Source of the DNA: a virus
Lineage: Duplodnaviria; Caudoviricetes
Length of the DNA: 64,000 bases
Virus record (IMG/VR): IMGVR_UViG_2540341244_000005
Location: 7,399-71,398 of that record
Reading direction: 5' to 3' (one strand)
Shown here: positions 1-64,000 of the stretch, in pieces
How positions within the stretch are numbered: position 1 is the stretch's first letter
Layout of the letters: each line of letters opens with the position of its first letter
Program-made: the position numbers and the translations under genes
The notes under the pieces: model-generated
What the model was told of the DNA's origin: nothing
The model's database searches: none
The model's input: only the letters and a program-made list of their open reading frames with translations

Positions 1-104
1 TGTGTCATATCTAGCGTTTTCTGACGTGCGCGCGTCCCTCTTCCTGTGTATGCGAGATAGCCTAGAACAGAGCCTATGACCAACAGCACGATAATGTTAT
101 CCAT
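1..104 (-). CDS. Partial (runs off window) AT-rich membrane-anchored protein, probable moron
   Basis: ATG at 104 with GAAGG upstream; MDNIIVLLVIGSVLGYLAYTGRG has an N-terminal hydrophobic helix; TTTACA-18-TATCCT promoter-like site at 206-235 on the minus strand. Confidence 0.5.
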   Translation of the reverse strand, partial: MDNIIVLLVIGSVLGYLAYTGRGTRARQKTLDMT

Positions 105-239
105 ATTGACCTTCATTATTGTTTTTGCCAAGTACCCGGCGTAGGCGTCTGGGGTGCATCTGGAGTCGATTTATAGTTTCCACGTTTTGTTCCCTGTTAT
201 TTAGCAGGATATGCTTCTGTCGGCTATCCTGTAAAATCG

Positions 240-683
240 CTATCCTTCCGCCCGCGCCAGCTCCCGCCGCACACTCTCCGCCGTAATTCGCGCCGGCGGC
301 GAATCCGGGTGCTTAGCCAACCGGCCTTCTTCAATCATTTCCCACACTCGGCTGCGACCAATCGAAAGCACGAATTCCACCTCGGGGACGGTCAACAAGG
401 CCTTTTTCGTGACCAGTTCCTGGGCAGAAACCGCCGGAAGTTGCGCAAATACGAGTTTTTTAGTCTTGAATGTGACCGGCAGCACCAGCTCAAATCCGAC
501 CGGATCAACCACACTGCACCGTTTCGGGCAGCCCACGCACACGAACTTGCGATCGCGGCTAAACCAGCGGGGTTTCCGCTTCGGGCCACAGCCCAGCGCA
601 GCATACGCCGAGCCCTCCACGAGCCCCATATACGGCAAAAATCCCTTCGTAAGCAGCGTCAGCACGTCGTCCACCACACTCAT
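240..683 (-). CDS. DNA-binding protein with C-terminal excisionase-like HTH, possible late-gene regulator
   Basis: LLTVPEVEFVLSIGRSRVWEMIEEGRL resembles HTH_17; last gene of the early operon, where Mor/C activators lie in Mu. Confidence 0.6.
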   Translation of the reverse strand: MSVVDDVLTLLTKGFLPYMGLVEGSAYAALGCGPKRKPRWFSRDRKFVCVGCPKRCSVVDPVGFELVLPVTFKTKKLVFAQLPAVSAQELVTKKALLTVPEVEFVLSIGRSRVWEMIEEGRLAKHPDSPPARITAESVRRELARAEG

Positions 684-1105
684 GTCCGTTTCCTCATGGT
701 GTCCAGGGCCACAGGTTCGTCACGACCAATCACCGGTGCCCACCAACGGCCGTCGATGCCAAGCACAGGCGCACTGGCCAAGAAAGTGACCTCGTAGGTC
801 GGTAATCCGTCCAGGCCGATCCGGCCTGTCGGCACGGCGACCCGGTCGCCGCGACGGTAGGACGGGGCCGGAGCGTCCTGGGGCGATTCCCGGTCGGCGA
901 CAAGGCAACAAAGCAGTGTGGATAGGCCGGCCAGGGTGTAAAATTGGTACTGATCCCCGCCGGGGTTGTGCCAGCAGCCATCCCGCCGCAGGCGGTATGC
1001 CTCGGCCGGGCCGCCCCATTGTTCAGCCTGAAACAGCTCCAGCTTGACCGTCTTGCCCTGGTTTCGGAGCAAAATCGTTGTCGATTTTCGGCGCTTTTCG
1101 CTCAT
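680..1105 (-). CDS. Hypothetical phage early protein
   Basis: ORF coupled to neighbours; likely start MSEKRRK at 1105. Confidence 0.6.
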   Translation of the reverse strand: MSEKRRKSTTILLRNQGKTVKLELFQAEQWGGPAEAYRLRRDGCWHNPGGDQYQFYTLAGLSTLLCCLVADRESPQDAPAPSYRRGDRVAVPTGRIGLDGLPTYEVTFLASAPVLGIDGRWWAPVIGRDEPVALDTMRKRT

Positions 1106-1109
1106 CGTA

Positions 1110-1478
1110 TCAACCAACTTGAGATAGCGCGGCAGCAGCATGGAGTGCCGCTACCGCCGCTGCCTGCCGCTCCCAGAGCGTCCGACAGCCCTTGCAACGT
1201 CGTTTGTCCGTCTGTCGGCATCTGGCGCATCCCACCCGCTCCAGGGCCTCGTAGATCGCTGTCAAGCTGGGTGGCTCGCTCCCCTTGGCGGCTGGCGGCG
1301 TATCGGCCAGGGCGGCCTGGATGCGCGCCGTCTGTCGGGCCACGTTGCCGGGATAGCGCCCGGAAAGGAGCTGGAGCACAACGCTTTTGGTGATGCCCGT
1401 CGCCTTGCAGTACGCGTAAATGCTCCGATGGCGGGCCAGGATGGCGGCCCGCAACGCCTCGCGTTCGTCCGGCCCCAT
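1110..1478 (-). CDS. HTH-type DNA-binding protein with Cys-rich C-terminus
   Basis: IYAYCKATGITKSVVLQLLSGRYPG HTH-like segment; CxxC...CxxC. Confidence 0.6.
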   Translation of the reverse strand: MGPDEREALRAAILARHRSIYAYCKATGITKSVVLQLLSGRYPGNVARQTARIQAALADTPPAAKGSEPPSLTAIYEALERVGCARCRQTDKRRCKGCRTLWERQAAAVAALHAAAALSQVG

Positions 1479-1481
1479 GCG

Positions 1482-2048
1482 TCATCTTGCCATGGCCGTG
1501 GCGCGTCGCGTACCGCCGGCTTCGGCCGGCTCGGGATCAATGCCGGCTTTGCGGCACCGGCTCCACAGATCCTTGGCCAGGGTGGACAGGGCGGCCGTGT
1601 CGGTCAACCAGACATACTTTTCGACGCCGAACTGTTTGGACACCCGGGCGTCCAGACTCTTGGGCTCGTAGCCGAGCAGGCACCACAACATGAGGATATA
1701 CTTCTTCTGCCGCGCCAGCGGGCCCGCCGGGATGTCCAGGCGCTCGTAGCCGTCGACCTTGTCGCCCTTGCGCCAGTTGTGCAGACGCTTCGGCAAAAGC
1801 GGGATGTCCACGGCGGCGTGGTCGGGGAGCCACTGGGCGGCCAAGGCATCGAGCACCTGGTTGCGCTGCCCCAGCGTCAGCTTCGACCAGGAGGCCGCCT
1901 TGCCGCCCAGGATGCGGCCGAACATTTCGATCAACAAATCCCGGTCGTTCTCGTAAGAAAGCGTTGTGGCCTTCAGGAGCGTTCCGAAAAAGACCTTGCT
2001 TTGCATGTTGTAGATGGCCGCGCATGGGACGAAAGGTCGCTTTGCCAT
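1482..2048 (-). CDS. gemA: GemA-like (Mu gp16/DUF1018) regulatory protein
   Basis: ASWSKLTLGQRNQVLDAL and QKKYILMLW...SKQFGVEKYVWL match the GemA pattern; position in the early operon. Confidence 0.55.
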   Translation of the reverse strand: MAKRPFVPCAAIYNMQSKVFFGTLLKATTLSYENDRDLLIEMFGRILGGKAASWSKLTLGQRNQVLDALAAQWLPDHAAVDIPLLPKRLHNWRKGDKVDGYERLDIPAGPLARQKKYILMLWCLLGYEPKSLDARVSKQFGVEKYVWLTDTAALSTLAKDLWSRCRKAGIDPEPAEAGGTRRATAMAR

Positions 2049-2051
2049 GGG

Positions 2052-2303
2052 TTACCTCTCGGAAGCAGGGTTTTGAGGATGCTTGCGGGCACCTGCGAGC
2101 AGGGAGCAACGCACGGACGTCACGTTGTCTGGTTGCAGACAAACTTCCTGCCGGCTGGGCGTGCCGTCGTTCTTGAGCTTTTTCCCGATGCCGCCGCCGT
2201 TGCTGTAAACGACCACTAGCCGGATCGGTCCCTTGTGGCGTCGGCTGACGACGACGTCACCCGGTCGCATGGCTATTGCCGTATTGAGGACGGCAGCGGG
2301 CAT
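2052..2303 (-). CDS. Hypothetical phage protein
   Basis: ATG at 2303 overlapping the upstream stop; AGGAG RBS. Confidence 0.5.
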   Translation of the reverse strand: MPAAVLNTAIAMRPGDVVVSRRHKGPIRLVVVYSNGGGIGKKLKNDGTPSRQEVCLQPDNVTSVRCSLLAGARKHPQNPASER

Positions 2304-2533
2304 CAGCGGCTCCTTTGCGGCTTGGATGGGCGTTTGCGCACGATGAAGTGGTCTCCTGCCCGCACCCCGCAGATATACGGGATGCCGCACAGCAGTTTGC
2401 AGCCTGGGCAAACGACATTGTTGTTCATTTGCCGCGCCTGATAGGTTCCCGGGCAAAGGCAGTTCTTGTTCCCGATTTCGGTCATAAAGACCGGAGTGCC
2501 CTGGGGGAGCTTCTCTTGGTAGCTAAGATACAT
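2303..2533 (-). CDS. Hypothetical Cys-rich phage protein
   Basis: MYLSYQEKLP start with GGAGG RBS. Confidence 0.5.
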   Translation of the reverse strand: MYLSYQEKLPQGTPVFMTEIGNKNCLCPGTYQARQMNNNVVCPGCKLLCGIPYICGVRAGDHFIVRKRPSKPQRSR

Positions 2534-2544
2534 GCCCGCCTCCC

Positions 2545-2850
2545 TTAGAAATTCACTCGATAGACCGCCAATTCGGCCTCCAGTTCGGCCACCCTGGCCC
2601 GCAGCCGCGCCACCTCTTCCGGCTCGACGGCCATGGCCTCGGGCGTTGGCTCGGACGCAATTTCCTCGGCTGCCTCGGCAAACGCCGAGGCGACAAGCAC
2701 CTGCGGGCGAAACAGTTGATAGCCCGTTCCGTTCCAGAGCCGGACTTGACGTCCTTGTGGGGCGATCACGTACTTTGAGGCCACACGGCGCACCTTTCCA
2801 CGCGCGTTGACCTCGTAGGCCTCGAAGCCTGGGATGCCCCGCCATTCCAT
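2545..2850 (-). CDS. NUMOD4-like domain protein with C-terminal coiled coil
   Basis: MEWRGIPGFEAYEVNARGKVRR matches NUMOD4; no HNH motif seen. Confidence 0.6.
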   Translation of the reverse strand: MEWRGIPGFEAYEVNARGKVRRVASKYVIAPQGRQVRLWNGTGYQLFRPQVLVASAFAEAAEEIASEPTPEAMAVEPEEVARLRARVAELEAELAVYRVNF

Positions 2851-2855
2851 GCTGC

Positions 2856-3098
2856 TCACAGCAGGCACCTGTGAAGGCGGTCGGCGAAAGCCGCCACGCA
2901 GTCGAGTTTGGCAGCGACGTCCTGGGCAAAGCCAAAACCGGGGATGAGCATGGTGGCGTTGTCATACGCCAACGTGGCCTCGCCTTGGATGGACTCATGA
3001 AGCGCTGTCGCATCGCCAACAGCCAAAGGGATGGCCCCATCTGGGGTCGCCTCGCCGATCTCAATCATGCCGGTTGCCCAACAGTATGCTACGGCCAT
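2856..3098 (-). CDS. Conserved Mu-like early protein (family often annotated host-nuclease inhibitor)
   Basis: AYCWATGMIEIG...LIPG motif; AGGAG RBS. Confidence 0.55.
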   Translation of the reverse strand: MAVAYCWATGMIEIGEATPDGAIPLAVGDATALHESIQGEATLAYDNATMLIPGFGFAQDVAAKLDCVAAFADRLHRCLL

Positions 3099-3110
3099 GG
3101 TCTTCTCCTG

Positions 3111-3173
3111 GTGGCTGCTCATCAGGCCCGGGCCGCCACGCCCGGACGACCGCCCACATGGGGCGGTTTCGCA
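3111..3173 (-). ncRNA. Type II hammerhead ribozyme
   Basis: UGC-GAAA-CCGCCC(CAUGU)GGGCGG-UC^-GUCCGGGC(GUGGCG)GCCCGGGC-CUGAUGA-GCA: complete core and three stems; loop I GUGGC can pair with the 3' GCCAC. Confidence 0.9.
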
Positions 3174-3479
3174 TCAGGCGTTCGGATTCAACGCATCCTT
3201 CAGCGCCTTCCCCACATTGAGCTTGGCGCTCCGGCTGGCCTCGATATCAATGGTCGCACCGGTGCGGGGATTGCGGCCTTTGCGCGCCTTGCGTTCCACC
3301 AGTTCCAGCGTGCCCAGGCCGGGCAGCGTCACCTTGCCGCCCTCGGCCAGGATCGAGGCGGCCTCCGCGCCGAGTGCATCCAGCACATGGCTAATGGTGG
3401 TCTTCTCGTGTATGTGCTTGGTCTGCACGTCGCCGGCCAGCCGGTCCTTGATCCTGTCGATGAGTCCCGCTTTGCTCAT
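3174..3479 (-). CDS. HU/IHF-family DNA-binding protein
   Basis: MSKAGLI...VTLPGLGTLELVERKARKGRNPRTG...GKALKDALN. Confidence 0.92.
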   Translation of the reverse strand: MSKAGLIDRIKDRLAGDVQTKHIHEKTTISHVLDALGAEAASILAEGGKVTLPGLGTLELVERKARKGRNPRTGATIDIEASRSAKLNVGKALKDALNPNA

Positions 3480-3497
3480 GTTCCTTTTCCTCCACGG

Positions 3498-3794
3498 TTA
3501 CATGGTCATTCCGGCCTGGATTCTCCGAGCCTCGGTGACGTAGTTGGCGGTCATGGCCCCGGCCGAAGCCGCCCGGTTGATGAGGTCAGACAGCGCTTCG
3601 GCCTTCTTCTTCCAGCCTAACGCCTGGGCTTCGGCGCTTCGCAACACCCGCATGGGCACCACCCGATCCGTCGCAGCGTCGCAGGGCGACACGCTCCGGC
3701 TGGCGCAGTTGCCGCACAAGCTCTCGCCGCCGAGAGCCAGCGGCAAACCCACGTGGCCGCATTCCGTGCATTTGCAAGACTGCTTGCCGTCCAT
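3498..3794 (-). CDS. Hypothetical Zn-ribbon protein
   Basis: CTECG...CGNC. Confidence 0.5.
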   Translation of the reverse strand: MDGKQSCKCTECGHVGLPLALGGESLCGNCASRSVSPCDAATDRVVPMRVLRSAEAQALGWKKKAEALSDLINRAASAGAMTANYVTEARRIQAGMTM

Positions 3795-3813
3795 ACTGCC
3801 CCCGCTGGCCGGT

Positions 3814-4041
3814 CTACGGCCGATCCTGGTCCAGATGTTCCACCAGCCGGATACTGGCTGCGGCGATTTTTACCGCCTGCTGACGAGCCTTGTCGTAATG
3901 CCCATTGAGCATGGACCTGCAGACGTTCGCGCTGGCATTTGCGACAGCTCCCGCCAGCAGAAAAGCCATATCGTCTTCCGGGGGCATGGCCGGCAGCCGC
4001 TCCAGCTCCCGCACCACTTCGATGGGCAGCGCGTCCATCAC
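3814..4041 (-). CDS. Hypothetical phage protein
   Basis: ORF overlaps the upstream stop; operon continuity. Confidence 0.5.
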   Translation of the reverse strand: MMDALPIEVVRELERLPAMPPEDDMAFLLAGAVANASANVCRSMLNGHYDKARQQAVKIAAASIRLVEHLDQDRP

Positions 4042-4652
4042 AGCACCGCGATATCCAGGGCGATGGGCGCATAGCTGTCGTCATCCCGGCGCTCGTAGAC
4101 CCGCAGGAGCTTTTTCGAGCCAATCACCTGCAAGCTGTCCGCGATGGCCTCCATGGCCTCCCGCCAGCGTTTGTCCTGGATGTCGAGCTTGCGCAGGCCA
4201 AGGATTGCGCCGGTGTTGACGCGTCCTTCCGTGTCCACGGCGAAGGCCTGATTGATGATGGCCTTGATCTCTTCGGTGCTCCCCTTGGCCCATTCGGTCA
4301 GGCATTCGTCGACCAAGGACTTCGCGACCTGCAACCGTTCATCAAAGGACAGGTGGTCGCTGATCTGAAGCTGCACCTTGTATCGGCCATCGAAGCTCAT
4401 CAGGGTGATGTTGCCCTTGAGGCCGCCGCGTTTGGCCCCGTATTTCTCGGCCGACAGGTCGGCGAAGGCCTGAATGTCGCCCAGGGTGTTGGCGCGAAAG
4501 GTCCGCAACACCGCCTGCGCGTCCTTGGCAGCGCCCACGATGCCGCGCACCAGGTCATCGCGCAGCTTGTCCACCTCCTTGACCTTGCCGACCGGGATCA
4601 AGTGCTTTTTGGCGTCTTCCATGTACCCTTCGGGGATGCTCGTTTCGCTCAT
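4038..4652 (-). CDS. DUF3164 family protein
   Basis: IPEGYMEDAK...GGLKGNITLMSFDG...FDERLQVAKSLVDECL...ALDIA typical of DUF3164. Confidence 0.85.
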   Translation of the reverse strand: MSETSIPEGYMEDAKKHLIPVGKVKEVDKLRDDLVRGIVGAAKDAQAVLRTFRANTLGDIQAFADLSAEKYGAKRGGLKGNITLMSFDGRYKVQLQISDHLSFDERLQVAKSLVDECLTEWAKGSTEEIKAIINQAFAVDTEGRVNTGAILGLRKLDIQDKRWREAMEAIADSLQVIGSKKLLRVYERRDDDSYAPIALDIAVL

Positions 4653-5260
4653 GACTCCTGTTCCTCCTTCTCGAACCGGGCCAGGATGGCCCGGCAGTTT
4701 TCAATGATTTTGGCGCGGACGGCCGGTTGGTAGGGGTCGCGCTCCATAAAGGCCCGCACCAGCCGGCAGGCCGCATTGCGCTCGACCTCGAAGGGATCGG
4801 CGGCATCCTGGGGAGGGTACGGCGTGTTCACCGTGTCCTTGGCCCGTAGCGTGGCCCGAAAAAGGTACGTCGCCCCATCCCGGCCGTGGCGTTCGACAAA
4901 GCCCTCTTCAAGGAGCCATTGCCCGTATTTCCGAACATGGGTGTAGGAAACCCGAGACACCTGGGCGATGCCCGTCCAGGAGAAACCAGGCTTCGCCGAA
5001 CGGATGGCCCGCCAAGCCCGTTGGTAGAACTCCCCACTGCGAAGCCTGGCCTTGGGGTTGTAGGCGTACTTCCCGTCCTCAATGCGCGTCAGTTCCGCCC
5101 GCTTGATGAGGTCATTTATCCGGGAGCGCAGCCGGGCCTTGGCCGGCTCGTTGTCCAACCCCATTGCCTCGTAAAGCAGGGCGTTGGTGACCGGCTCCTT
5201 GCCGTTGATCGTCAGGCCCTGGATGACCAACCGCAGGCGGTCCATCTCCTCGGTTCTCAT
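4649..5260 (-). CDS. Winged-helix-like phage protein
   Basis: AWRAIR...IAQVSRVSYTHVRKYGQWLLEEGFV; directly downstream of MuB. Confidence 0.6.
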   Translation of the reverse strand: MRTEEMDRLRLVIQGLTINGKEPVTNALLYEAMGLDNEPAKARLRSRINDLIKRAELTRIEDGKYAYNPKARLRSGEFYQRAWRAIRSAKPGFSWTGIAQVSRVSYTHVRKYGQWLLEEGFVERHGRDGATYLFRATLRAKDTVNTPYPPQDAADPFEVERNAACRLVRAFMERDPYQPAVRAKIIENCRAILARFEKEEQES

Positions 5261-5976
5261 GCCCGCCTCCAGCTCTTTTGCTTCTGGATCGCCGCCACCA
5301 TGGCCGCGTCGGCCTTGTCGGTTTCGCGGGCCTTGGCCGCCTGTTCCAGCATCTGCACCATGTTGCGCACCAGCCGCATGTCGCCGTCCGAAGTGGCCCG
5401 GACCATGGCGCAGGCTTCGGGCGTCAAGTCGAGGCCGGCGGCTTCGAAGGCGAAGGCGGCGATGTCGCCTTCATCCACGGGGCCGAAGGCCACTTCCTGG
5501 GTCACGCGGGACCAGATGCGGCGGCGCTTGGACAACAGCCCGATAAGTTCCTCTTCCCCTATGAGGAGGATTGCCGCCCCGGTGGCCTCATGGATGTCGC
5601 GCAAGTCCTCGATCCGCCCGAAGGCCAGCCGGTCGGCTTCGTCCATGTAGATGGTGGCGGCCTGGCCCTGTTTGCGCCGTTTCTCCAGGACTTCGACAAT
5701 CCGCACTTTGCAGGCGTGGGCCGAACGCGGCGCTAGCGCACCCGTGACCTCAAAGCACAGCTTCCCGAGGAAGGCGGCCTGCGTCATGTCTTCCCATGCG
5801 GAAAGGAACACCCCGCCGCGCTCGGCCTGGCTGTTGCGAGCGGCAAACGTCTTGCCCCGGCCGGCCTGGCCCCAAGCCACGACAATGCCGGGCTGGCCTC
5901 GCTCGGTATCCTCGACAGTCAACACGGCCCGCTGAAAAGCGGCTACGTTGCCCGTCTCCACAAAAACCGATTTCAT
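5257..5976 (-). CDS. MuB-like AAA+ transposition ATPase
   Basis: Walker A GQAGRGKT, Walker B IYMDEAD, LRDIHE; follows the transposase. Confidence 0.92.
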   Translation of the reverse strand: MKSVFVETGNVAAFQRAVLTVEDTERGQPGIVVAWGQAGRGKTFAARNSQAERGGVFLSAWEDMTQAAFLGKLCFEVTGALAPRSAHACKVRIVEVLEKRRKQGQAATIYMDEADRLAFGRIEDLRDIHEATGAAILLIGEEELIGLLSKRRRIWSRVTQEVAFGPVDEGDIAAFAFEAAGLDLTPEACAMVRATSDGDMRLVRNMVQMLEQAAKARETDKADAAMVAAIQKQKSWRRA

Positions 5977-8084
5977 GCGTCTCCTCCCCCGTTGGCGGCC
6001 TTGCGACGGCGCTCGTAGACCGTGCGCAAGCGCGCGTAACGTCCAGCCGCGCAGGCCGCGTATTCCTCGGTTTGCTCATAGCGGGCCATCCATGCGGCGT
6101 CGGCCTCACGCAGGGCCAAGCCGTCACGAACGGCCAAATTGAAAAGGTATTCGTAGCGGTCGAGTTCATTGACGATGGTGGCCATCTGCGCCGGCGGCAC
6201 ATAGGCCGGGGCGGCTTCGATCTTGGCCCTGGCCGCGATCTTGGCGGCTTCGATGCTCTTGACGTTCGGGGCTTTCGGTTCCGGCAGAGCCGGCGTTTCG
6301 GCCTTGTCAGCCGACACCAGACGCATGCGAGTCTGTGTTTCCGGCAGCACCACGGAATTCAGGAAATCTCTGGCGTTGGCCGTGACCTGGTTTTCCAAGG
6401 CCTTCTTGTAGGCGATCTCGCTCGTCAGAACGGCCTGATCGTCAGCGGTCCCAAGGAGGCGGGCAGCCGGATGCACTTTCGGCACGGGCGTGGCCTCGCA
6501 GATCAGATTCTTGCCGGACTGGTCGTAGACGAGCACCGACCGCCGGTCCTGCTCGTCGAAGCGCACCAGCACGGGATGGCGCAGGCTATGCAAGAAGGGA
6601 TGGCGATAGGACTGCCCAAAAAGGCCCACGCCGTTGCGGTCGATGGTGCGGACCACCTTGGAGAGCATGCACAGCCGCAGCTTAAGCAGATCGCCTTCGC
6701 CAAGGCCGGGACCGGCCCCCGCAGCAAACGCCTCGGCCGGAGCTTTGCCGGCCAGGTGGCCCCGCTGGGGGCGTTCGGCATAGGCATCGAACCAACTGGC
6801 AATGGCGGTATGGGCTTCCTCAAGGGTCAGCGGCCGGCCGCCGGATGCCTCATAGACTTTGCGGTGGAGCTTCTCCCCGCGCATGAGGCGCGGTGGCTTG
6901 GATTCTATGGACGTGCCGACATATGACGGTATCCAGCGTTCAAGCTCGCCGAACGTCTTAAAAAAGCGTTCAATGGTCTTGGACTGACCGTGGTAGGGCC
7001 AAGCGAAAAGCGGGGCTATGCCGAGTTCCTGAAATACGCCGCCAAGGCCACTTTGCTTCAGGTCCACGCCGTTGAAAAACTTGCTCCGGAAGGCCCGCCC
7101 GTTGTCCAGATAGGCCACCTTCGGAAACATTCCGAGTCGCAGGCATGCCCGGCGCAGGGCCGAGGCGATGGCTTGCGTGTTTTCCGTGGGCAGGATTTCC
7201 CAGCCAAGCGGGTAGCTGGATGCCATGTCGAACCACAGCACCAGTTCCATGCGCGCCCCCTTGCCGGTCTCCGGGTCGAGAATCTCGAAATTGAGGGCAT
7301 GGCCGTCGGCCACCAGGATGTCGCCCACGCTGATTTTCGAATAATCGCGCTCGATATACGGGCAACAGTCGTCGTTCCAGGCCTTGGCTCCCTCGCGGGC
7401 GTAGACCCATTCCCCGTAATTGAGGGTCATCCACTTGCGCAGGTAGCGGTACAGCGTGATTTCGGCGCAATCCGGCAAGCCGGCGGGCTTAAATGCCTCG
7501 CGGGCCATGCGACAGACTTCGGAAAGACAATGCTTGTTGGGATGGCGGACCAGGGCGAGCAAAATTTGGGCGTGTCGTTCGGTTACAACCGGCTCCACGC
7601 GCACGCCGCCGCGTGTGTCGGCCAGGGCCAGGGCCGAGCCGGTGCGGCGCATGGCGGTCTTCCAGCGTTCCAGGGATTGGACGGACACCTTATCGCCAAG
7701 GATTTCCTTGATCTTGGGCCACACGCCGCCCCGGTAAGCGGCGACGAACTCCTTGCCGGCCTGTCCCTTGCGGGCCGCCTTGGCCAGGGCTTCGGTGTAG
7801 AGGCGCACCAGATCGGCTTTAGCCAGGGCCTTGCGGCGTTGATCCTCGGTCAGATTGGCATCGGCGGCCACGGCGGCGGGGAGATTGGCCCCCTCGTAAG
7901 CGGTAATGGCGTCCTGGATGTCCTCGGGCAAGGAGGCGGCGAGGTAGGCCTTTTCCCGCCAAGCTTTGCCCGAGCCGGCTTGTGCCGCGCAAGCCCACCC
8001 AGCTTTGCTTGCGCGGCTATTGACCGCCCGAGGTGTCACACCCAGGGCATAGGCCAATTCACTTGCTGTGTAAGCGTCCTTCAT
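5973..8084 (-). CDS. MuA-like DDE transposase
   Basis: N-terminal HTH (YTASELA); DDE motifs VADGH / YLDNG / KTIERFF; Mu-type C-terminal region. Confidence 0.95.
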   Translation of the reverse strand: MKDAYTASELAYALGVTPRAVNSRASKAGWACAAQAGSGKAWREKAYLAASLPEDIQDAITAYEGANLPAAVAADANLTEDQRRKALAKADLVRLYTEALAKAARKGQAGKEFVAAYRGGVWPKIKEILGDKVSVQSLERWKTAMRRTGSALALADTRGGVRVEPVVTERHAQILLALVRHPNKHCLSEVCRMAREAFKPAGLPDCAEITLYRYLRKWMTLNYGEWVYAREGAKAWNDDCCPYIERDYSKISVGDILVADGHALNFEILDPETGKGARMELVLWFDMASSYPLGWEILPTENTQAIASALRRACLRLGMFPKVAYLDNGRAFRSKFFNGVDLKQSGLGGVFQELGIAPLFAWPYHGQSKTIERFFKTFGELERWIPSYVGTSIESKPPRLMRGEKLHRKVYEASGGRPLTLEEAHTAIASWFDAYAERPQRGHLAGKAPAEAFAAGAGPGLGEGDLLKLRLCMLSKVVRTIDRNGVGLFGQSYRHPFLHSLRHPVLVRFDEQDRRSVLVYDQSGKNLICEATPVPKVHPAARLLGTADDQAVLTSEIAYKKALENQVTANARDFLNSVVLPETQTRMRLVSADKAETPALPEPKAPNVKSIEAAKIAARAKIEAAPAYVPPAQMATIVNELDRYEYLFNLAVRDGLALREADAAWMARYEQTEEYAACAAGRYARLRTVYERRRKAANGGGDA

Positions 8085-8128
8085 TGTGCCGCCATTTGTC
8101 CGCTTGAAAGATTTCCGCGTGTTACTTT

Positions 8129-8190
8129 CGGCTGCTCATCAGGCCGGACGCACCACCGTCCGACGACCGCCCCGCAGGGCGGTTTCGCAA
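8129..8190 (-). ncRNA. Type II hammerhead ribozyme upstream of the transposase
   Basis: UUGC-GAAA-CCGCCC(UGCG)GGGCGG-UC^-GUCGGACG(GUGGUG)CGUCCGGC-CUGAUGA-GCAG; stem I covaries with the copy at 3111-3173. Confidence 0.9.
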
Positions 8191-8193
8191 TGG

Positions 8194-8625
8194 TCAGACC
8201 GGCAGGGGGAGGGGTTCCCATTCAGGCCACCACGGAAGGAAGGAAAGACCTCCAAGGTGCCGAGCAAGTGCACGAATCTTCCGATAGCCATCCTTCCACG
8301 CCTGCCGATTAAAGCGGCTAGGACGGATAAACATGCAAGTCCGTTCCCAAAAGCGGATCGGGAATTTTGTGCTCTTGAAATATGTATAGGGAGCAGCCAG
8401 AGAGAATTCGAAGCCTTGTGCATCAAACGACAGATCGATGCCGGATTTAAAAACACGTCGTATGGCGACGAGCATCACGCTGTCGGGGACTCTGGCTTTC
8501 CGAATGACAGCATTGCAGGCGTGTTCCCCTGATATGGGGCCGTCTGCTCGCACAATGCCGTCCACAAAAGCAGCCAACGCCCTCTTGTACTGCGCTTCGC
8601 GTTTCTTGATCGTGCGTTTGTTCAT
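8194..8625 (-). CDS. Hypothetical basic protein of lower GC
   Basis: 143-aa ORF with AAGGA RBS; lower GC than flanks. Confidence 0.6.
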   Translation of the reverse strand: MNKRTIKKREAQYKRALAAFVDGIVRADGPISGEHACNAVIRKARVPDSVMLVAIRRVFKSGIDLSFDAQGFEFSLAAPYTYFKSTKFPIRFWERTCMFIRPSRFNRQAWKDGYRKIRALARHLGGLSFLPWWPEWEPLPLPV

Positions 8626-8629
8626 GATG

Positions 8630-8824
8630 CTATTCCTTTCCCATCAGGATATGCGTCATGCGTGAGGAAAACGATGAGCCGTTGTCGGTCATCATCACCT
8701 CGACGCCGCACATGGCCAAAAGCGCCCCTTTCACGGCCTTTTTTGACAGGCCGTTTTGCCTCAAAACCTGGGCAACCTGCCGCATTTCTTCCGCCTTCCC
8801 CGTCAACCGTTTCCGCTTGCTCAT
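8630..8824 (-). CDS. Small hypothetical protein
   Basis: Strong AGGAGG RBS; MSKRKRL. Confidence 0.6.
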   Translation of the reverse strand: MSKRKRLTGKAEEMRQVAQVLRQNGLSKKAVKGALLAMCGVEVMMTDNGSSFSSRMTHILMGKE

Positions 8825-8850
8825 CGCCCAACCTCCTTTCCTATTTTGAT

Positions 8851-8958
8851 ATTTCCCGCGCCCCCACAGGAGCTGGCGATCTGGTCGCTCTACCTCTCGT
8901 GCCGGGTGGTCTGGCGGTCTGGCCGCTCGGCCCCCGAACGCCGCGAAGGCGCGGAAAT
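8851..8958 (-). other. Structured intergenic RNA with twin CCAGA-loop hairpins
   Basis: 18-nt repeats GAGCGRCCAGAYCGCCAG at 8873-8890 and 8911-8928 with a compensatory pair change, enclosed by ATTTCCGCGCC/GGCGCGGGAAAT. Confidence 0.55.
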
Positions 8959-8967
8959 TTCTGGCGG

Positions 8968-9186
8968 CTAGGCCGCTTGCTTGCCCTTCATGTCCGCCGG
9001 CAGAGCCAGCAGCTTCGCCGGACAGCCGGCATCCAGCAGCGCTTGCAGCGCCCTGCGGTTGTTGCGCTTGCCGTGGATGGTGTCGGACACCAGCGAATGC
9101 GAAACCTTGGCTTTGCGCGCGATTTCAATCACTTTGATCTTCTTTTCGGCCATCCAGCCTTTGATTTTGTTGCCTGCGCGTTTCAT
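8968..9186 (-). CDS. Ner/Cro-like HTH regulator
   Basis: IKGWMAEKKIKVIEIARKAKVSHSLVSDTIHG; divergent from cI. Confidence 0.8.
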   Translation of the reverse strand: MKRAGNKIKGWMAEKKIKVIEIARKAKVSHSLVSDTIHGKRNNRRALQALLDAGCPAKLLALPADMKGKQAA

Positions 9187-9617
9187 AATTCTGCCTCGAT
9201 TTTCCGCTTTCGCTCACGGAGCGCCTTGATCTCCCGCTCGGTGTGGGCCAGCTCCAACAGCTTCGCGTCGTCGCCGTCGATGATTCGCCACCCTAGGCCG
9301 TGCGACCGAGCTAGGATGTCGAGAGGCTCGACTGCACCAAACACATGGCAAAAGAGGTTCAGTGCCCGAACGCTCGGCACGTAGTCCGCTTCCTTGGGGT
9401 TGAGCCACTTTTCAAAGGTGGCCAGCCCAAGCTCCTTGGCGTTGCCGGCCGCTAGCCGCACGCCGAACCGCTTGGCCGCTTCATTCAACCGGTCAACGGC
9501 CTCCGCCCGCGACAGCCCGGCCGCTTGGATGATCCGATCCATGGACACCGCTATGTCCGCGTCCGGATTAAGCTCGACCAGTTCGAGCAGGCTGAGGCGT
9601 CGCGAGTGGGCAGCCAA
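9183..9617 (-). CDS. Phage regulatory protein (CII-like)
   Basis: TFEKWLNP...LNLFCHVFG...PLDILA pattern; first gene of the early operon; TTG start uncertain. Confidence 0.55.
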   Translation of the reverse strand: MAAHSRRLSLLELVELNPDADIAVSMDRIIQAAGLSRAEAVDRLNEAAKRFGVRLAAGNAKELGLATFEKWLNPKEADYVPSVRALNLFCHVFGAVEPLDILARSHGLGWRIIDGDDAKLLELAHTEREIKALRERKRKIEAEL

Positions 9618-9724
9618 TTCCGATTGCTCCGATCCAAAGTTTTCGGGCCGCCGGACATTGAGGATTATTGCCGGCCCTGGTAGCTACGTTCGTAACGGTG
9701 ACATTCGTCACCCCGTGAGAAGAG

Positions 9725-9795
9725 GATTAGAGCTAAAAGCGTTGACAGTCAACGCTAAAAAGCGCTTCCGAGCATGTTCGCTCATGCTAAAAAGA
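9725..9795. promoter_or_regulatory. Divergent lysis/lysogeny promoter-operator region
   Basis: Perfect palindrome AGCGTTGAC-A-GTCAACGCT (9738-9756) with TTGACA/TTGACT on opposite strands; second palindrome AGCATG-N6-CATGCT (9771-9788); three GCTAAAA repeats. Confidence 0.65.
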
Positions 9796-9824
9796 CAAAA
9801 TTCTGTAACTATCTGTATTAAAAC

Positions 9825-10448
9825 ATGATTCAAGACACAGGCCAGCCCCAAGGCATTTCCCAGCAAATTTCCCAGCATAGCCCAGATGCTGAGAAACACT
9901 TCCGCGCGAAATTCAGCCGAGTGTTGACCGCGTGTGGTGCTCGGAGTGACTCAGAATTGGCCAGAATTTTGGACATTAAGCCGTCGTCAGTTGGTGCGGC
10001 AAAGCGCAGGATGCAGCTCCCCCCCGGGTGGGTAGAGCAAATAGCACAAAGTTTTGAGATAAATGCGGATTGGCTTTTCTTCGGCACCGGCCCGATGCGC
10101 CGGGGAGAAGCCACAAAAGAGGCCCCAGCGTCGGCTCCCGCGCCTGCGGAAGCGTTTTTGACCGCCCCGCAGGAAGAGTTCCGGATGTCGGATATGCTGA
10201 CCAAGACAGCCGAAGTGCTGGAGTCCGACACAATCTACCGGACAGCATTAGCCAGCAATATAAACGCATTCCATCAAGCAGTGAGAAGCGAGCGGACGCT
10301 CGCGCGCATCGAAGAGAGGATGGCTGAATGGGAGGCGAAGGCGGACGCAATGGTGAAGCGCATGGAAGAGTTAGAGAGAGAGAACAGAGAATTGAAACAG
10401 CGGCTGGAGCCAACCGGCAGGGACAAGGCGGTGGGTGCGGAGGGGTAA
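9825..10448 (+). CDS. CI-type repressor (HTH plus coiled coil, no S24 peptidase)
   Basis: SDSELARILDIKPSSV...INADWLFFGTGPM is Phage_CI_repr-like; divergent from the early operon. Confidence 0.85.
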   Translation: MIQDTGQPQGISQQISQHSPDAEKHFRAKFSRVLTACGARSDSELARILDIKPSSVGAAKRRMQLPPGWVEQIAQSFEINADWLFFGTGPMRRGEATKEAPASAPAPAEAFLTAPQEEFRMSDMLTKTAEVLESDTIYRTALASNINAFHQAVRSERTLARIEERMAEWEAKADAMVKRMEELERENRELKQRLEPTGRDKAVGAEG

Positions 10449-10551
10449 ACTGATTATTGTATCAAAATGGCTTGCGGGCTCTTTTTTTATGTCCAGTGTA
10501 TTAGACGATTTGATATTGTGTTCATGTTTCGAGTAGATGCTCGCCCGCGTA

Positions 10552-10725
10552 TCTCATTTTGCCTGATATTTTTGCCCCCATTCAGGCCGTTTTTCTCATC
10601 TTGCCCCCCAGGCCTCACGCGCGCTTGGCCAAGGCCCCAAAGCCACGCCAGTCCTACGTTTAGCCTACGTTCGTCCTATCCGATCCAGCACCCACGCCAT
10701 TTCTCATTTTGCCTGACTCCCCATA
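10552..10725. repeat. Transposable-phage end with putative transposase-binding repeats
   Basis: TCTCATTTTGCCTGA at 10552-10566 and 10702-10716, TCTCATCTTGCCCCC at 10594-10608; spaced pattern like Mu L1/L2/L3; just beyond cI. Confidence 0.7.
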
Positions 10726-10753
10726 ACTGATTTGCGCTTTCGTTGGCACTTGG

Positions 10754-11476
10754 TCACGCGGCCTCACGTTTGGGGTACGGCTGGATCGGAAGGCGTAGGC
10801 GTTTGCGCCAGGGCTGCTTCAGAAATAGCACGTAGCGGAACTGGCGGAACTGATGCCGGGTGGCCCGGTGAAGGTTCTCCCGGAGGTGCTGGGCGCGGCC
10901 GCCTTGGTGGCGATGCGCTGTCAGCATCAGGACGTGATACCAGTCATCATCCAGGTGCCAGAAGGTGGCAAGGTGGCTGCCGCAGAACTGAAAGTTGCTG
11001 GCCTGGTAGACCACCCCCAACCCACCGCAGCGTTCGTCGGCAAAGCTCTGGACCCAGGCCACGGTCGGGCAGGCGCGGCGGATGTATTTCACCGCATAGC
11101 TTATTGCCTGGCTTTCCGTATTGCGCGGGCAGGCGTCGTCAAGCCACATCCTGTTGAGCTCCAGATATTCGCCGACCTTGGTCCCTTCCACCACCCTGCC
11201 GGCCAAGTGCGGGTTCAGGGCGTAGCCGAATTGGAGCACACCCCGAAAGTGCCCCTGATGGTAAACGCCCAGGTGCACGTAGCTGTTATTGACCACTCGC
11301 TTGGAATAATGCTTGGCCACGATGGTTTCCCGTGCCCTGGCCGCCGGGATGGCGGCCAGGTAGAGGTCGTGCTTGCCGAACCCTTGCACCCCGGTTTCGC
11401 CTATCAGGTAGCCCGGTTGGTCACCGGTCGGCGGTTCATACGGACTCGGTTTCGGCGGATGATACGGTCTGGCCAT
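10754..11476 (-). CDS. mom: Mom-family DNA adenine modification protein
   Basis: HYSKRVVNN...GVLQFG...LELNRMWL...RNTES...SFADERCG..GVVYQASNF; downstream of and overlapping com. Confidence 0.9.
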   Translation of the reverse strand: MARPYHPPKPSPYEPPTGDQPGYLIGETGVQGFGKHDLYLAAIPAARARETIVAKHYSKRVVNNSYVHLGVYHQGHFRGVLQFGYALNPHLAGRVVEGTKVGEYLELNRMWLDDACPRNTESQAISYAVKYIRRACPTVAWVQSFADERCGGLGVVYQASNFQFCGSHLATFWHLDDDWYHVLMLTAHRHQGGRAQHLRENLHRATRHQFRQFRYVLFLKQPWRKRLRLPIQPYPKREAA

Positions 11477-11627
11477 GGGTGCGCTCCCTGGGGGAGGCTC
11501 CATGGCCTTCTGTGATGGGGCTCGCGGCCCTCACGTGGTTGATGGTATGGCAGCGGGGACATTTGATTTCGATGGTCCCGGTGCCTTTGGCCAGTAAACG
11601 TCCGCATTGTCCGCAACGTATCTCCAT
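11436..11627 (-). CDS. com: Com zinc-finger translational activator
   Basis: IRCGQCGRLLA...IEIKCPRCHTIN; upstream of mom. Confidence 0.9.
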   Translation of the reverse strand: MEIRCGQCGRLLAKGTGTIEIKCPRCHTINHVRAASPITEGHGASPRERTHGQTVSSAETESV

Positions 11628-11682
11628 GATTACCTTTACAGGTTAGGCCGGAAGCGATAGCCCTCTAACGCCCGCGCGGGCT

Positions 11683-11756
11683 GGAGCGCGGCTTCGGCCG
11701 TGGCGCGATGTTGACGCATCGCGTCGGTGGGGCGGTTGCCGCCGCCCTGCCGCTCC
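11683..11756 (+). ncRNA. Putative tRNA-sized cloverleaf RNA divergent from com (copy 1)
   Basis: GGAGCG/CGCTCC closing stem, CGGC-TTCG-GCCG, CGCGATG/CATCGCG, GGGCGG-TTGCCG-CCGCCC; covaries with 62943-63020. Confidence 0.65.
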
Positions 11757-11793
11757 TCTTTGTAATTCCTCGCTCTCCGTTCTCCTCTATCGA

Positions 11794-12564
11794 TCAAATA
11801 GCTGAGCCGGCTTCATTGGCGGGGGCCGGCGGCCAGGCCACCGCGTCCACGGCGGCCGTCACAGCGGTTGGCGTCCCGGCCGCCTCGACGGCTCGCTTAC
11901 CGGCCAGACGCGCCAGCTCCACCGCGTCGCCATACGTCCACCAAGCATCCGCCATGGCCACGATGGTGCGGGCCACTGCCTCCGGCGTGTCGGCCGTGAT
12001 GCCGACCTCGCCGTAGACGGCCGGAAAGGATGCCTCAAAGGCGGCCAGCGCCGCAGGCTCCAAAGGAACCTGCCCCGATGCAATCGCGGCCAAGTAGGCC
12101 CGGGCCTGGCCCTCCTTGCGCTGGTAGCGGGCCATTTGGGCCGATCCGGGCGTAATCACCTGATTGCATCGAAGTTCCGCCATGTAATCGATCCGGTCAC
12201 AGGCTTCGGCACGGAGCCGATCCAGGTCGACCGCCGGCACAGGCCGCCAATCCCCGAATGTCGGGCACCCGGCCGGCAGGGGCACAACCGTGACGCCGGT
12301 CAGGGTTGCGGCCATGATGCGAGACAGAATGGAGTCCTCGGCCCGAAGAATGGCGTACTCGCCATCGTAAGAGACCGGTTCGGCCGTCACGTTGCCTTCG
12401 GCGTCGATCACGGCCGGGGTCTGGATGACGCGGCCGACGTATTGCAGCGCATGGTCATGGCTGGCCGTGATGAGTTCTCCGCTCGAAGTGGCGAGGTCAA
12501 AAGGCAGAAGCGCGGCGACGAAGGTGTCAAGGGACGCGCATTTCAGGCAGATATCGTATTGCAT
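11794..12564 (-). CDS. Tail-fibre-associated protein with DUF4376-like C-terminal domain
   Basis: GEVGITADTPEAVA...AW..VE.ARL motif shared with 14810-15526 and 62435-62938. Confidence 0.65.
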   Translation of the reverse strand: MQYDICLKCASLDTFVAALLPFDLATSSGELITASHDHALQYVGRVIQTPAVIDAEGNVTAEPVSYDGEYAILRAEDSILSRIMAATLTGVTVVPLPAGCPTFGDWRPVPAVDLDRLRAEACDRIDYMAELRCNQVITPGSAQMARYQRKEGQARAYLAAIASGQVPLEPAALAAFEASFPAVYGEVGITADTPEAVARTIVAMADAWWTYGDAVELARLAGKRAVEAAGTPTAVTAAVDAVAWPPAPANEAGSAI

Positions 12565-12574
12565 TCCACACCTC

Positions 12575-14806
12575 CTACGCCGACATCGACAGCGCCAGTG
12601 CGTCGGCCAGCGCTCGGTTGAAGAGCACCTGGCTTTTTATTGTTCCGCACCACTGATTCGCGCCGGTCGAATCGCTCCCCAGGCGCAAGGTGGTCAGGCC
12701 GGCCGGCAAAGAACCGACGAGGCTACTTCTCGAAACTGATCCGTCCCGAGCCGCATAAAATGCCCCAGCCGCGAAGGTGAAGGCGACCTTGAACGTCGTG
12801 GAATCGCCTACCGTTTGAAGCGTCAAATCCACCTGATTGACGCCGCCGGAATCAACCACGCACCGAACCTCCCCGGTGGCGTTGCGGATGATCCGCACGC
12901 GATTATTGGGCGTTCCGTCGTCCAACTGGACCAGCACCTGCACCGCTGTCCCGGTGGGTGCTCCCAGCGCGGTGATCGCCTGCACGACCAAAGTCCCTTC
13001 ATTCCCGGTCCACAACGCCTCTCCGGCCGGTCCGGTCAGGCTCGCTAGGGGCACGGTGCAGATGTCTGCCGCCCGGGTCATGGCCGCGCCGGCCTGGATC
13101 GTCCAGTCGGAGGCGGTGGCGCTGCCACCGCCTGTCGCCGTGATGCTCACGACCAAAGTCATACCGATATGGCTGGTCACCGTACCGGTCATGTAGTTGG
13201 CCGGATTGCTGGTTTGCCAGGCGCGGACGGCCGCGCCAGCCGGGATGGCGCGACCGGGAACGGTGGAGTCATACCCGACCGTAAAAGTTTTTGCCCCATT
13301 TCCTAGAGTGTTACTGGTCGCGCTGGTCGTCTCCCAGCCTGTGGGGAGATAGGACGGAGGGAATGTTCCTGAGCAGCTTCCAAATGACTGTATGAATATG
13401 CCGGATACACCGTTCCCCGTATACGTCGGGTTTCCTGACGTGTCTGTGATCGATATTTGACACGTGGCAGAGGTGACTCCTGCGCCGAACAGACAACTCA
13501 CCCACAACAGAAACCGTCCGTCCCGTAATTCTACGACCCCGTAAAATGGGTTACTCGCGGCTCCACCAAACGTCGTGATAGAGTAGGCTTTTGTTGTGAA
13601 GTTGAAGTTAAGCAAATACCCGCTCGTTCCTCCATAAAGAGATATGGACATGCTTGTCCTCTCCCCGGCCGAAACGACAGCATATGCACATTGCTGCGTG
13701 TCAGCAATAATTGTGCGGTTTTGCAGAACAGCATGACTGTTAGAAGCCGTCGTGTCCTCGATTAGCTTGTCACCAGTGAGGCCGTCAGGGTATGTTATTG
13801 CATTAGGCACGACGGTGCATCGTGCTTTTGTGCATCTAGAGTTATCGAGTTGCTCCGAATACAGAAAGTCGTGAGTGGACGTTTTTTCGATGGACAGCCC
13901 TTTGCAGACCCCCGTCAGGGGGTCACACTCAAACACGGGCGCATTGGCGGCTGCGTACCGCAAATAGCCAGACCGCCCCCGATATGACGTGATGGATGCC
14001 CGTGAGAACACCACCCGGGGATGCAGCACCGACGTCAAGGCCGGAGCCCACGCGAAAATGGGGGCCGGCACGCCAGCCACGGAGCCGCCGGCAATTAGCG
14101 CGGCGATAGCCTCCAGGTAAGCCACCGACACGGCCACGTTTCCCGGTACGGACGCGGCAGAAGCCGCCGCCGCGATGGCTGACGTGGACGCCGCGCCGGC
14201 AGCGGCCAGGGCCTCATTGGCCTTGGCGGTGGCCGTCGTGGCCGCCGCCGTCGCGGTGCCGGCCGCCGTAGTGGCTTCGGCCGCACGGGTGGCGGCCATT
14301 GCCGCTTCGGCCCCAACGCTGGCGGCGGAAACAGCGGCAGCCGCCTGGCTGGCGGCCGCTTGGGAAGCCGCCTCGGCGGCCTCTTCGGCCGATCCGTCGG
14401 CTTCGGAGGCCGCGAACGTCGCTTCGGCTTGCAGCTGGGCAACTTCCTCGCGCGCGGCCAACACCTCTTCCACAGCTGCTTGCACGGCCATGGAAGTGGT
14501 CACGCGCGGCCCCAGGACGATGTCGCACGGTGTGTTGGGGATGGCGACAAAACGCACGACGCTGCCGCCCTGGGGCATGGTGGCGGTCAGATTGTAGACG
14601 CTGCCTTCACTGCCCAACTCACTCGGGAACAAATCCAAGACAACGACACCGTATCGGTCCGTTTGCCCTTGCGTCGAGGCCGGGACGTCCAGCCCGAGGT
14701 AGCGCTCCGGGACGGTCAGGGTGGCCCGCACCTGGGCTCCGATCCAGGGATTCCCCTGGGCGTCCTGACACAGGATGCGGACGGGTACGGTGGGGATGGC
14801 GCTCAT
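12575..14806 (-). CDS. Large fibre/spike-like protein (Ala-rich stalk, beta-rich receptor-binding region)
   Basis: Fibre-type N-terminus, Ala-rich coiled coil, FSRAS...AAANAP..E.DPLTG..KGLSIE motif, LamG-like C-terminus; lower-GC interior. Confidence 0.65.
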   Translation of the reverse strand: MSAIPTVPVRILCQDAQGNPWIGAQVRATLTVPERYLGLDVPASTQGQTDRYGVVVLDLFPSELGSEGSVYNLTATMPQGGSVVRFVAIPNTPCDIVLGPRVTTSMAVQAAVEEVLAAREEVAQLQAEATFAASEADGSAEEAAEAASQAAASQAAAAVSAASVGAEAAMAATRAAEATTAAGTATAAATTATAKANEALAAAGAASTSAIAAAASAASVPGNVAVSVAYLEAIAALIAGGSVAGVPAPIFAWAPALTSVLHPRVVFSRASITSYRGRSGYLRYAAANAPVFECDPLTGVCKGLSIEKTSTHDFLYSEQLDNSRCTKARCTVVPNAITYPDGLTGDKLIEDTTASNSHAVLQNRTIIADTQQCAYAVVSAGERTSMSISLYGGTSGYLLNFNFTTKAYSITTFGGAASNPFYGVVELRDGRFLLWVSCLFGAGVTSATCQISITDTSGNPTYTGNGVSGIFIQSFGSCSGTFPPSYLPTGWETTSATSNTLGNGAKTFTVGYDSTVPGRAIPAGAAVRAWQTSNPANYMTGTVTSHIGMTLVVSITATGGGSATASDWTIQAGAAMTRAADICTVPLASLTGPAGEALWTGNEGTLVVQAITALGAPTGTAVQVLVQLDDGTPNNRVRIIRNATGEVRCVVDSGGVNQVDLTLQTVGDSTTFKVAFTFAAGAFYAARDGSVSRSSLVGSLPAGLTTLRLGSDSTGANQWCGTIKSQVLFNRALADALALSMSA

Positions 14807-14809
14807 GGT

Positions 14810-15526
14810 CTACACCGCCTGGGGCCAGCCCAGGCCGCCAAGGATGCCCTGGACGGCTTCAGGGTTCGCGGCCGTGCGCACGGCCTTTTTGGCGGCCAGG
14901 CGCACGGCCTCGACGGCCGCGCCCATGACGTGCCAGGCTTGCGCCATGGCCAGGATGGTTTCGGCCACGGCTTGCGCCGTGTCGGCGGTGATGCCCACCT
15001 CGCCGGCAATGAGCGGGTAGGCGGCGGGATCGGGATTGGCGGCGGCCAGGTACTGCCGGGCTTGGGCTTCCTTGGCCAGATAGGTCATGGCCCGGCCGGG
15101 CGTCAGACTGATATAGGGCGCGAGGCGCGCATCGGCCTGGGCGTCGATGGCGGCGTCGGCGTCGGCCCGGATCGCGGCCATGTCCGGCAGCCAGGAGCCC
15201 GTGCCCACGTCCCAGGCGTAGCGCCTGCCCGGCGGCGGGGTCAGGGTCAGGCCCTCGGGCAGCGCTCCAAGCGTCTGGATGACCGAGGGATTGCCGTCGG
15301 CAATGGCATAGGCGACCTGGCCCCGGCGATCACACTCCACACGCCACGCCTGGCCGTCGAAAACCGCCACTTGCCCCTCGGCCACCAGCGGCGGCTGCAC
15401 GGTGGTGGCGTTGGCCGGCAGCAGATAGTTGGGGCTGCCGTCCGGGTTTTGCGGCCGGGCCGGAGACAACCGGGCCTGTTGCCGGCCGCAGTACACGCCT
15501 TGGGAATCGTAGCAATAGAGCTGCAT
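14810..15526 (-). CDS. Tail fibre assembly protein
   Basis: YLLPANATTVQPP...VAVFDGQAW...D.RG...LG.LPEG.T Tfa-like, plus DUF4376-like C-terminus. Confidence 0.8.
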   Translation of the reverse strand: MQLYCYDSQGVYCGRQQARLSPARPQNPDGSPNYLLPANATTVQPPLVAEGQVAVFDGQAWRVECDRRGQVAYAIADGNPSVIQTLGALPEGLTLTPPPGRRYAWDVGTGSWLPDMAAIRADADAAIDAQADARLAPYISLTPGRAMTYLAKEAQARQYLAAANPDPAAYPLIAGEVGITADTAQAVAETILAMAQAWHVMGAAVEAVRLAAKKAVRTAANPEAVQGILGGLGWPQAV

Positions 15527-15529
15527 AAG

Positions 15530-16234
15530 CTATCTCCACCGTATGATGTACATAACGGCCACGTTTTTCATGCGCGTTTCCGCCGACCTGGGAACATTGT
15601 CGAACGCCGTCGGTTGCAACGCATCGGCTGCGGCGATAAAATCCTTCGTATAATAGTTGTAGACGCCGTTGTTCCAGGTCTGGTTGTCCGGCACGCCAGT
15701 TTGCCCCCCGGCCGTGCCGACCACGCCGCCAACCGGGTGGTTGTGCTGCTTGATGGCGTCTTCCTGGCTGGAGCCCACATGGTCGCCGCCGGTGCGCTGG
15801 GCCGCGTCCGGGTCCTTGCCGCGTCCGTGGTCCCAGCCGCGCGGCACCACGCCGCGCAGGTCCGGCAGGCGGAAGTAGCCGGCCTGGGCCGCGCCCCAGG
15901 TGTTGCCCAACACGCCGTGGAGGGTCGGGTAATCGACGCCAAGCAGCGCCGAGCCGTCGCATTCCAGCCAGTCGCCGTTGTCCGGCAAATCCTCGCGCAT
16001 CCACAACCGGACCTCCCCCACCATGCCCGCGCCGGAGAGCAGGCCAATGGCCTGGCGCAGCTGGTCGTAGTCGCCCTTGACCGGCGCGATGCCGGCGGCT
16101 TCGATGGTGCGCGTCAAATTTTCCTGGACGTCGTTGAGCCAGGCGGCGGAAACCACGGTGGCCATCTGCGGGACCGTCGGGTCTCCCTCGGTGAACAGAC
16201 TGTTTACGGCTCCCGGGCCGTCGATGCGGTGCAT
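15530..16234 (-). CDS. Tail fibre protein (Mu gp49-like N-terminus plus collar domain)
   Basis: MHRID...ATVVSAAWLNDVQE...QLRQAI; collar WLECDG...LPDLRG..RGWD. Confidence 0.88.
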   Translation of the reverse strand: MHRIDGPGAVNSLFTEGDPTVPQMATVVSAAWLNDVQENLTRTIEAAGIAPVKGDYDQLRQAIGLLSGAGMVGEVRLWMREDLPDNGDWLECDGSALLGVDYPTLHGVLGNTWGAAQAGYFRLPDLRGVVPRGWDHGRGKDPDAAQRTGGDHVGSSQEDAIKQHNHPVGGVVGTAGGQTGVPDNQTWNNGVYNYYTKDFIAAADALQPTAFDNVPRSAETRMKNVAVMYIIRWR

Positions 16235-16237
16235 GGA

Positions 16238-16858
16238 TTATCCTCCGTAAGCAAAGTGGACCAAGGTATGGGCCGGGGCGGCGGCGCGGATGGCGCACTC
16301 CAGGAGCTGGTTGCTCCAGCTGGCCAGCGGCTCGCCGGCACCGCTCACCCCTGCCCGGAAAACGGTCGTCGGCCCGTCCGAGGCATGGACCACCCAGGCG
16401 TATTGCCAGGGCGCGCCCTGGGCCAGGGACCAGCCGGCGCGCCAGCCGGCCGAAAAGAGCGCTTCGTAATTGGTGATCCGCTCGCCCGCGCGGGAAAAGC
16501 CGGCCTTGAACTGGCCGAACTCCTCGATGGTGATGCTGTAGCCGAGCTGGGCGGCCAACCAGACGTAATAGCCCCGGTTGATGGCGGCGCGTTCGGCCAG
16601 GGCGATGGCGAGCAAGGCTAGGCGTTCCTGGAGGAGCAAGCCGGGCTGGCGACAATCGCCGGGCAGGCCGTACACGCGCTCGTAATCCTCCAACCACTCC
16701 AGGGCCGCCAGCGGGGTCAGGCCGCGCAAAGGGTCGAGGCTCACGGCCAAGGCCGTGTCCAGCGCCGCGCCGTCCACGGCCAGCTCCTCCACGATCCGGC
16801 CGGTAGGGGCGTAGCTGGACGGCAGCAAGGCTTGCAGCAAGGCCGCGTGGCCGGACAT
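16238..16858 (-). CDS. Mu gp48/YmfQ-like baseplate protein
   Basis: LLQALLP...ERVYGLP...LECAIRAAAPAHT.V.F.Y. Confidence 0.88.
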   Translation of the reverse strand: MSGHAALLQALLPSSYAPTGRIVEELAVDGAALDTALAVSLDPLRGLTPLAALEWLEDYERVYGLPGDCRQPGLLLQERLALLAIALAERAAINRGYYVWLAAQLGYSITIEEFGQFKAGFSRAGERITNYEALFSAGWRAGWSLAQGAPWQYAWVVHASDGPTTVFRAGVSGAGEPLASWSNQLLECAIRAAAPAHTLVHFAYGG

Positions 16859-17922
16859 CACAGAGCCTCCGCTGACACTGGGCCAAGGCGGGGCCACTCC
16901 AGGCGCTTGGCATCCACCACGGCCACGAAATTGCTTTGCGGCACGCGTACTTGCCGATCAATAACGCCCGGCAGGCTGGAGGCCACGGACTCGATTCGGG
17001 AGCGGTACACCACGCCGCCGGGCGGCAGCTCGGCCAGGGCGACGGACAAAGCCTCCTGGAGCTGGGCGGTAAAAAGCGCCAGGGTGGTGACCGTTGCGTC
17101 CAGGCGCACCGCCACCTTGACCGTGACGTTGACCGGCGTCGGGGACAGTACCCAGGCATCCATGCAGGCGGCCGGGCGCTTCTCGTCCACCACGGCCTGG
17201 GCGGCGGCCAGCACCGACGGCGGGCACGGCCCGGCCGGCCCCAGCACGGCCACGTCCACCGAGCCCAGGCCCCGCCTATGCGGGTAGGTCCAGGCCCGGG
17301 ACACGCCGGCCACGGACAGCGCCCAATGCTTGTAGTCGTAGGCGTTGCCCCCGCCGGGCGGGTGCTGCATGTAGTCCAGCAACCGGGCCAACAGCTCGGC
17401 GTCGGTCTCGGCGGCCAGGCCGCCGGACATCGTGAGGACGGCCTGGGACAGCACGCCCTCCGGGGCCTGGACGAACAGCACCGGCTCGTCGGCAAACGCC
17501 GGCATGACGCCGGCCGTGGCGGCCGTGACCGGCACCACCACCCGGCCATCCGCGCCCACGATGCCCTGGGCGGTGGTGACAAAAAGCCGGCCGGTGGCCA
17601 CGTGGCGCACGGTCTCCCCCGAGGGGATGACCGCGCCGGCCGTGCCCTGCACGACCAGGTCGCCGCTGGCCGCCATGGCCGGCTTGCGAACGATGCCGCG
17701 CAAGGCGGCATGGCGCTCCAGATATTCCGGGTCCGACGTATCGGGCAGCACCTGCCGGGCAATCCACAGCTGATGCTGATACAGCCCTTCGACGGCAGCG
17801 GCCACGGCCGTGGCGCGAATGAAAGAGTCGCTGTCCGCATCCGTTGCAGCGTCTGGGAGCAGGTTTTTGATGTCGCGCAGGTAGGCGGCGCGAATGGCTT
17901 CAAAGGTCGGGATCGTATACAT
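16858..17922 (-). CDS. Baseplate J-like protein (Mu gp47)
   Basis: ETDAELLARLL...PPGGGN.YDYK.WAL.V.GV.RAW. Confidence 0.92.
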   Translation of the reverse strand: MYTIPTFEAIRAAYLRDIKNLLPDAATDADSDSFIRATAVAAAVEGLYQHQLWIARQVLPDTSDPEYLERHAALRGIVRKPAMAASGDLVVQGTAGAVIPSGETVRHVATGRLFVTTAQGIVGADGRVVVPVTAATAGVMPAFADEPVLFVQAPEGVLSQAVLTMSGGLAAETDAELLARLLDYMQHPPGGGNAYDYKHWALSVAGVSRAWTYPHRRGLGSVDVAVLGPAGPCPPSVLAAAQAVVDEKRPAACMDAWVLSPTPVNVTVKVAVRLDATVTTLALFTAQLQEALSVALAELPPGGVVYRSRIESVASSLPGVIDRQVRVPQSNFVAVVDAKRLEWPRLGPVSAEAL

Positions 17923-17924
17923 GG

Positions 17925-18281
17925 CTAGGCCACCTGCACCGGATGCTGGAAGGTGGCCACGCGCCCCAGGGCGTCCACCACAGTGATAAGCAGCAAGCAG
18001 CGGCCGTCATGCGGCTGCTCGGAAGCCACGTCGATGGAGCGCGCCCGGCCGTCGTCAAGAAGCGGTTGCAGCGCGGCGGCGGCATACTGCCGCGCCAACA
18101 CGCCGATGCGCGGCAGGTCCTTGGAGCGGGCCAGTTCATGCAGACGCGAACCAATGGAGGTATCCGCCCACCACGAACCTAACGGCGTGGCGAGACGGAT
18201 GTAGACGGCGTTGCCCAGGTGGTTTATTCGGGAAGGCAGATATTCGCCGGTATATGGATCAATGCCCTTGTCGATGCCCAT
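17925..18281 (-). CDS. Mu gp46-like baseplate protein
   Basis: GSWWAD..IGSRLH.L.R.K....A.QYA..ALQPL.DDG.A. Confidence 0.9.
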   Translation of the reverse strand: MGIDKGIDPYTGEYLPSRINHLGNAVYIRLATPLGSWWADTSIGSRLHELARSKDLPRIGVLARQYAAAALQPLLDDGRARSIDVASEQPHDGRCLLLITVVDALGRVATFQHPVQVA

Positions 18282-18333
18282 GCCCGCCACCTTAGTGGCG
18301 GTGCAGGGTGGTGGGATAGGTGAAGGGGTTCAG
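18282..18333 (-). promoter_or_regulatory. Putative activator-dependent late promoter (copy 1)
   Basis: CTGAACCCCTTCACCTATC (18315-18333) identical to 31207-31225 with the same spacing to ATG; -10-like TAAGGT. Confidence 0.7.
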
Positions 18334-18403
18334 CATGTTCGTGGAGAGGCTAGGAGTACTACTGTCAAATGATCAGTAATTATCAAATATATGATGGGAT
18401 AGC

Positions 18404-19087
18404 ATGATTAACTTTTCCAAGAACTCGGGAATATTTCAAAATGCAATATTACTAGCTTTTGCAGCTATATCGGGGTGCTTGTCTCTGTATACGATGTATT
18501 CCAACGTCTCAAGCGGGTTTGGATATTTTGCTATTTTTTTATTATGCTTAATATTTATCAATATAGATAAGTTTGAAAATTTTAAGGCATCTGCTTCCGG
18601 AGTTGAAGCAAGACTTAAAAATACAATAAAAGAAGCAGAGATAAGCATAAATGGATTGAATAATTTGGCCATAGCATTAGCAAGCGGATATGTTACTATG
18701 CTTGCCCGCAGTAAGTCATTGCTAATGTTAAATCTCAAGGAAAGCAATGCTTACAAAGATCAGATCGAAGAATCACTAACAGAGTTAAATTTAGGCGACA
18801 GATTGAGAGATTGTTTCGATATTTGGGATAAACATATGTTGACTTTGTATGTGAATCAAATATTTACAATTACAGCAGAAGAAGAGAAGCTTTTGCCTAA
18901 AAAAGATATTCTTGAATGCGTAGAAGTGAAAGCCGGTGGCCCTCATATTTTGCAAATACTACCAAAAAAGCTTGAAATTTTGAAAAAATATAATTTGTTG
19001 ACAGAGAGGCGAAAAGATCTTCTTGAGGACTATGACTACTATGCGAAGAACTTTAAGCATCGACGGCCTGATGTTTTTTTTAAATAA
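18404..19087 (+). CDS. AT-rich moron, two N-terminal TM helices, unknown function
   Basis: Opposite strand to tail genes; very low GC; hydrophobic N-terminus. Confidence 0.8.
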   Translation: MINFSKNSGIFQNAILLAFAAISGCLSLYTMYSNVSSGFGYFAIFLLCLIFINIDKFENFKASASGVEARLKNTIKEAEISINGLNNLAIALASGYVTMLARSKSLLMLNLKESNAYKDQIEESLTELNLGDRLRDCFDIWDKHMLTLYVNQIFTITAEEEKLLPKKDILECVEVKAGGPHILQILPKKLEILKKYNLLTERRKDLLEDYDYYAKNFKHRRPDVFFK

Positions 19088-19122
19088 GCAAATGTGTTGC
19101 ATTTAGATCAACGAGATAGTTA

Positions 19123-19335
19123 TTAAATTGTCGATTCATCTACTTTAGGTCGATCCGTCGGCCCCCCCCCATCATTCTCGGGATGCACATGCCCAACCAA
19201 CGAAACCCCACCACTTACATGATCCACGTCCGCCGTGGACGTATCCGTGATATGCAAATTCTCGCGCCACACGACTTCGTAGTCGCCGCCGAACCCCAGC
19301 CGAGCCGATAACCCCATCCAATCGCTGGCCACTGC
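19123..19335 (-). pseudogene. Diverged duplicate of the 3' end of the gp45 spike gene
   Basis: GD..VWR.NLHIT.TSTADVDHVSGGVSLV.HVHPENDGGGPTD nearly identical to the C-terminus of 20265-20915. Confidence 0.85.
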
Positions 19336-19575
19336 GATAAGCGGGCCTGTTCATCGAATTATAACCAAATGAAGAACCTGTGCGACACAAACCCAATAAA
19401 ATTGCGAGAAGCATATAGACGGCGTTGCGCAGGCGGTTTATGAGTAAGGAGAAATATTCAAAAGCAAATCGAATATTATTTTTGTTACCCTTTATGCCTG
19501 TCTCCTTAGTGGCAGTGCTGATGGCTAACACAAATGGAGCAGCCAGGGAAAATCGTCTCTATAAAAGGACATCCC

Positions 19576-20253
19576 ATGAGCGACAGCCAATCATTAGCAT
19601 CCATTTCAACGATAGGCGGAATACTAAGCGGCGGCATTGGTACTTTTTTTGGTTTTTTTCTAAAATCATTATGGGATAGACACTGGAAGAAACACGATGA
19701 AGCAGAAACGTTAAAAAGAAACAAAAGACTAGACTTTCTTGAAAAGCAACTTTTTGAGTTTTATGTTCCTATTTACATGCGCCTTCAAAAGGATAACGTT
19801 GTTTGGCTCAAGGTTTACGACAGGCCAAAAAATGACAACATGAAACGACAAGTTGCGATTTCGATTGAAAGCAATTTTATTCTTCCAAATCACTATGAAA
19901 TAATTAAAATTATAGAATCAAAGTATCATCTTGCGCGAGCAGACGATGATCTTTCACAACAGATTTTTGCATACATAAAACACATGGCAGTATTCAAAGC
20001 ACTGCGTGAATGCGGAGTGTTGGATGTTGATCCAATTGAACTTGGTGAGCCATTTCCAAAAAAATTATTTTCTCTCATCGAAAGAAAAGTATCTGATCTT
20101 CAAGAGGAATATGACACGCTATTAAACATGGAGAGCCGCTCAAAAAGCGATTATTATTTTTCATTGAAAAATGAATGCTTGAACTTCAAACAAAACATTG
20201 CGCGCTATTGCAATAGGGATACGTTACACAAAATAATCGGGAAATATCTGTAA
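19576..20253 (+). CDS. AT-rich moron, N-terminal TM helix plus helical domain
   Basis: AAGGA RBS before ATG 19576; low GC; opposite strand. Confidence 0.8.
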   Translation: MSDSQSLASISTIGGILSGGIGTFFGFFLKSLWDRHWKKHDEAETLKRNKRLDFLEKQLFEFYVPIYMRLQKDNVVWLKVYDRPKNDNMKRQVAISIESNFILPNHYEIIKIIESKYHLARADDDLSQQIFAYIKHMAVFKALRECGVLDVDPIELGEPFPKKLFSLIERKVSDLQEEYDTLLNMESRSKSDYYFSLKNECLNFKQNIARYCNRDTLHKIIGKYL

Positions 20254-20264
20254 AACGATGTATT

Positions 20265-20915
20265 TTAAATATCTGTCGGCTCATCCGTAGGCCCTCCTCC
20301 ATCATTCTCGGGGTGGACATGATGCACCAGCGAAACCCCGCCGCTCACATGATCCACGTCCGCCGTGGACGTCCCCGTGATATGCAGATTCCCGCGCCAC
20401 ACGCCTTCGCAGTCGCCGCCGTCCCCGTCGCCGCCCATGTCCCACTCGGGGGCGTAGAGCCCGATCCGCTCGCTGGCTACGGCGCGGATGCGCTTGGCGG
20501 TCATGGTGATGTCTTCCTCGGCGACGATCTCAAGCCGCTTGCACTCGACGGAAACCAGCTTGTCTTCCTTTAAGGTGATCTTGGCCCCGGACTGGTTGTA
20601 GACGCAGACTTCGCCGCTTTTAAGCGCCTGCACGCGGTAGCTGCCGTGCTCGGTGGCCACGATGACGCCATGGGAGCTTTTGCCGCCAAGGGGCAGCACG
20701 ATGCACTGGCTGCCGGCCGGCGGGGCCGAGGTGAAGCCGAAGTGCTGGAAGACCTCGGCGGCTTGGAGCTGCTCGCCGGATAGACCGTCGGCTTGCAGCA
20801 ACTGCACGTTTGGCGAGGTGTCCAAGGCGGTCAACACGGCCCGAAATCCCAGGCGCACCCGGGACAGGGCGCGGGCGATCTTGGCGTCCATGCGGCGCAG
20901 GAAGTCGTTGCTCAT
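20265..20915 (-). CDS. Baseplate spike (Mu gp45)
   Basis: EVFQHFGFTSAPP.G...L.SGEV..Y...G; C-terminal HVH metal-binding motif. Confidence 0.92.
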   Translation of the reverse strand: MSNDFLRRMDAKIARALSRVRLGFRAVLTALDTSPNVQLLQADGLSGEQLQAAEVFQHFGFTSAPPAGSQCIVLPLGGKSSHGVIVATEHGSYRVQALKSGEVCVYNQSGAKITLKEDKLVSVECKRLEIVAEEDITMTAKRIRAVASERIGLYAPEWDMGGDGDGGDCEGVWRGNLHITGTSTADVDHVSGGVSLVHHVHPENDGGGPTDEPTDI

Positions 20916-22000
20916 AAATCCACCACCTTGGCGGCGCTTGCCGTCTTGCTTTTGCCCTTGCCGCCGCTGGTCTTGGCCAGCTCGGGCAGCCAGACGCCGT
21001 CTTCCTTGAGCGTCAGCTCGGTGATGCTCCCCTTGTCGCGGCCGCCGAGGAACGTGCGGGCCATCAAAAAATAGGTGGCGTCCAGGCCGTGGGGTTCGCT
21101 CACCACCTGCACCCGCTGGCCGGGCGTCCAGGGCTTGCCGCCGTCGCTTACGCGGTGGCCGCGCACCCGGGCGGTGATGGTAAAGCCCTCCAGGCGCGAA
21201 TCCATGAGCGTCTTTTGTGCCCGGCGCTTGGCCTCGGCCGCGCCGTCACAGTCGCCGGCCACCAGGATCAGCGGCCGATAGCCCGGCACGTCCGCGTCGG
21301 TCTCCTGGTGCTTGATGTTGTGCTGGCCGTCGGTCGTCTCGGTGCCGTGGGCCTGGCCCAGGACGGTCACCTCGCTATAGCGGCCGGAAACGTCCTCGGT
21401 GACGGTCAGCGACAGGACATTGTTGCCCTGGCCGGACTGGCGCAGGACCAGCGAGGCCACGGGCGCGGCGGTGTAATCCGGGCCGCCCACGACCAGCGTG
21501 CCGTCCGGCTCGAACCAGGCCCAGCAGCCATTGGCCTCGCAGGCTTGGGCCAGGGCGTCCCAAGCGGTCATGCCCGGTTCGATCTCCACTTTTTCCTTCG
21601 CGCCGGTGGCCTCCACCCGCACTTGGGACACGCCAAGCGGCCGCACGGCCAGGTCCACCACTTCCTGGAGCGTGGCCTTGCGCCTCGTGAAAATGGGGGC
21701 CGAACAGTCCACCAGCACGGCCGCGCCGTCCCGGCCGGACAGGGTCAGGACGTTGGTGCCCTTGGCCACCTCGCGCTCGATGCGGTCAATGCGGCCGGTC
21801 AGCACCACGTCTTGCCCCAGGCAGGCCTCCATCGCGGCCCAGGGCCGCACGGTGTCCGGGATTTTGCCCGCCGGGATGCCGAGCGTCACCTGCCAGGCGT
21901 CGGCCGGGGTGATCAGGTGCGAGTCGATGCGGTAGGTGGTCCAGTCCCGGTGTTCCCGGCCGGCCACGCGCACGGTGATGCGGTCAGTTTGCAAAGCCAT
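20912..22000 (-). CDS. Baseplate hub (Mu gp44/gpP)
   Basis: W..YRIDS.L.TPADAW...GRD.A.VLVDCSAP...WTPGQRV.V. Confidence 0.9.
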   Translation of the reverse strand: MALQTDRITVRVAGREHRDWTTYRIDSHLITPADAWQVTLGIPAGKIPDTVRPWAAMEACLGQDVVLTGRIDRIEREVAKGTNVLTLSGRDGAAVLVDCSAPIFTRRKATLQEVVDLAVRPLGVSQVRVEATGAKEKVEIEPGMTAWDALAQACEANGCWAWFEPDGTLVVGGPDYTAAPVASLVLRQSGQGNNVLSLTVTEDVSGRYSEVTVLGQAHGTETTDGQHNIKHQETDADVPGYRPLILVAGDCDGAAEAKRRAQKTLMDSRLEGFTITARVRGHRVSDGGKPWTPGQRVQVVSEPHGLDATYFLMARTFLGGRDKGSITELTLKEDGVWLPELAKTSGGKGKSKTASAAKVVDL

Positions 22001-23339
22001 GAAGCACCTGGCCCTGGGCCACGAAGTTGGGGTTGCGGATGCCGGGATTGAGGCGGGCCAGCTCGGCCGCCCGGGTGTGGTCGCGGTAGAGCCAGTGGGC
22101 GAGCAGCCGCAGGTTGCACAGGCCGGGGACGGTGTGGGCCACCAGCGGCGGGTGCAGATGGATGACGGTCGCCCCCAGCTCCTGGAGGGCCAGGGCGGCC
22201 GCGCGCACCTGCTCGATGACCGGGTAGGCTTGGTGCGTGGGCAGCACCAGCCGGTGCTCCTCGATGCAGTCTTGCAGCCGCTGGCGCGTGCTGCCGACGA
22301 CCGTCTCCACCTCGGCCGGGGTGAGGCTCGGGGCGACGGCCTCGGCGGCCAGCACCTGGCCGGCGGCGTTGGCCATGGCCGTGGCCCGCTCCAGGTTGCA
22401 CACGGCGGCGGCGATGGCCCGGGCCTGGCCCGGGAAGCTGGACAGGTCCGGGGCGGACGCGACCGCTTCCGCGCCGGTGGCCGGCAGGGTGAGGCTCGGC
22501 CGGGGCGCGGCCTCGCCGGTCAAGGGGCCGGTGGCCACGCCGCCGGCATAGGCGGCCGTTTGCAGGTGGTACGGTGTCGCCTCGGCCCCTTGCGCCTGGG
22601 CCAGACGCGGCAGCTTGTCGGAAATGGCGGCCAGGTTGGCGAAGCGGCCGAACTCGCCGGGCAGCCCGGCCAGGCCGACGACCTGGCCAGCCACGGCCCG
22701 GGCCTCGCTGATAAGCGCTTGCGGGATGGCCAGGACGTTGGAAGCCACCACCTGGGGCAGCCCGGCCAGGGTCCGGGCCGCGCCGGTCACGGAACGGATC
22801 GCGCTCAAGACCTCGCCCAGGACATAGGCGGTCACGCGCCCGGGCAGCGACGCCGCCCAGGCGACATAGCCGGCCAGGGAAGCCAGCCCGGCCAGGGACA
22901 GGCAGTTTTCCACCTCCCCGGCCAGCTCAGCGGCCTGGCTGGTCGGGCTGGCCGCCTTGGCGAAAAAGGGAATGTCGGGGCTTGCCTCGGTAAAGACCAG
23001 CTCCATCTCGGCATAGTCCGGGCTGTCCTCGTGGTGGTCCACCCGGTAGCTGCGGCAAACCATGTCCAAGGAGCCGAACACGGGGTGGATCAGTTCGCCT
23101 TTGCCCGGGGTGTCCAAAGCCTCAATAAGGGCGGCGACGTCCCCTTCGTAGTCGTCGCCCCAAAAGACGGCCCGCAAGGTGACCAGCCGGGGCCGCCGGC
23201 CCATGTCCTCGACTTCCGCGCCGTCGCGGTAGGGATATTCGTGCTGGACGATGGCCCGCTCGGTATCGTCGCGGCTGGATATGACGCCAAAAAGGATGTC
23301 CCGAAAGGAGGCGGGCAAAAGCGTGTCGCGCCAGGCCAT
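21984..23339 (-). CDS. DNA circularization protein (Mu gp43/gpN)
   Basis: MAWRDTLLPASFR...HEYPYRDGA.VEDMG...LIHPVFG; C-terminal RLNP.IRNPNF. Confidence 0.92.
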   Translation of the reverse strand: MAWRDTLLPASFRDILFGVISSRDDTERAIVQHEYPYRDGAEVEDMGRRPRLVTLRAVFWGDDYEGDVAALIEALDTPGKGELIHPVFGSLDMVCRSYRVDHHEDSPDYAEMELVFTEASPDIPFFAKAASPTSQAAELAGEVENCLSLAGLASLAGYVAWAASLPGRVTAYVLGEVLSAIRSVTGAARTLAGLPQVVASNVLAIPQALISEARAVAGQVVGLAGLPGEFGRFANLAAISDKLPRLAQAQGAEATPYHLQTAAYAGGVATGPLTGEAAPRPSLTLPATGAEAVASAPDLSSFPGQARAIAAAVCNLERATAMANAAGQVLAAEAVAPSLTPAEVETVVGSTRQRLQDCIEEHRLVLPTHQAYPVIEQVRAAALALQELGATVIHLHPPLVAHTVPGLCNLRLLAHWLYRDHTRAAELARLNPGIRNPNFVAQGQVLHGFAN

Positions 23340-23341
23340 GG

Positions 23342-25495
23342 TTACTCCCGCTTGGCTTCGGCCGTGTTGTAGGTGTTGACGACCCGGGCCACTTCGCGGC
23401 CGTCGAGGTGCAGCACGGACTCCACGTGCAAGGTGCTCTTGTCCTCGACCACCACCTTTTGGGCGTCGGTCTTGGCCTGGCCGGACGGCCCCCACAGCTG
23501 TTCGCCGGCAAAGCGCCCGGCCTGGCTGCCGCCCCACCAACCCATGGCCCCGCCGGCCAGGCCGCCCAGGACGCCGCCCAGAGCCGTGCCGACACCCGGG
23601 ACAAGGGATCCGCCGGCCGCGCCGGCCATGGCCCCGACCTTCATACCGGCGATGGCCGCCGCCAGGCCGCCGGCATTGGCGGTGTGTTGGGTGTTTTTCT
23701 GGGCGCGGGTCAGGGCGTCGTTGCTTTCCGTGGCGTAGATGTCCCAGGCGGCCAGCCCGGCCGTGGCCAGGATGCCGCCCTTGCCGCCGAGCATCCCGGT
23801 CAACCCGCCGGCCCCGGCCGCTCCGGCAGCGGCGGCAGCCCCGCCGGCACCGCCGGTAAAAAGCCGCATGGCCCCGAAGGCGGCGGCGGCCGCGCTCATG
23901 ACGCCGATGGAGGTGGCCGCCTCGGCGGCCACCGTGGCCAGGGTCGGGAAGCGTTGGGCCAGCTCGGCGGCGGCATCGGCCGCCGACTTCAGCGGGCCGG
24001 ACACGTTGCCCAGCATCCCCTGGCGCGCGATCTCGGCCTCGTTGCCGGCGCGCTCCACGGACGCGGCCGTGGTGGACTGGTAGACCTGATAGGCTGTTTC
24101 GCCCGCGCCCTTGGCGGTTCGTATCTGGCCCGAAACGTCGGCGATGTAGTCTTTCTGGTTGGTGGCGGCGATGAGCGCCAGAAGCGCTTGCCGGTCCTGG
24201 ACCACCTTGCCCACGGCCGAGGCCTCGGCCAGGTCGGTCATGTCGGACAGGATTTGCTGGCGCTCGCTGCCCTGGGCCTTGCCCAGCTTGGCCTTGAGGC
24301 CGGCATAGCGCTTGTCCTTGCCCACCACCTGCTCGTCTACCAGCTGGGCAAAGGCTTCGAGCGGCAGCTTGCCCTTGTCCCGCGCCCGGGCCAGGGTGCC
24401 GGTCAGGTCGATACCGAGCTTGGCGAAATCCTTTTGCGTGTCCTGGGAGTTGAGCTTTTGCAGCAGGTTGACCAGGTTGTTGCCGGCTTCGTCCTTGCTG
24501 CCGGCCGTGATGGCCGAGGCCTGGGCATAGGCCAGAAGCTGCTCGAAGCCGCCCATGGACTTCATGCCCGAGCCCAGGGCCATCATCTTGGGCAGCCATT
24601 TGGCCATGTCCTTCAGCTCAAAGCCGCCGGCCTGGCCGGCGGCCATGGCCTTGTCCAGGGCTTCGCCGGCTTGCCCTTCGCTGAAAAACTTTTGTTGGAT
24701 GCCCCGGATGACGATCTCGGCGATCTCGCCCGAGCCGGCCCCGGAGGCCGAGGCGAATTTCTGGATGGTGGGCAAGAGGCGCTGGGCGCTATCCGCCTTG
24801 ACGGCACCCGAAGCCAGCATGGCGTCCAGGGCTTCGGCGGCCTGGTCGCGGCTGCCGCCGCCCTGGCGCACGGCCGTATTGATGGCCCCTTCCAGCTCCT
24901 TTTTGCCGGCGATGCGGCCGGATGCGTCCCGGTCGGCGTAAGCGGTGTTGGCCATGAGCGCCAGGCGCTTTTCAAAGGCAATGGGCTGGCGCAAGGCAGC
25001 GGCCGCGACGCCGGCACCGGCGGCCAGGCCTGCCCCGGCCTGGCCGATGCCCTTGACCAGGCCCAGGGCTGCTTGGCCGGCCGTGCCCACGCCGCGCAGG
25101 GCGTCGCGCAGGCGGCCCCCGGCCCGGGCCGCCTGGTCCAGGCCGCGCAAGGCTTCATGGGCCAGGGTGCCCACGGACTTGACCGCCCCGGCCGCTTGGC
25201 CAACCGCTGCGACATCCTTGGCCGTCTTCCGGGCGGCCTGCCCCAGGGTGTCCACCGGCCTGGCCGTGGTGGCGGCCGCCTGGCCCACGGCGCGCATGCC
25301 CTGGGCCGCCTGGCGGGCGGTCTGCCCCAGGCCGCCCATGAGCTTGTCCGTGGCGGCGGCCGGGATGCCGGCCTGGCGCACCGCCTGGCCCACGCCCCGG
25401 GCGGCCCGGGTGAGCGTGTCCAGGGACTTGGCCGCCTGGCCGCCCATCTGATCGCGCAGGCGCAAGACGACCGCGATCTCGGTGGTTTTGCCCAT
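23342..25495 (-). CDS. Tail tape measure protein (Mu-type module)
   Basis: Ala/Gly-rich 717 aa; GQAGGFELKDMAKWLP motif; between TAC and gpN. Confidence 0.9.
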   Translation of the reverse strand: MGKTTEIAVVLRLRDQMGGQAAKSLDTLTRAARGVGQAVRQAGIPAAATDKLMGGLGQTARQAAQGMRAVGQAAATTARPVDTLGQAARKTAKDVAAVGQAAGAVKSVGTLAHEALRGLDQAARAGGRLRDALRGVGTAGQAALGLVKGIGQAGAGLAAGAGVAAAALRQPIAFEKRLALMANTAYADRDASGRIAGKKELEGAINTAVRQGGGSRDQAAEALDAMLASGAVKADSAQRLLPTIQKFASASGAGSGEIAEIVIRGIQQKFFSEGQAGEALDKAMAAGQAGGFELKDMAKWLPKMMALGSGMKSMGGFEQLLAYAQASAITAGSKDEAGNNLVNLLQKLNSQDTQKDFAKLGIDLTGTLARARDKGKLPLEAFAQLVDEQVVGKDKRYAGLKAKLGKAQGSERQQILSDMTDLAEASAVGKVVQDRQALLALIAATNQKDYIADVSGQIRTAKGAGETAYQVYQSTTAASVERAGNEAEIARQGMLGNVSGPLKSAADAAAELAQRFPTLATVAAEAATSIGVMSAAAAAFGAMRLFTGGAGGAAAAAGAAGAGGLTGMLGGKGGILATAGLAAWDIYATESNDALTRAQKNTQHTANAGGLAAAIAGMKVGAMAGAAGGSLVPGVGTALGGVLGGLAGGAMGWWGGSQAGRFAGEQLWGPSGQAKTDAQKVVVEDKSTLHVESVLHLDGREVARVVNTYNTAEAKRE

Positions 25496-25696
25496 CTAGT
25501 CCACCTTCTTGCGGCGGCGCGGGATGATGCGCCGGCCGCCCCCGGCCGGGGCGCGGCCGGTCAGGATGGCCAGATAGCTTTCCGCTTGCGGCATGGTCAT
25601 GGATTGGATCTCGCTTAACGTGAACGTCTTGCCCGCCAGCGCTACTTCGAGAGTCCGGTAGTCCCGGAGTCGGCGCTCGCGGGCACGAGCTTTCCC
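25496..25696 (-). CDS. -1 frameshift extension of the tail assembly chaperone (gpGT-like)
   Basis: In-frame slippery G GGA AAG at 25690-25696; -1 frame open to TAG at 25496 (LSEIQSMTMPQAESYL). Confidence 0.75.
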   Translation of the reverse strand, partial: GKARARERRLRDYRTLEVALAGKTFTLSEIQSMTMPQAESYLAILTGRAPAGGGRRIIPRRRKKVD

Positions 25697-25974
25697 CGCA
25701 AGGCTTCGTCGGCGCTGGAAAGCGGCGTGTAGTCGCTGTAATGCAGGCCGGCCAGCAGCTCCGGGGTGATGGCCTCGGCCGGAAGCGTGCCCAGGCGGGT
25801 CAAGGCGCGCGACCAGATATAGCGCGACAGCCGGGCCGAACAGGCCTCTTCCGGGGCGGTTTCAATGGCCCATTCCATGTCTTCAATGGTGGGCACCCGC
25901 ATCTCGAAGTCCTTGTGCAGCACGCCGGCTTCGTCCAGGTAGCCGACGAGCAGCTGGCCGTTTACGGTAATCAT
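25642..25974 (-). CDS. Tail assembly chaperone (Mu gp41-like)
   Basis: G.LHKDFEMR.PT..D; between tube and TMP. Confidence 0.8.
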   Translation of the reverse strand: MITVNGQLLVGYLDEAGVLHKDFEMRVPTIEDMEWAIETAPEEACSARLSRYIWSRALTRLGTLPAEAITPELLAGLHYSDYTPLSSADEALRGKLVPASADSGTTGLSK

Positions 25975-25977
25975 GCG

Positions 25978-26352
25978 TTACTCCTCCACTTTGTTGAGCG
26001 CCAACAGTTTGGCGTCGATGCGCGCTTCGTTGTCCACAGTGTACTTGCCGCCGATGCTCACCACGGCGCAGTCGTGGTAGCTCTCCCGCTTGCCGCCCTC
26101 GGTGACCGGGTAAATGGTCAGCTTGGCCCCCTCGACCGTGGACCAATCCAGGGCGTCGTCCTTGGGGATGGCGGCGGTGATGGACAGCTCCCAGGTTTTC
26201 ACACCCTGGTGGTAGCCCATGGCCCGGCCGGTGCGGTTCATGGTTTTGACCACCTTGCGGCCGGTCTCGTGTTGTTCGTTAAAGTCCACGATCTCGTATT
26301 CCTGGCCGTCGATCTCCAGAATGATCGCGCCCAGGTATTCTTTTAACGCCAT
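25978..26352 (-). CDS. Tail tube protein
   Basis: Directly downstream of the sheath; EYLGAIILEIDG...VKTMNRTG. Confidence 0.8.
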   Translation of the reverse strand: MALKEYLGAIILEIDGQEYEIVDFNEQHETGRKVVKTMNRTGRAMGYHQGVKTWELSITAAIPKDDALDWSTVEGAKLTIYPVTEGGKRESYHDCAVVSIGGKYTVDNEARIDAKLLALNKVEE

Positions 26353-26367
26353 GGTGCTGGTCCTCCG

Positions 26368-27792
26368 TTAGAGCAGCAGGTCGATGCGGCCGGCGAACAC
26401 GTGCAGGCCGTTGACCACGTCGGCCGGAATCTTGGCGTCCAGCCGGTTGGGGTCTTGCAGGTCGCGCTCGACAATAAGCCCCGGCAGGTTGGCCTTGACC
26501 TCCTCCACGATCTCCAGCTCCTCCAGCTTGTAGAGCACGTCGATGAGTTCGCTTCGCACCTTGGCCGCCGTGCGGTTGGTCAGCTTTTCGCGCGGGAAAC
26601 GCAGGGATATGCGCTCGCGGCAGGCCGTGCGGATGTAATCCAGGGTGCGGATGGTGGTGAGGTCCAAGAGCGCGATGTCTTCCACGCCCTGGGGGTCGCG
26701 GGTGTAGGTGGTAATCGCCCGCACGATCTGCACCTTTTCGCCCGGGCCGACCTCAAGCGGCGTGCAACCGTTGTAGAGCGCCGACTCCTGTTCCATGCGC
26801 CCCAGGCGCTTGGCCACCGGCGGCACGGCCACCGGGGACAGGGCCAGGGTATTGAGCGGCCGGGCCGGGTCCTCCTCGCTGGCGATGACAGAGGCATACG
26901 CGGCCGCCACCTCCCAGGCCGGCGAGGTGGTGCCGGGCAAAAGCGCGCAGGTGATGCGGCCGGAATTGATCTGGCCGGCCAGGGTGGTGGCCTGGGCCAG
27001 GGTGCCGGTGTGGGCATAGACGCCGATGGCTCCGCGCTGCTCCAGAGCGTGGCTGACCGCGTCCAGGTGGGAGCGCAGCGCGGTCAATTGGGCTTGGGCG
27101 GTATAGGGTACGGCGACGATCACGTGGCCGTCGGCAAAGATGGCGGCCAGCGCCGGGGCAATGTCCGGGTCCACCATGCCGCCGGCCATGGGCGCAACGA
27201 CCGCCGCCAGCCCGGGCACGGCCAGGGAGCAGGTCAAGGCGACGCCGTTGCCGGCGGCCCCCTTGTTGCGGGCGGTGATCGTCAGCACGCCGCCGACCGC
27301 CGCAGCGGTCACGGGCAGGGTGCGGTTGACGTTGATCCGCTCGGCCAGGGCTGCGGCGACGGTCTGGGCCGTGTCGGTCAAGGCGGCGGCCACCTGCACC
27401 AACTGCGCGCCGATGGTCAGGTTGACCACGCCGGCCCCGGTGGCCGTGCCGGTCAGGGTCACCTTGCCGGATGCCGCTATGCCGGCCGCGTCGTCGGCCA
27501 CGGTGATGACGGTCAGGCGCAGATAGGGGTTGGCGGTGATGGCCGCGCGCACCATGAGGTGGGCCAGGGAGCCGGTGCCAAAGAGCGTGCGCGCCTCCTC
27601 ATCGGAAAAGACGTCCACCGGCGTCAGCACGGGCTGGCTGCCCTCTGCCGTGCCTTGCCCCACGATGAGCATGCGCTGCACGTTGGCCGGCAGGGTGCGC
27701 ACCGCCAGCTTGGTATTGAACTCGAAATACTTGCCGGGCTTGCGGATGGAAGCCGGCAAGGTGTCGAAGCTGATGTTGGGGCTGGCCATCAT
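26368..27792 (-). CDS. Tail sheath protein (Mu gpL)
   Basis: ISFDTLPASIRKPG.Y.EF...EEDPARPL...PADVVNGLHVFA. Confidence 0.95.
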   Translation of the reverse strand: MMASPNISFDTLPASIRKPGKYFEFNTKLAVRTLPANVQRMLIVGQGTAEGSQPVLTPVDVFSDEEARTLFGTGSLAHLMVRAAITANPYLRLTVITVADDAAGIAASGKVTLTGTATGAGVVNLTIGAQLVQVAAALTDTAQTVAAALAERINVNRTLPVTAAAVGGVLTITARNKGAAGNGVALTCSLAVPGLAAVVAPMAGGMVDPDIAPALAAIFADGHVIVAVPYTAQAQLTALRSHLDAVSHALEQRGAIGVYAHTGTLAQATTLAGQINSGRITCALLPGTTSPAWEVAAAYASVIASEEDPARPLNTLALSPVAVPPVAKRLGRMEQESALYNGCTPLEVGPGEKVQIVRAITTYTRDPQGVEDIALLDLTTIRTLDYIRTACRERISLRFPREKLTNRTAAKVRSELIDVLYKLEELEIVEEVKANLPGLIVERDLQDPNRLDAKIPADVVNGLHVFAGRIDLLL

Positions 27793-28007
27793 TCCTCCTT
27801 GGCAGCGGGCTCGGCCTTGGCCGCCGGCTTGGGCGCGGCGGCGGCAGCGGGCTCCTCGCCCAGGTCGCCGTCCGTCATGCGGCGGCGGTAGTAGGCGCTG
27901 TCCGGCACGGCCACGGCGGCGGCGTCGGTGATATGGCGGCGCGGCATACCCTCCATGGGCACGCGCAGGCCCGGGGCGGCCTTGACGGTTATGGTCGTGG
28001 GGGTCAC
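27789..28007 (-). CDS. DUF2635 (Mu gp38-like) protein
   Basis: VKAAPGLRVP.E...YYRRR..DGDL; GTG start with AGGAG RBS. Confidence 0.85.
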   Translation of the reverse strand: MTPTTITVKAAPGLRVPMEGMPRRHITDAAAVAVPDSAYYRRRMTDGDLGEEPAAAAAPKPAAKAEPAAKEE

Positions 28008-28582
28008 GGGGTATCTCCTTTCAGGGTGACCAAATCGGCGGCGTCGGGGACGCCGTCGTCGGGCTGCAAGTGGTAATCGAGGCCCACACGCTCCAGCAGG
28101 GGCGGCTCGGGCGCTTCCAGTTCGCGCAGGCGCAGCGGGTAGATGGTGTGCCACTCCAGGGCGAAGGCGGACACGGCCTGGCCCTTGAGGCTGGCGCTCA
28201 CCAACGTGCGGGCGCGGCCCGGCACGAAGGGGTCTATTTCCAGGCCCAGGTCTTGAAACGTGAGCAGCCGACGCACGTCCTCGATCATGCGGTAGGTGCC
28301 GACTTGCTTGCCGTCGCCCTGGCGGGTGGCCGTCTCGGAGCGCAGGTTCCTGGCCCCGACCAGCACCACGAAGGTGGCCGGAATGTGCCAGACGTCGCGG
28401 CTGGTGCTGGCCGGCTTGGCCGGGCCGTCGTGGCCGAAGCACACCCACATGGCCGGGAAGCGCCGCACCACTTGGTCCAGGCCCTCGTCGAACTCGCCGC
28501 CGTAGGTGGCGACGGTCGGCTTGTAGGGCAGGTCCGCCGCCGCGAGTCGGTGCTTTATGGCCTCCTCGATGACGGCGATCAC
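28004..28582 (-). CDS. DUF1834/gp37-like tail terminator
   Basis: IE.AI..RL...VATYGGE...PA.WV.F; position after gp36. Confidence 0.85.
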   Translation of the reverse strand: MIAVIEEAIKHRLAAADLPYKPTVATYGGEFDEGLDQVVRRFPAMWVCFGHDGPAKPASTSRDVWHIPATFVVLVGARNLRSETATRQGDGKQVGTYRMIEDVRRLLTFQDLGLEIDPFVPGRARTLVSASLKGQAVSAFALEWHTIYPLRLRELEAPEPPLLERVGLDYHLQPDDGVPDAADLVTLKGDTP

Positions 28583-28725
28583 GCCTCACCCTCCACGACC
28601 GGCCGCCGGTTAAGCGCCGCCGTGACAAGCCCGGCATCCACCGCGTCGGTGTGCTCCCGGTCGGTGATGGCCACCAGCTCATCCAGGCCGAAGGCGGCCG
28701 TCATGTCGTCCAGGGTGGCGTACAT
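28579..28725 (-). pseudogene. gp36 (DUF1320) head-tail adaptor with in-frame internal deletion
   Basis: MYATLDDMTAAFGLDELVAITDR...AALNR is a gp36 N-terminus joined to RPVVEGEA*; 48 aa versus 147 aa for the intact paralogue at 43559. Confidence 0.8.
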
Positions 28726-29100
28726 TTATTTGCCCTCGGCCCCAGGCTCGGGGGCCGGGTCATCGTCGAAGCCGAAATCCTCGTCGCCGGCATCGGCCTC
28801 GGCGGCTTCGCCTTGGCAGGACACGGAAGCGCCGGCCGCATCGGCTTGAGCAGTGCCGGATTCAGGGCCGGCGGGCGCGGCCTGCTTCCCCTTGCGGGGC
28901 GGCGTCGGGGCCTTGGGCGGCTCCTGGGGCGGGTCGATGGTTTCCACTTCCAGGTCGGGGTCGGCCCTCAAGATGGCGAGCTGCTCCTCGGTGATGGCGC
29001 CCGGCGGGATGTCGCCGGGTTCGGCCTCGTGCTTGCGGCCGGCCCGGTAATGGCCGCCGCGCAGGCTGCGGGTGCGCACGATGGCGGAAACCTTGCTCAT
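28726..29100 (-). CDS. Mu gp35/HI1506-like protein
   Basis: YRAGR.H...TEEQLAILRADPDL.V. Confidence 0.75.
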   Translation of the reverse strand: MSKVSAIVRTRSLRGGHYRAGRKHEAEPGDIPPGAITEEQLAILRADPDLEVETIDPPQEPPKAPTPPRKGKQAAPAGPESGTAQADAAGASVSCQGEAAEADAGDEDFGFDDDPAPEPGAEGK

Positions 29101-29109
29101 GGCGGCCTC

Positions 29110-30015
29110 CTAGTTGAGCCAGGGCGTGACCAGCACGTCCACGATGCCCGCGTTGGGGTTGTCCGAGCCGTCGGCGCGCCGGGCCACCTGCACCACCTCG
29201 GCGGCGGCGGTGCGCAGATTGGTGGGCACCACCAGCAAGGTGGGCTTGATGCCAAGCGGCCGGCCGCCATCCGCCTTGAACGCGGTCATGGCGTCGTAGG
29301 CGGCATTGAAGTTGTCGTCATTGAGCGGCTTTTTCGAGCAATAGGCCGTCTGCCAGAAGCCGAAGCCGGAGTTGCAGCGGTAGCGGATGCCGAAACGGTA
29401 TTCGTCGGTCATGAAGACCGCCTCGTCGTCGGCGCGGGTCATGCTGGTCAGCTCGGGCTTGGTGCGCTCCTGGAAGAGCACGGGCTTGAGCACGCGCGAG
29501 GTGTCGAGCAGATACCAGGGGATGTCGGTGCCGTCGGCGATGTTGGCGATGGTGGCAGCCGCGCCGGTGCCGTCCACGTTGGGATAGACCGGGTGGTCGG
29601 TGTCGAAGAAGTACTGGCCGTCGAAGCACAGGGTGGACAGCCCCAGACGCAGCAGGCCGTAGACCAGTTCATCCGGGAAGCTTTTGGCCGCCCGGCCCAT
29701 CTCGCCGAAAAGCGGCTTGTAGATGCCGACTTCGTCGTCCTCGATGTCGGTGCGCTTGACCCCCACCGTGGACTCGAAGAGCTTGTTGGTGATGCTGTAG
29801 CCGTGGGCCGCCATGTCCCTCAGCACGCGAGGCCCCACCCATTCGACGAGCTGGGGGAACTGGCCCAGCCAGCCGTAGGTGTTGGACTTGGAGGTGGACG
29901 GCATAAGGGTGGCCACCTTGTCCCAATGCGACGGCGTCTCGCCGTAGACGCGCTGGAACTCGGCCCGAAAGCCGGTGAACAGGGCGCTGACCAGCGCCGG
30001 GGTGATGATCGCCAT
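29110..30015 (-). CDS. Major capsid protein (Mu gpT family)
   Basis: NTYGWLG.FP...EW.G.R...IEDD..G.Y...CFDGQYFFDTDHPV...GFWQ.A. Confidence 0.95.
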   Translation of the reverse strand: MAIITPALVSALFTGFRAEFQRVYGETPSHWDKVATLMPSTSKSNTYGWLGQFPQLVEWVGPRVLRDMAAHGYSITNKLFESTVGVKRTDIEDDEVGIYKPLFGEMGRAAKSFPDELVYGLLRLGLSTLCFDGQYFFDTDHPVYPNVDGTGAAATIANIADGTDIPWYLLDTSRVLKPVLFQERTKPELTSMTRADDEAVFMTDEYRFGIRYRCNSGFGFWQTAYCSKKPLNDDNFNAAYDAMTAFKADGGRPLGIKPTLLVVPTNLRTAAAEVVQVARRADGSDNPNAGIVDVLVTPWLN

Positions 30016-31173
30016 TTACTTGGTCTCCTTGGCGGTGGCGTAGAGGTCTTCGGGGATGCCAAGCAGCTTGGCCGCTTCCTTTTCCTCGGCCGTGAGCGCG
30101 GCCGTGGTGGCACCGGCCGGCGGCGGTGTGACGGTTGCGGTCTGCATGGCGGTCAGCGCGGCCACGGGCGCGGCCTTGGCCAGGTAGTCCCGGGCCGCGT
30201 CCGGGTTCTTGGCCACCAGGTCGGCCAGCCAACCTTCCAGCGACTTATGCACCCGGCCATCGGCCACGGCGGCCTTGATCTCGGCAGACAAGGCAGCCGC
30301 GCCGTTTTGGGTCGAGGCTTCGGCCAGCTTGGCCTTGAGGTCGGTGTTTTCCGCCGTCAGCGCGGTCAGCGCTTCGACCGGCGCGAACCTGGCCGGGTCG
30401 GGCTTGTCCAGCTTGGCGGTCAGGTCGGCAATGGCGGCATCCTTGCCGGCCAGAACGGCGAGCAAGTCCACGCTGGCGGCCGTCTCGGCCCCGGTCGTGA
30501 CCTGGGTCTTCAAGGCGTCCAGCCGCGCCGTCACGTCCTCGGCGGTGGCGGCCACCGGCAGGTTGAGCAGAAAGCGCAGGCGCTTGAGCAGTTCGTCCAT
30601 GCAATCCTCCGGTTGGGGTTGATCGGTTTGGGAAACGGCGACCTGCCGCACGGCAGCCACGGCGGCCATGCCGTCCAAGGCCGGGTTGTTGGTGAGCGCG
30701 GCGTTGACGAGGGACAGCACAGCCCCGGTTTCGGGATCAAAGGTGAAAAGCGGCGAGATATAGCGGTATTCGTCGGAGCGAATGTGGGCGCGCGCGGCGT
30801 CGGTCCAAGCCACGCGGGCAAAGAGGCCCCGGCCTGGAACGTAGGCAAGCGCCTCGATCCAGCCGGCGGCCACGGCCTTGTGGCCGGCGTCCTTGGCGGT
30901 CAGGGTATGATGCTCGTAGTCGATGAAAAGTGGCGTTTCGCGGGTGTTGGCCCGGGCAATCAGCGCGGCGGCGATGTCGGCGTCGAGCCGCCAAGCCTTG
31001 GCGGAACAGCCTTTGAGGCTGCCCGGCCGGCCGTCCCGGGCGTCGAAGTCGCCATCCGGGAAGAGCTGGACGTTGCAGCTGTCGGGCAGGAAAGCGGCGT
31101 CGGCCGCCGGGGCCAGGGAAATGGCCAGGGCGGCCGTGGCGTGTGTTATCGGGGAGTGGGTCGCGTTGCGCAT
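30016..31173 (-). CDS. Mu gpI-like prohead protease/scaffold
   Basis: P.G.F.ARDGRP...IDYEH...AAGW...YRYISP.F...ALTNNPAL. Confidence 0.93.
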   Translation of the reverse strand: MRNATHSPITHATAALAISLAPAADAAFLPDSCNVQLFPDGDFDARDGRPGSLKGCSAKAWRLDADIAAALIARANTRETPLFIDYEHHTLTAKDAGHKAVAAGWIEALAYVPGRGLFARVAWTDAARAHIRSDEYRYISPLFTFDPETGAVLSLVNAALTNNPALDGMAAVAAVRQVAVSQTDQPQPEDCMDELLKRLRFLLNLPVAATAEDVTARLDALKTQVTTGAETAASVDLLAVLAGKDAAIADLTAKLDKPDPARFAPVEALTALTAENTDLKAKLAEASTQNGAAALSAEIKAAVADGRVHKSLEGWLADLVAKNPDAARDYLAKAAPVAALTAMQTATVTPPPAGATTAALTAEEKEAAKLLGIPEDLYATAKETK

Positions 31174-31225
31174 GTCCGCCACGCTAGTGGCGGAGGGGGG
31201 ATGCGCGATAGGTGAAGGGGTTCAG
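31174..31225 (-). promoter_or_regulatory. Putative activator-dependent late promoter (copy 2, PI-equivalent)
   Basis: CTGAACCCCTTCACCTATC (31207-31225), -10-like TAGCGT 7 nt before ATG 31173. Confidence 0.7.
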
Positions 31226-31235
31226 GAGGTTTTAA

Positions 31236-32561
31236 TTAACAACGATTAATAATTTCCATAATCTCCCTGTATTTGTAGGCTGCAATATTTAAATCGCCGT
31301 TTTCTTTTTCCACTCGACGCTTTATAAGGTCTCTATTGCATGGAATCATTGTGTTCCATTCAAAGTTCCACGTATCATATGCTGCCCATGATGATCCAAT
31401 AGATCTATTTTTTGACATTGTTCTCATTGAAGACATGACAGCATCTAGATAGTCACTCTCAATTGCTGTTCCATTTATTTCCAATAATGTCCCCAAATAA
31501 ACTAGCCAAGATGCCAAGTGGTCATACTGATCCCATGCATTTCTTTCGGATGACAAGCTTTGTTTTTGGTTAATAATTCCTTTTAACGCATCAACAACGT
31601 CAGGAGAGTCCACGCTTTTCCCAACAGCAAAAAGCGAAGCAATTATTTCAAAAAAAGATGATCTTAATTTTAAATAGACATTGTCGTAGCACCCCCCGGC
31701 TAATACCTCCCGAATTTTTTTTCTGCTTATTTCAACAATGTCTTGTGCCTGTGAAAGTTCCTGGGTTACTTTTTCGAAGAAATCATGTATTTCCAATTCA
31801 TCAATAACTCTAATGCCAAAACAATGCGCATAATAATCCTTTAGGTAAGTATCTATTCGATTATTTGATACAAAAAATATATTTTTTCCTATGGAATGGC
31901 TGGTCAAAAATAAATTACTATCATTAATTATTGCTTTTAGATTGTTGTCTCCGAGAGAGTATCCTAAGATAACAACTGTATTTTCATGTAATAAGGTACT
32001 CATTTTTCGTGAAAAATATGAATCATTGTTTGAGAATTGAAAATAATCACTTGCAGTGACCACCATATGTCGCGGGTGGTCAATTGAACCATGAATATGG
32101 TAGACACTGGTCTTTAAAGAAGAACGCGGAATTGGGAGTCCTGGAGAAAGTGAATGGCAGTCATCAGGATCCGACAATTCTTCGATAAGCTTATCATAAT
32201 TTGTTGTAATGATATTAAGCGGAACTGCTTTGAAAAATTCTTTAATAATATCGTTATCACCCGACATGGAAATTCCAGATATTATGCGTGAAATTATAAT
32301 TCTAATATCTTCGCTGTAATTTTCAAGGTTTATTGATATAATCTCAGCGGCTTCTTCAAGGCTTACCGGGCAGACTCCCCCAGACGGGAATAGTATGCCT
32401 TTTAAGGTAGACGAGACTGGAAGTTCATCACATACTTCTTCTAATAAACTTCGCCAGCTTGGGGCTTGATTTGAAGTTACTGCTTTTGAAAATCCTGTTC
32501 CAGTAAAGAGGCACAACCGGTTGGAAGCGGCAGCATATGCGATTTCAAAAAATGCGCTCAA
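31236..32561 (-). CDS. SIR2-family (SIR2_2) protein, AT-rich moron, candidate anti-phage NADase
   Basis: LFTGTGFS, IITTNYD, YHIHGS, VILGYSLGD motifs; TTG start at 32561 after GGGAG; low GC. Confidence 0.88.
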   Translation of the reverse strand: MSAFFEIAYAAASNRLCLFTGTGFSKAVTSNQAPSWRSLLEEVCDELPVSSTLKGILFPSGGVCPVSLEEAAEIISINLENYSEDIRIIISRIISGISMSGDNDIIKEFFKAVPLNIITTNYDKLIEELSDPDDCHSLSPGLPIPRSSLKTSVYHIHGSIDHPRHMVVTASDYFQFSNNDSYFSRKMSTLLHENTVVILGYSLGDNNLKAIINDSNLFLTSHSIGKNIFFVSNNRIDTYLKDYYAHCFGIRVIDELEIHDFFEKVTQELSQAQDIVEISRKKIREVLAGGCYDNVYLKLRSSFFEIIASLFAVGKSVDSPDVVDALKGIINQKQSLSSERNAWDQYDHLASWLVYLGTLLEINGTAIESDYLDAVMSSMRTMSKNRSIGSSWAAYDTWNFEWNTMIPCNRDLIKRRVEKENGDLNIAAYKYREIMEIINRC

Positions 32562-32687
32562 AATTTTGTCTCCCAATAACCGGCCGCAGTGCTCATTTTG
32601 AACTACCCAGAAGGCCGTTAAGCATCCGTTAGAATTTATCCTAAACTCTATAGCTGCACTTTGATGCCCCGGCAAGTCCCTCAGCCA

Positions 32688-33049
32688 TCACCGCCCCTCC
32701 AACACCTGTAGCAGCGATTCTAACGCCACCTCCTCGATTTCTGCCTCATCCTCCGGCCCGACCCCAAAAAACCGCCTCGCCGGGATGTCGCCCCAAGGAA
32801 TGGGCGTCCCTCTCCGGGTGCTGCCGTACTGCCCTTTCTTGGCTCCGAACTGGTGAGTGGCGGCCTTGACGTCGGCGGTGCCGACGCGGGCGAAGTCCGG
32901 GCCGTGCTCGCTATGGATGGAGCCGGCCAGGATGCCGCTGACGATGAGGATCGGCTGGCCGGCGTTGTGTCGCGGCCGCTGGCGATGAGGCGGCGCAGGG
33001 CGGCGAGCAGCCGGGGAGACGGGATGTAGATCTCGATCATGTCGGACAT
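32688..33049 (-). pseudogene. Virion morphogenesis protein gpG (Phage_tail_S family), deleted and frameshifted
   Basis: N-terminus MSDMIEI...DTTPA joins out of frame at GGCCGG (~32957-32962) to GQPILIVSG.LAGSI...AATHQFG...IPARRFLG. Confidence 0.85.
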
Positions 33050-33092
33050 GGCGCTTGCGTCCCTCCGGGCGAGTGGTTAAACGATAGACAAA

Positions 33093-33184
33093 GGCGGTCG
33101 CGACACGGTGTTATTCTCCCAGCCGTAGCACGGGCACATGCCCGGCGCGCCATGCGGGGTTCCCGGGAGGCCCCGCCGACCGCC
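33093..33184 (-). ncRNA. Putative four-way-junction RNA with kissing loop downstream of MuF
   Basis: P1 GGCGGUCG/CGACCGCC, P2 GCGGGG/CCCCGC, P3 CGGGC/GCCCG, P4 ACGG/CCGU; loop CUCCCG complementary to loop UGGGAG. Confidence 0.55.
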
Positions 33185-33188
33185 CCTA

Positions 33189-34421
33189 TTATTTCCCGCC
33201 TTCCCACAAGACTTTTCCCCGTCGTTTGAGTGATTCCACATCCTGGGCGTTCGTCTTGCGAAATGAGGTGACGTAGACGGTTTCCCTGGCGGCGTCGGCC
33301 TTGATGGCGGCCATGAACCAGCGTGACTCCTTGCGGGCCAGCACCAGCTTGCGCCCGTCCACCTGGATGACCAGGTCCGGCCTGGCTCCCAGCTCCGGCA
33401 GCAGCCCATAGTCCTCGGACGTCAGTTCCGGGTGGTGGCGGAGGTTCTTGACGGCCGAATCAGCCGACAGCACGGCCACCTCGGTCTTGGCCTTGATGGC
33501 CTTGGCCGCCTTTTCGGACAGACGCATGACCGGCCAATCCCCTTCGGGACGTTTCAGGAACCGTGCAAAGCCGTCCGACCGCACCGTCTCCCGTAGCGCC
33601 AGGTCGGCGGCCTCGCGTGGGGCCATGGCCAGGGACGTGGCCAGCTTCTGCCCCAGGGTGGCCATCCAGGATCGGCCCGGGTTGGAGGCCCAGCCCGGGT
33701 CGGTCTGCATGCGCACGTTCGTATCTGGATCGGTGAACACCGCCATCCTAGCCGTGCGGCCGTCGCGCGCGATCCGCACGTCCTCATGGCGGATCTTGCC
33801 GGCCGAGGAGTCGACCTTGATGCCCTTGCGCTCCAGGCGCTCGCCGGACAAGGCCCGCACGCGGCAGCGACAGTTCCAGCCGTTCGGCGGGTAAAAACTG
33901 CTCCAGAAGGGGTCGTCGTAGCGGTACGTTCTGCCGTTCATGGCCGCGTGGGCCGGCCGGGTGCGGGCGTCCATGACGGCCACGTACATCCAGTAGGGTT
34001 GCTCCTCGGCGTTTTCGAGCTGCTCGCTGTAGCGGCCGGCGGCGTAGGCCGTGGCCAGGTTGGTCTCGTAGATGGTTTTGAGTCGCCACGGGCTGCCGAG
34101 CTGGGCTCGGCGCACCTCGCCGGTGCGGGGATCGACGATTTCCTGCTTGCCCCACCAGCCCTTTGCCTGGAGGATCGGCGTCAGCTCCTTGGCGAACTGG
34201 CGTTGCGTCAGGCCCTGGTCTAGGGCTTTTTGAACGGCGCCTCGAATGTCGGCCAGGATGTCCAGCTTGACGCATTTGGCCACGGTGAAGCTTTTGGCCT
34301 GCGCCTCGGCGAGCAGCTCGTGCCAGTCAAAGGTGATGGCGTAGCCCTTGGCCTGGAAATAGGCGATGGCCCGTTCCGGCGGCAGGCCGAGGGCGAATTT
34401 AAGGTCGGGGACGTCGGGCAT
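33189..34421 (-). CDS. Mu gpF head morphogenesis protein with C-terminal extension (PBECR-like nuclease candidate)
   Basis: LQAKGWWG, RLKTIYETN, D.RTRPAH, PPNGWNCRC; C-terminus KNLRHHPEL..EDY..LP...YVTSFRK. Confidence 0.9.
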   Translation of the reverse strand: MPDVPDLKFALGLPPERAIAYFQAKGYAITFDWHELLAEAQAKSFTVAKCVKLDILADIRGAVQKALDQGLTQRQFAKELTPILQAKGWWGKQEIVDPRTGEVRRAQLGSPWRLKTIYETNLATAYAAGRYSEQLENAEEQPYWMYVAVMDARTRPAHAAMNGRTYRYDDPFWSSFYPPNGWNCRCRVRALSGERLERKGIKVDSSAGKIRHEDVRIARDGRTARMAVFTDPDTNVRMQTDPGWASNPGRSWMATLGQKLATSLAMAPREAADLALRETVRSDGFARFLKRPEGDWPVMRLSEKAAKAIKAKTEVAVLSADSAVKNLRHHPELTSEDYGLLPELGARPDLVIQVDGRKLVLARKESRWFMAAIKADAARETVYVTSFRKTNAQDVESLKRRGKVLWEGGK

Positions 34422-34423
34422 GG

Positions 34424-34639
34424 CTACGCGCCTTTGTCGGGGAAGGCTTCACGCCAAAGCTGCGTGAAAAAGAGGCGATATTCCTTGAGGTACTCCATGA
34501 TGTCATCTCGAAGCGTAGCGCAGACATCACGACCCGCACGGGCGGAAATCCACAAGGCGTCACCGAAAAAGACCAAAGGTGCGAGGGCGCATACGACAGC
34601 TAGTCGAACACGCGGATGCCGCGACAACCACACTCGCAT
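34424..34639 (-). CDS. Small hypothetical membrane protein
   Basis: 71 aa between portal and F; GGAGG RBS. Confidence 0.5.
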   Translation of the reverse strand: MRVWLSRHPRVRLAVVCALAPLVFFGDALWISARAGRDVCATLRDDIMEYLKEYRLFFTQLWREAFPDKGA

Positions 34640-34642
34640 GGC

Positions 34643-36172
34643 CTACACCTCCTTGCTCTCGGCCCGGGCCGACAGCCGCCCCCAGACCGAACTGATGAAG
34701 ATGGCCCGGGTGAGCAGATCCGTAAACGTCGTGTCGTCCATGTCCGGGTAGACCCCATGCAGCCGTTCGGCGATGGCCTCCACCGACCCGGCCGTCTCCA
34801 CCAGGTCGAGCACCGGGGCGAGAAGCTGGCCGGCGATGCCCTGGAGCGTCTCGGGCGTCAGGGCAGCGGCCATGGCGTCCAAGGGGTCGGCAGGGCCGGC
34901 GGCCGGCGGGACGGCCCGGCCCTGGGCGAACTCGGCCGCCGGGGCCTCGCCGTCACCGCCGGGTTTGACGGGGCCGGCCACGACCTCGATGTCTTCCTCG
35001 GCCAGATCGTAGGCCTGCATGAAATAGCGCTTGGTGAACTTCACCTGCCCGGTGTCGGCCAGGGTCTTGTCCCGGGTGGCCAGCTTCTGGTCCACCTCCT
35101 CTTCCTCGAAGAGTTCAAAGAGCGGCCGCGCCTCGCCCGGGCCGAAGTTCACCTCGCAGATCCAGTCGATGAGGGTGGCCATGGTCTCGATGACAATGTG
35201 CTTGTCGCCGTCTTTGATCTCGTGCCGCACCCGCTCATGCACCTCGGCGGCGGCCCGGGAACCGCCGGAAACCGACGTGGTCAGGTTCTGCCCCAAGATG
35301 CAGATGGCGATGTCCTCGTCGCAGGTGGCCTTGAGGTCCCGGTAGAGCGAGGAGGAGCCCGCCTTGCCTGCCGCCTCGACGATCTGGGCGCTGTTGCCCT
35401 CGGGGATAACCAGCACGGCGTCCTGGATGGCCCGCTCCAGCCGGTCGGCCAGGGCGTCGACGGCCTTTTTGTCCGCCTGGGGGTCGTGCTTGGCGATGAC
35501 CCAGGCTCCGCCGAATTTTTCAATGAACCGCAACCAAAACTTCAATCCGCCTTTCTTGAATGTGACCGGCCAGAAGCAGCGCGAGAGCACGCGCTCGCCG
35601 TAGGGATTGTCGTAGGTGGCATTGTACCGGGGGATCAAAAACTTTTTCGGGGGCAGTTCCTCGCCCTGGATCAGGTTCGACCGGGTGCGCAGGCGCAGCT
35701 CGTTGTCCGGCGAGAACACAAACCACTCGACCGGCTTGCCAGCCACCCGGTCCGGCACGGTGGCGCTGCCGTCGCGCCTCCAGACCACCTCCAACGGCTG
35801 CATGCCGTAGAGCGGCGCGTTGAGCATCTCCCGGACCAGGTCGTTGACCCGGAGTCGGGACAGGCACTTGCTCACGAACTTGGCATGCGCCGCCGGAGCG
35901 TCGCCCCGGGAGACGGCCCATTCCAGGGACACCACGGCCGCCTTGCGGGACTCCACGCACGGGCCGACCCGGGAATCGGAGAGCAGCTCCTTGTAGACCT
36001 TGATGTCCTTGCCGAGCTTACGCAGCACCGGGTCCGGGTCGGGCAGGGACATGGCCAGGCTGAAGAAATCCGGGGAGCGCTCCCGGGTGGCGATCTCCTC
36101 GAAAAGCGTCCCCGGCCCCCGGTCGATGGGGCGATAGTCATAGGGGCTGGTCCAGATGCCGCGTGCGGCCAT
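34643..36172 (-). CDS. Portal protein (DUF935, Mu gp29-like)
   Basis: NPYG..VLS.CFWP..FK..G..FW..F.EKFG...ILGQNLTT. Confidence 0.92.
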   Translation of the reverse strand: MAARGIWTSPYDYRPIDRGPGTLFEEIATRERSPDFFSLAMSLPDPDPVLRKLGKDIKVYKELLSDSRVGPCVESRKAAVVSLEWAVSRGDAPAAHAKFVSKCLSRLRVNDLVREMLNAPLYGMQPLEVVWRRDGSATVPDRVAGKPVEWFVFSPDNELRLRTRSNLIQGEELPPKKFLIPRYNATYDNPYGERVLSRCFWPVTFKKGGLKFWLRFIEKFGGAWVIAKHDPQADKKAVDALADRLERAIQDAVLVIPEGNSAQIVEAAGKAGSSSLYRDLKATCDEDIAICILGQNLTTSVSGGSRAAAEVHERVRHEIKDGDKHIVIETMATLIDWICEVNFGPGEARPLFELFEEEEVDQKLATRDKTLADTGQVKFTKRYFMQAYDLAEEDIEVVAGPVKPGGDGEAPAAEFAQGRAVPPAAGPADPLDAMAAALTPETLQGIAGQLLAPVLDLVETAGSVEAIAERLHGVYPDMDDTTFTDLLTRAIFISSVWGRLSARAESKEV

Positions 36173-36284
36173 GGCGATGTCCTCGTCTGATCGGTGCAGG
36201 GGCGTTCAAACCCCGTTCAATTTTTGCCCTGGGGCCGAGATGGCCCTTCGGGTCGACTGCGTCCCGCAGGAGGCGTGAAACAGC

Positions 36285-37775
36285 CTAAAAGTTGTCGAGC
36301 AGGTCGTCGGCCTCGCGCCGGCCCCTGGAGGTGACTTTGTCTTCGGTCAGCGTGTCGTTTGGTTGCTCGCCGGCATGGACAGTCAGAGCGGCCGCCCAGA
36401 AATAGTCCGCGTGGCCCGTGGCGTCGCTCCGCTCGGCGTCAAACCGGGAAAGTCCCGTGCTGGTCCTGAATTTCTGGACGCTGTGCAGGGACGTGGAAAT
36501 ATTGGTGTCGATGGGGATCAGGAACCCGTAGTCCTCCAGGACGTCCTTGAGTCCCACGGCCAGGGCCTCCTTGTTGGCGTTGCCAAAGTCGATGCCCTCG
36601 ACGCGCGACCCGAAGAGGTCGCGGGCTTCCTCGGCGAGCTGGCGGCCTATGCCGCTCTGATCGATGCAGGCCCGGCCACCGGAGCGCATGACGTGGGGCA
36701 GCACGGCATACAGCACATAGCGCTGCACACGAAACGGCATGCGGGCGAGAGGAATGACGACCTCGGTGATCCTGGCCACATCGGTCCGACGGGCGAGCCA
36801 GAGTACGGACAAGTCCCGGGTGCGGCCGATGTCGAATCCCAGGTCGAGAGGATCGCCTATGCCCACGAGCTGCGCCGTCAACTCCTTGGATTTGGTTTGC
36901 CACCAGGACGGGTCACTTTTCGTGAGTTTGAAATGCTTGTGGGCCTGGACGGCCAGATCCACGAGTTCGGTGACCCAATCCGGCGCGGCGTCGATATATT
37001 CGTCCTCGGCCGCTCGGAGGAGTTCCCAGGTCAGCCAGGCCGTGGCATCGTCCTGGGGCTCCAGCTCGTACTCTTCAAGCCACACAACGGGATCGGCGAC
37101 AAGGTCGCGCAGGCTCTCCACCGTGCGGATCTTGCCTTCCTCGTCCTTGAGGATGAGGCCTTCCCGGAGGGCGTCATGGATGCTGGTCCGGTGTTGCGAG
37201 TAGGCTTTGTTGCGGGTCAGGGCGTAAAACTTGGTCTTGGTTCCCCGGTGCGTCGAGGCGACGCGGACGCCGTAGCCTCGCGTGATGGCCGGCACGGCCG
37301 CCCGCCAGATGCCCCAATCGTCCTTGTGGAGGGCAAACTCGTCGAGGTTCACATTTCCCGAGAACCCGGGGATCGTGTCCGGGTTGGATGGGACCAGATT
37401 GAGAAACCGGTCGCCGGGAAACGCAACGAGCCAGGTATTGTTCTTGTCCGGGGTCAGCTTGCCTTCGGTCAGCAAGGATAACGCCTTGATGTGCCGGCGC
37501 ATCTCCCGGCCGGAACGAAACACCTGCCGGGCCGAGGCCGAGCCGTAAACGGATTCGATGGGGCGCGGCGACAGCGCTGTCTCCAGGATGGACTTGAACG
37601 TCAGGGCAAAGGATTTGCCGATCTGGCGCGAGGCCGGCCACACAATGCCGGCCGACCTGTCCTCGATAAAACGGCGTTGGTACGGGAGCATGATGCCCAG
37701 GGCGGCCTTGAGGCGCTCCCGGGTGTCACGGTCCTGCCCGAAGGCACGCTCAAACTTTTGGCCGGTCGTTGCCAT
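36285..37775 (-). CDS. Terminase large subunit
   Basis: LPYQ, SRQIGKS, NLDEFA, GFDIGR, IDQSGIG, HADYFWA. Confidence 0.95.
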   Translation of the reverse strand: MATTGQKFERAFGQDRDTRERLKAALGIMLPYQRRFIEDRSAGIVWPASRQIGKSFALTFKSILETALSPRPIESVYGSASARQVFRSGREMRRHIKALSLLTEGKLTPDKNNTWLVAFPGDRFLNLVPSNPDTIPGFSGNVNLDEFALHKDDWGIWRAAVPAITRGYGVRVASTHRGTKTKFYALTRNKAYSQHRTSIHDALREGLILKDEEGKIRTVESLRDLVADPVVWLEEYELEPQDDATAWLTWELLRAAEDEYIDAAPDWVTELVDLAVQAHKHFKLTKSDPSWWQTKSKELTAQLVGIGDPLDLGFDIGRTRDLSVLWLARRTDVARITEVVIPLARMPFRVQRYVLYAVLPHVMRSGGRACIDQSGIGRQLAEEARDLFGSRVEGIDFGNANKEALAVGLKDVLEDYGFLIPIDTNISTSLHSVQKFRTSTGLSRFDAERSDATGHADYFWAAALTVHAGEQPNDTLTEDKVTSRGRREADDLLDNF

Positions 37776-38193
37776 CGAAATCGATCCCGTAAACCGTGGA
37801 CAGGATGTCCTTGATGTTGCTGGCGGTCTCTTCCGGTGTGGCCGGCTTTTCCTCGACGTCCGCGCCGGTCACGGCCTCGTAGTCCTTGACCTTGATGAGG
37901 TTCGGCAACAACCGCAGGAGCGCGTAGAGCTGGCCGGTCGGGATGTCTTTCCCTTCGGCCATGTCCTCGCGGATCTTGGCCAGGAGATCCTTGCCGAATC
38001 CGTACAGCTCTTCGTGGAACGACTTGCGACTGGCTAGATAGGCCCGCCGCTTAGCATCCCAATCTCCCTTGGTCTTCCAATTCTGGACCGTCCGCGCCGA
38101 GACTCCGAGCCGGCCGGCGATGGCCTCCATGGTGCATTGCTCGATGACGTAGAGGCGTTCGGCTTCCATTCCGTGAAGCTGCTCCTTAGCCAT
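37750..38193 (-). CDS. Putative terminase small subunit (DUF1804-like)
   Basis: AERLYV...IAGRLGVSARTVQNWK..GDWD; upstream of TerL. Confidence 0.8.
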   Translation of the reverse strand: MAKEQLHGMEAERLYVIEQCTMEAIAGRLGVSARTVQNWKTKGDWDAKRRAYLASRKSFHEELYGFGKDLLAKIREDMAEGKDIPTGQLYALLRLLPNLIKVKDYEAVTGADVEEKPATPEETASNIKDILSTVYGIDFDGNDRPKV

Positions 38194-38443
38194 TGCCGTC
38201 CCCCAGGGCGTCGGCCAGTTCGGCGATCAGGGCGTCCAGATCCCGCAGTTCGGCGTGGATTGCCACCAGCCGGCGCATGTTGGCCCCGGCCTCGGGAAGG
38301 CGCAGCTTGGCCAAGTCGGGTTCAAAGGGGTCCAGCGCCTCGCGCAGCAGGATGACCAGCCCCTTGCCCTCCAGGGACAGGTCGCCGCGTTTGCGCCGGG
38401 CCTCCGAGAGCCGGCCCTTGGCGCGCAGAATTTCATCGCGCAT
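38186..38443 (-). CDS. Hypothetical phage protein
   Basis: Coupled ORF in the packaging operon. Confidence 0.6.
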   Translation of the reverse strand: MRDEILRAKGRLSEARRKRGDLSLEGKGLVILLREALDPFEPDLAKLRLPEAGANMRRLVAIHAELRDLDALIAELADALGDGNG

Positions 38444-38741
38444 GGTGCATGTTCTCCTTGACCAGCGGGCACCACTGGTTGCTGTCGATCTTGGATTCCA
38501 TCCGGGCGTTCTGGGCCACCACGCACTGCAACGCTTCGAGCTGGCCGGTCAGCAACGAGAACACGCGGACCTCGCGTTCGTTCATGGCCTTCATCTGCTC
38601 GTCCCAGGCCTTGGACTGGGCAGTGAGTTGCGATTCCCAGGCCTTGACCTGGGAGCGGTGATACAGGTACCACACCGCAAAAATGAGCCCAGGGAATCCG
38701 ATGTTCTCGATGAGTTTGAGAAATATCGCGGATTCAGTCAC
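38433..38741 (-). CDS. Membrane-anchored coiled-coil protein
   Basis: IENIGFPGLIFAVWYLY TM segment followed by coiled coil; GTG start. Confidence 0.6.
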   Translation of the reverse strand: MTESAIFLKLIENIGFPGLIFAVWYLYHRSQVKAWESQLTAQSKAWDEQMKAMNEREVRVFSLLTGQLEALQCVVAQNARMESKIDSNQWCPLVKENMHHAR

Positions 38742-38901
38742 TCCATCCCCCTTGGTCTGATCCCTCTCTCTTCTCGGCCCGCTTTATAGGCGGGTTGCTT
38801 TTTTTGCTACTGCACCGCGCACAAGAGTATTTTTCCGCCCACCCGTATGGTTCGCTCATCCTTGCGCCGGCAAGCATCGGCGCTGCAATGGAGGTGCGGA
38901 C
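38742..38901. promoter_or_regulatory. Divergent intergenic region between the packaging and lysis/structural operons
   Basis: Genes diverge here; hairpin GCCCGC-N7-GCGGGT followed by a T-run at 38777-38805. Confidence 0.5.
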
Positions 38902-39408
38902 ATGGTGGAACTGGATAGCGTGATTGATGCCTTGATCGAGGCGACGGCGCAGGCCCATGGCCTGCCGCCGGAGATCGTGCGGGCGATGGTGATGCAGGAA
39001 AGCGGCGGCAACCCCTGGGCCTTTCGCTTCGAGCCGGGATTTTTCCGGCGCTACCTGGAAGGCAAACCCGTGAGCTACGTGCCCGGCGGCTGCTCCCAGG
39101 AGAGCGAGCGCCAGGGCCGGGCCACGAGTTTCGGCCTGCTCCAGGTCATGGGCGAGACCGCCCGCTGCAACGGCTTCCGGGGTTGGCTGCCCCAGCTCTG
39201 CGACCCCGAGGTCGGTTTGACCATCGGCTGCCTCTACCTGGCCCGGCTGCGGGACAAGCTTTTCGCCAAGGGCGGCTGGACGGCCGTGGTCCGGGCCTAC
39301 AACGGCGGCCCGGGCAATGCCTTCGACCCCGCCAACACCTACCCGGACAAGGTGCGCGCCCGCATCCCCGGCGGCGTCTGGCCGGCGACGGAGGCCAGCC
39401 ATGGGTAG
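38902..39408 (+). CDS. Endolysin, SLT lytic transglycosylase
   Basis: AMVMQESGG.P.A, SFGLLQVMG, AYNGG. Confidence 0.92.
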   Translation: MVELDSVIDALIEATAQAHGLPPEIVRAMVMQESGGNPWAFRFEPGFFRRYLEGKPVSYVPGGCSQESERQGRATSFGLLQVMGETARCNGFRGWLPQLCDPEVGLTIGCLYLARLRDKLFAKGGWTAVVRAYNGGPGNAFDPANTYPDKVRARIPGGVWPATEASHG

Positions 39409-39829
39409 CGGCGAACAGGTCCAGGCTGGCGGCGTGACGGGGTTCCGCATGACGCCGGAGTTCATGGCGGCGGTGGCCGAGGGCGTCGTCGCGGCCCTGG
39501 CCAAGCAGCCGGCTGCGGCGGTAGCGCCGACGGCTGACGCCGTCCAGCCGACCGCCGCCGCCGCCAGCCTGCCCACCCGGATCGGGGAAGTGGCCGACGA
39601 GGTCTTGGCCTCGCCGCTGCCCGTGTCGGGCTGGCGCAAGCCGTTGCATCGCCTGGCCAGTCGCAAGCTGTGGGTGACGGTCGGCACCGTGTCCGGGCTG
39701 CTGGCGCAAAACACCCTCGGCCTCAACCTACCCCCTGCGACCCAGGTCGCGGTCGCGGCCGTGTCCGCCATCTATGTGGCCGCACAGGCCGTCGTGGACA
39801 GCGCCAAGACCGGGGGCGGCAATGGATAA
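39401..39829 (+). CDS. Putative holin
   Basis: C-terminal RLASRKLWV plus two hydrophobic helices; follows the endolysin. Confidence 0.6.
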   Translation: MGSGEQVQAGGVTGFRMTPEFMAAVAEGVVAALAKQPAAAVAPTADAVQPTAAAASLPTRIGEVADEVLASPLPVSGWRKPLHRLASRKLWVTVGTVSGLLAQNTLGLNLPPATQVAVAAVSAIYVAAQAVVDSAKTGGGNG

Positions 39830-40121
39830 GCGGCCGCTGCCCTGCTGGCTTTGGCCGACGCTCCTGCTCCTGGCCGGCATCGGCCTGGGCATGATGCTCC
39901 AGGCCAAGGTCCAGCACCTCGCCCTTGAGAAGACGGCCGAGGACGTCTCCATGGTGCGTGACCTGGTGCGGGCTTCCTCGGAGTGCGCAGCCGCGCTCAC
40001 CAGCACCACGGCCGAACGCAACCGGCTCCTGGAGCACCTGGCCGACGTGGAATCGAGCGCCATGGGCTCGGACTGCATCCCGGTCATGGTTTGGGCCTGT
40101 CCGGTCAAGGACGCGCGATGA
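39822..40121 (+). CDS. Membrane-anchored protein, possible i-spanin
   Basis: N-terminal TM then helical region; in the lysis cluster. Confidence 0.45.
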   Translation: MDKRPLPCWLWPTLLLLAGIGLGMMLQAKVQHLALEKTAEDVSMVRDLVRASSECAAALTSTTAERNRLLEHLADVESSAMGSDCIPVMVWACPVKDAR

Positions 40122-40261
40122 AGCGATGCCTGGTCCTGCTGGTCCTGCTCCTGGCCGCGTGCGGCTATGCCATCCGCGTGGCCCCGCCCGAGATCTGGTG
40201 GTCCGACGATAGCGCGACCGCGCCGAGCGGCATCAAGCGGCAACCCATGGTGCGGAGGTAA
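40118..40261 (+). CDS. Small lipoprotein, possible o-spanin
   Basis: MKRCLVLLVLLLAA|C lipobox. Confidence 0.55.
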   Translation: MKRCLVLLVLLLAACGYAIRVAPPEIWWSDDSATAPSGIKRQPMVRR

Positions 40262-40263
40262 TC

Positions 40264-40800
40264 ATGGTTTCATTTCCCGCCGAGCGCGGCGTCATCACCT
40301 ACGAGGCCCTGCGGCCGCAGCTTAACGTCTTTGCCGTCACTTGGGTCGGCGACTCGCCGCTGTCCCGGGCCATCCAGCATTTCCGCCCGGGCGGCTCCCA
40401 TTCGAGCCTCGGCCTGAATCTCTTTGGCTCCATCATGCTGGTGGAGGCCATGGAGCTGGGCATCGAGCCCAACCGGGCCAGCCAGCGCTTTGACGACTAC
40501 GACGGCGACATCCTGATCCATCCCATCGGCGTCCCGGCCGAAGTGGCCGACGCCATCAAGGCCACGGCCCTCAAGCTGTGCGGCTCGCACGTCCGCTACG
40601 GCTACCGGACGCTACTCGCCCTGGCCTGGCGCGCGGTGCGCAACACCATGGCCCGGCCGGTCTGTTCCCAGACGGTGGCCTACATCCTGGGCAAGCACGG
40701 CGTGCTGCCACCCCAGGGCAACGTCATTTCCCCGGGCGAGCTGCGGGCGCTGCTGCCCCGGCCTTGGAAGCTCGCCCCCTACAGCAAGGAGGCCGACTGA
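40264..40800 (+). CDS. Permuted papain-like (NlpC/P60, YiiX-like) enzyme
   Basis: SRAI...SH before ...CSQ..A and SPG.L; His precedes Cys. Confidence 0.65.
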   Translation: MVSFPAERGVITYEALRPQLNVFAVTWVGDSPLSRAIQHFRPGGSHSSLGLNLFGSIMLVEAMELGIEPNRASQRFDDYDGDILIHPIGVPAEVADAIKATALKLCGSHVRYGYRTLLALAWRAVRNTMARPVCSQTVAYILGKHGVLPPQGNVISPGELRALLPRPWKLAPYSKEAD

Positions 40801-41885
40801 TGGACCCCTTCAAGCGCGTCGAGGTGTTCCGTGCGGGCGACCACACGGACAGCGCCGGCCGGCGGCGTTCGTTCACCGAGGCGGATCTCGACAAGATCGC
40901 GGCCTATGACCCGGCCCGGCACGAAGCCCCCATGGTCATCGGCCATCCCAAGGACAACGCCCCGGCCTACGGCTGGGTGGAGCGGGCGTACCGCGAGGGC
41001 GGTTCGCTCCTGGTGGACTTCAAGGACGTCGCGCCGGAGTTCGCCGACCTGGTCAAGGCCGGCCGGTTCAAGAAGCGTTCAATTTCCCTCTACCCGGACG
41101 GCAGCCTGCGCCATGTCGGTTTCCTCGGGGCGGTGCCCCCGGCCCTCAAGGGCCTCAAGGACGTCGCTTTCGCCGAGGGCGAGGCCTCGACCTTCGAGTT
41201 TGGCGAGGATGATCAGCAATCCGGCCGGCAAAACGCCAGCGCCATGGCCCGGTTCGCCGAAGCCTTCTTTGGCCTGTTTTCCCCGGGCCGCACCGACAAC
41301 CCGGCCGGCGACGGTCCGGCCTTCAAGGAGGAGCCCATGCCGGGCAAGGATACGAACGATGCCGCCGGCCAGCTCGCGGCCCTGACCGCGAAAATGGACC
41401 AGTTTTCCGAGGCGCTGGCCGCCAAGGACAAGCAGATCGCCGACTTGATGGCGGCCAACAAGCAGCTCGCCAACCGCATGGACACCACTGTGGCCACCGG
41501 CCGCCGGGCCGAGATCGCCGCCTTCTGCGAAGGGCTGGCCGGGAAAGGACGTCTTACCACCCATCAACAGGGCCTGGCGGCCACCTTCATGGAAAAGCTC
41601 GACGCTGCCGGCGACATGGACTTCGCCGAGGGCGACAAGACCGTGAAAAAGCCTGTCACCGAAGCGTTCAAGGCCTTCCTGGAGTCGCTGCCGGTCCAGG
41701 TCGAGTTCGACGAGTTCGCCACCCACGGACGCGCCGTCGGCCAGCCCGGCAAGCTCGACGCCGCGACCCTGGCCGTGAAGATCCAGGACAAGGTCGACGA
41801 GGCGGCCAAGGCCGGCCGCTCCATGAGCTTCGCCGAGGCGCAGGCGGCCGTGCTGCGCGATCACCAGGAGGGCGCGAAGAAATGA
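40800..41885 (+). CDS. Prohead protease/scaffold
   Basis: EVFRAG.HTD..G...APMVIGHP...PAYGWV...KKRSIS...LRHVGFLGAVPPA.KGL. Confidence 0.9.
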   Translation: MDPFKRVEVFRAGDHTDSAGRRRSFTEADLDKIAAYDPARHEAPMVIGHPKDNAPAYGWVERAYREGGSLLVDFKDVAPEFADLVKAGRFKKRSISLYPDGSLRHVGFLGAVPPALKGLKDVAFAEGEASTFEFGEDDQQSGRQNASAMARFAEAFFGLFSPGRTDNPAGDGPAFKEEPMPGKDTNDAAGQLAALTAKMDQFSEALAAKDKQIADLMAANKQLANRMDTTVATGRRAEIAAFCEGLAGKGRLTTHQQGLAATFMEKLDAAGDMDFAEGDKTVKKPVTEAFKAFLESLPVQVEFDEFATHGRAVGQPGKLDAATLAVKIQDKVDEAAKAGRSMSFAEAQAAVLRDHQEGAKK

Positions 41886-42253
41886 ATCCCGGACTGACCA
41901 AGACCTACATTGCCCAAGGGGAAATCCCGGCCCGGGCCATCGTCAAGGCCGGAACCATCGTCGGCACCGTGGCCGTGGCCACGGCGGCCACCGACGCCAT
42001 CCTCGGCGTGTCCGAACGGCTGGACGTGGCCGACGGCGACCGCGTGGACGTCATCCATTCCGGCATTGCCGAGGTGGTGCTGGGCGGCGCGCTCTCCCCC
42101 GGCGATTGGCTCACGGCCGGCGCGTCCGGAGCGGCGGTCGAGGCCGCCCCGGCGGCCGGCGTCAATGCCCAGGTCATCGGCAAGTCGCTGCTCGGCGGCG
42201 TGGCCGGCGACATCGACGACGTGTTCATCACCCTGGGGCAAATCCAGGGCTAA
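41882..42253 (+). CDS. DUF2190-like capsid cement protein
   Basis: Ala/Gly/Val-rich 123 aa between protease and capsid. Confidence 0.7.
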   Translation: MNPGLTKTYIAQGEIPARAIVKAGTIVGTVAVATAATDAILGVSERLDVADGDRVDVIHSGIAEVVLGGALSPGDWLTAGASGAAVEAAPAAGVNAQVIGKSLLGGVAGDIDDVFITLGQIQG

Positions 42254-42265
42254 CAGGAGGATTCC

Positions 42266-43198
42266 ATGGCCGCGAAAGCGCCGTTTCCCATCATCCCGGA
42301 GTTGACCGGGATCGCCATCGCCTACCGCAACCGGGGCATGATCGCCGACCTGGTGCTGCCCCGGGTGACGCCCGTGGGCAAGCAGGAGTTCAAGTACTTC
42401 TTCCACGGCATCGCCCAGGGCTTCACCATCCCGGACACCAAGGTTGGCCGGCGCGGCAAGCCCAATCAGGTCGAGTTCACGGCCGAGGAGCGCGACGGGT
42501 CGACCACCGACTACGGTCTGGAAGACGGCATCCCCCAGGCCGACATCGATAACGCCCCGGCCGGCATCGACCCCCGCGCCATGGCTGTCGAATACATCAT
42601 GAACCTCATCGCCCTGGACCGCGAAGTGCGCGTGGCCGGGCTGGTGTTCAATCCGGCCACCTACCCGACGGCCAACAAACTGGCCCTGTCCGGCACGAGC
42701 CAGTTCTCGGACAACAGCTCCGATCCCATCGGCGTGATTTCCGACGCCCTGGACGCCTGCATCGTGCGGCCCAACACCATGGTCATCGGCCGGCCGGCCT
42801 TCTCCAAGCTGGCCAGGCATCCCCAGATCGTCTCCGCCTGCCTGCGCAATCCCGGCGAGTCCGGCATCGCCCGCCGCAAGGACATCGCCGATCTGTTCGA
42901 ACTGGAGGAGGTCGTGGTCGGCGAGGCCTTCGTCAACAACGCTCGCAAGGGGCAGGCGGCCACGCTGTCCCGCTGCTGGGGCAAGGATCTTTCGCTCATC
43001 TTCCGCAACAAACAGGCCGCGCCCCAGCGCGACGTCACCTTCGGCATGACCGTGCCCTGGGGGGCTCCCATCGCCAGTGCCTGGCCGGACAAGAACATCG
43101 GCCTGCGCGGCGGCGAGATGGTCCGGGCCGGCGAGTCGGTCTGCGAGCTGATCACCTGCCCCGATGCCGCGTTCTTCATCCAGAACGCGGTGGCCTAA
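42266..43198 (+). CDS. Major capsid protein (Phage_cap_E-like)
   Basis: LTGIAIAYRN...IAD.VLP...LDRE.RVA...RPNTMV; position in operon. Confidence 0.88.
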   Translation: MAAKAPFPIIPELTGIAIAYRNRGMIADLVLPRVTPVGKQEFKYFFHGIAQGFTIPDTKVGRRGKPNQVEFTAEERDGSTTDYGLEDGIPQADIDNAPAGIDPRAMAVEYIMNLIALDREVRVAGLVFNPATYPTANKLALSGTSQFSDNSSDPIGVISDALDACIVRPNTMVIGRPAFSKLARHPQIVSACLRNPGESGIARRKDIADLFELEEVVVGEAFVNNARKGQAATLSRCWGKDLSLIFRNKQAAPQRDVTFGMTVPWGAPIASAWPDKNIGLRGGEMVRAGESVCELITCPDAAFFIQNAVA

Positions 43199-43207
43199 GG
43201 AGACGCC

Positions 43208-43555
43208 ATGGATATCAAACTGTTGTCCAATGTGCTGCACGACGGCGAGCTGCTGCCGGCCGGCCTGGTCTGCCACGAGGTGCCCGAAGCCGAGGCCATG
43301 CGCCTCATCGTCTCGGGCGCGGCCGTGGACGTTGGGGAGATCCTCGATACGCCGCCCGCGCCGCCGGTGACCTTTCCGGGGCAGGAGATTCCCGGCAACG
43401 CCGCGCCCAGGGAGCTGCCTCCCATCGTCCAGCCCGAGGCCAGCGGAGCCGCCAGGCCGGCGGCCCCGGATGAAGACAAGGGCGAACCCGGGCCCGACAC
43501 CGACGCCAAGCCGGCCGAAGGCGAGCCCAAGCCCGCCAAGAAGGAAGGGAAGTAA
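43208..43555 (+). CDS. Hypothetical head-associated protein
   Basis: V.HDG...EA.RLI..GA motif followed by low-complexity tail. Confidence 0.6.
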   Translation: MDIKLLSNVLHDGELLPAGLVCHEVPEAEAMRLIVSGAAVDVGEILDTPPAPPVTFPGQEIPGNAAPRELPPIVQPEASGAARPAAPDEDKGEPGPDTDAKPAEGEPKPAKKEGK

Positions 43556-43558
43556 GCC

Positions 43559-44002
43559 ATGGCCTACTGCGACCAGGCTGATCTGGAACGGCGTCTGACG
43601 CCGACCCTCCTGATCGACCTCACCGACGACGCCGTGCCGCCCACGGCCGTGGACGCGGCCGTGCTGGACGCGGAAATCGCGGCGGCCGGGGAGATCGTGG
43701 ACGGGTATCTGCGCGACCGCTACGTGCTGCCGCTCGATCCCGTCCCGGGCCTGGTGCGCGAAATCGCGGCCGATCTGGTTGCCTACGGCCTCTGGGGTCG
43801 TCGGCCCGAGGGCAAGGGCGAACCGCCCAAGAACCTGGAAAAGGCCCACGACCGGGCGCTCAAGCTGCTGGATAAGATCCAAGCCGGCCGCGTCACCCTG
43901 GGCGTGGCCGCCGGCCAGCCCGAGGCCGCGCCCCATGCCGGCGGCGCGCGGGTCAACGACCGCCGCCGCGTCTTCGGCGACGATGTCCTGGAGCGGTTCT
44001 AA
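43559..44002 (+). CDS. gp36 (DUF1320) head-tail adaptor, intact
   Basis: MAYC..ADL...LIDLTDD...VDGYL..RY.LPL...L..I..G.V.LG. Confidence 0.9.
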   Translation: MAYCDQADLERRLTPTLLIDLTDDAVPPTAVDAAVLDAEIAAAGEIVDGYLRDRYVLPLDPVPGLVREIAADLVAYGLWGRRPEGKGEPPKNLEKAHDRALKLLDKIQAGRVTLGVAAGQPEAAPHAGGARVNDRRRVFGDDVLERF

Positions 44003-44003
44003 A

Positions 44004-44501
44004 ATGATCGCGGAAATTGAACGGGACATGGTGGCCTGCCTCGCCACGGCCCTGCCGGATCTCTCGGTGGAGTCCTTCCCGGACAAACCCGACGCCTACC
44101 GGTTGAGCCACCCCCATGGGGCAGTGCTGGTCGGCTATTCCGGCAGCCGGCTGCCCGATCCGTCGGTGCTCGCCGGCACGCAGCAAAAACGCCGCCTGGA
44201 GTTCCAGCTCGTGGTCAAGGTGCGCTCCCTGCGGGACCACGCCGGGGCCTATGCCGTGCTGGAGACCATCCGCGCCGTCCTGGCCGGCCAGCCCCTGCGC
44301 GGTGCGCGGTTTTTTCCCGCGCGCGAGCAGTTCGAGGACGTTTCCTCGGGCGTGTGGACCTACCTGGCTGTGTACGCGGCCGATGTCCCTTGGGTGTCCC
44401 AGGCCCCGTTCCCGGATGACGTAGCCCTGTCCTTGGCCGCCGCCAAAATGACCGCAACGGGCGGCCTCGACGGAGACCAGCCCATCAACGTTGGAGGTTG
44501 A
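44004..44501 (+). CDS. gp37-like tail terminator
   Basis: VESFPDKP..YRL.HP.GAVLV.Y.GS...GVW.Y. Confidence 0.85.
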   Translation: MIAEIERDMVACLATALPDLSVESFPDKPDAYRLSHPHGAVLVGYSGSRLPDPSVLAGTQQKRRLEFQLVVKVRSLRDHAGAYAVLETIRAVLAGQPLRGARFFPAREQFEDVSSGVWTYLAVYAADVPWVSQAPFPDDVALSLAAAKMTATGGLDGDQPINVGG

Positions 44502-44503
44502 CC

Positions 44504-44794
44504 ATGCCCGACAAAACCTATGCCTACAGCGGCCCGCTCTCGGCCGTGAGCCTGCCGGCCGACGCGGACCATCCCGATGGCCGCCACGTGCAGCTCGTTC
44601 CGGGGGCCTTGGTGACCCTGCCCGAGGACAACGCCTACGTGCGCACCCTGGCGGCGCGCGGCTATCTGACGGTCCGGCCGCAGCCCCAGTCCGCGCCGGC
44701 CCAGCCGCCGGCCCCGGCCGCCGCCCCAACCACACAGGCGGCCCCGGCCGCCCCGAGCGTGGCCGCGCCGACGGCCGAAACGAAGGGGGTTTAA
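44504..44794 (+). CDS. Hypothetical protein
   Basis: YSGPLS.V.L...LPEDN.YV..L.ARGYL; GGAGG RBS. Confidence 0.65.
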   Translation: MPDKTYAYSGPLSAVSLPADADHPDGRHVQLVPGALVTLPEDNAYVRTLAARGYLTVRPQPQSAPAQPPAPAAAPTTQAAPAAPSVAAPTAETKGV

Positions 44795-44797
44795 CCC

Positions 44798-46282
44798 ATG
44801 CCCGCCACCTTCCTGCACGGCGTTGAGACCGTCGAAATCGACGACGGGGCTGTCGCCATCCGGCTGGTGAAAACCGCCGTCATCGGCCTGGTCGGCACCG
44901 CGCCCATTTTCGAGTGCGCCGAGGCCAACCAGACCGTCAACACCCCCGTGCTGATCCTCAATGACCGGTCCGCCGCCCAGTATTTCGGGACCACGCGCGA
45001 GGGGTACAGCATCCCGCAGGCGCTGAATGCCATCTTCGACCAGCAGTCCAACGGCAGCGGCTCCGGCGCGGTCATCGTGGTCAACGTCTTCGACCCGGCC
45101 GTCCACAAGACGGCCGTGCCCGAGGCCGCCCACACCTTTGACGCCGCCGGCGTCATCGCCTTGGGCAAATCCGGCCTGACCGCCGTCACGGTCAAGAGCC
45201 AGGACGGCGCGACCACCTATGTTTCCGGCACGGACTACGTCCTGGACCCCGTGGCCGGCACGATAACGCGCAAGGAGGGCGGGGCCATCGCCGCCGCAGC
45301 CACGGTCAAGATCGCCTACTCCCATGCCGACCCGTCGAAGGTCACGGCCGGCGATATCATCGGCGCGGTGGACGTGGCCGGACAACGCACCGGCATGCAG
45401 GCGTTCAAGGATTGTTTCAGCTTGTTCGGCTTCCACCCGAAACTTCTGATCGCCCCGGGTTACAGCCCGCTCACCGCCGTGACGGCCGAGCTGGCCGTGC
45501 TGGCCGAGGCCATGCGGGCCATCGCCTTCGTGGATGCGCCGGTGGCCACCACCTTCCAGCAGGCCCTGGCCGGGCGCGGGCCGCTGGGGGCCATCAACTT
45601 CAACACGTCGAGCCCCCGGGCGGTGCTCTGCTTCCCGCATTGCAAGGCCTACAACACCGTGACCGAGGCCACCGAATTGCAGCCTTATTCGCCGCGTCTG
45701 GCCGGGGCGCAGGCGGCCCGGGACATGGACAACGGCTACTGGTGGTCGCCGTCCAACCGCGAGATCCAGGGCATCGTCGGCATGGAGATCCTGCTCACCG
45801 CCGGCATCAACGACCCCAACTCCGAGGTCAACCAGCTCAACGAATCCGGCATCACCACCATCTTCAACGCCTATGCCACCGGCTACCGCACCTGGGGCAA
45901 CCGCTCGGCGGCCTGGCCCACGGTCACCGGCCCGAAAAACTTCATCAACATCCGGCGCGTGGCCGATGTCATCGCCGAATCCATCGAATACAGCATGCTG
46001 CAATTCCTGGATCGGCCCATCAACAACGCCTGGATCGACGCGGTGACGGAAAGCGTTTGCTCGTTTTTGCGCACACTCATGGCGCGCGGGGCCATCCTGG
46101 ACGGCAAGTGCTGGTACGACAAATCGCTCAACGAGGCCACCGAGCTGGCCAACGGGCACATCACCTTCAGCTACGACTTCATGCCGCCGCCCCCGGCCGA
46201 ACGCATCACCTTCGAGTCCCGGGTCAACATCAATTACCTCAAAGCCCTCAACGCCACGGCCAACACCGTCAGCGCGTCGTAA
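44798..46282 (+). CDS. Tail sheath protein (P2 FI-like)
   Basis: FLHGVET...TAVIGLVGTAP...GYWWSPSN...WGNRS...PPAERITF. Confidence 0.95.
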   Translation: MPATFLHGVETVEIDDGAVAIRLVKTAVIGLVGTAPIFECAEANQTVNTPVLILNDRSAAQYFGTTREGYSIPQALNAIFDQQSNGSGSGAVIVVNVFDPAVHKTAVPEAAHTFDAAGVIALGKSGLTAVTVKSQDGATTYVSGTDYVLDPVAGTITRKEGGAIAAAATVKIAYSHADPSKVTAGDIIGAVDVAGQRTGMQAFKDCFSLFGFHPKLLIAPGYSPLTAVTAELAVLAEAMRAIAFVDAPVATTFQQALAGRGPLGAINFNTSSPRAVLCFPHCKAYNTVTEATELQPYSPRLAGAQAARDMDNGYWWSPSNREIQGIVGMEILLTAGINDPNSEVNQLNESGITTIFNAYATGYRTWGNRSAAWPTVTGPKNFINIRRVADVIAESIEYSMLQFLDRPINNAWIDAVTESVCSFLRTLMARGAILDGKCWYDKSLNEATELANGHITFSYDFMPPPPAERITFESRVNINYLKALNATANTVSAS

Positions 46283-46294
46283 GGAGGGGCAACC

Positions 46295-46819
46295 ATGGGC
46301 AGCCTGATCCAGGTCAATCGCCTGACCAACTGCAACGTCTACCTCAATGGCGCGTCCATGCTCGGCCGCTGCGAGGAGGCCAAGGTGCCGGGCATCAAGC
46401 ACGTCATGGCCGAGCATAAGGCGCTGGGCATGGTGGCCAAGACGGATTTGTGGGCCGGCATCGACAAGCTGGAGGCCGACTTCAAATGGGCGAGCTTCTA
46501 CGCCGAGGTCATGGCCACCATCGCCAACCCCTTCACGTCCGTGGCGCTGCAAGTGCGCGGCTCGCTCCAGACCTGGGACGATACCGGCCTTACCGCCGAA
46601 GTCCCTCTGGTGGTGCATCTGCGCGGCCTGTTCCACGAGCACGCCTTCGGTGACTACAAGATGATCACCCCGGCCGAGTTTCCCAGCAAGTTCGCCGCCA
46701 GCTACGTCAAGTGCGTGCACAACGGCACCGAACTCTACGAACTGGACACCCTGTCCAATATTCTCAAGGTGCGCGGCGTCGATCTGCTGGCCAACTACCG
46801 CGCCAATATCGGCGCGTAA
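46295..46819 (+). CDS. Tail tube protein (P2 FII-like)
   Basis: N.NVY.NG...LG...G.DKLEA...YE.D...NI..V.GVD.L. Confidence 0.9.
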   Translation: MGSLIQVNRLTNCNVYLNGASMLGRCEEAKVPGIKHVMAEHKALGMVAKTDLWAGIDKLEADFKWASFYAEVMATIANPFTSVALQVRGSLQTWDDTGLTAEVPLVVHLRGLFHEHAFGDYKMITPAEFPSKFAASYVKCVHNGTELYELDTLSNILKVRGVDLLANYRANIGA

Positions 46820-46829
46820 GATTCGATGC

Positions 46830-46880
46830 GCCTCCGGCGGCCGGGGGGAATGATTCCCCCCGGACCCCCGCGATGGGGGG
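46830..46880. repeat. REP-like GC-rich palindrome
   Basis: GCCTCCGGCGG followed by CCGGGGGGAAT-G-ATTCCCCCCGG (46841-46863) and ACCCCC; intergenic. Confidence 0.55.
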
Positions 46881-46912
46881 ATGTGAACCAGAACCGTGCA
46901 GTGGGAGCAATC

Positions 46913-47314
46913 ATGACCGATCCGAACATTGAACAGACCCTGGAAACGGGACAGACCCCGGAATTCCAACTCGATCCGGCCCCCCAGCTTGACGCGGCCG
47001 CCCCGGCCGAAGCCATTCCGACTACGTCGGTCGGCAACACCTTCACCCTCCCGTCCGGCACGGTGGTGGCCATGAAGAAGGGCAAGGGCCGTGACCTGCT
47101 CGCCGCCCAGCGCGTTGCCGGCGAAGACCCGCATCAGGTGACCTATGCCCTGGCCGCCGTTCTGTGCGCCTTCGATGGCCAGCGCCGGGTCATGGAGGAC
47201 ATCCTGGACATGCCGCTCGGCGACGTCATGCAGCTCATGACCAAGATCAACGAGCAGGCCGGCGGCGATTTTTTGTCGTCGACGCCCGCCGCGTCCTCCA
47301 CCTCGCGGCCGTGA
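46913..47314 (+). CDS. Tail assembly chaperone (P2 gpE-like)
   Basis: TLPSG...KGRDLLAAQR...EDILDM; contains TTTTTTG slip site at 47269-47275. Confidence 0.8.
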   Translation: MTDPNIEQTLETGQTPEFQLDPAPQLDAAAPAEAIPTTSVGNTFTLPSGTVVAMKKGKGRDLLAAQRVAGEDPHQVTYALAAVLCAFDGQRRVMEDILDMPLGDVMQLMTKINEQAGGDFLSSTPAASSTSRP

Positions 47315-47418
47315 CCGGCTGGAGCCATGGCGAGCTGATGGACATGGACGCGGGCGAGCTGGCCCGCTGGTGCCGGGAAGCCGTGGAATACCACAACGAG
47401 TTGAACAAGGTTCAATAA
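47269..47418 (+). CDS. gpE' -1 frameshift extension
   Basis: P2-type T6G slip site; -1 frame LAAVTGWSHGELMDMD..EL..W. Confidence 0.75.
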   Translation, partial: FFVVDARRVLHLAAVTGWSHGELMDMDAGELARWCREAVEYHNELNKVQ

Positions 47419-47420
47419 GC

Positions 47421-47443
47421 GGGCGGGGCGAAAAGCCCCGCCC
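47421..47443. other. Stable intergenic hairpin before the TMP gene (no U-tract)
   Basis: GGGCGGGGC-GAAAA-GCCCCGCCC. Confidence 0.5.
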
Positions 47444-47461
47444 ATCCCCTGGAGCCCCCGC

Positions 47462-49783
47462 GTGAACACCCTCCTGCAAGTCGGCATCGTCTTGACCGCC
47501 ATCGACAGGATGAGCGGTGTCCTGACCGGCGCGACCGACAAGGCGGCCCAGGGTTTCGCCCGGCTCCAGCAGCGGGTGACCCGGGTCAGCCAGGCCATGA
47601 CCGAGATGGGCACCAAGGCCAGCCTCATGGGGCACGGCATCCTGGCCGGCCTGGAAACGCCCATCAAAGCCTTTGCCGATCTCGACGAGGCCTCCACCAA
47701 CCTGCGCGTGGCCATGATGGACAACTTCGGCCAGATTCCGCCGCAGTTCGCCGAGATCAACCGGCAAGCCATCGAACTGGGAAACATCCTGCCCGGCACC
47801 ACGGCCGATTTCGTCAACTCCGCCCGGGCGCTCATCGAAAACGGCACGTCGCTGGAAACCGTGATTGGCGGTGGTCTCAAGGCCGCGTCCTACCTCGGCG
47901 TCATCCTCAAACAGCCCCAGGCCGGAGCGGCCGAGATGGTGGCCAAGTTTCGCGAGGCCTTCGGACTCACGGAAAATGAGTTGGTCAAGATGGCCGACCT
48001 GACCCAACGGGCCAAGTTCGCCTTCGGACTCAACCCCGAGGAGATCAAATACGCCGCCCAGTATGCTGGCGCGACGCTCAATAACCTCAAGCTGACCGGC
48101 ATTTCCAACACGCAAATGTTCCTGGCCATGCAGGGCATCGCCCGCCAAAAGGGCATGGAAGGCAGTGTCTTCGGCACCAACTTCTCCTCCATGCTCAACA
48201 ACATCGGCATGATGGAGAGCAAGCTTCACCGCAATTCCAAGGTCATGCGTGAGGTCAACGGCGAACTGCGGCGCGCCGGAATCAGCCTCCAGTTCTTCGA
48301 TAAGGCGGGATATTTCGTTGGCCTGGAAAAGATGGTCGGCCAGCTCGAAAAGTTGAAGGTGCTTTCGGAAAAGCAGCGCCTCAACGTCATGAACAAGCTC
48401 TTCGGCATGGAAGGAGGCCGGGTGGCCTCCATGCTCACCGATGCCGGAGTGGGCGGCTTGCATGGAGCCATGGACACCATGGCCAGGCAAGCCGACCTCA
48501 TGCAGCGCATCGACGAGGTCACCAAGTCGGCCAAAAATACCTGGGAAGCCTTCACCGGTACGGTCACCAACTTTTGGGCGGCCGTGGGTGGCCCCATGGT
48601 CACCTCGCTCTATCCGCTCATCAACCGGGCCAACGAACTGGTAGGCGGCCCGCTCATGGCCTGGGTGGACCGCAACAAGGATCTGGTCAAGTGGCTGGGC
48701 CTGGCCGCCTTGGCCTCCGGCGTGCTGCTGGTTGCCCTGGGGGGCCTCGGGATTGTCGCTGGAGCGGTGGCCGGAGGGCTGGCTGCCATTGGCAGCGCCG
48801 TGGCCGTCCTTCTCGGCCCCATTGGCGTAGCGGCAGCCACCATCGCCGCCGGGGCCGCACTTGTCATCCGGCATTGGGCCTCGATCAGCGCCTTTTTCAA
48901 GGGGTTGTGGCAGGGCCTTTCGGCCGGCCTGGCTCCGCTCAAGTCCTTGGGCGGCCAGGTGGCCGGCTGGTTCGCGCCGCTCTTGGCCATTGGGCGCGCC
49001 GCCTACAACTTTTTCCTGGCTCCCTGGGTCAATGCCGTCGGCCAGCTCATCGGCTGGTTCGGCCGGCTGGTCGGGCCCATCACCCAATCCGCTGCCGCCG
49101 CCCAAGCATTCGGCTACAGGGTCGGACACGGCATCGCCGAGGCCATCAGGTTCGTCGGCGACCTGGCCAAGGCCTTTTTTGACTTGCCCGCCAAGCTCTA
49201 CGACGCCGGTGTCGGCATGATCACCCAGCTCATGGCCGGCATCAAATCCAAAGCCAGCGCCCTGTACGATGCGGTCAAGGACGTTGCATCCAAGGTCCGT
49301 TCTTTTTGGCCGTTCTCGCCGGCCAAACATGGACCGCTCCGGGATCTCCATCGTGTTAAGATCGTCGAGACCATCGCCTCGGCGGTCAATCCCGCCCCCC
49401 TGGTCAAAGCCATGGGCGCGGTCGCCGCCGCCGGCCTGCTGGCCATGTCCCCGCTCAACACGCCAGCCTTGGCCATGCCGTCAGCGCCGGGCATGGCCCT
49501 GCCGCGATTGGCCATGCCTGCCATGCCGGCCACCTCGCCGGCCAGTCTTGCCGCCATGCCCCTGCTGGCCCCCCAGCCCGCGCCGCGCCCCGTCGCGCCA
49601 CTGGCCGGCGGTCAGGTCGGGGCCAGCCCCGTCACGGTCCATTTCGCGCCGCAAATCACCATTCAGGGCCAGGCCGGCCCCAGCGCCAAATCCGACATCA
49701 TGGCCGCCCTCAAGGCCAACGAACATGAGCTGGTGCGCCTGATCCAGGATGTCATGGCCCGCAACGCCCGGAGGGAATACTGA
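47462..49783 (+). CDS. Tail tape measure protein (P2-like module)
   Basis: 773 aa; LGN.LPGTT.DF; hydrophobic middle; PFSPAK.GPL. Confidence 0.9.
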   Translation: MNTLLQVGIVLTAIDRMSGVLTGATDKAAQGFARLQQRVTRVSQAMTEMGTKASLMGHGILAGLETPIKAFADLDEASTNLRVAMMDNFGQIPPQFAEINRQAIELGNILPGTTADFVNSARALIENGTSLETVIGGGLKAASYLGVILKQPQAGAAEMVAKFREAFGLTENELVKMADLTQRAKFAFGLNPEEIKYAAQYAGATLNNLKLTGISNTQMFLAMQGIARQKGMEGSVFGTNFSSMLNNIGMMESKLHRNSKVMREVNGELRRAGISLQFFDKAGYFVGLEKMVGQLEKLKVLSEKQRLNVMNKLFGMEGGRVASMLTDAGVGGLHGAMDTMARQADLMQRIDEVTKSAKNTWEAFTGTVTNFWAAVGGPMVTSLYPLINRANELVGGPLMAWVDRNKDLVKWLGLAALASGVLLVALGGLGIVAGAVAGGLAAIGSAVAVLLGPIGVAAATIAAGAALVIRHWASISAFFKGLWQGLSAGLAPLKSLGGQVAGWFAPLLAIGRAAYNFFLAPWVNAVGQLIGWFGRLVGPITQSAAAAQAFGYRVGHGIAEAIRFVGDLAKAFFDLPAKLYDAGVGMITQLMAGIKSKASALYDAVKDVASKVRSFWPFSPAKHGPLRDLHRVKIVETIASAVNPAPLVKAMGAVAAAGLLAMSPLNTPALAMPSAPGMALPRLAMPAMPATSPASLAAMPLLAPQPAPRPVAPLAGGQVGASPVTVHFAPQITIQGQAGPSAKSDIMAALKANEHELVRLIQDVMARNARREY

Positions 49784-50226
49784 TGTGGGCCAGCCTCGGC
49801 GACATCCGCTTCGAGCTGCTCCGCGCCCCGGAGATGGCCGACCTGACCACCCGGTACAACTACGCCGAGCACCCGGTCATCGAGGGCAAGCCCAAGCTGC
49901 AATGGGTCGGGGACGCGCTCAAGGAGCGCACCTGGACGATCCGCTTGCACAGCGTCTTTTGCGATCCGGACGCGGTCATGACCGCCATCCGAGGGGTGGC
50001 CGACAAACACCAGGCGCTGCCGCTGTCGCTGGGCACCGGCGAGTACCTCGGCCGCTACGTGGTCGCCGAGATCCGCGAGCTGGCCCTTGTGACGGACGCC
50101 CTGGGGGCGACCGTGGCCCAGACGGCCGACCTGCGCCTCAAGGAGTGGGTGGGCGTGGCATCTTCGGGCACAGGCGAGGCCGTTGTCTCCAGCGGCCAGG
50201 CCCTGGCCGGGAGCGTCTGGCGATGA
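49783..50226 (+). CDS. P2 gpU-like tail protein
   Basis: LGDIRF...YAEH..IEGKP.LQ..G. Confidence 0.88.
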   Translation: MWASLGDIRFELLRAPEMADLTTRYNYAEHPVIEGKPKLQWVGDALKERTWTIRLHSVFCDPDAVMTAIRGVADKHQALPLSLGTGEYLGRYVVAEIRELALVTDALGATVAQTADLRLKEWVGVASSGTGEAVVSSGQALAGSVWR

Positions 50227-50441
50227 GCCGGCCCAATCTCGTGCACGTCACAGCCGACGGCGACCGCTGGGATCTTCTGGCCTGGCGCTATTACCGCGAT
50301 CCGCTGGTCTATGAGCGCATCACGGCCGCCAATCCGGGCGTGTCCGTCGCCCCGGTGCTTTCTGGCGGCATCCGGCTGCTCATCCCCATCATCGAGGCCC
50401 CCAACACCCTGATCGAGGATCTGCCCCCATGGAAGCGCTAG
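50223..50441 (+). CDS. Tail protein X (LysM-like)
   Basis: GDRWD.LAWRYY...I..ANP...LPPWKR. Confidence 0.9.
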   Translation: MSRPNLVHVTADGDRWDLLAWRYYRDPLVYERITAANPGVSVAPVLSGGIRLLIPIIEAPNTLIEDLPPWKR

Positions 50442-51451
50442 CCGTCCGTGCTCCCCTCTGGACCGTGGCCATTGCCGGCAAGGACGTGACCGAGGCCATC
50501 ATGTCCTACGTCAAAACCGTCACCTATACCGACCACGCCCACGGCGCATCCGATGAGGTGGAGCTGGCCCTGGAGGATTCGTCCGGCGTGTGGCGCACCA
50601 CCTGGTACCCGACCCAGGGTGACGCCATCGTGGTGGCCATGGGCTATGCCGGCGAGCAGCTCCTGCCCTGCGGCACGTTTGAGATCGAGGAGATCGAGAT
50701 CTCCGGCCCGCCGGACATCATGCACCTGCGCGCCCTGGCCAGCGGCATCAAGGAGCCCCAGCGCACCAAACGCTCGGCCGCCTACGAGGGCACGACGCTT
50801 CGCGAAATCGCCGCCACAGTGGCCAGGCGGCATGGCTTTTCCGTGGTGGGCGAGATCGCGGATGTGCGCCTTTCCCGCATCACCCAGCACCAGGAACCGG
50901 ACCTGGGTTTTCTCAAGCGCCTGGCCGGCAACTATGGCTATGTTTTCACGGTCAAGGGCCAGCAGCTGGTCTTCTCGCAATATTCCAAGCTCCGCCATGC
51001 TGCGCCGGTCCTGACCATCAACCGTGTGGGGGATGTGGAGCACTACACGCTCACGGACAAGTCGCTTCAGATCTACAAGGACTGCGAATGCTCCTACGAT
51101 GATCCCAAGACCAAGACCTGCCAGACGCACACGGCCCGGGCCGAGAACGTGGCTACCGGCGACACCTGCAAGGTGGTGCGGCGTTGTGAAAATGCCCAGC
51201 AGGCCAAGCTCCAATCCGAAGCCGAACTGGAGCGGGCCAATGACGCCAAATACGAGGGCACAATCACCCTGGAGGGCAACACGCGCCTGGTGGCCGGCAA
51301 CACCGTCGCCCTGGCCGGGTTCGGCCATTTCGACGGCACCTACCTGATCGACAACTCGCGTCACAGCATTGATGTGCCCGGCAAGGGCTATGCCACGGAG
51401 ATCTGCATCAAGCGCGGCTATGAGGACGGCGAGGGGGACGACGATGCTTAA
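50429..51451 (+). CDS. Baseplate hub, late control D family
   Basis: GKDVT...YTD..G.SD...TQ.QE.DL.FLKRLA. Confidence 0.9.
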   Translation: MEALAVRAPLWTVAIAGKDVTEAIMSYVKTVTYTDHAHGASDEVELALEDSSGVWRTTWYPTQGDAIVVAMGYAGEQLLPCGTFEIEEIEISGPPDIMHLRALASGIKEPQRTKRSAAYEGTTLREIAATVARRHGFSVVGEIADVRLSRITQHQEPDLGFLKRLAGNYGYVFTVKGQQLVFSQYSKLRHAAPVLTINRVGDVEHYTLTDKSLQIYKDCECSYDDPKTKTCQTHTARAENVATGDTCKVVRRCENAQQAKLQSEAELERANDAKYEGTITLEGNTRLVAGNTVALAGFGHFDGTYLIDNSRHSIDVPGKGYATEICIKRGYEDGEGDDDA

Positions 51452-51977
51452 ATTCGGCGTCGTGACCCAGACCGACCCGGCCACCTGCCGGGTGCGCGTG
51501 CAGTACAAGGACAACGAATCCGTCGAATCCTGGTGGCTGGCCGTGTCCCAGCGCAAGACGCTTGGCGACCGGGACTATCACATGCCGGATGTCGGCGAGC
51601 ATGTGGCCTGCCTCATCGATGCCCACAACGAGGAAGGGGTGGTGCTCGGGGCCATCTATTCCGCCGCCGATCCCGCGCCGGTCGACGACCAGGACAAGCG
51701 GCACCTGGCGTTCAAGGACGGGGCCATTTTTGAATACGACCGGCAGGCGCATCGGCTCACCGTAACCATGCCCGACGGGCAGGCCCGCATCACTGTTGGC
51801 AAGGAGGGGTACGTCGAGATCCACGGCGCAACCGTCATCATACTGCACGACGCAGCGGACATTGATTGCCGAAAAACCCTACGGTTGCGGGCGAAGGAAC
51901 GGATTGAACATTGGACGCCGGCCGTTTTGAACAGGCCTTACGAAGAGGCGACCATCCCGCCCGTGGAGGACAAATGA
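51444..51977 (+). CDS. Baseplate spike gpV
   Basis: RVRV...S.WL...PDVGE.V.CL...GVVLGAIY...F.DG....YDR. Confidence 0.9.
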   Translation: MLKFGVVTQTDPATCRVRVQYKDNESVESWWLAVSQRKTLGDRDYHMPDVGEHVACLIDAHNEEGVVLGAIYSAADPAPVDDQDKRHLAFKDGAIFEYDRQAHRLTVTMPDGQARITVGKEGYVEIHGATVIILHDAADIDCRKTLRLRAKERIEHWTPAVLNRPYEEATIPPVEDK

Positions 51978-52354
51978 CCACCGACGTCACCCAGATACGC
52001 TCCGTCGATTGGTCGCGCAAGGTCGGCGGCCTGGGCGAAATCGTCGAAGGGCTCGACGACATCGAGCAGTGCATCCGCATCCTGTTGGGCACGCCCAAGG
52101 GAGCGGTGGAGCACCGGCCCGAGTTCGGCTGCGACGCCTGGCGCTACCTGGACCACCCGACCAGCGAGGCCTTGCCCCATATCGTGCGCGAATGCACCGA
52201 CGCCCTGGCCAAGTGGGAGCCCCGGGCCAGGGTCACCAGGATCGCCGCCGCCTATGATGCCGAGCATGTCTCTTTGACCATCCACTGGACCGCCGCCCTC
52301 GGCGCGGCCGGCCGGACCACCGAGGTCGCCTATGTGCTCACTCGACCTCAATAA
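51974..52354 (+). CDS. gpW/gp25 baseplate protein
   Basis: DI.QCI..LL.TPKG...HRPEFG...WEPR. Confidence 0.92.
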   Translation: MTTDVTQIRSVDWSRKVGGLGEIVEGLDDIEQCIRILLGTPKGAVEHRPEFGCDAWRYLDHPTSEALPHIVRECTDALAKWEPRARVTRIAAAYDAEHVSLTIHWTAALGAAGRTTEVAYVLTRPQ

Positions 52355-53450
52355 GCTCGCCGAGCCCTCGTTTATCGAGCGGGACGCCTCGGCCGTCACC
52401 GCAGAAATGGTCTCCCAGGCCGAGACCATGCTCGGTCGCACGCTCTATCCGGCCCAGCCCGAGCGCGTCGAGATCGACATGGTGGCCTACCGGGAGATGC
52501 TCCTGCGCATTGGCATCCAGGCGGCCGCCAAACAGAACCTGCTGGCCTATGCCGCAGGGGCGCACCTGGAGCACCTGGCCGCCTTTTACAATGTGTTACG
52601 CCTGCCGGCGGCGGCGGCCCGGGCCACGCTCCAGTTTGCCCTCAAAACCGCCCGCCCGACGGCTGTGGCCATCCCGGCCGGCACCAGGGTCCAGTCCAAG
52701 GACGGCAAGTACGCCTTTGCCACGACGTCCCAGGCCGTCCTGGCCGCCGGGGCGCTGTCCGTCGAGATCACGGCTCTGGCCACCACGGCCGGCATCGGGG
52801 CCAACGGCTATCTGCCCGGCGAGATCGCCAACCTGGTGGACAGCCTGGACGTGGACGGGGTTGCCAACACCACCACCAGCTACGGCGGCCTGGCGGCCGA
52901 GGATGACGACCGGCTGCGCGCCCGCGCCCAGATCGCCACCGAGGCCTTCTCGACCTGCGGCCCGGCCGGAGCCTACCGATTTTGGGCGCTGTCCGCGCAC
53001 CAGGGCATCGTGGATGTGGCGGTGGTCTCGCCGGAACCCGGCGTGGTGGCCGTGCATCCGCTCATGGCCGACGGCCTGCCGACCAGCGAGGTCTTGGCCG
53101 TAGTTGCCGCCATGCTCCTGGACGATACCCGGCGGCCGCTCACCGACCTGGTCAAGACGCTGCCGCCGGTGGCCCGGGACTACGCCATCCACGTGGGCAT
53201 CGCCGTCGAGGCCGGCTATGATGCCGCCGCCGTCGTCGCTGCCGCCAAGAGCGCCTTGGCTGCCTACGTCGCCGGCCGGTCGGTCCGGCTCGGTCGGGAC
53301 ATCGTGCCGGCCCAGGTCATTTCCGCCGCCGCCGTGCCCGGCGTGCATGACGTGGCGGTCTATTCCCCGGGCCTGCTGGTCCTGGGGCCGGCCGAGTGGG
53401 CGCACTGCACGGGCGTGACCGTGGATCTGACGGGGGTGGTCGATGGCTGA
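52332..53450 (+). CDS. Baseplate J protein
   Basis: LYPAQPE...QNLL.YA...E.DD.LR.R...FS..GP.GAY...RPLTD. Confidence 0.92.
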   Translation: MCSLDLNKLAEPSFIERDASAVTAEMVSQAETMLGRTLYPAQPERVEIDMVAYREMLLRIGIQAAAKQNLLAYAAGAHLEHLAAFYNVLRLPAAAARATLQFALKTARPTAVAIPAGTRVQSKDGKYAFATTSQAVLAAGALSVEITALATTAGIGANGYLPGEIANLVDSLDVDGVANTTTSYGGLAAEDDDRLRARAQIATEAFSTCGPAGAYRFWALSAHQGIVDVAVVSPEPGVVAVHPLMADGLPTSEVLAVVAAMLLDDTRRPLTDLVKTLPPVARDYAIHVGIAVEAGYDAAAVVAAAKSALAAYVAGRSVRLGRDIVPAQVISAAAVPGVHDVAVYSPGLLVLGPAEWAHCTGVTVDLTGVVDG

Positions 53451-54723
53451 CGCGCGCCTCATTCCGCCAGGCATCAACGACGCCACCAGTCAGGCCGTGG
53501 GCGGCCTCCTGGACCGCCTCGACGTCCTGGACCTGGATACGCTCGTCATGACCCCGGTGGAGTCGCGCCTGGATGCCGTGCTGGAACATCTGGCCTGGGC
53601 CTACCATGTGGACGGCTGGGAGTACCTGACCAGTCGGGCCCAAAAGATCGACCTGATCAAGCGGTTCTACGAATTTCACCGCTACAAGGGGACCAAGCAC
53701 GGCCTGGCCCTGTACTTGCGGACCTTCCTGGGGCGCGACTTGCTCGCCGCCTCACCGCCGACCAAATCCTACTGCGGCGCGTCCCTGACCGACGCCGAGC
53801 GGGCGGCCTGGTCGGCCGACATGCCCGAGCTGCGCGTCTATCCCTTCCGCCACGGCGGCACCCGCCAGGGGATGGTCGTCGGGGACTGCCTCGGGACGTC
53901 CTTCCCCAACACCTCCGACGCCATCCTGCGCATCGGCGACCAGGTCGTGCTCTACGATCCGGTGGACGGCAGCCAGACCAAACTCGACGCCCTGGTCACC
54001 TCGCGCGACACCGTCACCCGGTTGGCCGTACAGCGGGTACCGGTGCGCCTGCCGGGCCAGGCCGGTCTGGCCTTGTTCGCTGGCCGGAGTCTGGGGAGTG
54101 TCTACGCCTGCGACACCGGGGCCGCCTCCCGCTATTTCGTTCTCGACCTGGAGGTCGGCTACACGGACGAGGTTTCCCGGCGCATTCCCTTGTCCGTGCG
54201 ACCTTCCCTCACACCCGTCCGCGTCGGTTCCGAGGTCATAGCGAGCCCGGGTCAGGCCGGACGCGCCATCTTCCTCGGGCACCGGTGGCCCGATGGCTGG
54301 CCCGAGCGCGCCGTCTGCTTCCTCACTGGCCGCTTCCCGGCCAAGTCCACGGCTGGCGATCGGCTCTACCGCCGGACCCGCCTGTATGATGCATCGCGTG
54401 CTCGGTTCGACCGACGGGCATCATCTTTATTCCTCGGTTGCTTTCGCCTGGGGGCACTCCGACCGCACCATGCGGAGGTCGCCGTGGACATGATCCGAAC
54501 CGCGCCGCGTCGCGCCCTGTTCTGTGGCGGCTTTCCGGGGACCTTTACGTGCAACCTCCAGGCTGGGGCCTGGATCGACACCATGCGCCGCGTTGGCCGC
54601 ATGGCCGTGCGGCTGTCCGACAAGATTGCCGTGTCAATCACCAACCGCCGCCCGGTTCGGGCGAGCGCCGGAGTGCTCTGCGGGACCGTGGTCGCAGGTG
54701 CATACCAATTAGAGGTCTACTGA
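53443..54723 (+). CDS. P2 gpI-like tail protein with C-terminal extension
   Basis: L.HLAW.YHVDGWE...HRYKGT. Confidence 0.8.
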   Translation: MADARLIPPGINDATSQAVGGLLDRLDVLDLDTLVMTPVESRLDAVLEHLAWAYHVDGWEYLTSRAQKIDLIKRFYEFHRYKGTKHGLALYLRTFLGRDLLAASPPTKSYCGASLTDAERAAWSADMPELRVYPFRHGGTRQGMVVGDCLGTSFPNTSDAILRIGDQVVLYDPVDGSQTKLDALVTSRDTVTRLAVQRVPVRLPGQAGLALFAGRSLGSVYACDTGAASRYFVLDLEVGYTDEVSRRIPLSVRPSLTPVRVGSEVIASPGQAGRAIFLGHRWPDGWPERAVCFLTGRFPAKSTAGDRLYRRTRLYDASRARFDRRASSLFLGCFRLGALRPHHAEVAVDMIRTAPRRALFCGGFPGTFTCNLQAGAWIDTMRRVGRMAVRLSDKIAVSITNRRPVRASAGVLCGTVVAGAYQLEVY

Positions 54724-54724
54724 T

Positions 54725-56998
54725 ATGGAGCGCCAAGTCATTTACCGGGATAGACAAGAGGTCACGGCGGCGGACTTCAACAACGTCCAGCTCTTCGCCG
54801 ACGAATCGCATCAACACCTCGTCATGGACGCCATCACCACCGAGCGGATGTTCGTCGGGCTGCTGGTCACCAAGAAGTCGGCCACCGAGGTCGATGTCGC
54901 GGCCGGACGGCTCTGGGACGGTCCGTCCGGTAAAATCTATCGTAAAGATGAAGCCGAAACCGTGTCGCTGTTCTCCTACTTGCCGGTCTCCGACTTGAAA
55001 TGGCTGTGCCTGTCGGTCATCGGCCAGGAAGTCGAGACCGATCTCCAACCGCGCGATTTTCAGATCGACCTGCAATCCGGCCAGACCGAACCCCGGGCCG
55101 TGGCCATGGAGGCGTTACGCAATGTGGCCATGCTGGCGACTCCGGGGCTTGAATCGCCCTCGCCTCAAAAACCGGAATCGCCCACCGGCTACACAATTAT
55201 TGCCCATGTGCTGCTTGGCACCTCGGGCATTGTTGACATCCAGATTGCGGACAACAAAAAGCTCATGCGCCTGTTCGACGTCTACCAGACCCAGCTCACC
55301 CTGGCGGCCTGGATCGCGGCGGCCTCGCCCAAGCTTGCCTCCATCATGTCCGACCTGGCCTCGCTGGCCGCCCTGGTCAAAGGGCTGCAAACCTCAAGTC
55401 TGACCATGAAATTGGCCGCCGACGTGGCGCTTCTGCGCGACAAACTCGAATTACCTGACACCTATACGGAGTACGACGCCGACAATCTGCTGACCACGGA
55501 AGCCTCCGATCTGACCAATCCCGAGTTTTTTGCCTACGTCTACATGGGTGCCCGCTTCCCCTGGGCCGGCGAGACCGAGCAGCAGCTCGATCTCTTCAAC
55601 CCCTATGACACCGACGTGAAAAACGCCGTGGGGATGGTGCTGCCCGCCTATGACGAGGTCGCCCGACTGTCACTGTCGGGCTATGCCGGCGCTCTGGCCC
55701 TGTCGCAGTACCAGTACCAGAGCGTCACGACCAGGCAGTGCACCCGGACCCGGGTGCGCACGGAATACAGCCCCACCTGGCGGTGGTGCACCAACGGAGC
55801 CAACTTCGGCAACGTGGCCGAGGGCACGGTCATCGAAGACGTGTTCGAGGGAACGGTCCCGGCCGGCGTGAACCTGGGCGACACCCGCTACCGCGAGTCC
55901 TGGTCCCTGGGCGGCAGCCCGGGCCACGTCATCCAGGAATCCCGGGATGTCTGGATTCATGCCTGGCAGGAAAACTACACCGTCATCGACAGCATCACCG
56001 AGACCATCAACGGTTCGATCACGGCCCAGACGGTCCTCAACTCGCAAAACGGCTGGCTGACCAAAATCGGCCTGACGTTTACGGCCAAGGGTCCGGACGG
56101 TGCGGTGACCATGTACCTCATGGACACCGTCAACGGCCTGCCCAACCACGACCGCGTCATCGGCAAGGCCACCGTGGCCGTGGCCGACATCAAGACCAGC
56201 CCGACCGAAACCATTTTCGAGTTCGTCCAGCCGGTGTTCCTGGCCTCGGGCCGCCGCTACGCCATCGTGCTGGTCACCGGCGGGGCGCATTCCGTGGCTC
56301 TAGTCGAGGGCACCGAATATTCCCAGGGCACGCTCTTTTATTCGACGGACGGCGAGTATTATCAGGGGGATTTCACCAAGGATCTCCAGATGACCCTGTA
56401 CTATGCGCAGTTTAGAAACCCGCGCACCGTGGTCGACCTGACGCCGGTCTCCCTGGCCAACGGCATCGCCGTCTTCGACATCCTGCATGAGCGCATCCAG
56501 CCCGACGCCACCTCGCTCACCCTGGAGTACCAGCCCTCGGGCAGCGGCGCGTGGGTCGCCATCACCGAAGGCACCACCGACAAGCTGCTCGGACTGCCGG
56601 CCATGTGCCGGCTGCGCGCGGTGTTTAACGGTTCGCGCGACATCATGCCCTGCCTGGGCCTGGCCGGCTCCAAGCTGCGGGCCAAGCGGCCAGGCACCAG
56701 TTTCCGGCACATCAGCACCTCGCGCGTCCTGGGCACGGCCTCGGACGACATCTCGGTGATCGTGCGTCTCGAAAACTGGGACACGGCCAAGCATAGCTGC
56801 ACGGTCACGCTCCTTTCCGGCGGCGCGCATCTCACCGGCGTGGCCGCCGACGAAACCCTGGACGCCACGACCGTTCGCCGCACCGTGCGCTTCACCCCGG
56901 CCCAGCCGCTGTCGACCTACCAGATCCAGATCGAGGGCACGACCACCACGCCGCTGGTCACCTTCCACGTGGCCCAGCGCATGGACGTGGCCCTGTAA
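54725..56998 (+). CDS. Large baseplate/tail structural protein
   Basis: 757-aa beta-rich protein following gpI. Confidence 0.65.
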   Translation: MERQVIYRDRQEVTAADFNNVQLFADESHQHLVMDAITTERMFVGLLVTKKSATEVDVAAGRLWDGPSGKIYRKDEAETVSLFSYLPVSDLKWLCLSVIGQEVETDLQPRDFQIDLQSGQTEPRAVAMEALRNVAMLATPGLESPSPQKPESPTGYTIIAHVLLGTSGIVDIQIADNKKLMRLFDVYQTQLTLAAWIAAASPKLASIMSDLASLAALVKGLQTSSLTMKLAADVALLRDKLELPDTYTEYDADNLLTTEASDLTNPEFFAYVYMGARFPWAGETEQQLDLFNPYDTDVKNAVGMVLPAYDEVARLSLSGYAGALALSQYQYQSVTTRQCTRTRVRTEYSPTWRWCTNGANFGNVAEGTVIEDVFEGTVPAGVNLGDTRYRESWSLGGSPGHVIQESRDVWIHAWQENYTVIDSITETINGSITAQTVLNSQNGWLTKIGLTFTAKGPDGAVTMYLMDTVNGLPNHDRVIGKATVAVADIKTSPTETIFEFVQPVFLASGRRYAIVLVTGGAHSVALVEGTEYSQGTLFYSTDGEYYQGDFTKDLQMTLYYAQFRNPRTVVDLTPVSLANGIAVFDILHERIQPDATSLTLEYQPSGSGAWVAITEGTTDKLLGLPAMCRLRAVFNGSRDIMPCLGLAGSKLRAKRPGTSFRHISTSRVLGTASDDISVIVRLENWDTAKHSCTVTLLSGGAHLTGVAADETLDATTVRRTVRFTPAQPLSTYQIQIEGTTTTPLVTFHVAQRMDVAL

Positions 56999-57008
56999 GG
57001 CGGTCGTC

Positions 57009-57449
57009 ATGACGCTGGACACCGAAAAATACAGCTTTACGGACGGGAAAACCCCGCTCTCGGCCGGCGAGCTCAACACGCGGTTTTATGCCATCGTTCG
57101 CCGCCTGCATGCCCTGGAGCTGCTCTCCAACGACCTGGATGCGGCCATCGCCCAGGTCCAGAACTACGGGGTGGACCGGATCGAAAACGCGGTCAGGCCG
57201 CTGGCCGACACCCTGAAAAACGAGCTGACGGTTCTGATCGCCCAGGGGCGCGACGACCTGGCCAGCCAATCGGCGGCCGTGGAGGCCAAGCTGGGGGAAA
57301 TGGACGCGGCCATGGCCGCAGCCGCCGCCGCCATTGAGGACATCACGGCCCGGATCGCGGCGGTGGAAGCTGCCCAGCAGCAGTTGGTGGACGTGACCGT
57401 GCCCGACATCATCAAGCAGGCCAAACGACTGGCCCTCGTATTCGGATAG
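57009..57449 (+). CDS. Coiled-coil tail protein
   Basis: YSF.DG.TPL...LN.RF followed by heptad pattern. Confidence 0.6.
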   Translation: MTLDTEKYSFTDGKTPLSAGELNTRFYAIVRRLHALELLSNDLDAAIAQVQNYGVDRIENAVRPLADTLKNELTVLIAQGRDDLASQSAAVEAKLGEMDAAMAAAAAAIEDITARIAAVEAAQQQLVDVTVPDIIKQAKRLALVFG

Positions 57450-57459
57450 GGAGGGACAC

Positions 57460-57783
57460 ATGGCGATTCGAAATTGGCCACTGGCGAGTGTGGCCACCAA
57501 TACCGTCACCGACCTGGTCGCCCCTGGCGCGAACCTGGAAGTGGCCATCGTCGGGATGAGCATCTGCAACACCGGCACGCTGGACACGGCCGACGTCACG
57601 GTCACCCTCACCAGCGCCACCGGCACCATAAAAGCGACCCCGCTCAAAGCCTCCCTCGCCCCCGGAGAGTCCATCCATATCGACACGAAGATCTTCATCG
57701 CCGCCAGCGCCAACCCGGACAAGCTGCGGGTGCTTGCGACGCTGGGGAGCGTGTCCTTCCTGGCCAGCGGAGACGAGGGGTAG
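57460..57783 (+). CDS. Small beta-rich tail protein
   Basis: GGAGG RBS; 107 aa. Confidence 0.6.
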   Translation: MAIRNWPLASVATNTVTDLVAPGANLEVAIVGMSICNTGTLDTADVTVTLTSATGTIKATPLKASLAPGESIHIDTKIFIAASANPDKLRVLATLGSVSFLASGDEG

Positions 57784-57785
57784 CC

Positions 57786-58817
57786 ATGGGCATATCGAAA
57801 TTGGCCGCGCCGTCGGCCTGGACTCACGATTGGACGCTGGGCCCGGGCCTGGCCAACCTGTTCGACCTCTATCCCAGCCGGGGCGACGTCACGATCGGTG
57901 CCGCCACGAACCTGGCCACCGACCTGGACGGGCCGTCCAAGGTCTTCCGGTACGGGGCGCTCACCATCAACGCCGAGTTGTCCATCACCAACCGGGCCCG
58001 GCCGCCCATCATCCTGTGCGACTCCCTGGCCATGGGCGCTGCGGGAAAATTCGTCCTGGACTCTCTGGGCGCACGCGGCGAGTCGTCGTGGCCGTCGGCG
58101 GATTGGGTAGTGCCCCAGATCCTCCGGCTCCGGGGCAAGGCCATTTCGTTGCGGGACGTCCTTGCCGCCATCGCCGCCGCCGGCATTTTCGTAGGCGATC
58201 CCGTGTTCTGGGCGCTCCGGGAGGCCGAGCTGGGGGATTGCACCGGAACCATCGTCAGTGCGTTAGGCGCGGCCCTCATTGCCGCCGCCGGCTGTGCTCC
58301 CGGCGGCGAAGCCCAACGCGCCCCCAACCCGACCTATAATTCGCAGTGCCCCGGAAACGGCGGGTTTGCCGGGGCAAATGCCCCGGGCGGCGGCGCTGGC
58401 GGCGGCGCGGGCTCCGGCGGGACCAACCAGAGCGGCTATGGCGGCCGTGGCGGTCAGGCCCGGCCTTGGAGCGGCGGCGGGGCGGCGACGGGCGCATATG
58501 AGGGCATTGGCCTCGATGCCTGGCCGTTCGGCGGTCCTGGCGCAAACGGGCTGCGCCCCGGCGGGAGCGCTCTGATTCTCTGCCGGGGCGACGTAGCGCT
58601 CGCCGATGGGCACCAATGGAGCGCCAAAGGCGAGGACGGCACAACGGCATATTACGGAGCCCCGGGCGGCGGGCGCATCGGGTTGATCCACGCCGGGGCG
58701 CTCACCGGCGTCTTCAACGGGACCGCCGCCGGCGGCGTCAACTCCGGCACCTACGGCGCAAACGGCGGCGACGGCGTGGCCGATTGCCGGACCTTCGCCC
58801 AGATGGGTTGGAGCTGA
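57786..58817 (+). CDS. Glycine-rich fibre-like protein
   Basis: [18 protein letters not shown] repeats. Confidence 0.65.
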
Positions 58818-58819
58818 TC

Positions 58820-59623
58820 ATGGTGGTCGACACACTGTTGCAAGGCCCCAAGGGCGACACCGGACCCGCTGGCCCGGCAGGTCCGACAGGCCCGACCGGC
58901 CCCGTTGGCTCGGCCGGCCCGGCCGGACCCGTTGGACCGACCGGGCCGGCTCCGGCCTGGGTGGTGTTGGCTGGGCCGCCCCCGGCGGATGCCGGCAGCG
59001 ACGGCGATATGGTCCTCGATACCGCCGCCCCGGCCATCTACGGCCCCAAGACGGCCGGCGATTGGGGCACGGCCGTGGCCACTCTCCTGGGCCGGACCGG
59101 TCCGGCCGGCGCGACTGGCCCGACGGGGCCGGCCGGGTCCAGGGGCGACACCGGTCCTGCCGGGCCAGCCGGCCCTGCCGGACCGAACGGATCGGCCGGC
59201 ATGAACGTGGTTTGGCTGGTCGACGCCGGCATCCCGCGCGCCTCCCAGGGCCACGATGGGGACGTCTATCTCGATACCGTGACGGGCAATGTCTACGGCC
59301 CCAAATCGGCCGGCGCATGGGGCATCCCGGTGGCCAACCTCATGGGGCCGGTCGGCCCCATCGGCGTCCAAGGCCCCCAGGGAGCCAAAGGCGCAACCGG
59401 CCAGACCGGGCCGCAGGGGGAGCAAGGCCCGCCGGGCGAGATGCTCGACCACGCCGCGACCCATGCGGCCGGCGGCGGCGATCCCGTTTCGCCCCAGTCC
59501 ATCGGCGCGGCGACCGTCGACCATGACCACGACGGCATCTATGCCCGGGTGTTGCTCGGCTCGGCGGATAGTCCCCCGGAAGGGGCCTATCCCGTGGGCA
59601 CAATGTACATCAAGACGTCGTAG
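58820..59623 (+). CDS. Collagen-like (Gly-X-Y) fibre protein
   Basis: Three GPxGPx tracts separated by two DGD..LDT....YGPK.AG.WG modules. Confidence 0.8.
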
Positions 59624-59626
59624 GGG

Positions 59627-60868
59627 ATGCCAATGCCAACCGCAGTTTCGTCTTTTGGGAAGATCGTCAATATCGCCGGCTACACCTTGGCCCAGACCAT
59701 GGCGTTTATCAGCAATCTGCTGACCACCTACACCGGGGTCACTATTTACGACCAGGTTTCGACCACCAGCACGGTGTACAAATATCAGGCGTCAGCCAAG
59801 AGCATCCCCGTCTATTTCCAGATCACGGTGACCAGCACCTCGGTCATCACCATCGCAGCCTTCTATCGCTACTGGAACGCGACGACGCACACGGGCGGCA
59901 CGATGGTCGGGGAGAGCCTGACGCTCTCCACGGCCTCCGGTTCCGTCTACCTGATGGCCTGTCCTGGCGTCTTCCACATGGCGACGTGCACCGCCGGGGT
60001 CGTGGACGCGACCACCACCTGGGGGTTTTTTTTCAGTGCCACGCCGTACAACTTCCCGACGCTCCCCGGTGCGCTGCTGACCGCTCCTGCGGCGGCCGGC
60101 AACGGCGTGGTGGTCACGGTGGATAACGTAACCGGGTTCGCTGCCGGGATGAAGATCGCCATCGCAGACCCGGCGAACGGTTGGGACTTCACGACCATCA
60201 TCAGCGTGGGGGCGTCGAGTCTGACGCTGACGAAACTCACAATCCCCCTCTCCATCGGGGCCATTATTTGTGTTCCGCCGACGTTCGTCGAAAATACGTA
60301 TTATGCGGGGGCGCGTCCGGGATTATTGTTGTTTTGTGATGCGAGCCTTCTAGCGGCAACTGTCCCTTCCAGCACTTCTGCATTTACGAATTTCGCGTCT
60401 CAACCGGCAGCCCTCTTCAATATGTCAGTTTCCGGTGTTGATGGGACAACGGGAAAGACGAACACATGCCCTGTCCTTTTGCAATCCTCGGCGTTCTCCA
60501 ATGCCATTCTTGATTACGACGCACTGATATCTACCTACGCGGCCGGGACATTAAACAACTTTCTGGCTTACAGCGCGGACGGCTCCCCCATTGCCAGCGG
60601 CACGGCAACGTCCGGGACGCCCCTGACCCTGGTCAACTCGGCGATGAACTGGGCGACAAATGCCCTGATCGGCCGATATGTCGCCATTTCCGGCGGCACG
60701 AATGCTGGAATGTGCCGCAAAATCACGGCCAACGACGCCACCTCAATCACGGTCGACGAGGCGTTTCCTGCTGCCGTCAACGCCTCGTCGCAATTTGTTA
60801 TTTCTGACCATGTTTATAGATATGGTTTGAACCAAAATCTGAAAATTTTGCCCCGGGAGAAGTGGTAA
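59627..60868 (+). CDS. Thr/Ser-rich putative receptor-binding protein
   Basis: 413 aa, mosaic GC, W.TNAL.G.YV.I..GT.AG..R.I..N motif. Confidence 0.6.
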   Translation: MPMPTAVSSFGKIVNIAGYTLAQTMAFISNLLTTYTGVTIYDQVSTTSTVYKYQASAKSIPVYFQITVTSTSVITIAAFYRYWNATTHTGGTMVGESLTLSTASGSVYLMACPGVFHMATCTAGVVDATTTWGFFFSATPYNFPTLPGALLTAPAAAGNGVVVTVDNVTGFAAGMKIAIADPANGWDFTTIISVGASSLTLTKLTIPLSIGAIICVPPTFVENTYYAGARPGLLLFCDASLLAATVPSSTSAFTNFASQPAALFNMSVSGVDGTTGKTNTCPVLLQSSAFSNAILDYDALISTYAAGTLNNFLAYSADGSPIASGTATSGTPLTLVNSAMNWATNALIGRYVAISGGTNAGMCRKITANDATSITVDEAFPAAVNASSQFVISDHVYRYGLNQNLKILPREKW

Positions 60869-62427
60869 TGGCCGCCGTTTCCGGCCTTGCGTCCCCCGGC
60901 GCGCCTTCGTCCCCGGCCCTGGTGTCGCCGTATGTCGCCATCACCTATTCGTATCTGTCCGGATTGGCGGCCCCTGACCTGTCCAGCCAGGTGACCGGCC
61001 CCACCACGGTCTGGATGTATGACGGCCAGGAGTGGCGTCCGGCATCGTTTATCCACAACCACGACCTCGCCTACGCTCCCATCGCCAGGGGCGTGACCAA
61101 CGGGGATTTCCATAACCACGGCTCCGGGGATGGCGCGCCGATCCATTATGCAACCCTGCTGGGCCTGCCGACCATTCCCGACACCCCGGCCGGCGTGGGC
61201 CTGGATGCCGTCACCAACGACGCCCAGGTCAAGCGGTCCGAGCTGGGCATGCCCGGCGGCGTGGCCAGCCTGGACGGCAACGGGTTGGTGGCACAGGAGC
61301 CGGCCAGCGCCACCTCCACGCCTGGGGCGCTCAAGATCGTCAAAACCGGGGTTTCCGGGCTGTTGGACGCCTGGATCTCGGCCGCGTCCACGGCCATCAA
61401 GGGGCTGGTGCAGCTGGCCACGGCCGCCGAAGCCAAGGCCGGAACCGTCGACGACAAGGCCGTCACCCCGGCCGGCCTGGCCGCGTCGGCCAAGGGGCTC
61501 ATCAACGCCTATACCAATATCTACGTGCGCCCCGATGGCAACGACGCCAACGACGGCACGGCCAACAACGCGGCCCACGCCAAACTGACCATCGCCGGGG
61601 CGCTTTCCAGCATCGCCGGCAAGCTCATCGCCCCGGGCGTGACCGTGACCATCCAGGTGGCGGATGGAACGTATTCTGTTCCCGCGACCATAGCTCTCGA
61701 TCATCCCGACGGGGATAAAATATCAATTCTTGGCAACACTTCAGCGGAAACAAGTGTTCCCATAACAGCCATCAACGCAGCCGCGAAAACTCTCGCCGTG
61801 GTTGGAGATTATACGGGCAGTCTCCTGGCTGGCGACATTTTCGGGCTCCTCGGCAGCAGCACCAGCGGGCTCAACGGAGCCTACGTTGCTTCGAGCGTCG
61901 CTTTCGATGGGACATATACGGTTATCACGTGCGCGACCGAAAGCTTTGCCTCGGAAGTGGTCGGCGGTGGATACGTCCTCATCAAGCCGTGCAACAGGTG
62001 CGTACTTAACTTCGCGGCGTATGGGTTTAACATTACAACAAAGATCAAAAATATTAATGGTTTTCGATTTAACGGAGTAGGCGGAACCGTTTACAAAGCC
62101 GTAATGTCTTCACAGACTGGAGCGTTTGGCACCATTGTTAACTGCATAGCCCACAATATGGGTTACGGTTATTCCGCCTCCATGATGTCACTATTGCAGA
62201 CAAACGGATGCATATCAAAGAGCTGTTATTCTGGATTCAACGCCCTTTCCATGGGTTGCATGACATGGACTGGCAATAAAAACATTAGTGATTCATGTAC
62301 ATTCGGGGCTAATCCTTACGGCATGTCCTTCATGGGGTACACGGCGAACTTCATAGCGCGCAACAATACGACAAACTTCTCTCCTGCTGTTGGAACTGCC
62401 GGCTCCGGGAACTCTTTCATTTTGTGA
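60868..62427 (+). CDS. Tail fibre protein with AT-rich variable C-terminus
   Basis: VGL..V.ND.Q, GVASLD..G, AST..KG.VQLAT..EA.AG..AVTP fibre repeats, IYV..DGNDANDG. Confidence 0.85.
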   Translation: MAAVSGLASPGAPSSPALVSPYVAITYSYLSGLAAPDLSSQVTGPTTVWMYDGQEWRPASFIHNHDLAYAPIARGVTNGDFHNHGSGDGAPIHYATLLGLPTIPDTPAGVGLDAVTNDAQVKRSELGMPGGVASLDGNGLVAQEPASATSTPGALKIVKTGVSGLLDAWISAASTAIKGLVQLATAAEAKAGTVDDKAVTPAGLAASAKGLINAYTNIYVRPDGNDANDGTANNAAHAKLTIAGALSSIAGKLIAPGVTVTIQVADGTYSVPATIALDHPDGDKISILGNTSAETSVPITAINAAAKTLAVVGDYTGSLLAGDIFGLLGSSTSGLNGAYVASSVAFDGTYTVITCATESFASEVVGGGYVLIKPCNRCVLNFAAYGFNITTKIKNINGFRFNGVGGTVYKAVMSSQTGAFGTIVNCIAHNMGYGYSASMMSLLQTNGCISKSCYSGFNALSMGCMTWTGNKNISDSCTFGANPYGMSFMGYTANFIARNNTTNFSPAVGTAGSGNSFIL

Positions 62428-62434
62428 GGCAACT

Positions 62435-62938
62435 ATGCAGCTCGTCATCCGCAACGGGGCCATCGTGGCCACCCATCCCGATGGCCAGGATATCGCCGGG
62501 CTGTACCCCGACGGCATCGCGGTACAAGTCCCCAATGGGACGCCTGCCGAGGTCGGCCAGCCGTGGACGGTGGATCTGGACATGGCCAAGACGGCCGTTT
62601 GCGCCGACATCGACGCACGAGCCGAGAAACTGCGCCAGATGGTCCTGACCCCCGGGGCCGGCCAGATGGCCGCCTATCAGGAAAAGGAACGCCAAGCGCG
62701 CCTGTTGCAGGCCGATCCGAATCCCGAAGAGGGCAACTACCCCGATATCTATAATGAGGTTGGCATCACCGCCGACACGGCCCAGGAGGTGGCGGCGGCG
62801 GTCCTGGAGGCTGCCGGACAGTGGCGCGCCTATGGTCGGATGGTGGAGCGCGCCCGGCTGACCGGCAAGAAAGCCGTTGGCCAGGCGGCCGATCTGGCCG
62901 GCATCCTGGCCGCCCGCGACGGGGTGACCTGGCCATAA
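62435..62938 (+). CDS. Tail fibre assembly/DUF4376-like protein
   Basis: EVGITADTAQEVA...W...VE.ARL motif. Confidence 0.7.
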   Translation: MQLVIRNGAIVATHPDGQDIAGLYPDGIAVQVPNGTPAEVGQPWTVDLDMAKTAVCADIDARAEKLRQMVLTPGAGQMAAYQEKERQARLLQADPNPEEGNYPDIYNEVGITADTAQEVAAAVLEAAGQWRAYGRMVERARLTGKKAVGQAADLAGILAARDGVTWP

Positions 62939-62942
62939 AAGC

Positions 62943-63020
62943 GGAGCAGGCGGGACGGGTGCAACCGTCCCACTGGCCCGGCGTGGTGACGCCGGTCCAC
63001 CGGCTTTCGCCAGCTGCTCC
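62943..63020 (-). ncRNA. Putative tRNA-sized cloverleaf RNA divergent from com (copy 2)
   Basis: GGAGCAG/CTGCTCC, GGC-GAAA-GCC, CCGGCGT/ACGCCGG, GGGACGG-TTGCAC-CCGTCCC; covaries with 11683-11756. Confidence 0.65.
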
Positions 63021-63084
63021 CTCCCCTGCGCATCAAGGGTAGGACGGGCGTAGCAGGCGGCAGCGCAACGTGTAAAGGTTGGAG

Positions 63085-63270
63085 ATGCGGGAGATTCGAT
63101 GCGGAGGGTGTAACAAGCTGTTGGCCAGGGGAGAGGTGGTCGACCTCTCCATTAAGTGCCCCCGGTGTGGGGAACTCAACCACGTGAGGGCCTTCACGAG
63201 CCCCGACCTAGAGAGCCAGAGAGCCCCGCAGAGGGAGCCCTCGCGTGGATCACAAAAAATCGGTCTTTGA
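63085..63270 (+). CDS. com: Com zinc-finger translational activator
   Basis: EIRCGGCNKLLA...IKCPRCGELN; overlaps the MTase start. Confidence 0.9.
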   Translation: MREIRCGGCNKLLARGEVVDLSIKCPRCGELNHVRAFTSPDLESQRAPQREPSRGSQKIGL

Positions 63271-64000
63271 CAACGGGATACTCTACAATGGCGATTCCTT
63301 GGCCGTCCTTCGGGATCTGCCGGACGGCATGATTGACGCCGTTCTGACCGATCCGCCGTATTCGAGCGGCGGCCTGCACGCTGGCGCGCGACGCGCCGAC
63401 CCGGCCCAAAAGTACCAGTCGACCGGGACCAAGCGGATTTACCCGCCGATGCTCGGCGACTGCAAGGACCAGCGGAGTTTCATCCTATGGGCGACCCTGT
63501 GGCTGTCCGAATGCTGGCGCTTGGCCCAGTCTGGAGCGCCTTGCCTGGTGTTCTCGGATTGGCGGCAACTTCCCGCCATGACGGATGCCATCCAGGCGGC
63601 AGGCTGGGAGTGGCGCGGCATTGTGGTCTGGCACAAGCCGTCAGCCCGGCCCATGTTGGGCAGTTTCAAGCGCGACTGCGAGTTCGTGATCCATGCCGTC
63701 AAAGCGCCGGCCAAGGTGTTTACCCGGCGCTGCTTTCCGGGCGTTTACACCCACCATGTCAACGCTGCCGCCAAGGTCCACTTGACGAGCAAGCCCGTGC
63801 CACTCCTGGTTGACCTCCTCGGCGTTGTACCCGATGGCGGCACGGTCCTGGACCCATTTGTGGGCGGGGGCACCACGCCCATGGCCTGCATTGAGACCAG
63901 CCACAAGTTTCTGGGAGTGGAGTTGTCCAAGGACTACTTTGAGTTGGCAAGCGAGCGGATCAGGACGGCGGAGATCGCCTCGGGCATGCCTCCGAAATAA
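63245..64000 (+). CDS. Orphan N6-adenine/N4-cytosine DNA methyltransferase (beta class)
   Basis: TDPPY catalytic motif precedes H...KP and DPFVGGGTT SAM-binding motif. Confidence 0.93.
   Translation: MDHKKSVFDNGILYNGDSLAVLRDLPDGMIDAVLTDPPYSSGGLHAGARRADPAQKYQSTGTKRIYPPMLGDCKDQRSFILWATLWLSECWRLAQSGAPCLVFSDWRQLPAMTDAIQAAGWEWRGIVVWHKPSARPMLGSFKRDCEFVIHAVKAPAKVFTRRCFPGVYTHHVNAAAKVHLTSKPVPLLVDLLGVVPDGGTVLDPFVGGGTTPMACIETSHKFLGVELSKDYFELASERIRTAEIASGMPPK

Follow-up and report, generated by a model that had tools for sequence, protein, structure and literature searches.

A conserved cloverleaf element antisense to com at the DNA-modification operons of Mu-like phages, possibly a divergently transcribed small RNA

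Genomic context of the element

The window analyzed here, a stretch of 64,000 nt corresponding to bases 7399-71398 of a 71,398-base IMG/VR provirus record, contains two right-end cassettes of the Mu type (Table 1). In the cassette close to the end of the window, a tail-region ORF is followed by the element that is the subject of this study (copy 2), by com, for which a second possible start (TTG) is present at 63079, and by a gene for an N6/N4 DNA methyltransferase. In the other cassette, the element (copy 1) lies on the strand opposite to com and mom and is accompanied by an ORF homologous to the tail-region ORF of copy 2. This gene order, com and a methyltransferase gene after copy 2 and com and mom after copy 1, had been correctly recognized in the initial annotation of this DNA.

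Several other features of the window were observed. The CI-type repressor gene (9825-10448, plus strand) of one Mu-like genome is located approximately 300 bp from the mom end (10754) of the next genome, which implies that the record represents either Mu-like genomes joined head to tail or a concatemer created by assembly. On the plus strand, a third structural region extends as far as the record does. Two type II hammerhead ribozymes were detected on the minus strand at 3109-3174 and 8126-8190 (77.2 and 64.6 bits; Rfam gathering score 37). Both belong to the early region of a Mu-like prophage, and the one at 8126-8190 is just upstream of the transposase gene. The segment 18001-20000 has a G+C content of 0.43, compared with 0.55-0.73 elsewhere in the window, and may be a cargo or moron insertion.

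Table 1. Features of the two cassettes and of the transposase gene, in window positions.
Feature	Position	Strand	Remarks and evidence
Mu-type transposase gene	5973-8084	-	
mom, copy 1 cassette	10754-11503	-	opposite strand to copy 1 element; PF25680, E 8.8e-76
com, copy 1 cassette	11436-11627	-	opposite strand to copy 1 element
-35-like hexamer TTTACA, copy 1	11635-11640	+	17-nt gap to the -10-like hexamer
-10-like hexamer TAGCCC, copy 1	11658-11663	+	
P0, copy 1	11670-11681	+	fold
Element core, copy 1	11683..11756	+	74 nt, P1 and P2 shorter, UUCG loop; fold; covariance model, 53.9 bits
ORF, copy 1 cassette	11794-12564		homologous to the tail-region ORF of copy 2
Tail-region ORF, copy 2 cassette	62390..62938	+	phrog_32459, unknown function; ends 4 nt from copy 2 element
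U-rich tail	62933..62942	-	5 U in 10, after closing stem; overlaps upstream ORF stop codon; fails terminator rule
Element core, copy 2	62943..63020	-	closed four-way junction; fold, covariance-model matches of 95.4 and 90.4 bits, covariation
P1, copy 2	63014-63020 paired with 62943-62949	-	
P4, copy 2	62950-62973	-	
P3, copy 2	62974-62999	-	
P2, copy 2	63000-63013	-	GAAA loop
P0, copy 2	63023..63039	-	6-bp hairpin two bases 5' of junction; fold; equivalent dyad/hairpin at the same place in related loci
Extended -10-like site, TGC + TACGCC	63047..63055	-	predicted from a weak consensus match at a conserved position
-35-like hexamer TTTACA	63071..63076	-	18 nt from the -10-like site; overlaps com GTAAAGG ribosome-site region
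com, copy 2 cassette	63085..63270	+	Zn-ribbon translational activator; PF10122, E 3.5e-20
Five GAG(N)2CC words	63186..63227	+	inside com, just before methylase start
N6/N4 DNA methyltransferase gene	63245..64000	+	overlaps com end, runs to record end; PF01555, E 1.7e-19

Fold of the element

On the minus strand, which is antisense to com, copy 2 folds with a free energy of -52.5 kcal/mol (z -5.5), a value matched by 0 of 200 shuffled sequences. The structure consists of a 7-bp closing stem (P1) and three hairpins (P2, P3 and P4), with zero unpaired bases at the junction. A comparable fold was obtained for copy 1 on the plus strand, which is antisense to its own com (-53.3 kcal/mol, z -5.1). 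The folds of the com-sense strands were weaker, with -48.6 kcal/mol (z -4.3) for copy 2 and -38.4 kcal/mol (z -2.3) for copy 1. Internal loops are essentially absent from the variant to which copy 2 belongs (type A, see below), the single one being a 1x1 mismatch in P3. The predicted transcripts of both copies, consisting of a 5' hairpin (P0), the junction and the tail, also recovered the modelled fold (z -3.3 and -3.1).

The initial annotation had presented copy 2 as a 78-nt counterpart of 11683-11756, and the two sequences are indeed homologous and both fold as a four-helix junction. Within the range flagged there (62943-63078), the core is confined to 62943-63020 and the remainder up to 63078 is spacer to com. 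The proposed exchange of GAAA for UUCG was seen in the loop of the first hairpin, and one exchange of G-C versus A-U was found in the last arm. On the other hand, the middle arm is only partly substituted: in alignment A8, three of its 10 pairs changed on both sides, three changed on one side and four are identical. The two words described as conserved and unpaired also needed revision. GUGG is conserved but sits within the helices at the junction, and UUGC lies in the last loop of both window copies but this loop varies across the family.

Distribution and variants

Using the two Com proteins of the window, we collected 80 viral and 80 genome loci; one covariance model (R1) was built from 10 close relatives and another (R2) from 29 matches. 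In a first scan of about 20 loci, the same junction was present 60-70 nt upstream of com in many com loci. Conservation upstream of other com genes, on which the initial proposal had been made to depend, was confirmed with R2, which matched antisense to com at 23/80 viral loci and 19/80 genome loci. Over the whole 71-kb record, only the two known sites were matched by this model. The genome loci that have the element belong to Desulfovibrio, Bilophila, Halodesulfovibrio, Maridesulfovibrio, Oleidesulfovibrio, Desulfovibrionaceae, Desulfarculaceae and 'Proteobacteria' MAGs; no R2 match was found at com loci of Collimonas, Comamonas, Ralstonia, Azospirillum and similar organisms. A whole-genome search of the family of G001, the Halodesulfovibrio aestuarii genome that holds locus L101, identified the element in 30 of 151 genomes (E <= 1e-4). 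The cultured strain H. aestuarii DSM 17919 harbors two copies.

Three variants could be distinguished. Type A (78-79 nt) includes copy 2, and type B (74-77 nt) includes copy 1. Type C (101-106 nt) has a long P2 arm with a conserved bulge of 4-5 nt, of the form (G/U)(U/A)UAU, and includes some Bilophila forms with a short P1. Throughout the family, sequence conservation is strongest where the four helices meet at the junction, and variation and covariation are found in the distal stems and loops; P2 is capped by structural tetraloops, either GNRA or UUCG in kind.

Covariation and strand preference

Covariation was analyzed in two alignments: A8, containing com-selected loci (37 distinct rows), and A10, containing whole-genome matches that were not chosen by com (31 rows). 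Both alignments were fitted to the model, which favors pairing, and the slid controls and the second set address this bias. In A8, 96.9% of cells were paired and 20 of 31 pairs showed compensatory change; none of 500 shuffles reached these values and slid controls gave at most 56%. In A10, 97.0% of cells were paired, again with 20/31 compensatory pairs and with slid controls at or below 55%. Shuffles of this second set reached the observed values in 0/500 cases on four of five measures, and in 44/500 cases on the remaining one (further pair types). Across the homologue alignments, pairing was between 96.9% and 97.3%, and compensatory change was present in 15-20 of the 31 pairs.

The pairs also reveal which strand is selected. 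G-U and U-G cells outnumber A-C and C-A cells by 133 to 12 in A8 and by 109 to 11 in A10, and one U-G pair in P4 is nearly invariant (34/37 rows in A8 and 31/31 in A10). Because G-U pairs would become mismatches on the com strand, the selected fold is that of the strand antisense to com. Thus, the earlier description of a covarying, RNA-like cloverleaf whose functional strand is divergent from com is well supported by the compensatory pairs and the G-U bias.

The G-U asymmetry is evidence against both a sense-strand leader or terminator and a double-stranded DNA site. In the former case, the com-sense strand would be the active one, and the element would either end or terminate the mRNA of the tail operon or form a structured leader at the 5' end of the com mRNA. 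Such a role would fit its location on that strand between the tail-region ORF and com, as well as the fact that the sense strand of copy 2 does fold. However, the A-C mismatches that replace G-U pairs there and the weak sense fold of copy 1 make it very unlikely. Moreover, short sense leaders of the two window copies are unstructured (z +1.75 and +0.46), and the sense strand 3' of the element has no U run (mean of 2.0 T in 10 nt), with terminator-like sites as rare as reported below.

Flanking sequences on the antisense strand

The P0 hairpin or an equivalent dyad occupies the same place relative to the junction in related loci. P0 could mark the predicted 5' end of an RNA, or it could serve the rightward promoter as a dyad operator. 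When P0 was tested as an activator operator common to other late promoters of the same prophage, no further copies beyond chance were found in the window. In many of the P0 dyads (examples of which are found in L017, L035, L178 and L179), TGATCA is framed by complementary flanks (NNN-TGATCA-NNN) and a GATC (Dam) site is thus enclosed; others have TGTACA. In Mu, GATC methylation upstream of the mom promoter controls mom.

The GATC sites in many P0 dyads are among the observations that would suit an element acting at the DNA level, be it by cruciform formation, by protein binding or by folding of a single DNA strand. The helices are necessarily inverted repeats in DNA as well, and the region corresponds to that of the Dam/OxyR control sites described for Mu in PMC3378877. 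However, compensatory change in four separate helices combined with a G-T preference on one strand is unlike what is seen at double-stranded sites. In addition, no single-stranded DNA stage is known for transposable phages, and the chance that the element acts as DNA is, in our opinion, slight.

Upstream of P0, both copies have an extended -10-like or -10-like site preceded by a -35-like hexamer (Table 1). In 28 of 31 loci of types A-C, a distance of 17-33 nt separates the -10 end of the best promoter-like site from the element downstream. The antisense promoter scores are weak (mean best score of 7.99, versus 7.31 +/- 0.90 for shuffles and 7.23 for the sense strand), and the -10-like hexamer is without the usual final T. 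A scan with the strict sigma-70 consensus identified no promoter on either strand of either window copy. One conserved word reads CCTGCTA on the antisense strand and TAGCAGG on the com strand, and its presence on both strands points to two back-to-back -10-like elements with a TA step in common; TAGCAGG could equally serve the rightward promoter instead. An anti-terminator arrangement, with the upstream word CCUGCUA competing for pairing with P1, was also considered and was rejected since types B and C showed no co-variation of this word with P1.

At the other end of the element, terminators were called by a rule that asks for a G+C-rich stem directly followed by a U run with at least 5 T in 8. 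By this rule, no terminator was found on either strand of copy 2, while the last arm and tail of copy 1 qualified on the antisense strand. Within 110 nt 3' of the element, terminator-like sites were present in 11/37 loci on the antisense strand versus 0/37 on the sense strand; this set consists of the 42 com-selected element loci minus L018, L028, L031, L091, L101, L102 and L152, plus the two window copies. The corresponding numbers in the whole-genome set were 6/31 and 1/31. Tails of types A and B are mildly U-rich or not U-rich at all and do not have the canonical terminator seen in type C. In the long-P2 elements of type C, clean antisense terminators occur 8-12 nt past the junction (L017, L043, L105/L024 and L129; L189, L193, L194 and L200), the one of L017 being also called by a terminator-finding tool.

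It is worth asking whether the element is merely an unusually elaborate stop signal, or a form of 3'-end protection, that keeps leftward transcription coming from the control region of the modification operon out of the tail genes. Type A elements lie only 2-5 nt from the stop codon of the upstream tail-region ORF, the tail being U-rich in some of them only. Together with the terminator-like last arm and tail of copy 1 and with a sibling element of other proteobacteria (see below), in which a U run directly follows the closing stem, this arrangement is what a stop signal would look like. On the other hand, many type A and type B tails are not U-rich, and a plain hairpin would suffice for the purpose, yet compensatory change keeps four helices. 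A separate terminator past the junction, as in type C, would be needless if termination were the point, which argues against termination alone. We regard this explanation as improbable.

Linked genes and the Com protein

The gene following com was examined in the 42 com-selected loci that have the element. It encodes a homologue of N6/N4 methylases in 11/42 loci and Mom in 2/42. Among the other 29/42 loci, eight representatives were searched against Pfam, which gave C5 methylases (PF00145) in three cases, a D12 Dam-type methylase (PF02086), another PF01555 methylase, a Methyltransf_23-type protein and an ATPase plus GNAT protein. With regard to the last category, the gene after com in L035 (L035:1824-2957) and L095 (L095:1819-2946), and also in L045, L101 and L017, codes for a protein of approximately 375 aa. 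The L035 protein has signatures of a P-loop ATPase (ABC_tran-like) and a GNAT acetyltransferase, and the L095 protein has the ABC_tran-like signature only. The protein may take the place of Mom as another kind of DNA-modification enzyme.

In the whole-genome set, com was found on the other strand, 58-134 nt from the element, in 18 of 31 matches. Another 11 matches (L174, L176, L178, L179, L181, L182, L184, L187, L188, L190 and L195) are without com; instead, an ORF of 254-265 aa starts 48-78 nt from the element, and all three of those run through Pfam were PF02086 proteins, i.e., D12-class Dam-type methylases. The com-less loci have retained P0 as well as the word TAGCAGG and the ribosome-site region with GTAAAGG. 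The two remaining matches comprise one cut by a contig end and L171 (G002:C17:225-293; G002 being the genome that holds L134, Bilophila wadsworthia ATCC 49260), which has neither com nor a methylase gene nearby and may be a prophage remnant.

In the form in which it was stated, the earlier view that the RNA tracks with com and not with the modification enzyme is not supported by these results. Several unrelated modification enzymes do follow the element, but 11 of the 31 matches that were not selected by com have no com at all. Since the element then directly precedes an ORF that is Dam-type in the three cases checked, it goes with the control region of late DNA-modification operons, with or without com. 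It also follows that some members of the family can do without the translational step that depends on com.

The earlier suggestion that Com might bind the RNA could be assessed indirectly. According to the SELEX study of a Com zinc finger in PMC6483171, the motif GAG(N)2CC is presented in hairpin loops; as this motif comes from the Com of Haemophilus sputorum, it provides an indirect test for the Com proteins considered here. The motif occurs in the predicted RNA in only 1 of 38 loci, and this published motif therefore lends no support to binding of the cloverleaf by Com. In contrast, at least two copies are present in the 3' part of com in 26/38 loci, including the five words of copy 2, although one word overlaps conserved Com codons and the enrichment is thus partly due to coding. 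On the basis of the motif reported in that study, it is most likely that the target of Com is inside its own mRNA, as in Mu, and not in the cloverleaf.

Search of known RNA families and literature

When compared with Rfam 15, which includes C4, ctRNAs, Mu-gpT-DE and self-cleaving ribozymes, neither window copy matched any family at the gathering threshold. At E <= 10 only chance-level matches were obtained, the best being ctRNA_pGA1 for copy 1 only (18.2 bits, compared with a gathering threshold of 45), and 20 related loci gave nothing at the element. ARAGORN predicted 0 tRNA or tmRNA genes in the window. The Rfam tRNA model (RF00005) did not match the element at its gathering threshold, while real tRNAs were matched in the flanking host DNA of two loci; ribozyme models likewise gave no match at the element, which accordingly was not placed among the small self-cleaving ribozymes. 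We did not find a description of such an RNA in the main texts of the freely accessible papers searched. As judged from sequence and predicted structure, the element is best assigned to the divergent or antisense small RNAs that phages encode at late operons under tight control, with an unusual body in the form of a fully paired four-way junction.

Proposed mechanism

For the host, mom and other phage genes for DNA modification are toxic, and they rank among the phage genes under the tightest control. To the observed fold, family conservation, covariation, strand bias and genomic linkage we attach an interpretation in which the element is a small RNA transcribed leftward from a weak divergent promoter resembling momP2 of Mu. 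The promoter, the ends of the RNA and its regulatory effect are all inferred from sequence, and our confidence in this model as a whole is only a little better than even.

In this model, the element would be the body of a non-coding RNA of approximately 100-120 nt, extending from about 63040 down to about 62935. Transcription would run to the left and away from com. It would start at a weak promoter with a -10 region back to back with the promoter region of the rightward com-methylase operon, the two having a TA step in common. The leftward transcript would have been kept by selection as a 5' hairpin followed by a very stable, fully paired four-way junction. Two roles can be envisaged. Occupancy of the leftward promoter may hold the cytotoxic modification operon shut, and the folded RNA may, as a stable product, serve to end or to protect the leftward transcript. 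As the folded RNA is fully complementary to transcripts reading through from the tail genes, it could also neutralize such transcripts; in cis, overlap would be limited to any read-through from the tail-region ORF, which stops 4 nt short of the element. Promoter competition by itself would not call for a conserved RNA fold, which argues against competition alone.

A contribution from loop-loop kissing or trans pairing with the com-modification mRNA was rejected. The longest complement of the P3 and P4 loops in the mRNA of their own locus was 4.9 and 5.3 nt, compared with 5.0 and 5.4 nt for loops taken from other loci.

This lack of complementarity above control would also be expected if the folded RNA worked in trans through a protein or other partner that recognizes the junction, e.g., as a decoy, a scaffold or a tRNA-like mimic, with the promoter being only the means of expression. 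The concentration of conservation at the helix bases around the junction, the GNRA or UUCG tetraloops of P2 and the retention of the bulge in long-P2 variants are also in line with such a role. However, no candidate partner has emerged, the Com motif is nearly absent from the RNA, and tRNA and Rfam models do not match it; furthermore, the strict linkage of the element to one promoter region favors a role in cis. We therefore consider action in trans unlikely. A more specific version, which is likewise unlikely, is that the RNA is a stable trans-acting molecule that travels with anti-restriction DNA-modification cassettes and whose junction may bind a host or phage factor (a late activator, a nuclease or a defence sensor). 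If this version were true, the momP2-type promoter would exist to make the RNA, and related RNAs would guard modification genes across many Mu-like phages.

Comparison with known systems

Cis-encoded antisense RNAs with several stem-loops are known from plasmids and phages, including ColE1 RNA I, CopA of R1, OOP of lambda, sar of P22 and c4 of P1. Like them, the element would give a short, highly structured RNA, encoded beside the gene that it would control and made opposite to a transcript that is to be kept down. It differs from them in its closed four-way junction with almost no single-stranded bases, in its loops, which do not target the adjacent mRNA, and in that it would overlap read-through transcripts only. 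There is also a superficial likeness to tRNA in the length of 74-79 nt, the closing stem of about 7 bp, the three hairpins and, in many members, the 7-nt loop of the last arm. Unlike tRNA, the element is without linker bases at the junction, and its arms have 5, 10 and 9 bp. Its occurrence raises the question of what job a fully paired four-way-junction RNA performs.

The region upstream of com is also structured on the antisense strand in loci that do not have the cloverleaf. In 108 such com loci, the mean free energy was -61.9 kcal/mol on the antisense strand versus -52.6 kcal/mol on the sense strand, z was at or below -3 in 47/108 versus 18/108, and strict terminators were present in 21/108 versus 8/108. 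A sibling RNA-like element was recognized there in Mu-like phages of beta-, gamma- and alpha-proteobacteria (e.g., L062, L082, L108 and L155, and about 100 further com loci), antisense to com and some 30-150 nt upstream of it. In an alignment of 22 loci hand-picked from the 108, it has an extended -10 sequence TGnTAGnCT (T, A and T conserved at 90% or more) and a dyad or hairpin, together with a closing stem that encloses two hairpins and a run of U; both sides change in 13 of the 20 predicted pairs. The sibling has no Rfam match and is not detected by R2. It shares with the cloverleaf the place and strand, the extended -10-like site, the 5' dyad or hairpin, the closing stem and the variable modification genes downstream, but the number of its inner hairpins is two rather than three, and it ends in a clear terminator with a U run. 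The cloverleaf is present in roughly a fifth of the species genomes sampled from one family and its sibling in other proteobacteria, and the alignments can serve as a seed for cataloguing the family.

The closest functional comparison is offered by Mu itself. The mom promoter region of Mu has been described as containing two divergent, overlapping promoters, momP1 and momP2 (PMC3378877 and PMC4287176, citing Balke 1992; Sun & Hattman 1998). In these accounts, RNA polymerase is found at momP2 without the C protein, and the late activator C shifts it to momP1 (PMC3378877, PMC4287176). Homology of the element to Mu (AF083977) was rejected: the 94 nt between gin and com have no significant fold (z -0.2), and the best model match, with 7.9 bits, is elsewhere in Mu. 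The correspondence is therefore one of arrangement. The element occupies the position that the mom control region has in Mu: it directly precedes com and a cytotoxic DNA-modification gene in the right-end segment of a genome of the Mu type, and a leftward promoter-like site, here predicted, is back to back with a rightward one, with an activator-type dyad alongside. Unlike in Mu, for which PMC3378877 and PMC4287176 name no functional product of momP2, the leftward region here appears to encode a conserved folded RNA. An RNA family with strong covariation and a clear strand bias is thereby placed at the position of the backward promoter of Mu, momP2, the competitor of the mom promoter, and this raises the question of whether divergent transcription at modification operons is for making regulatory RNA.
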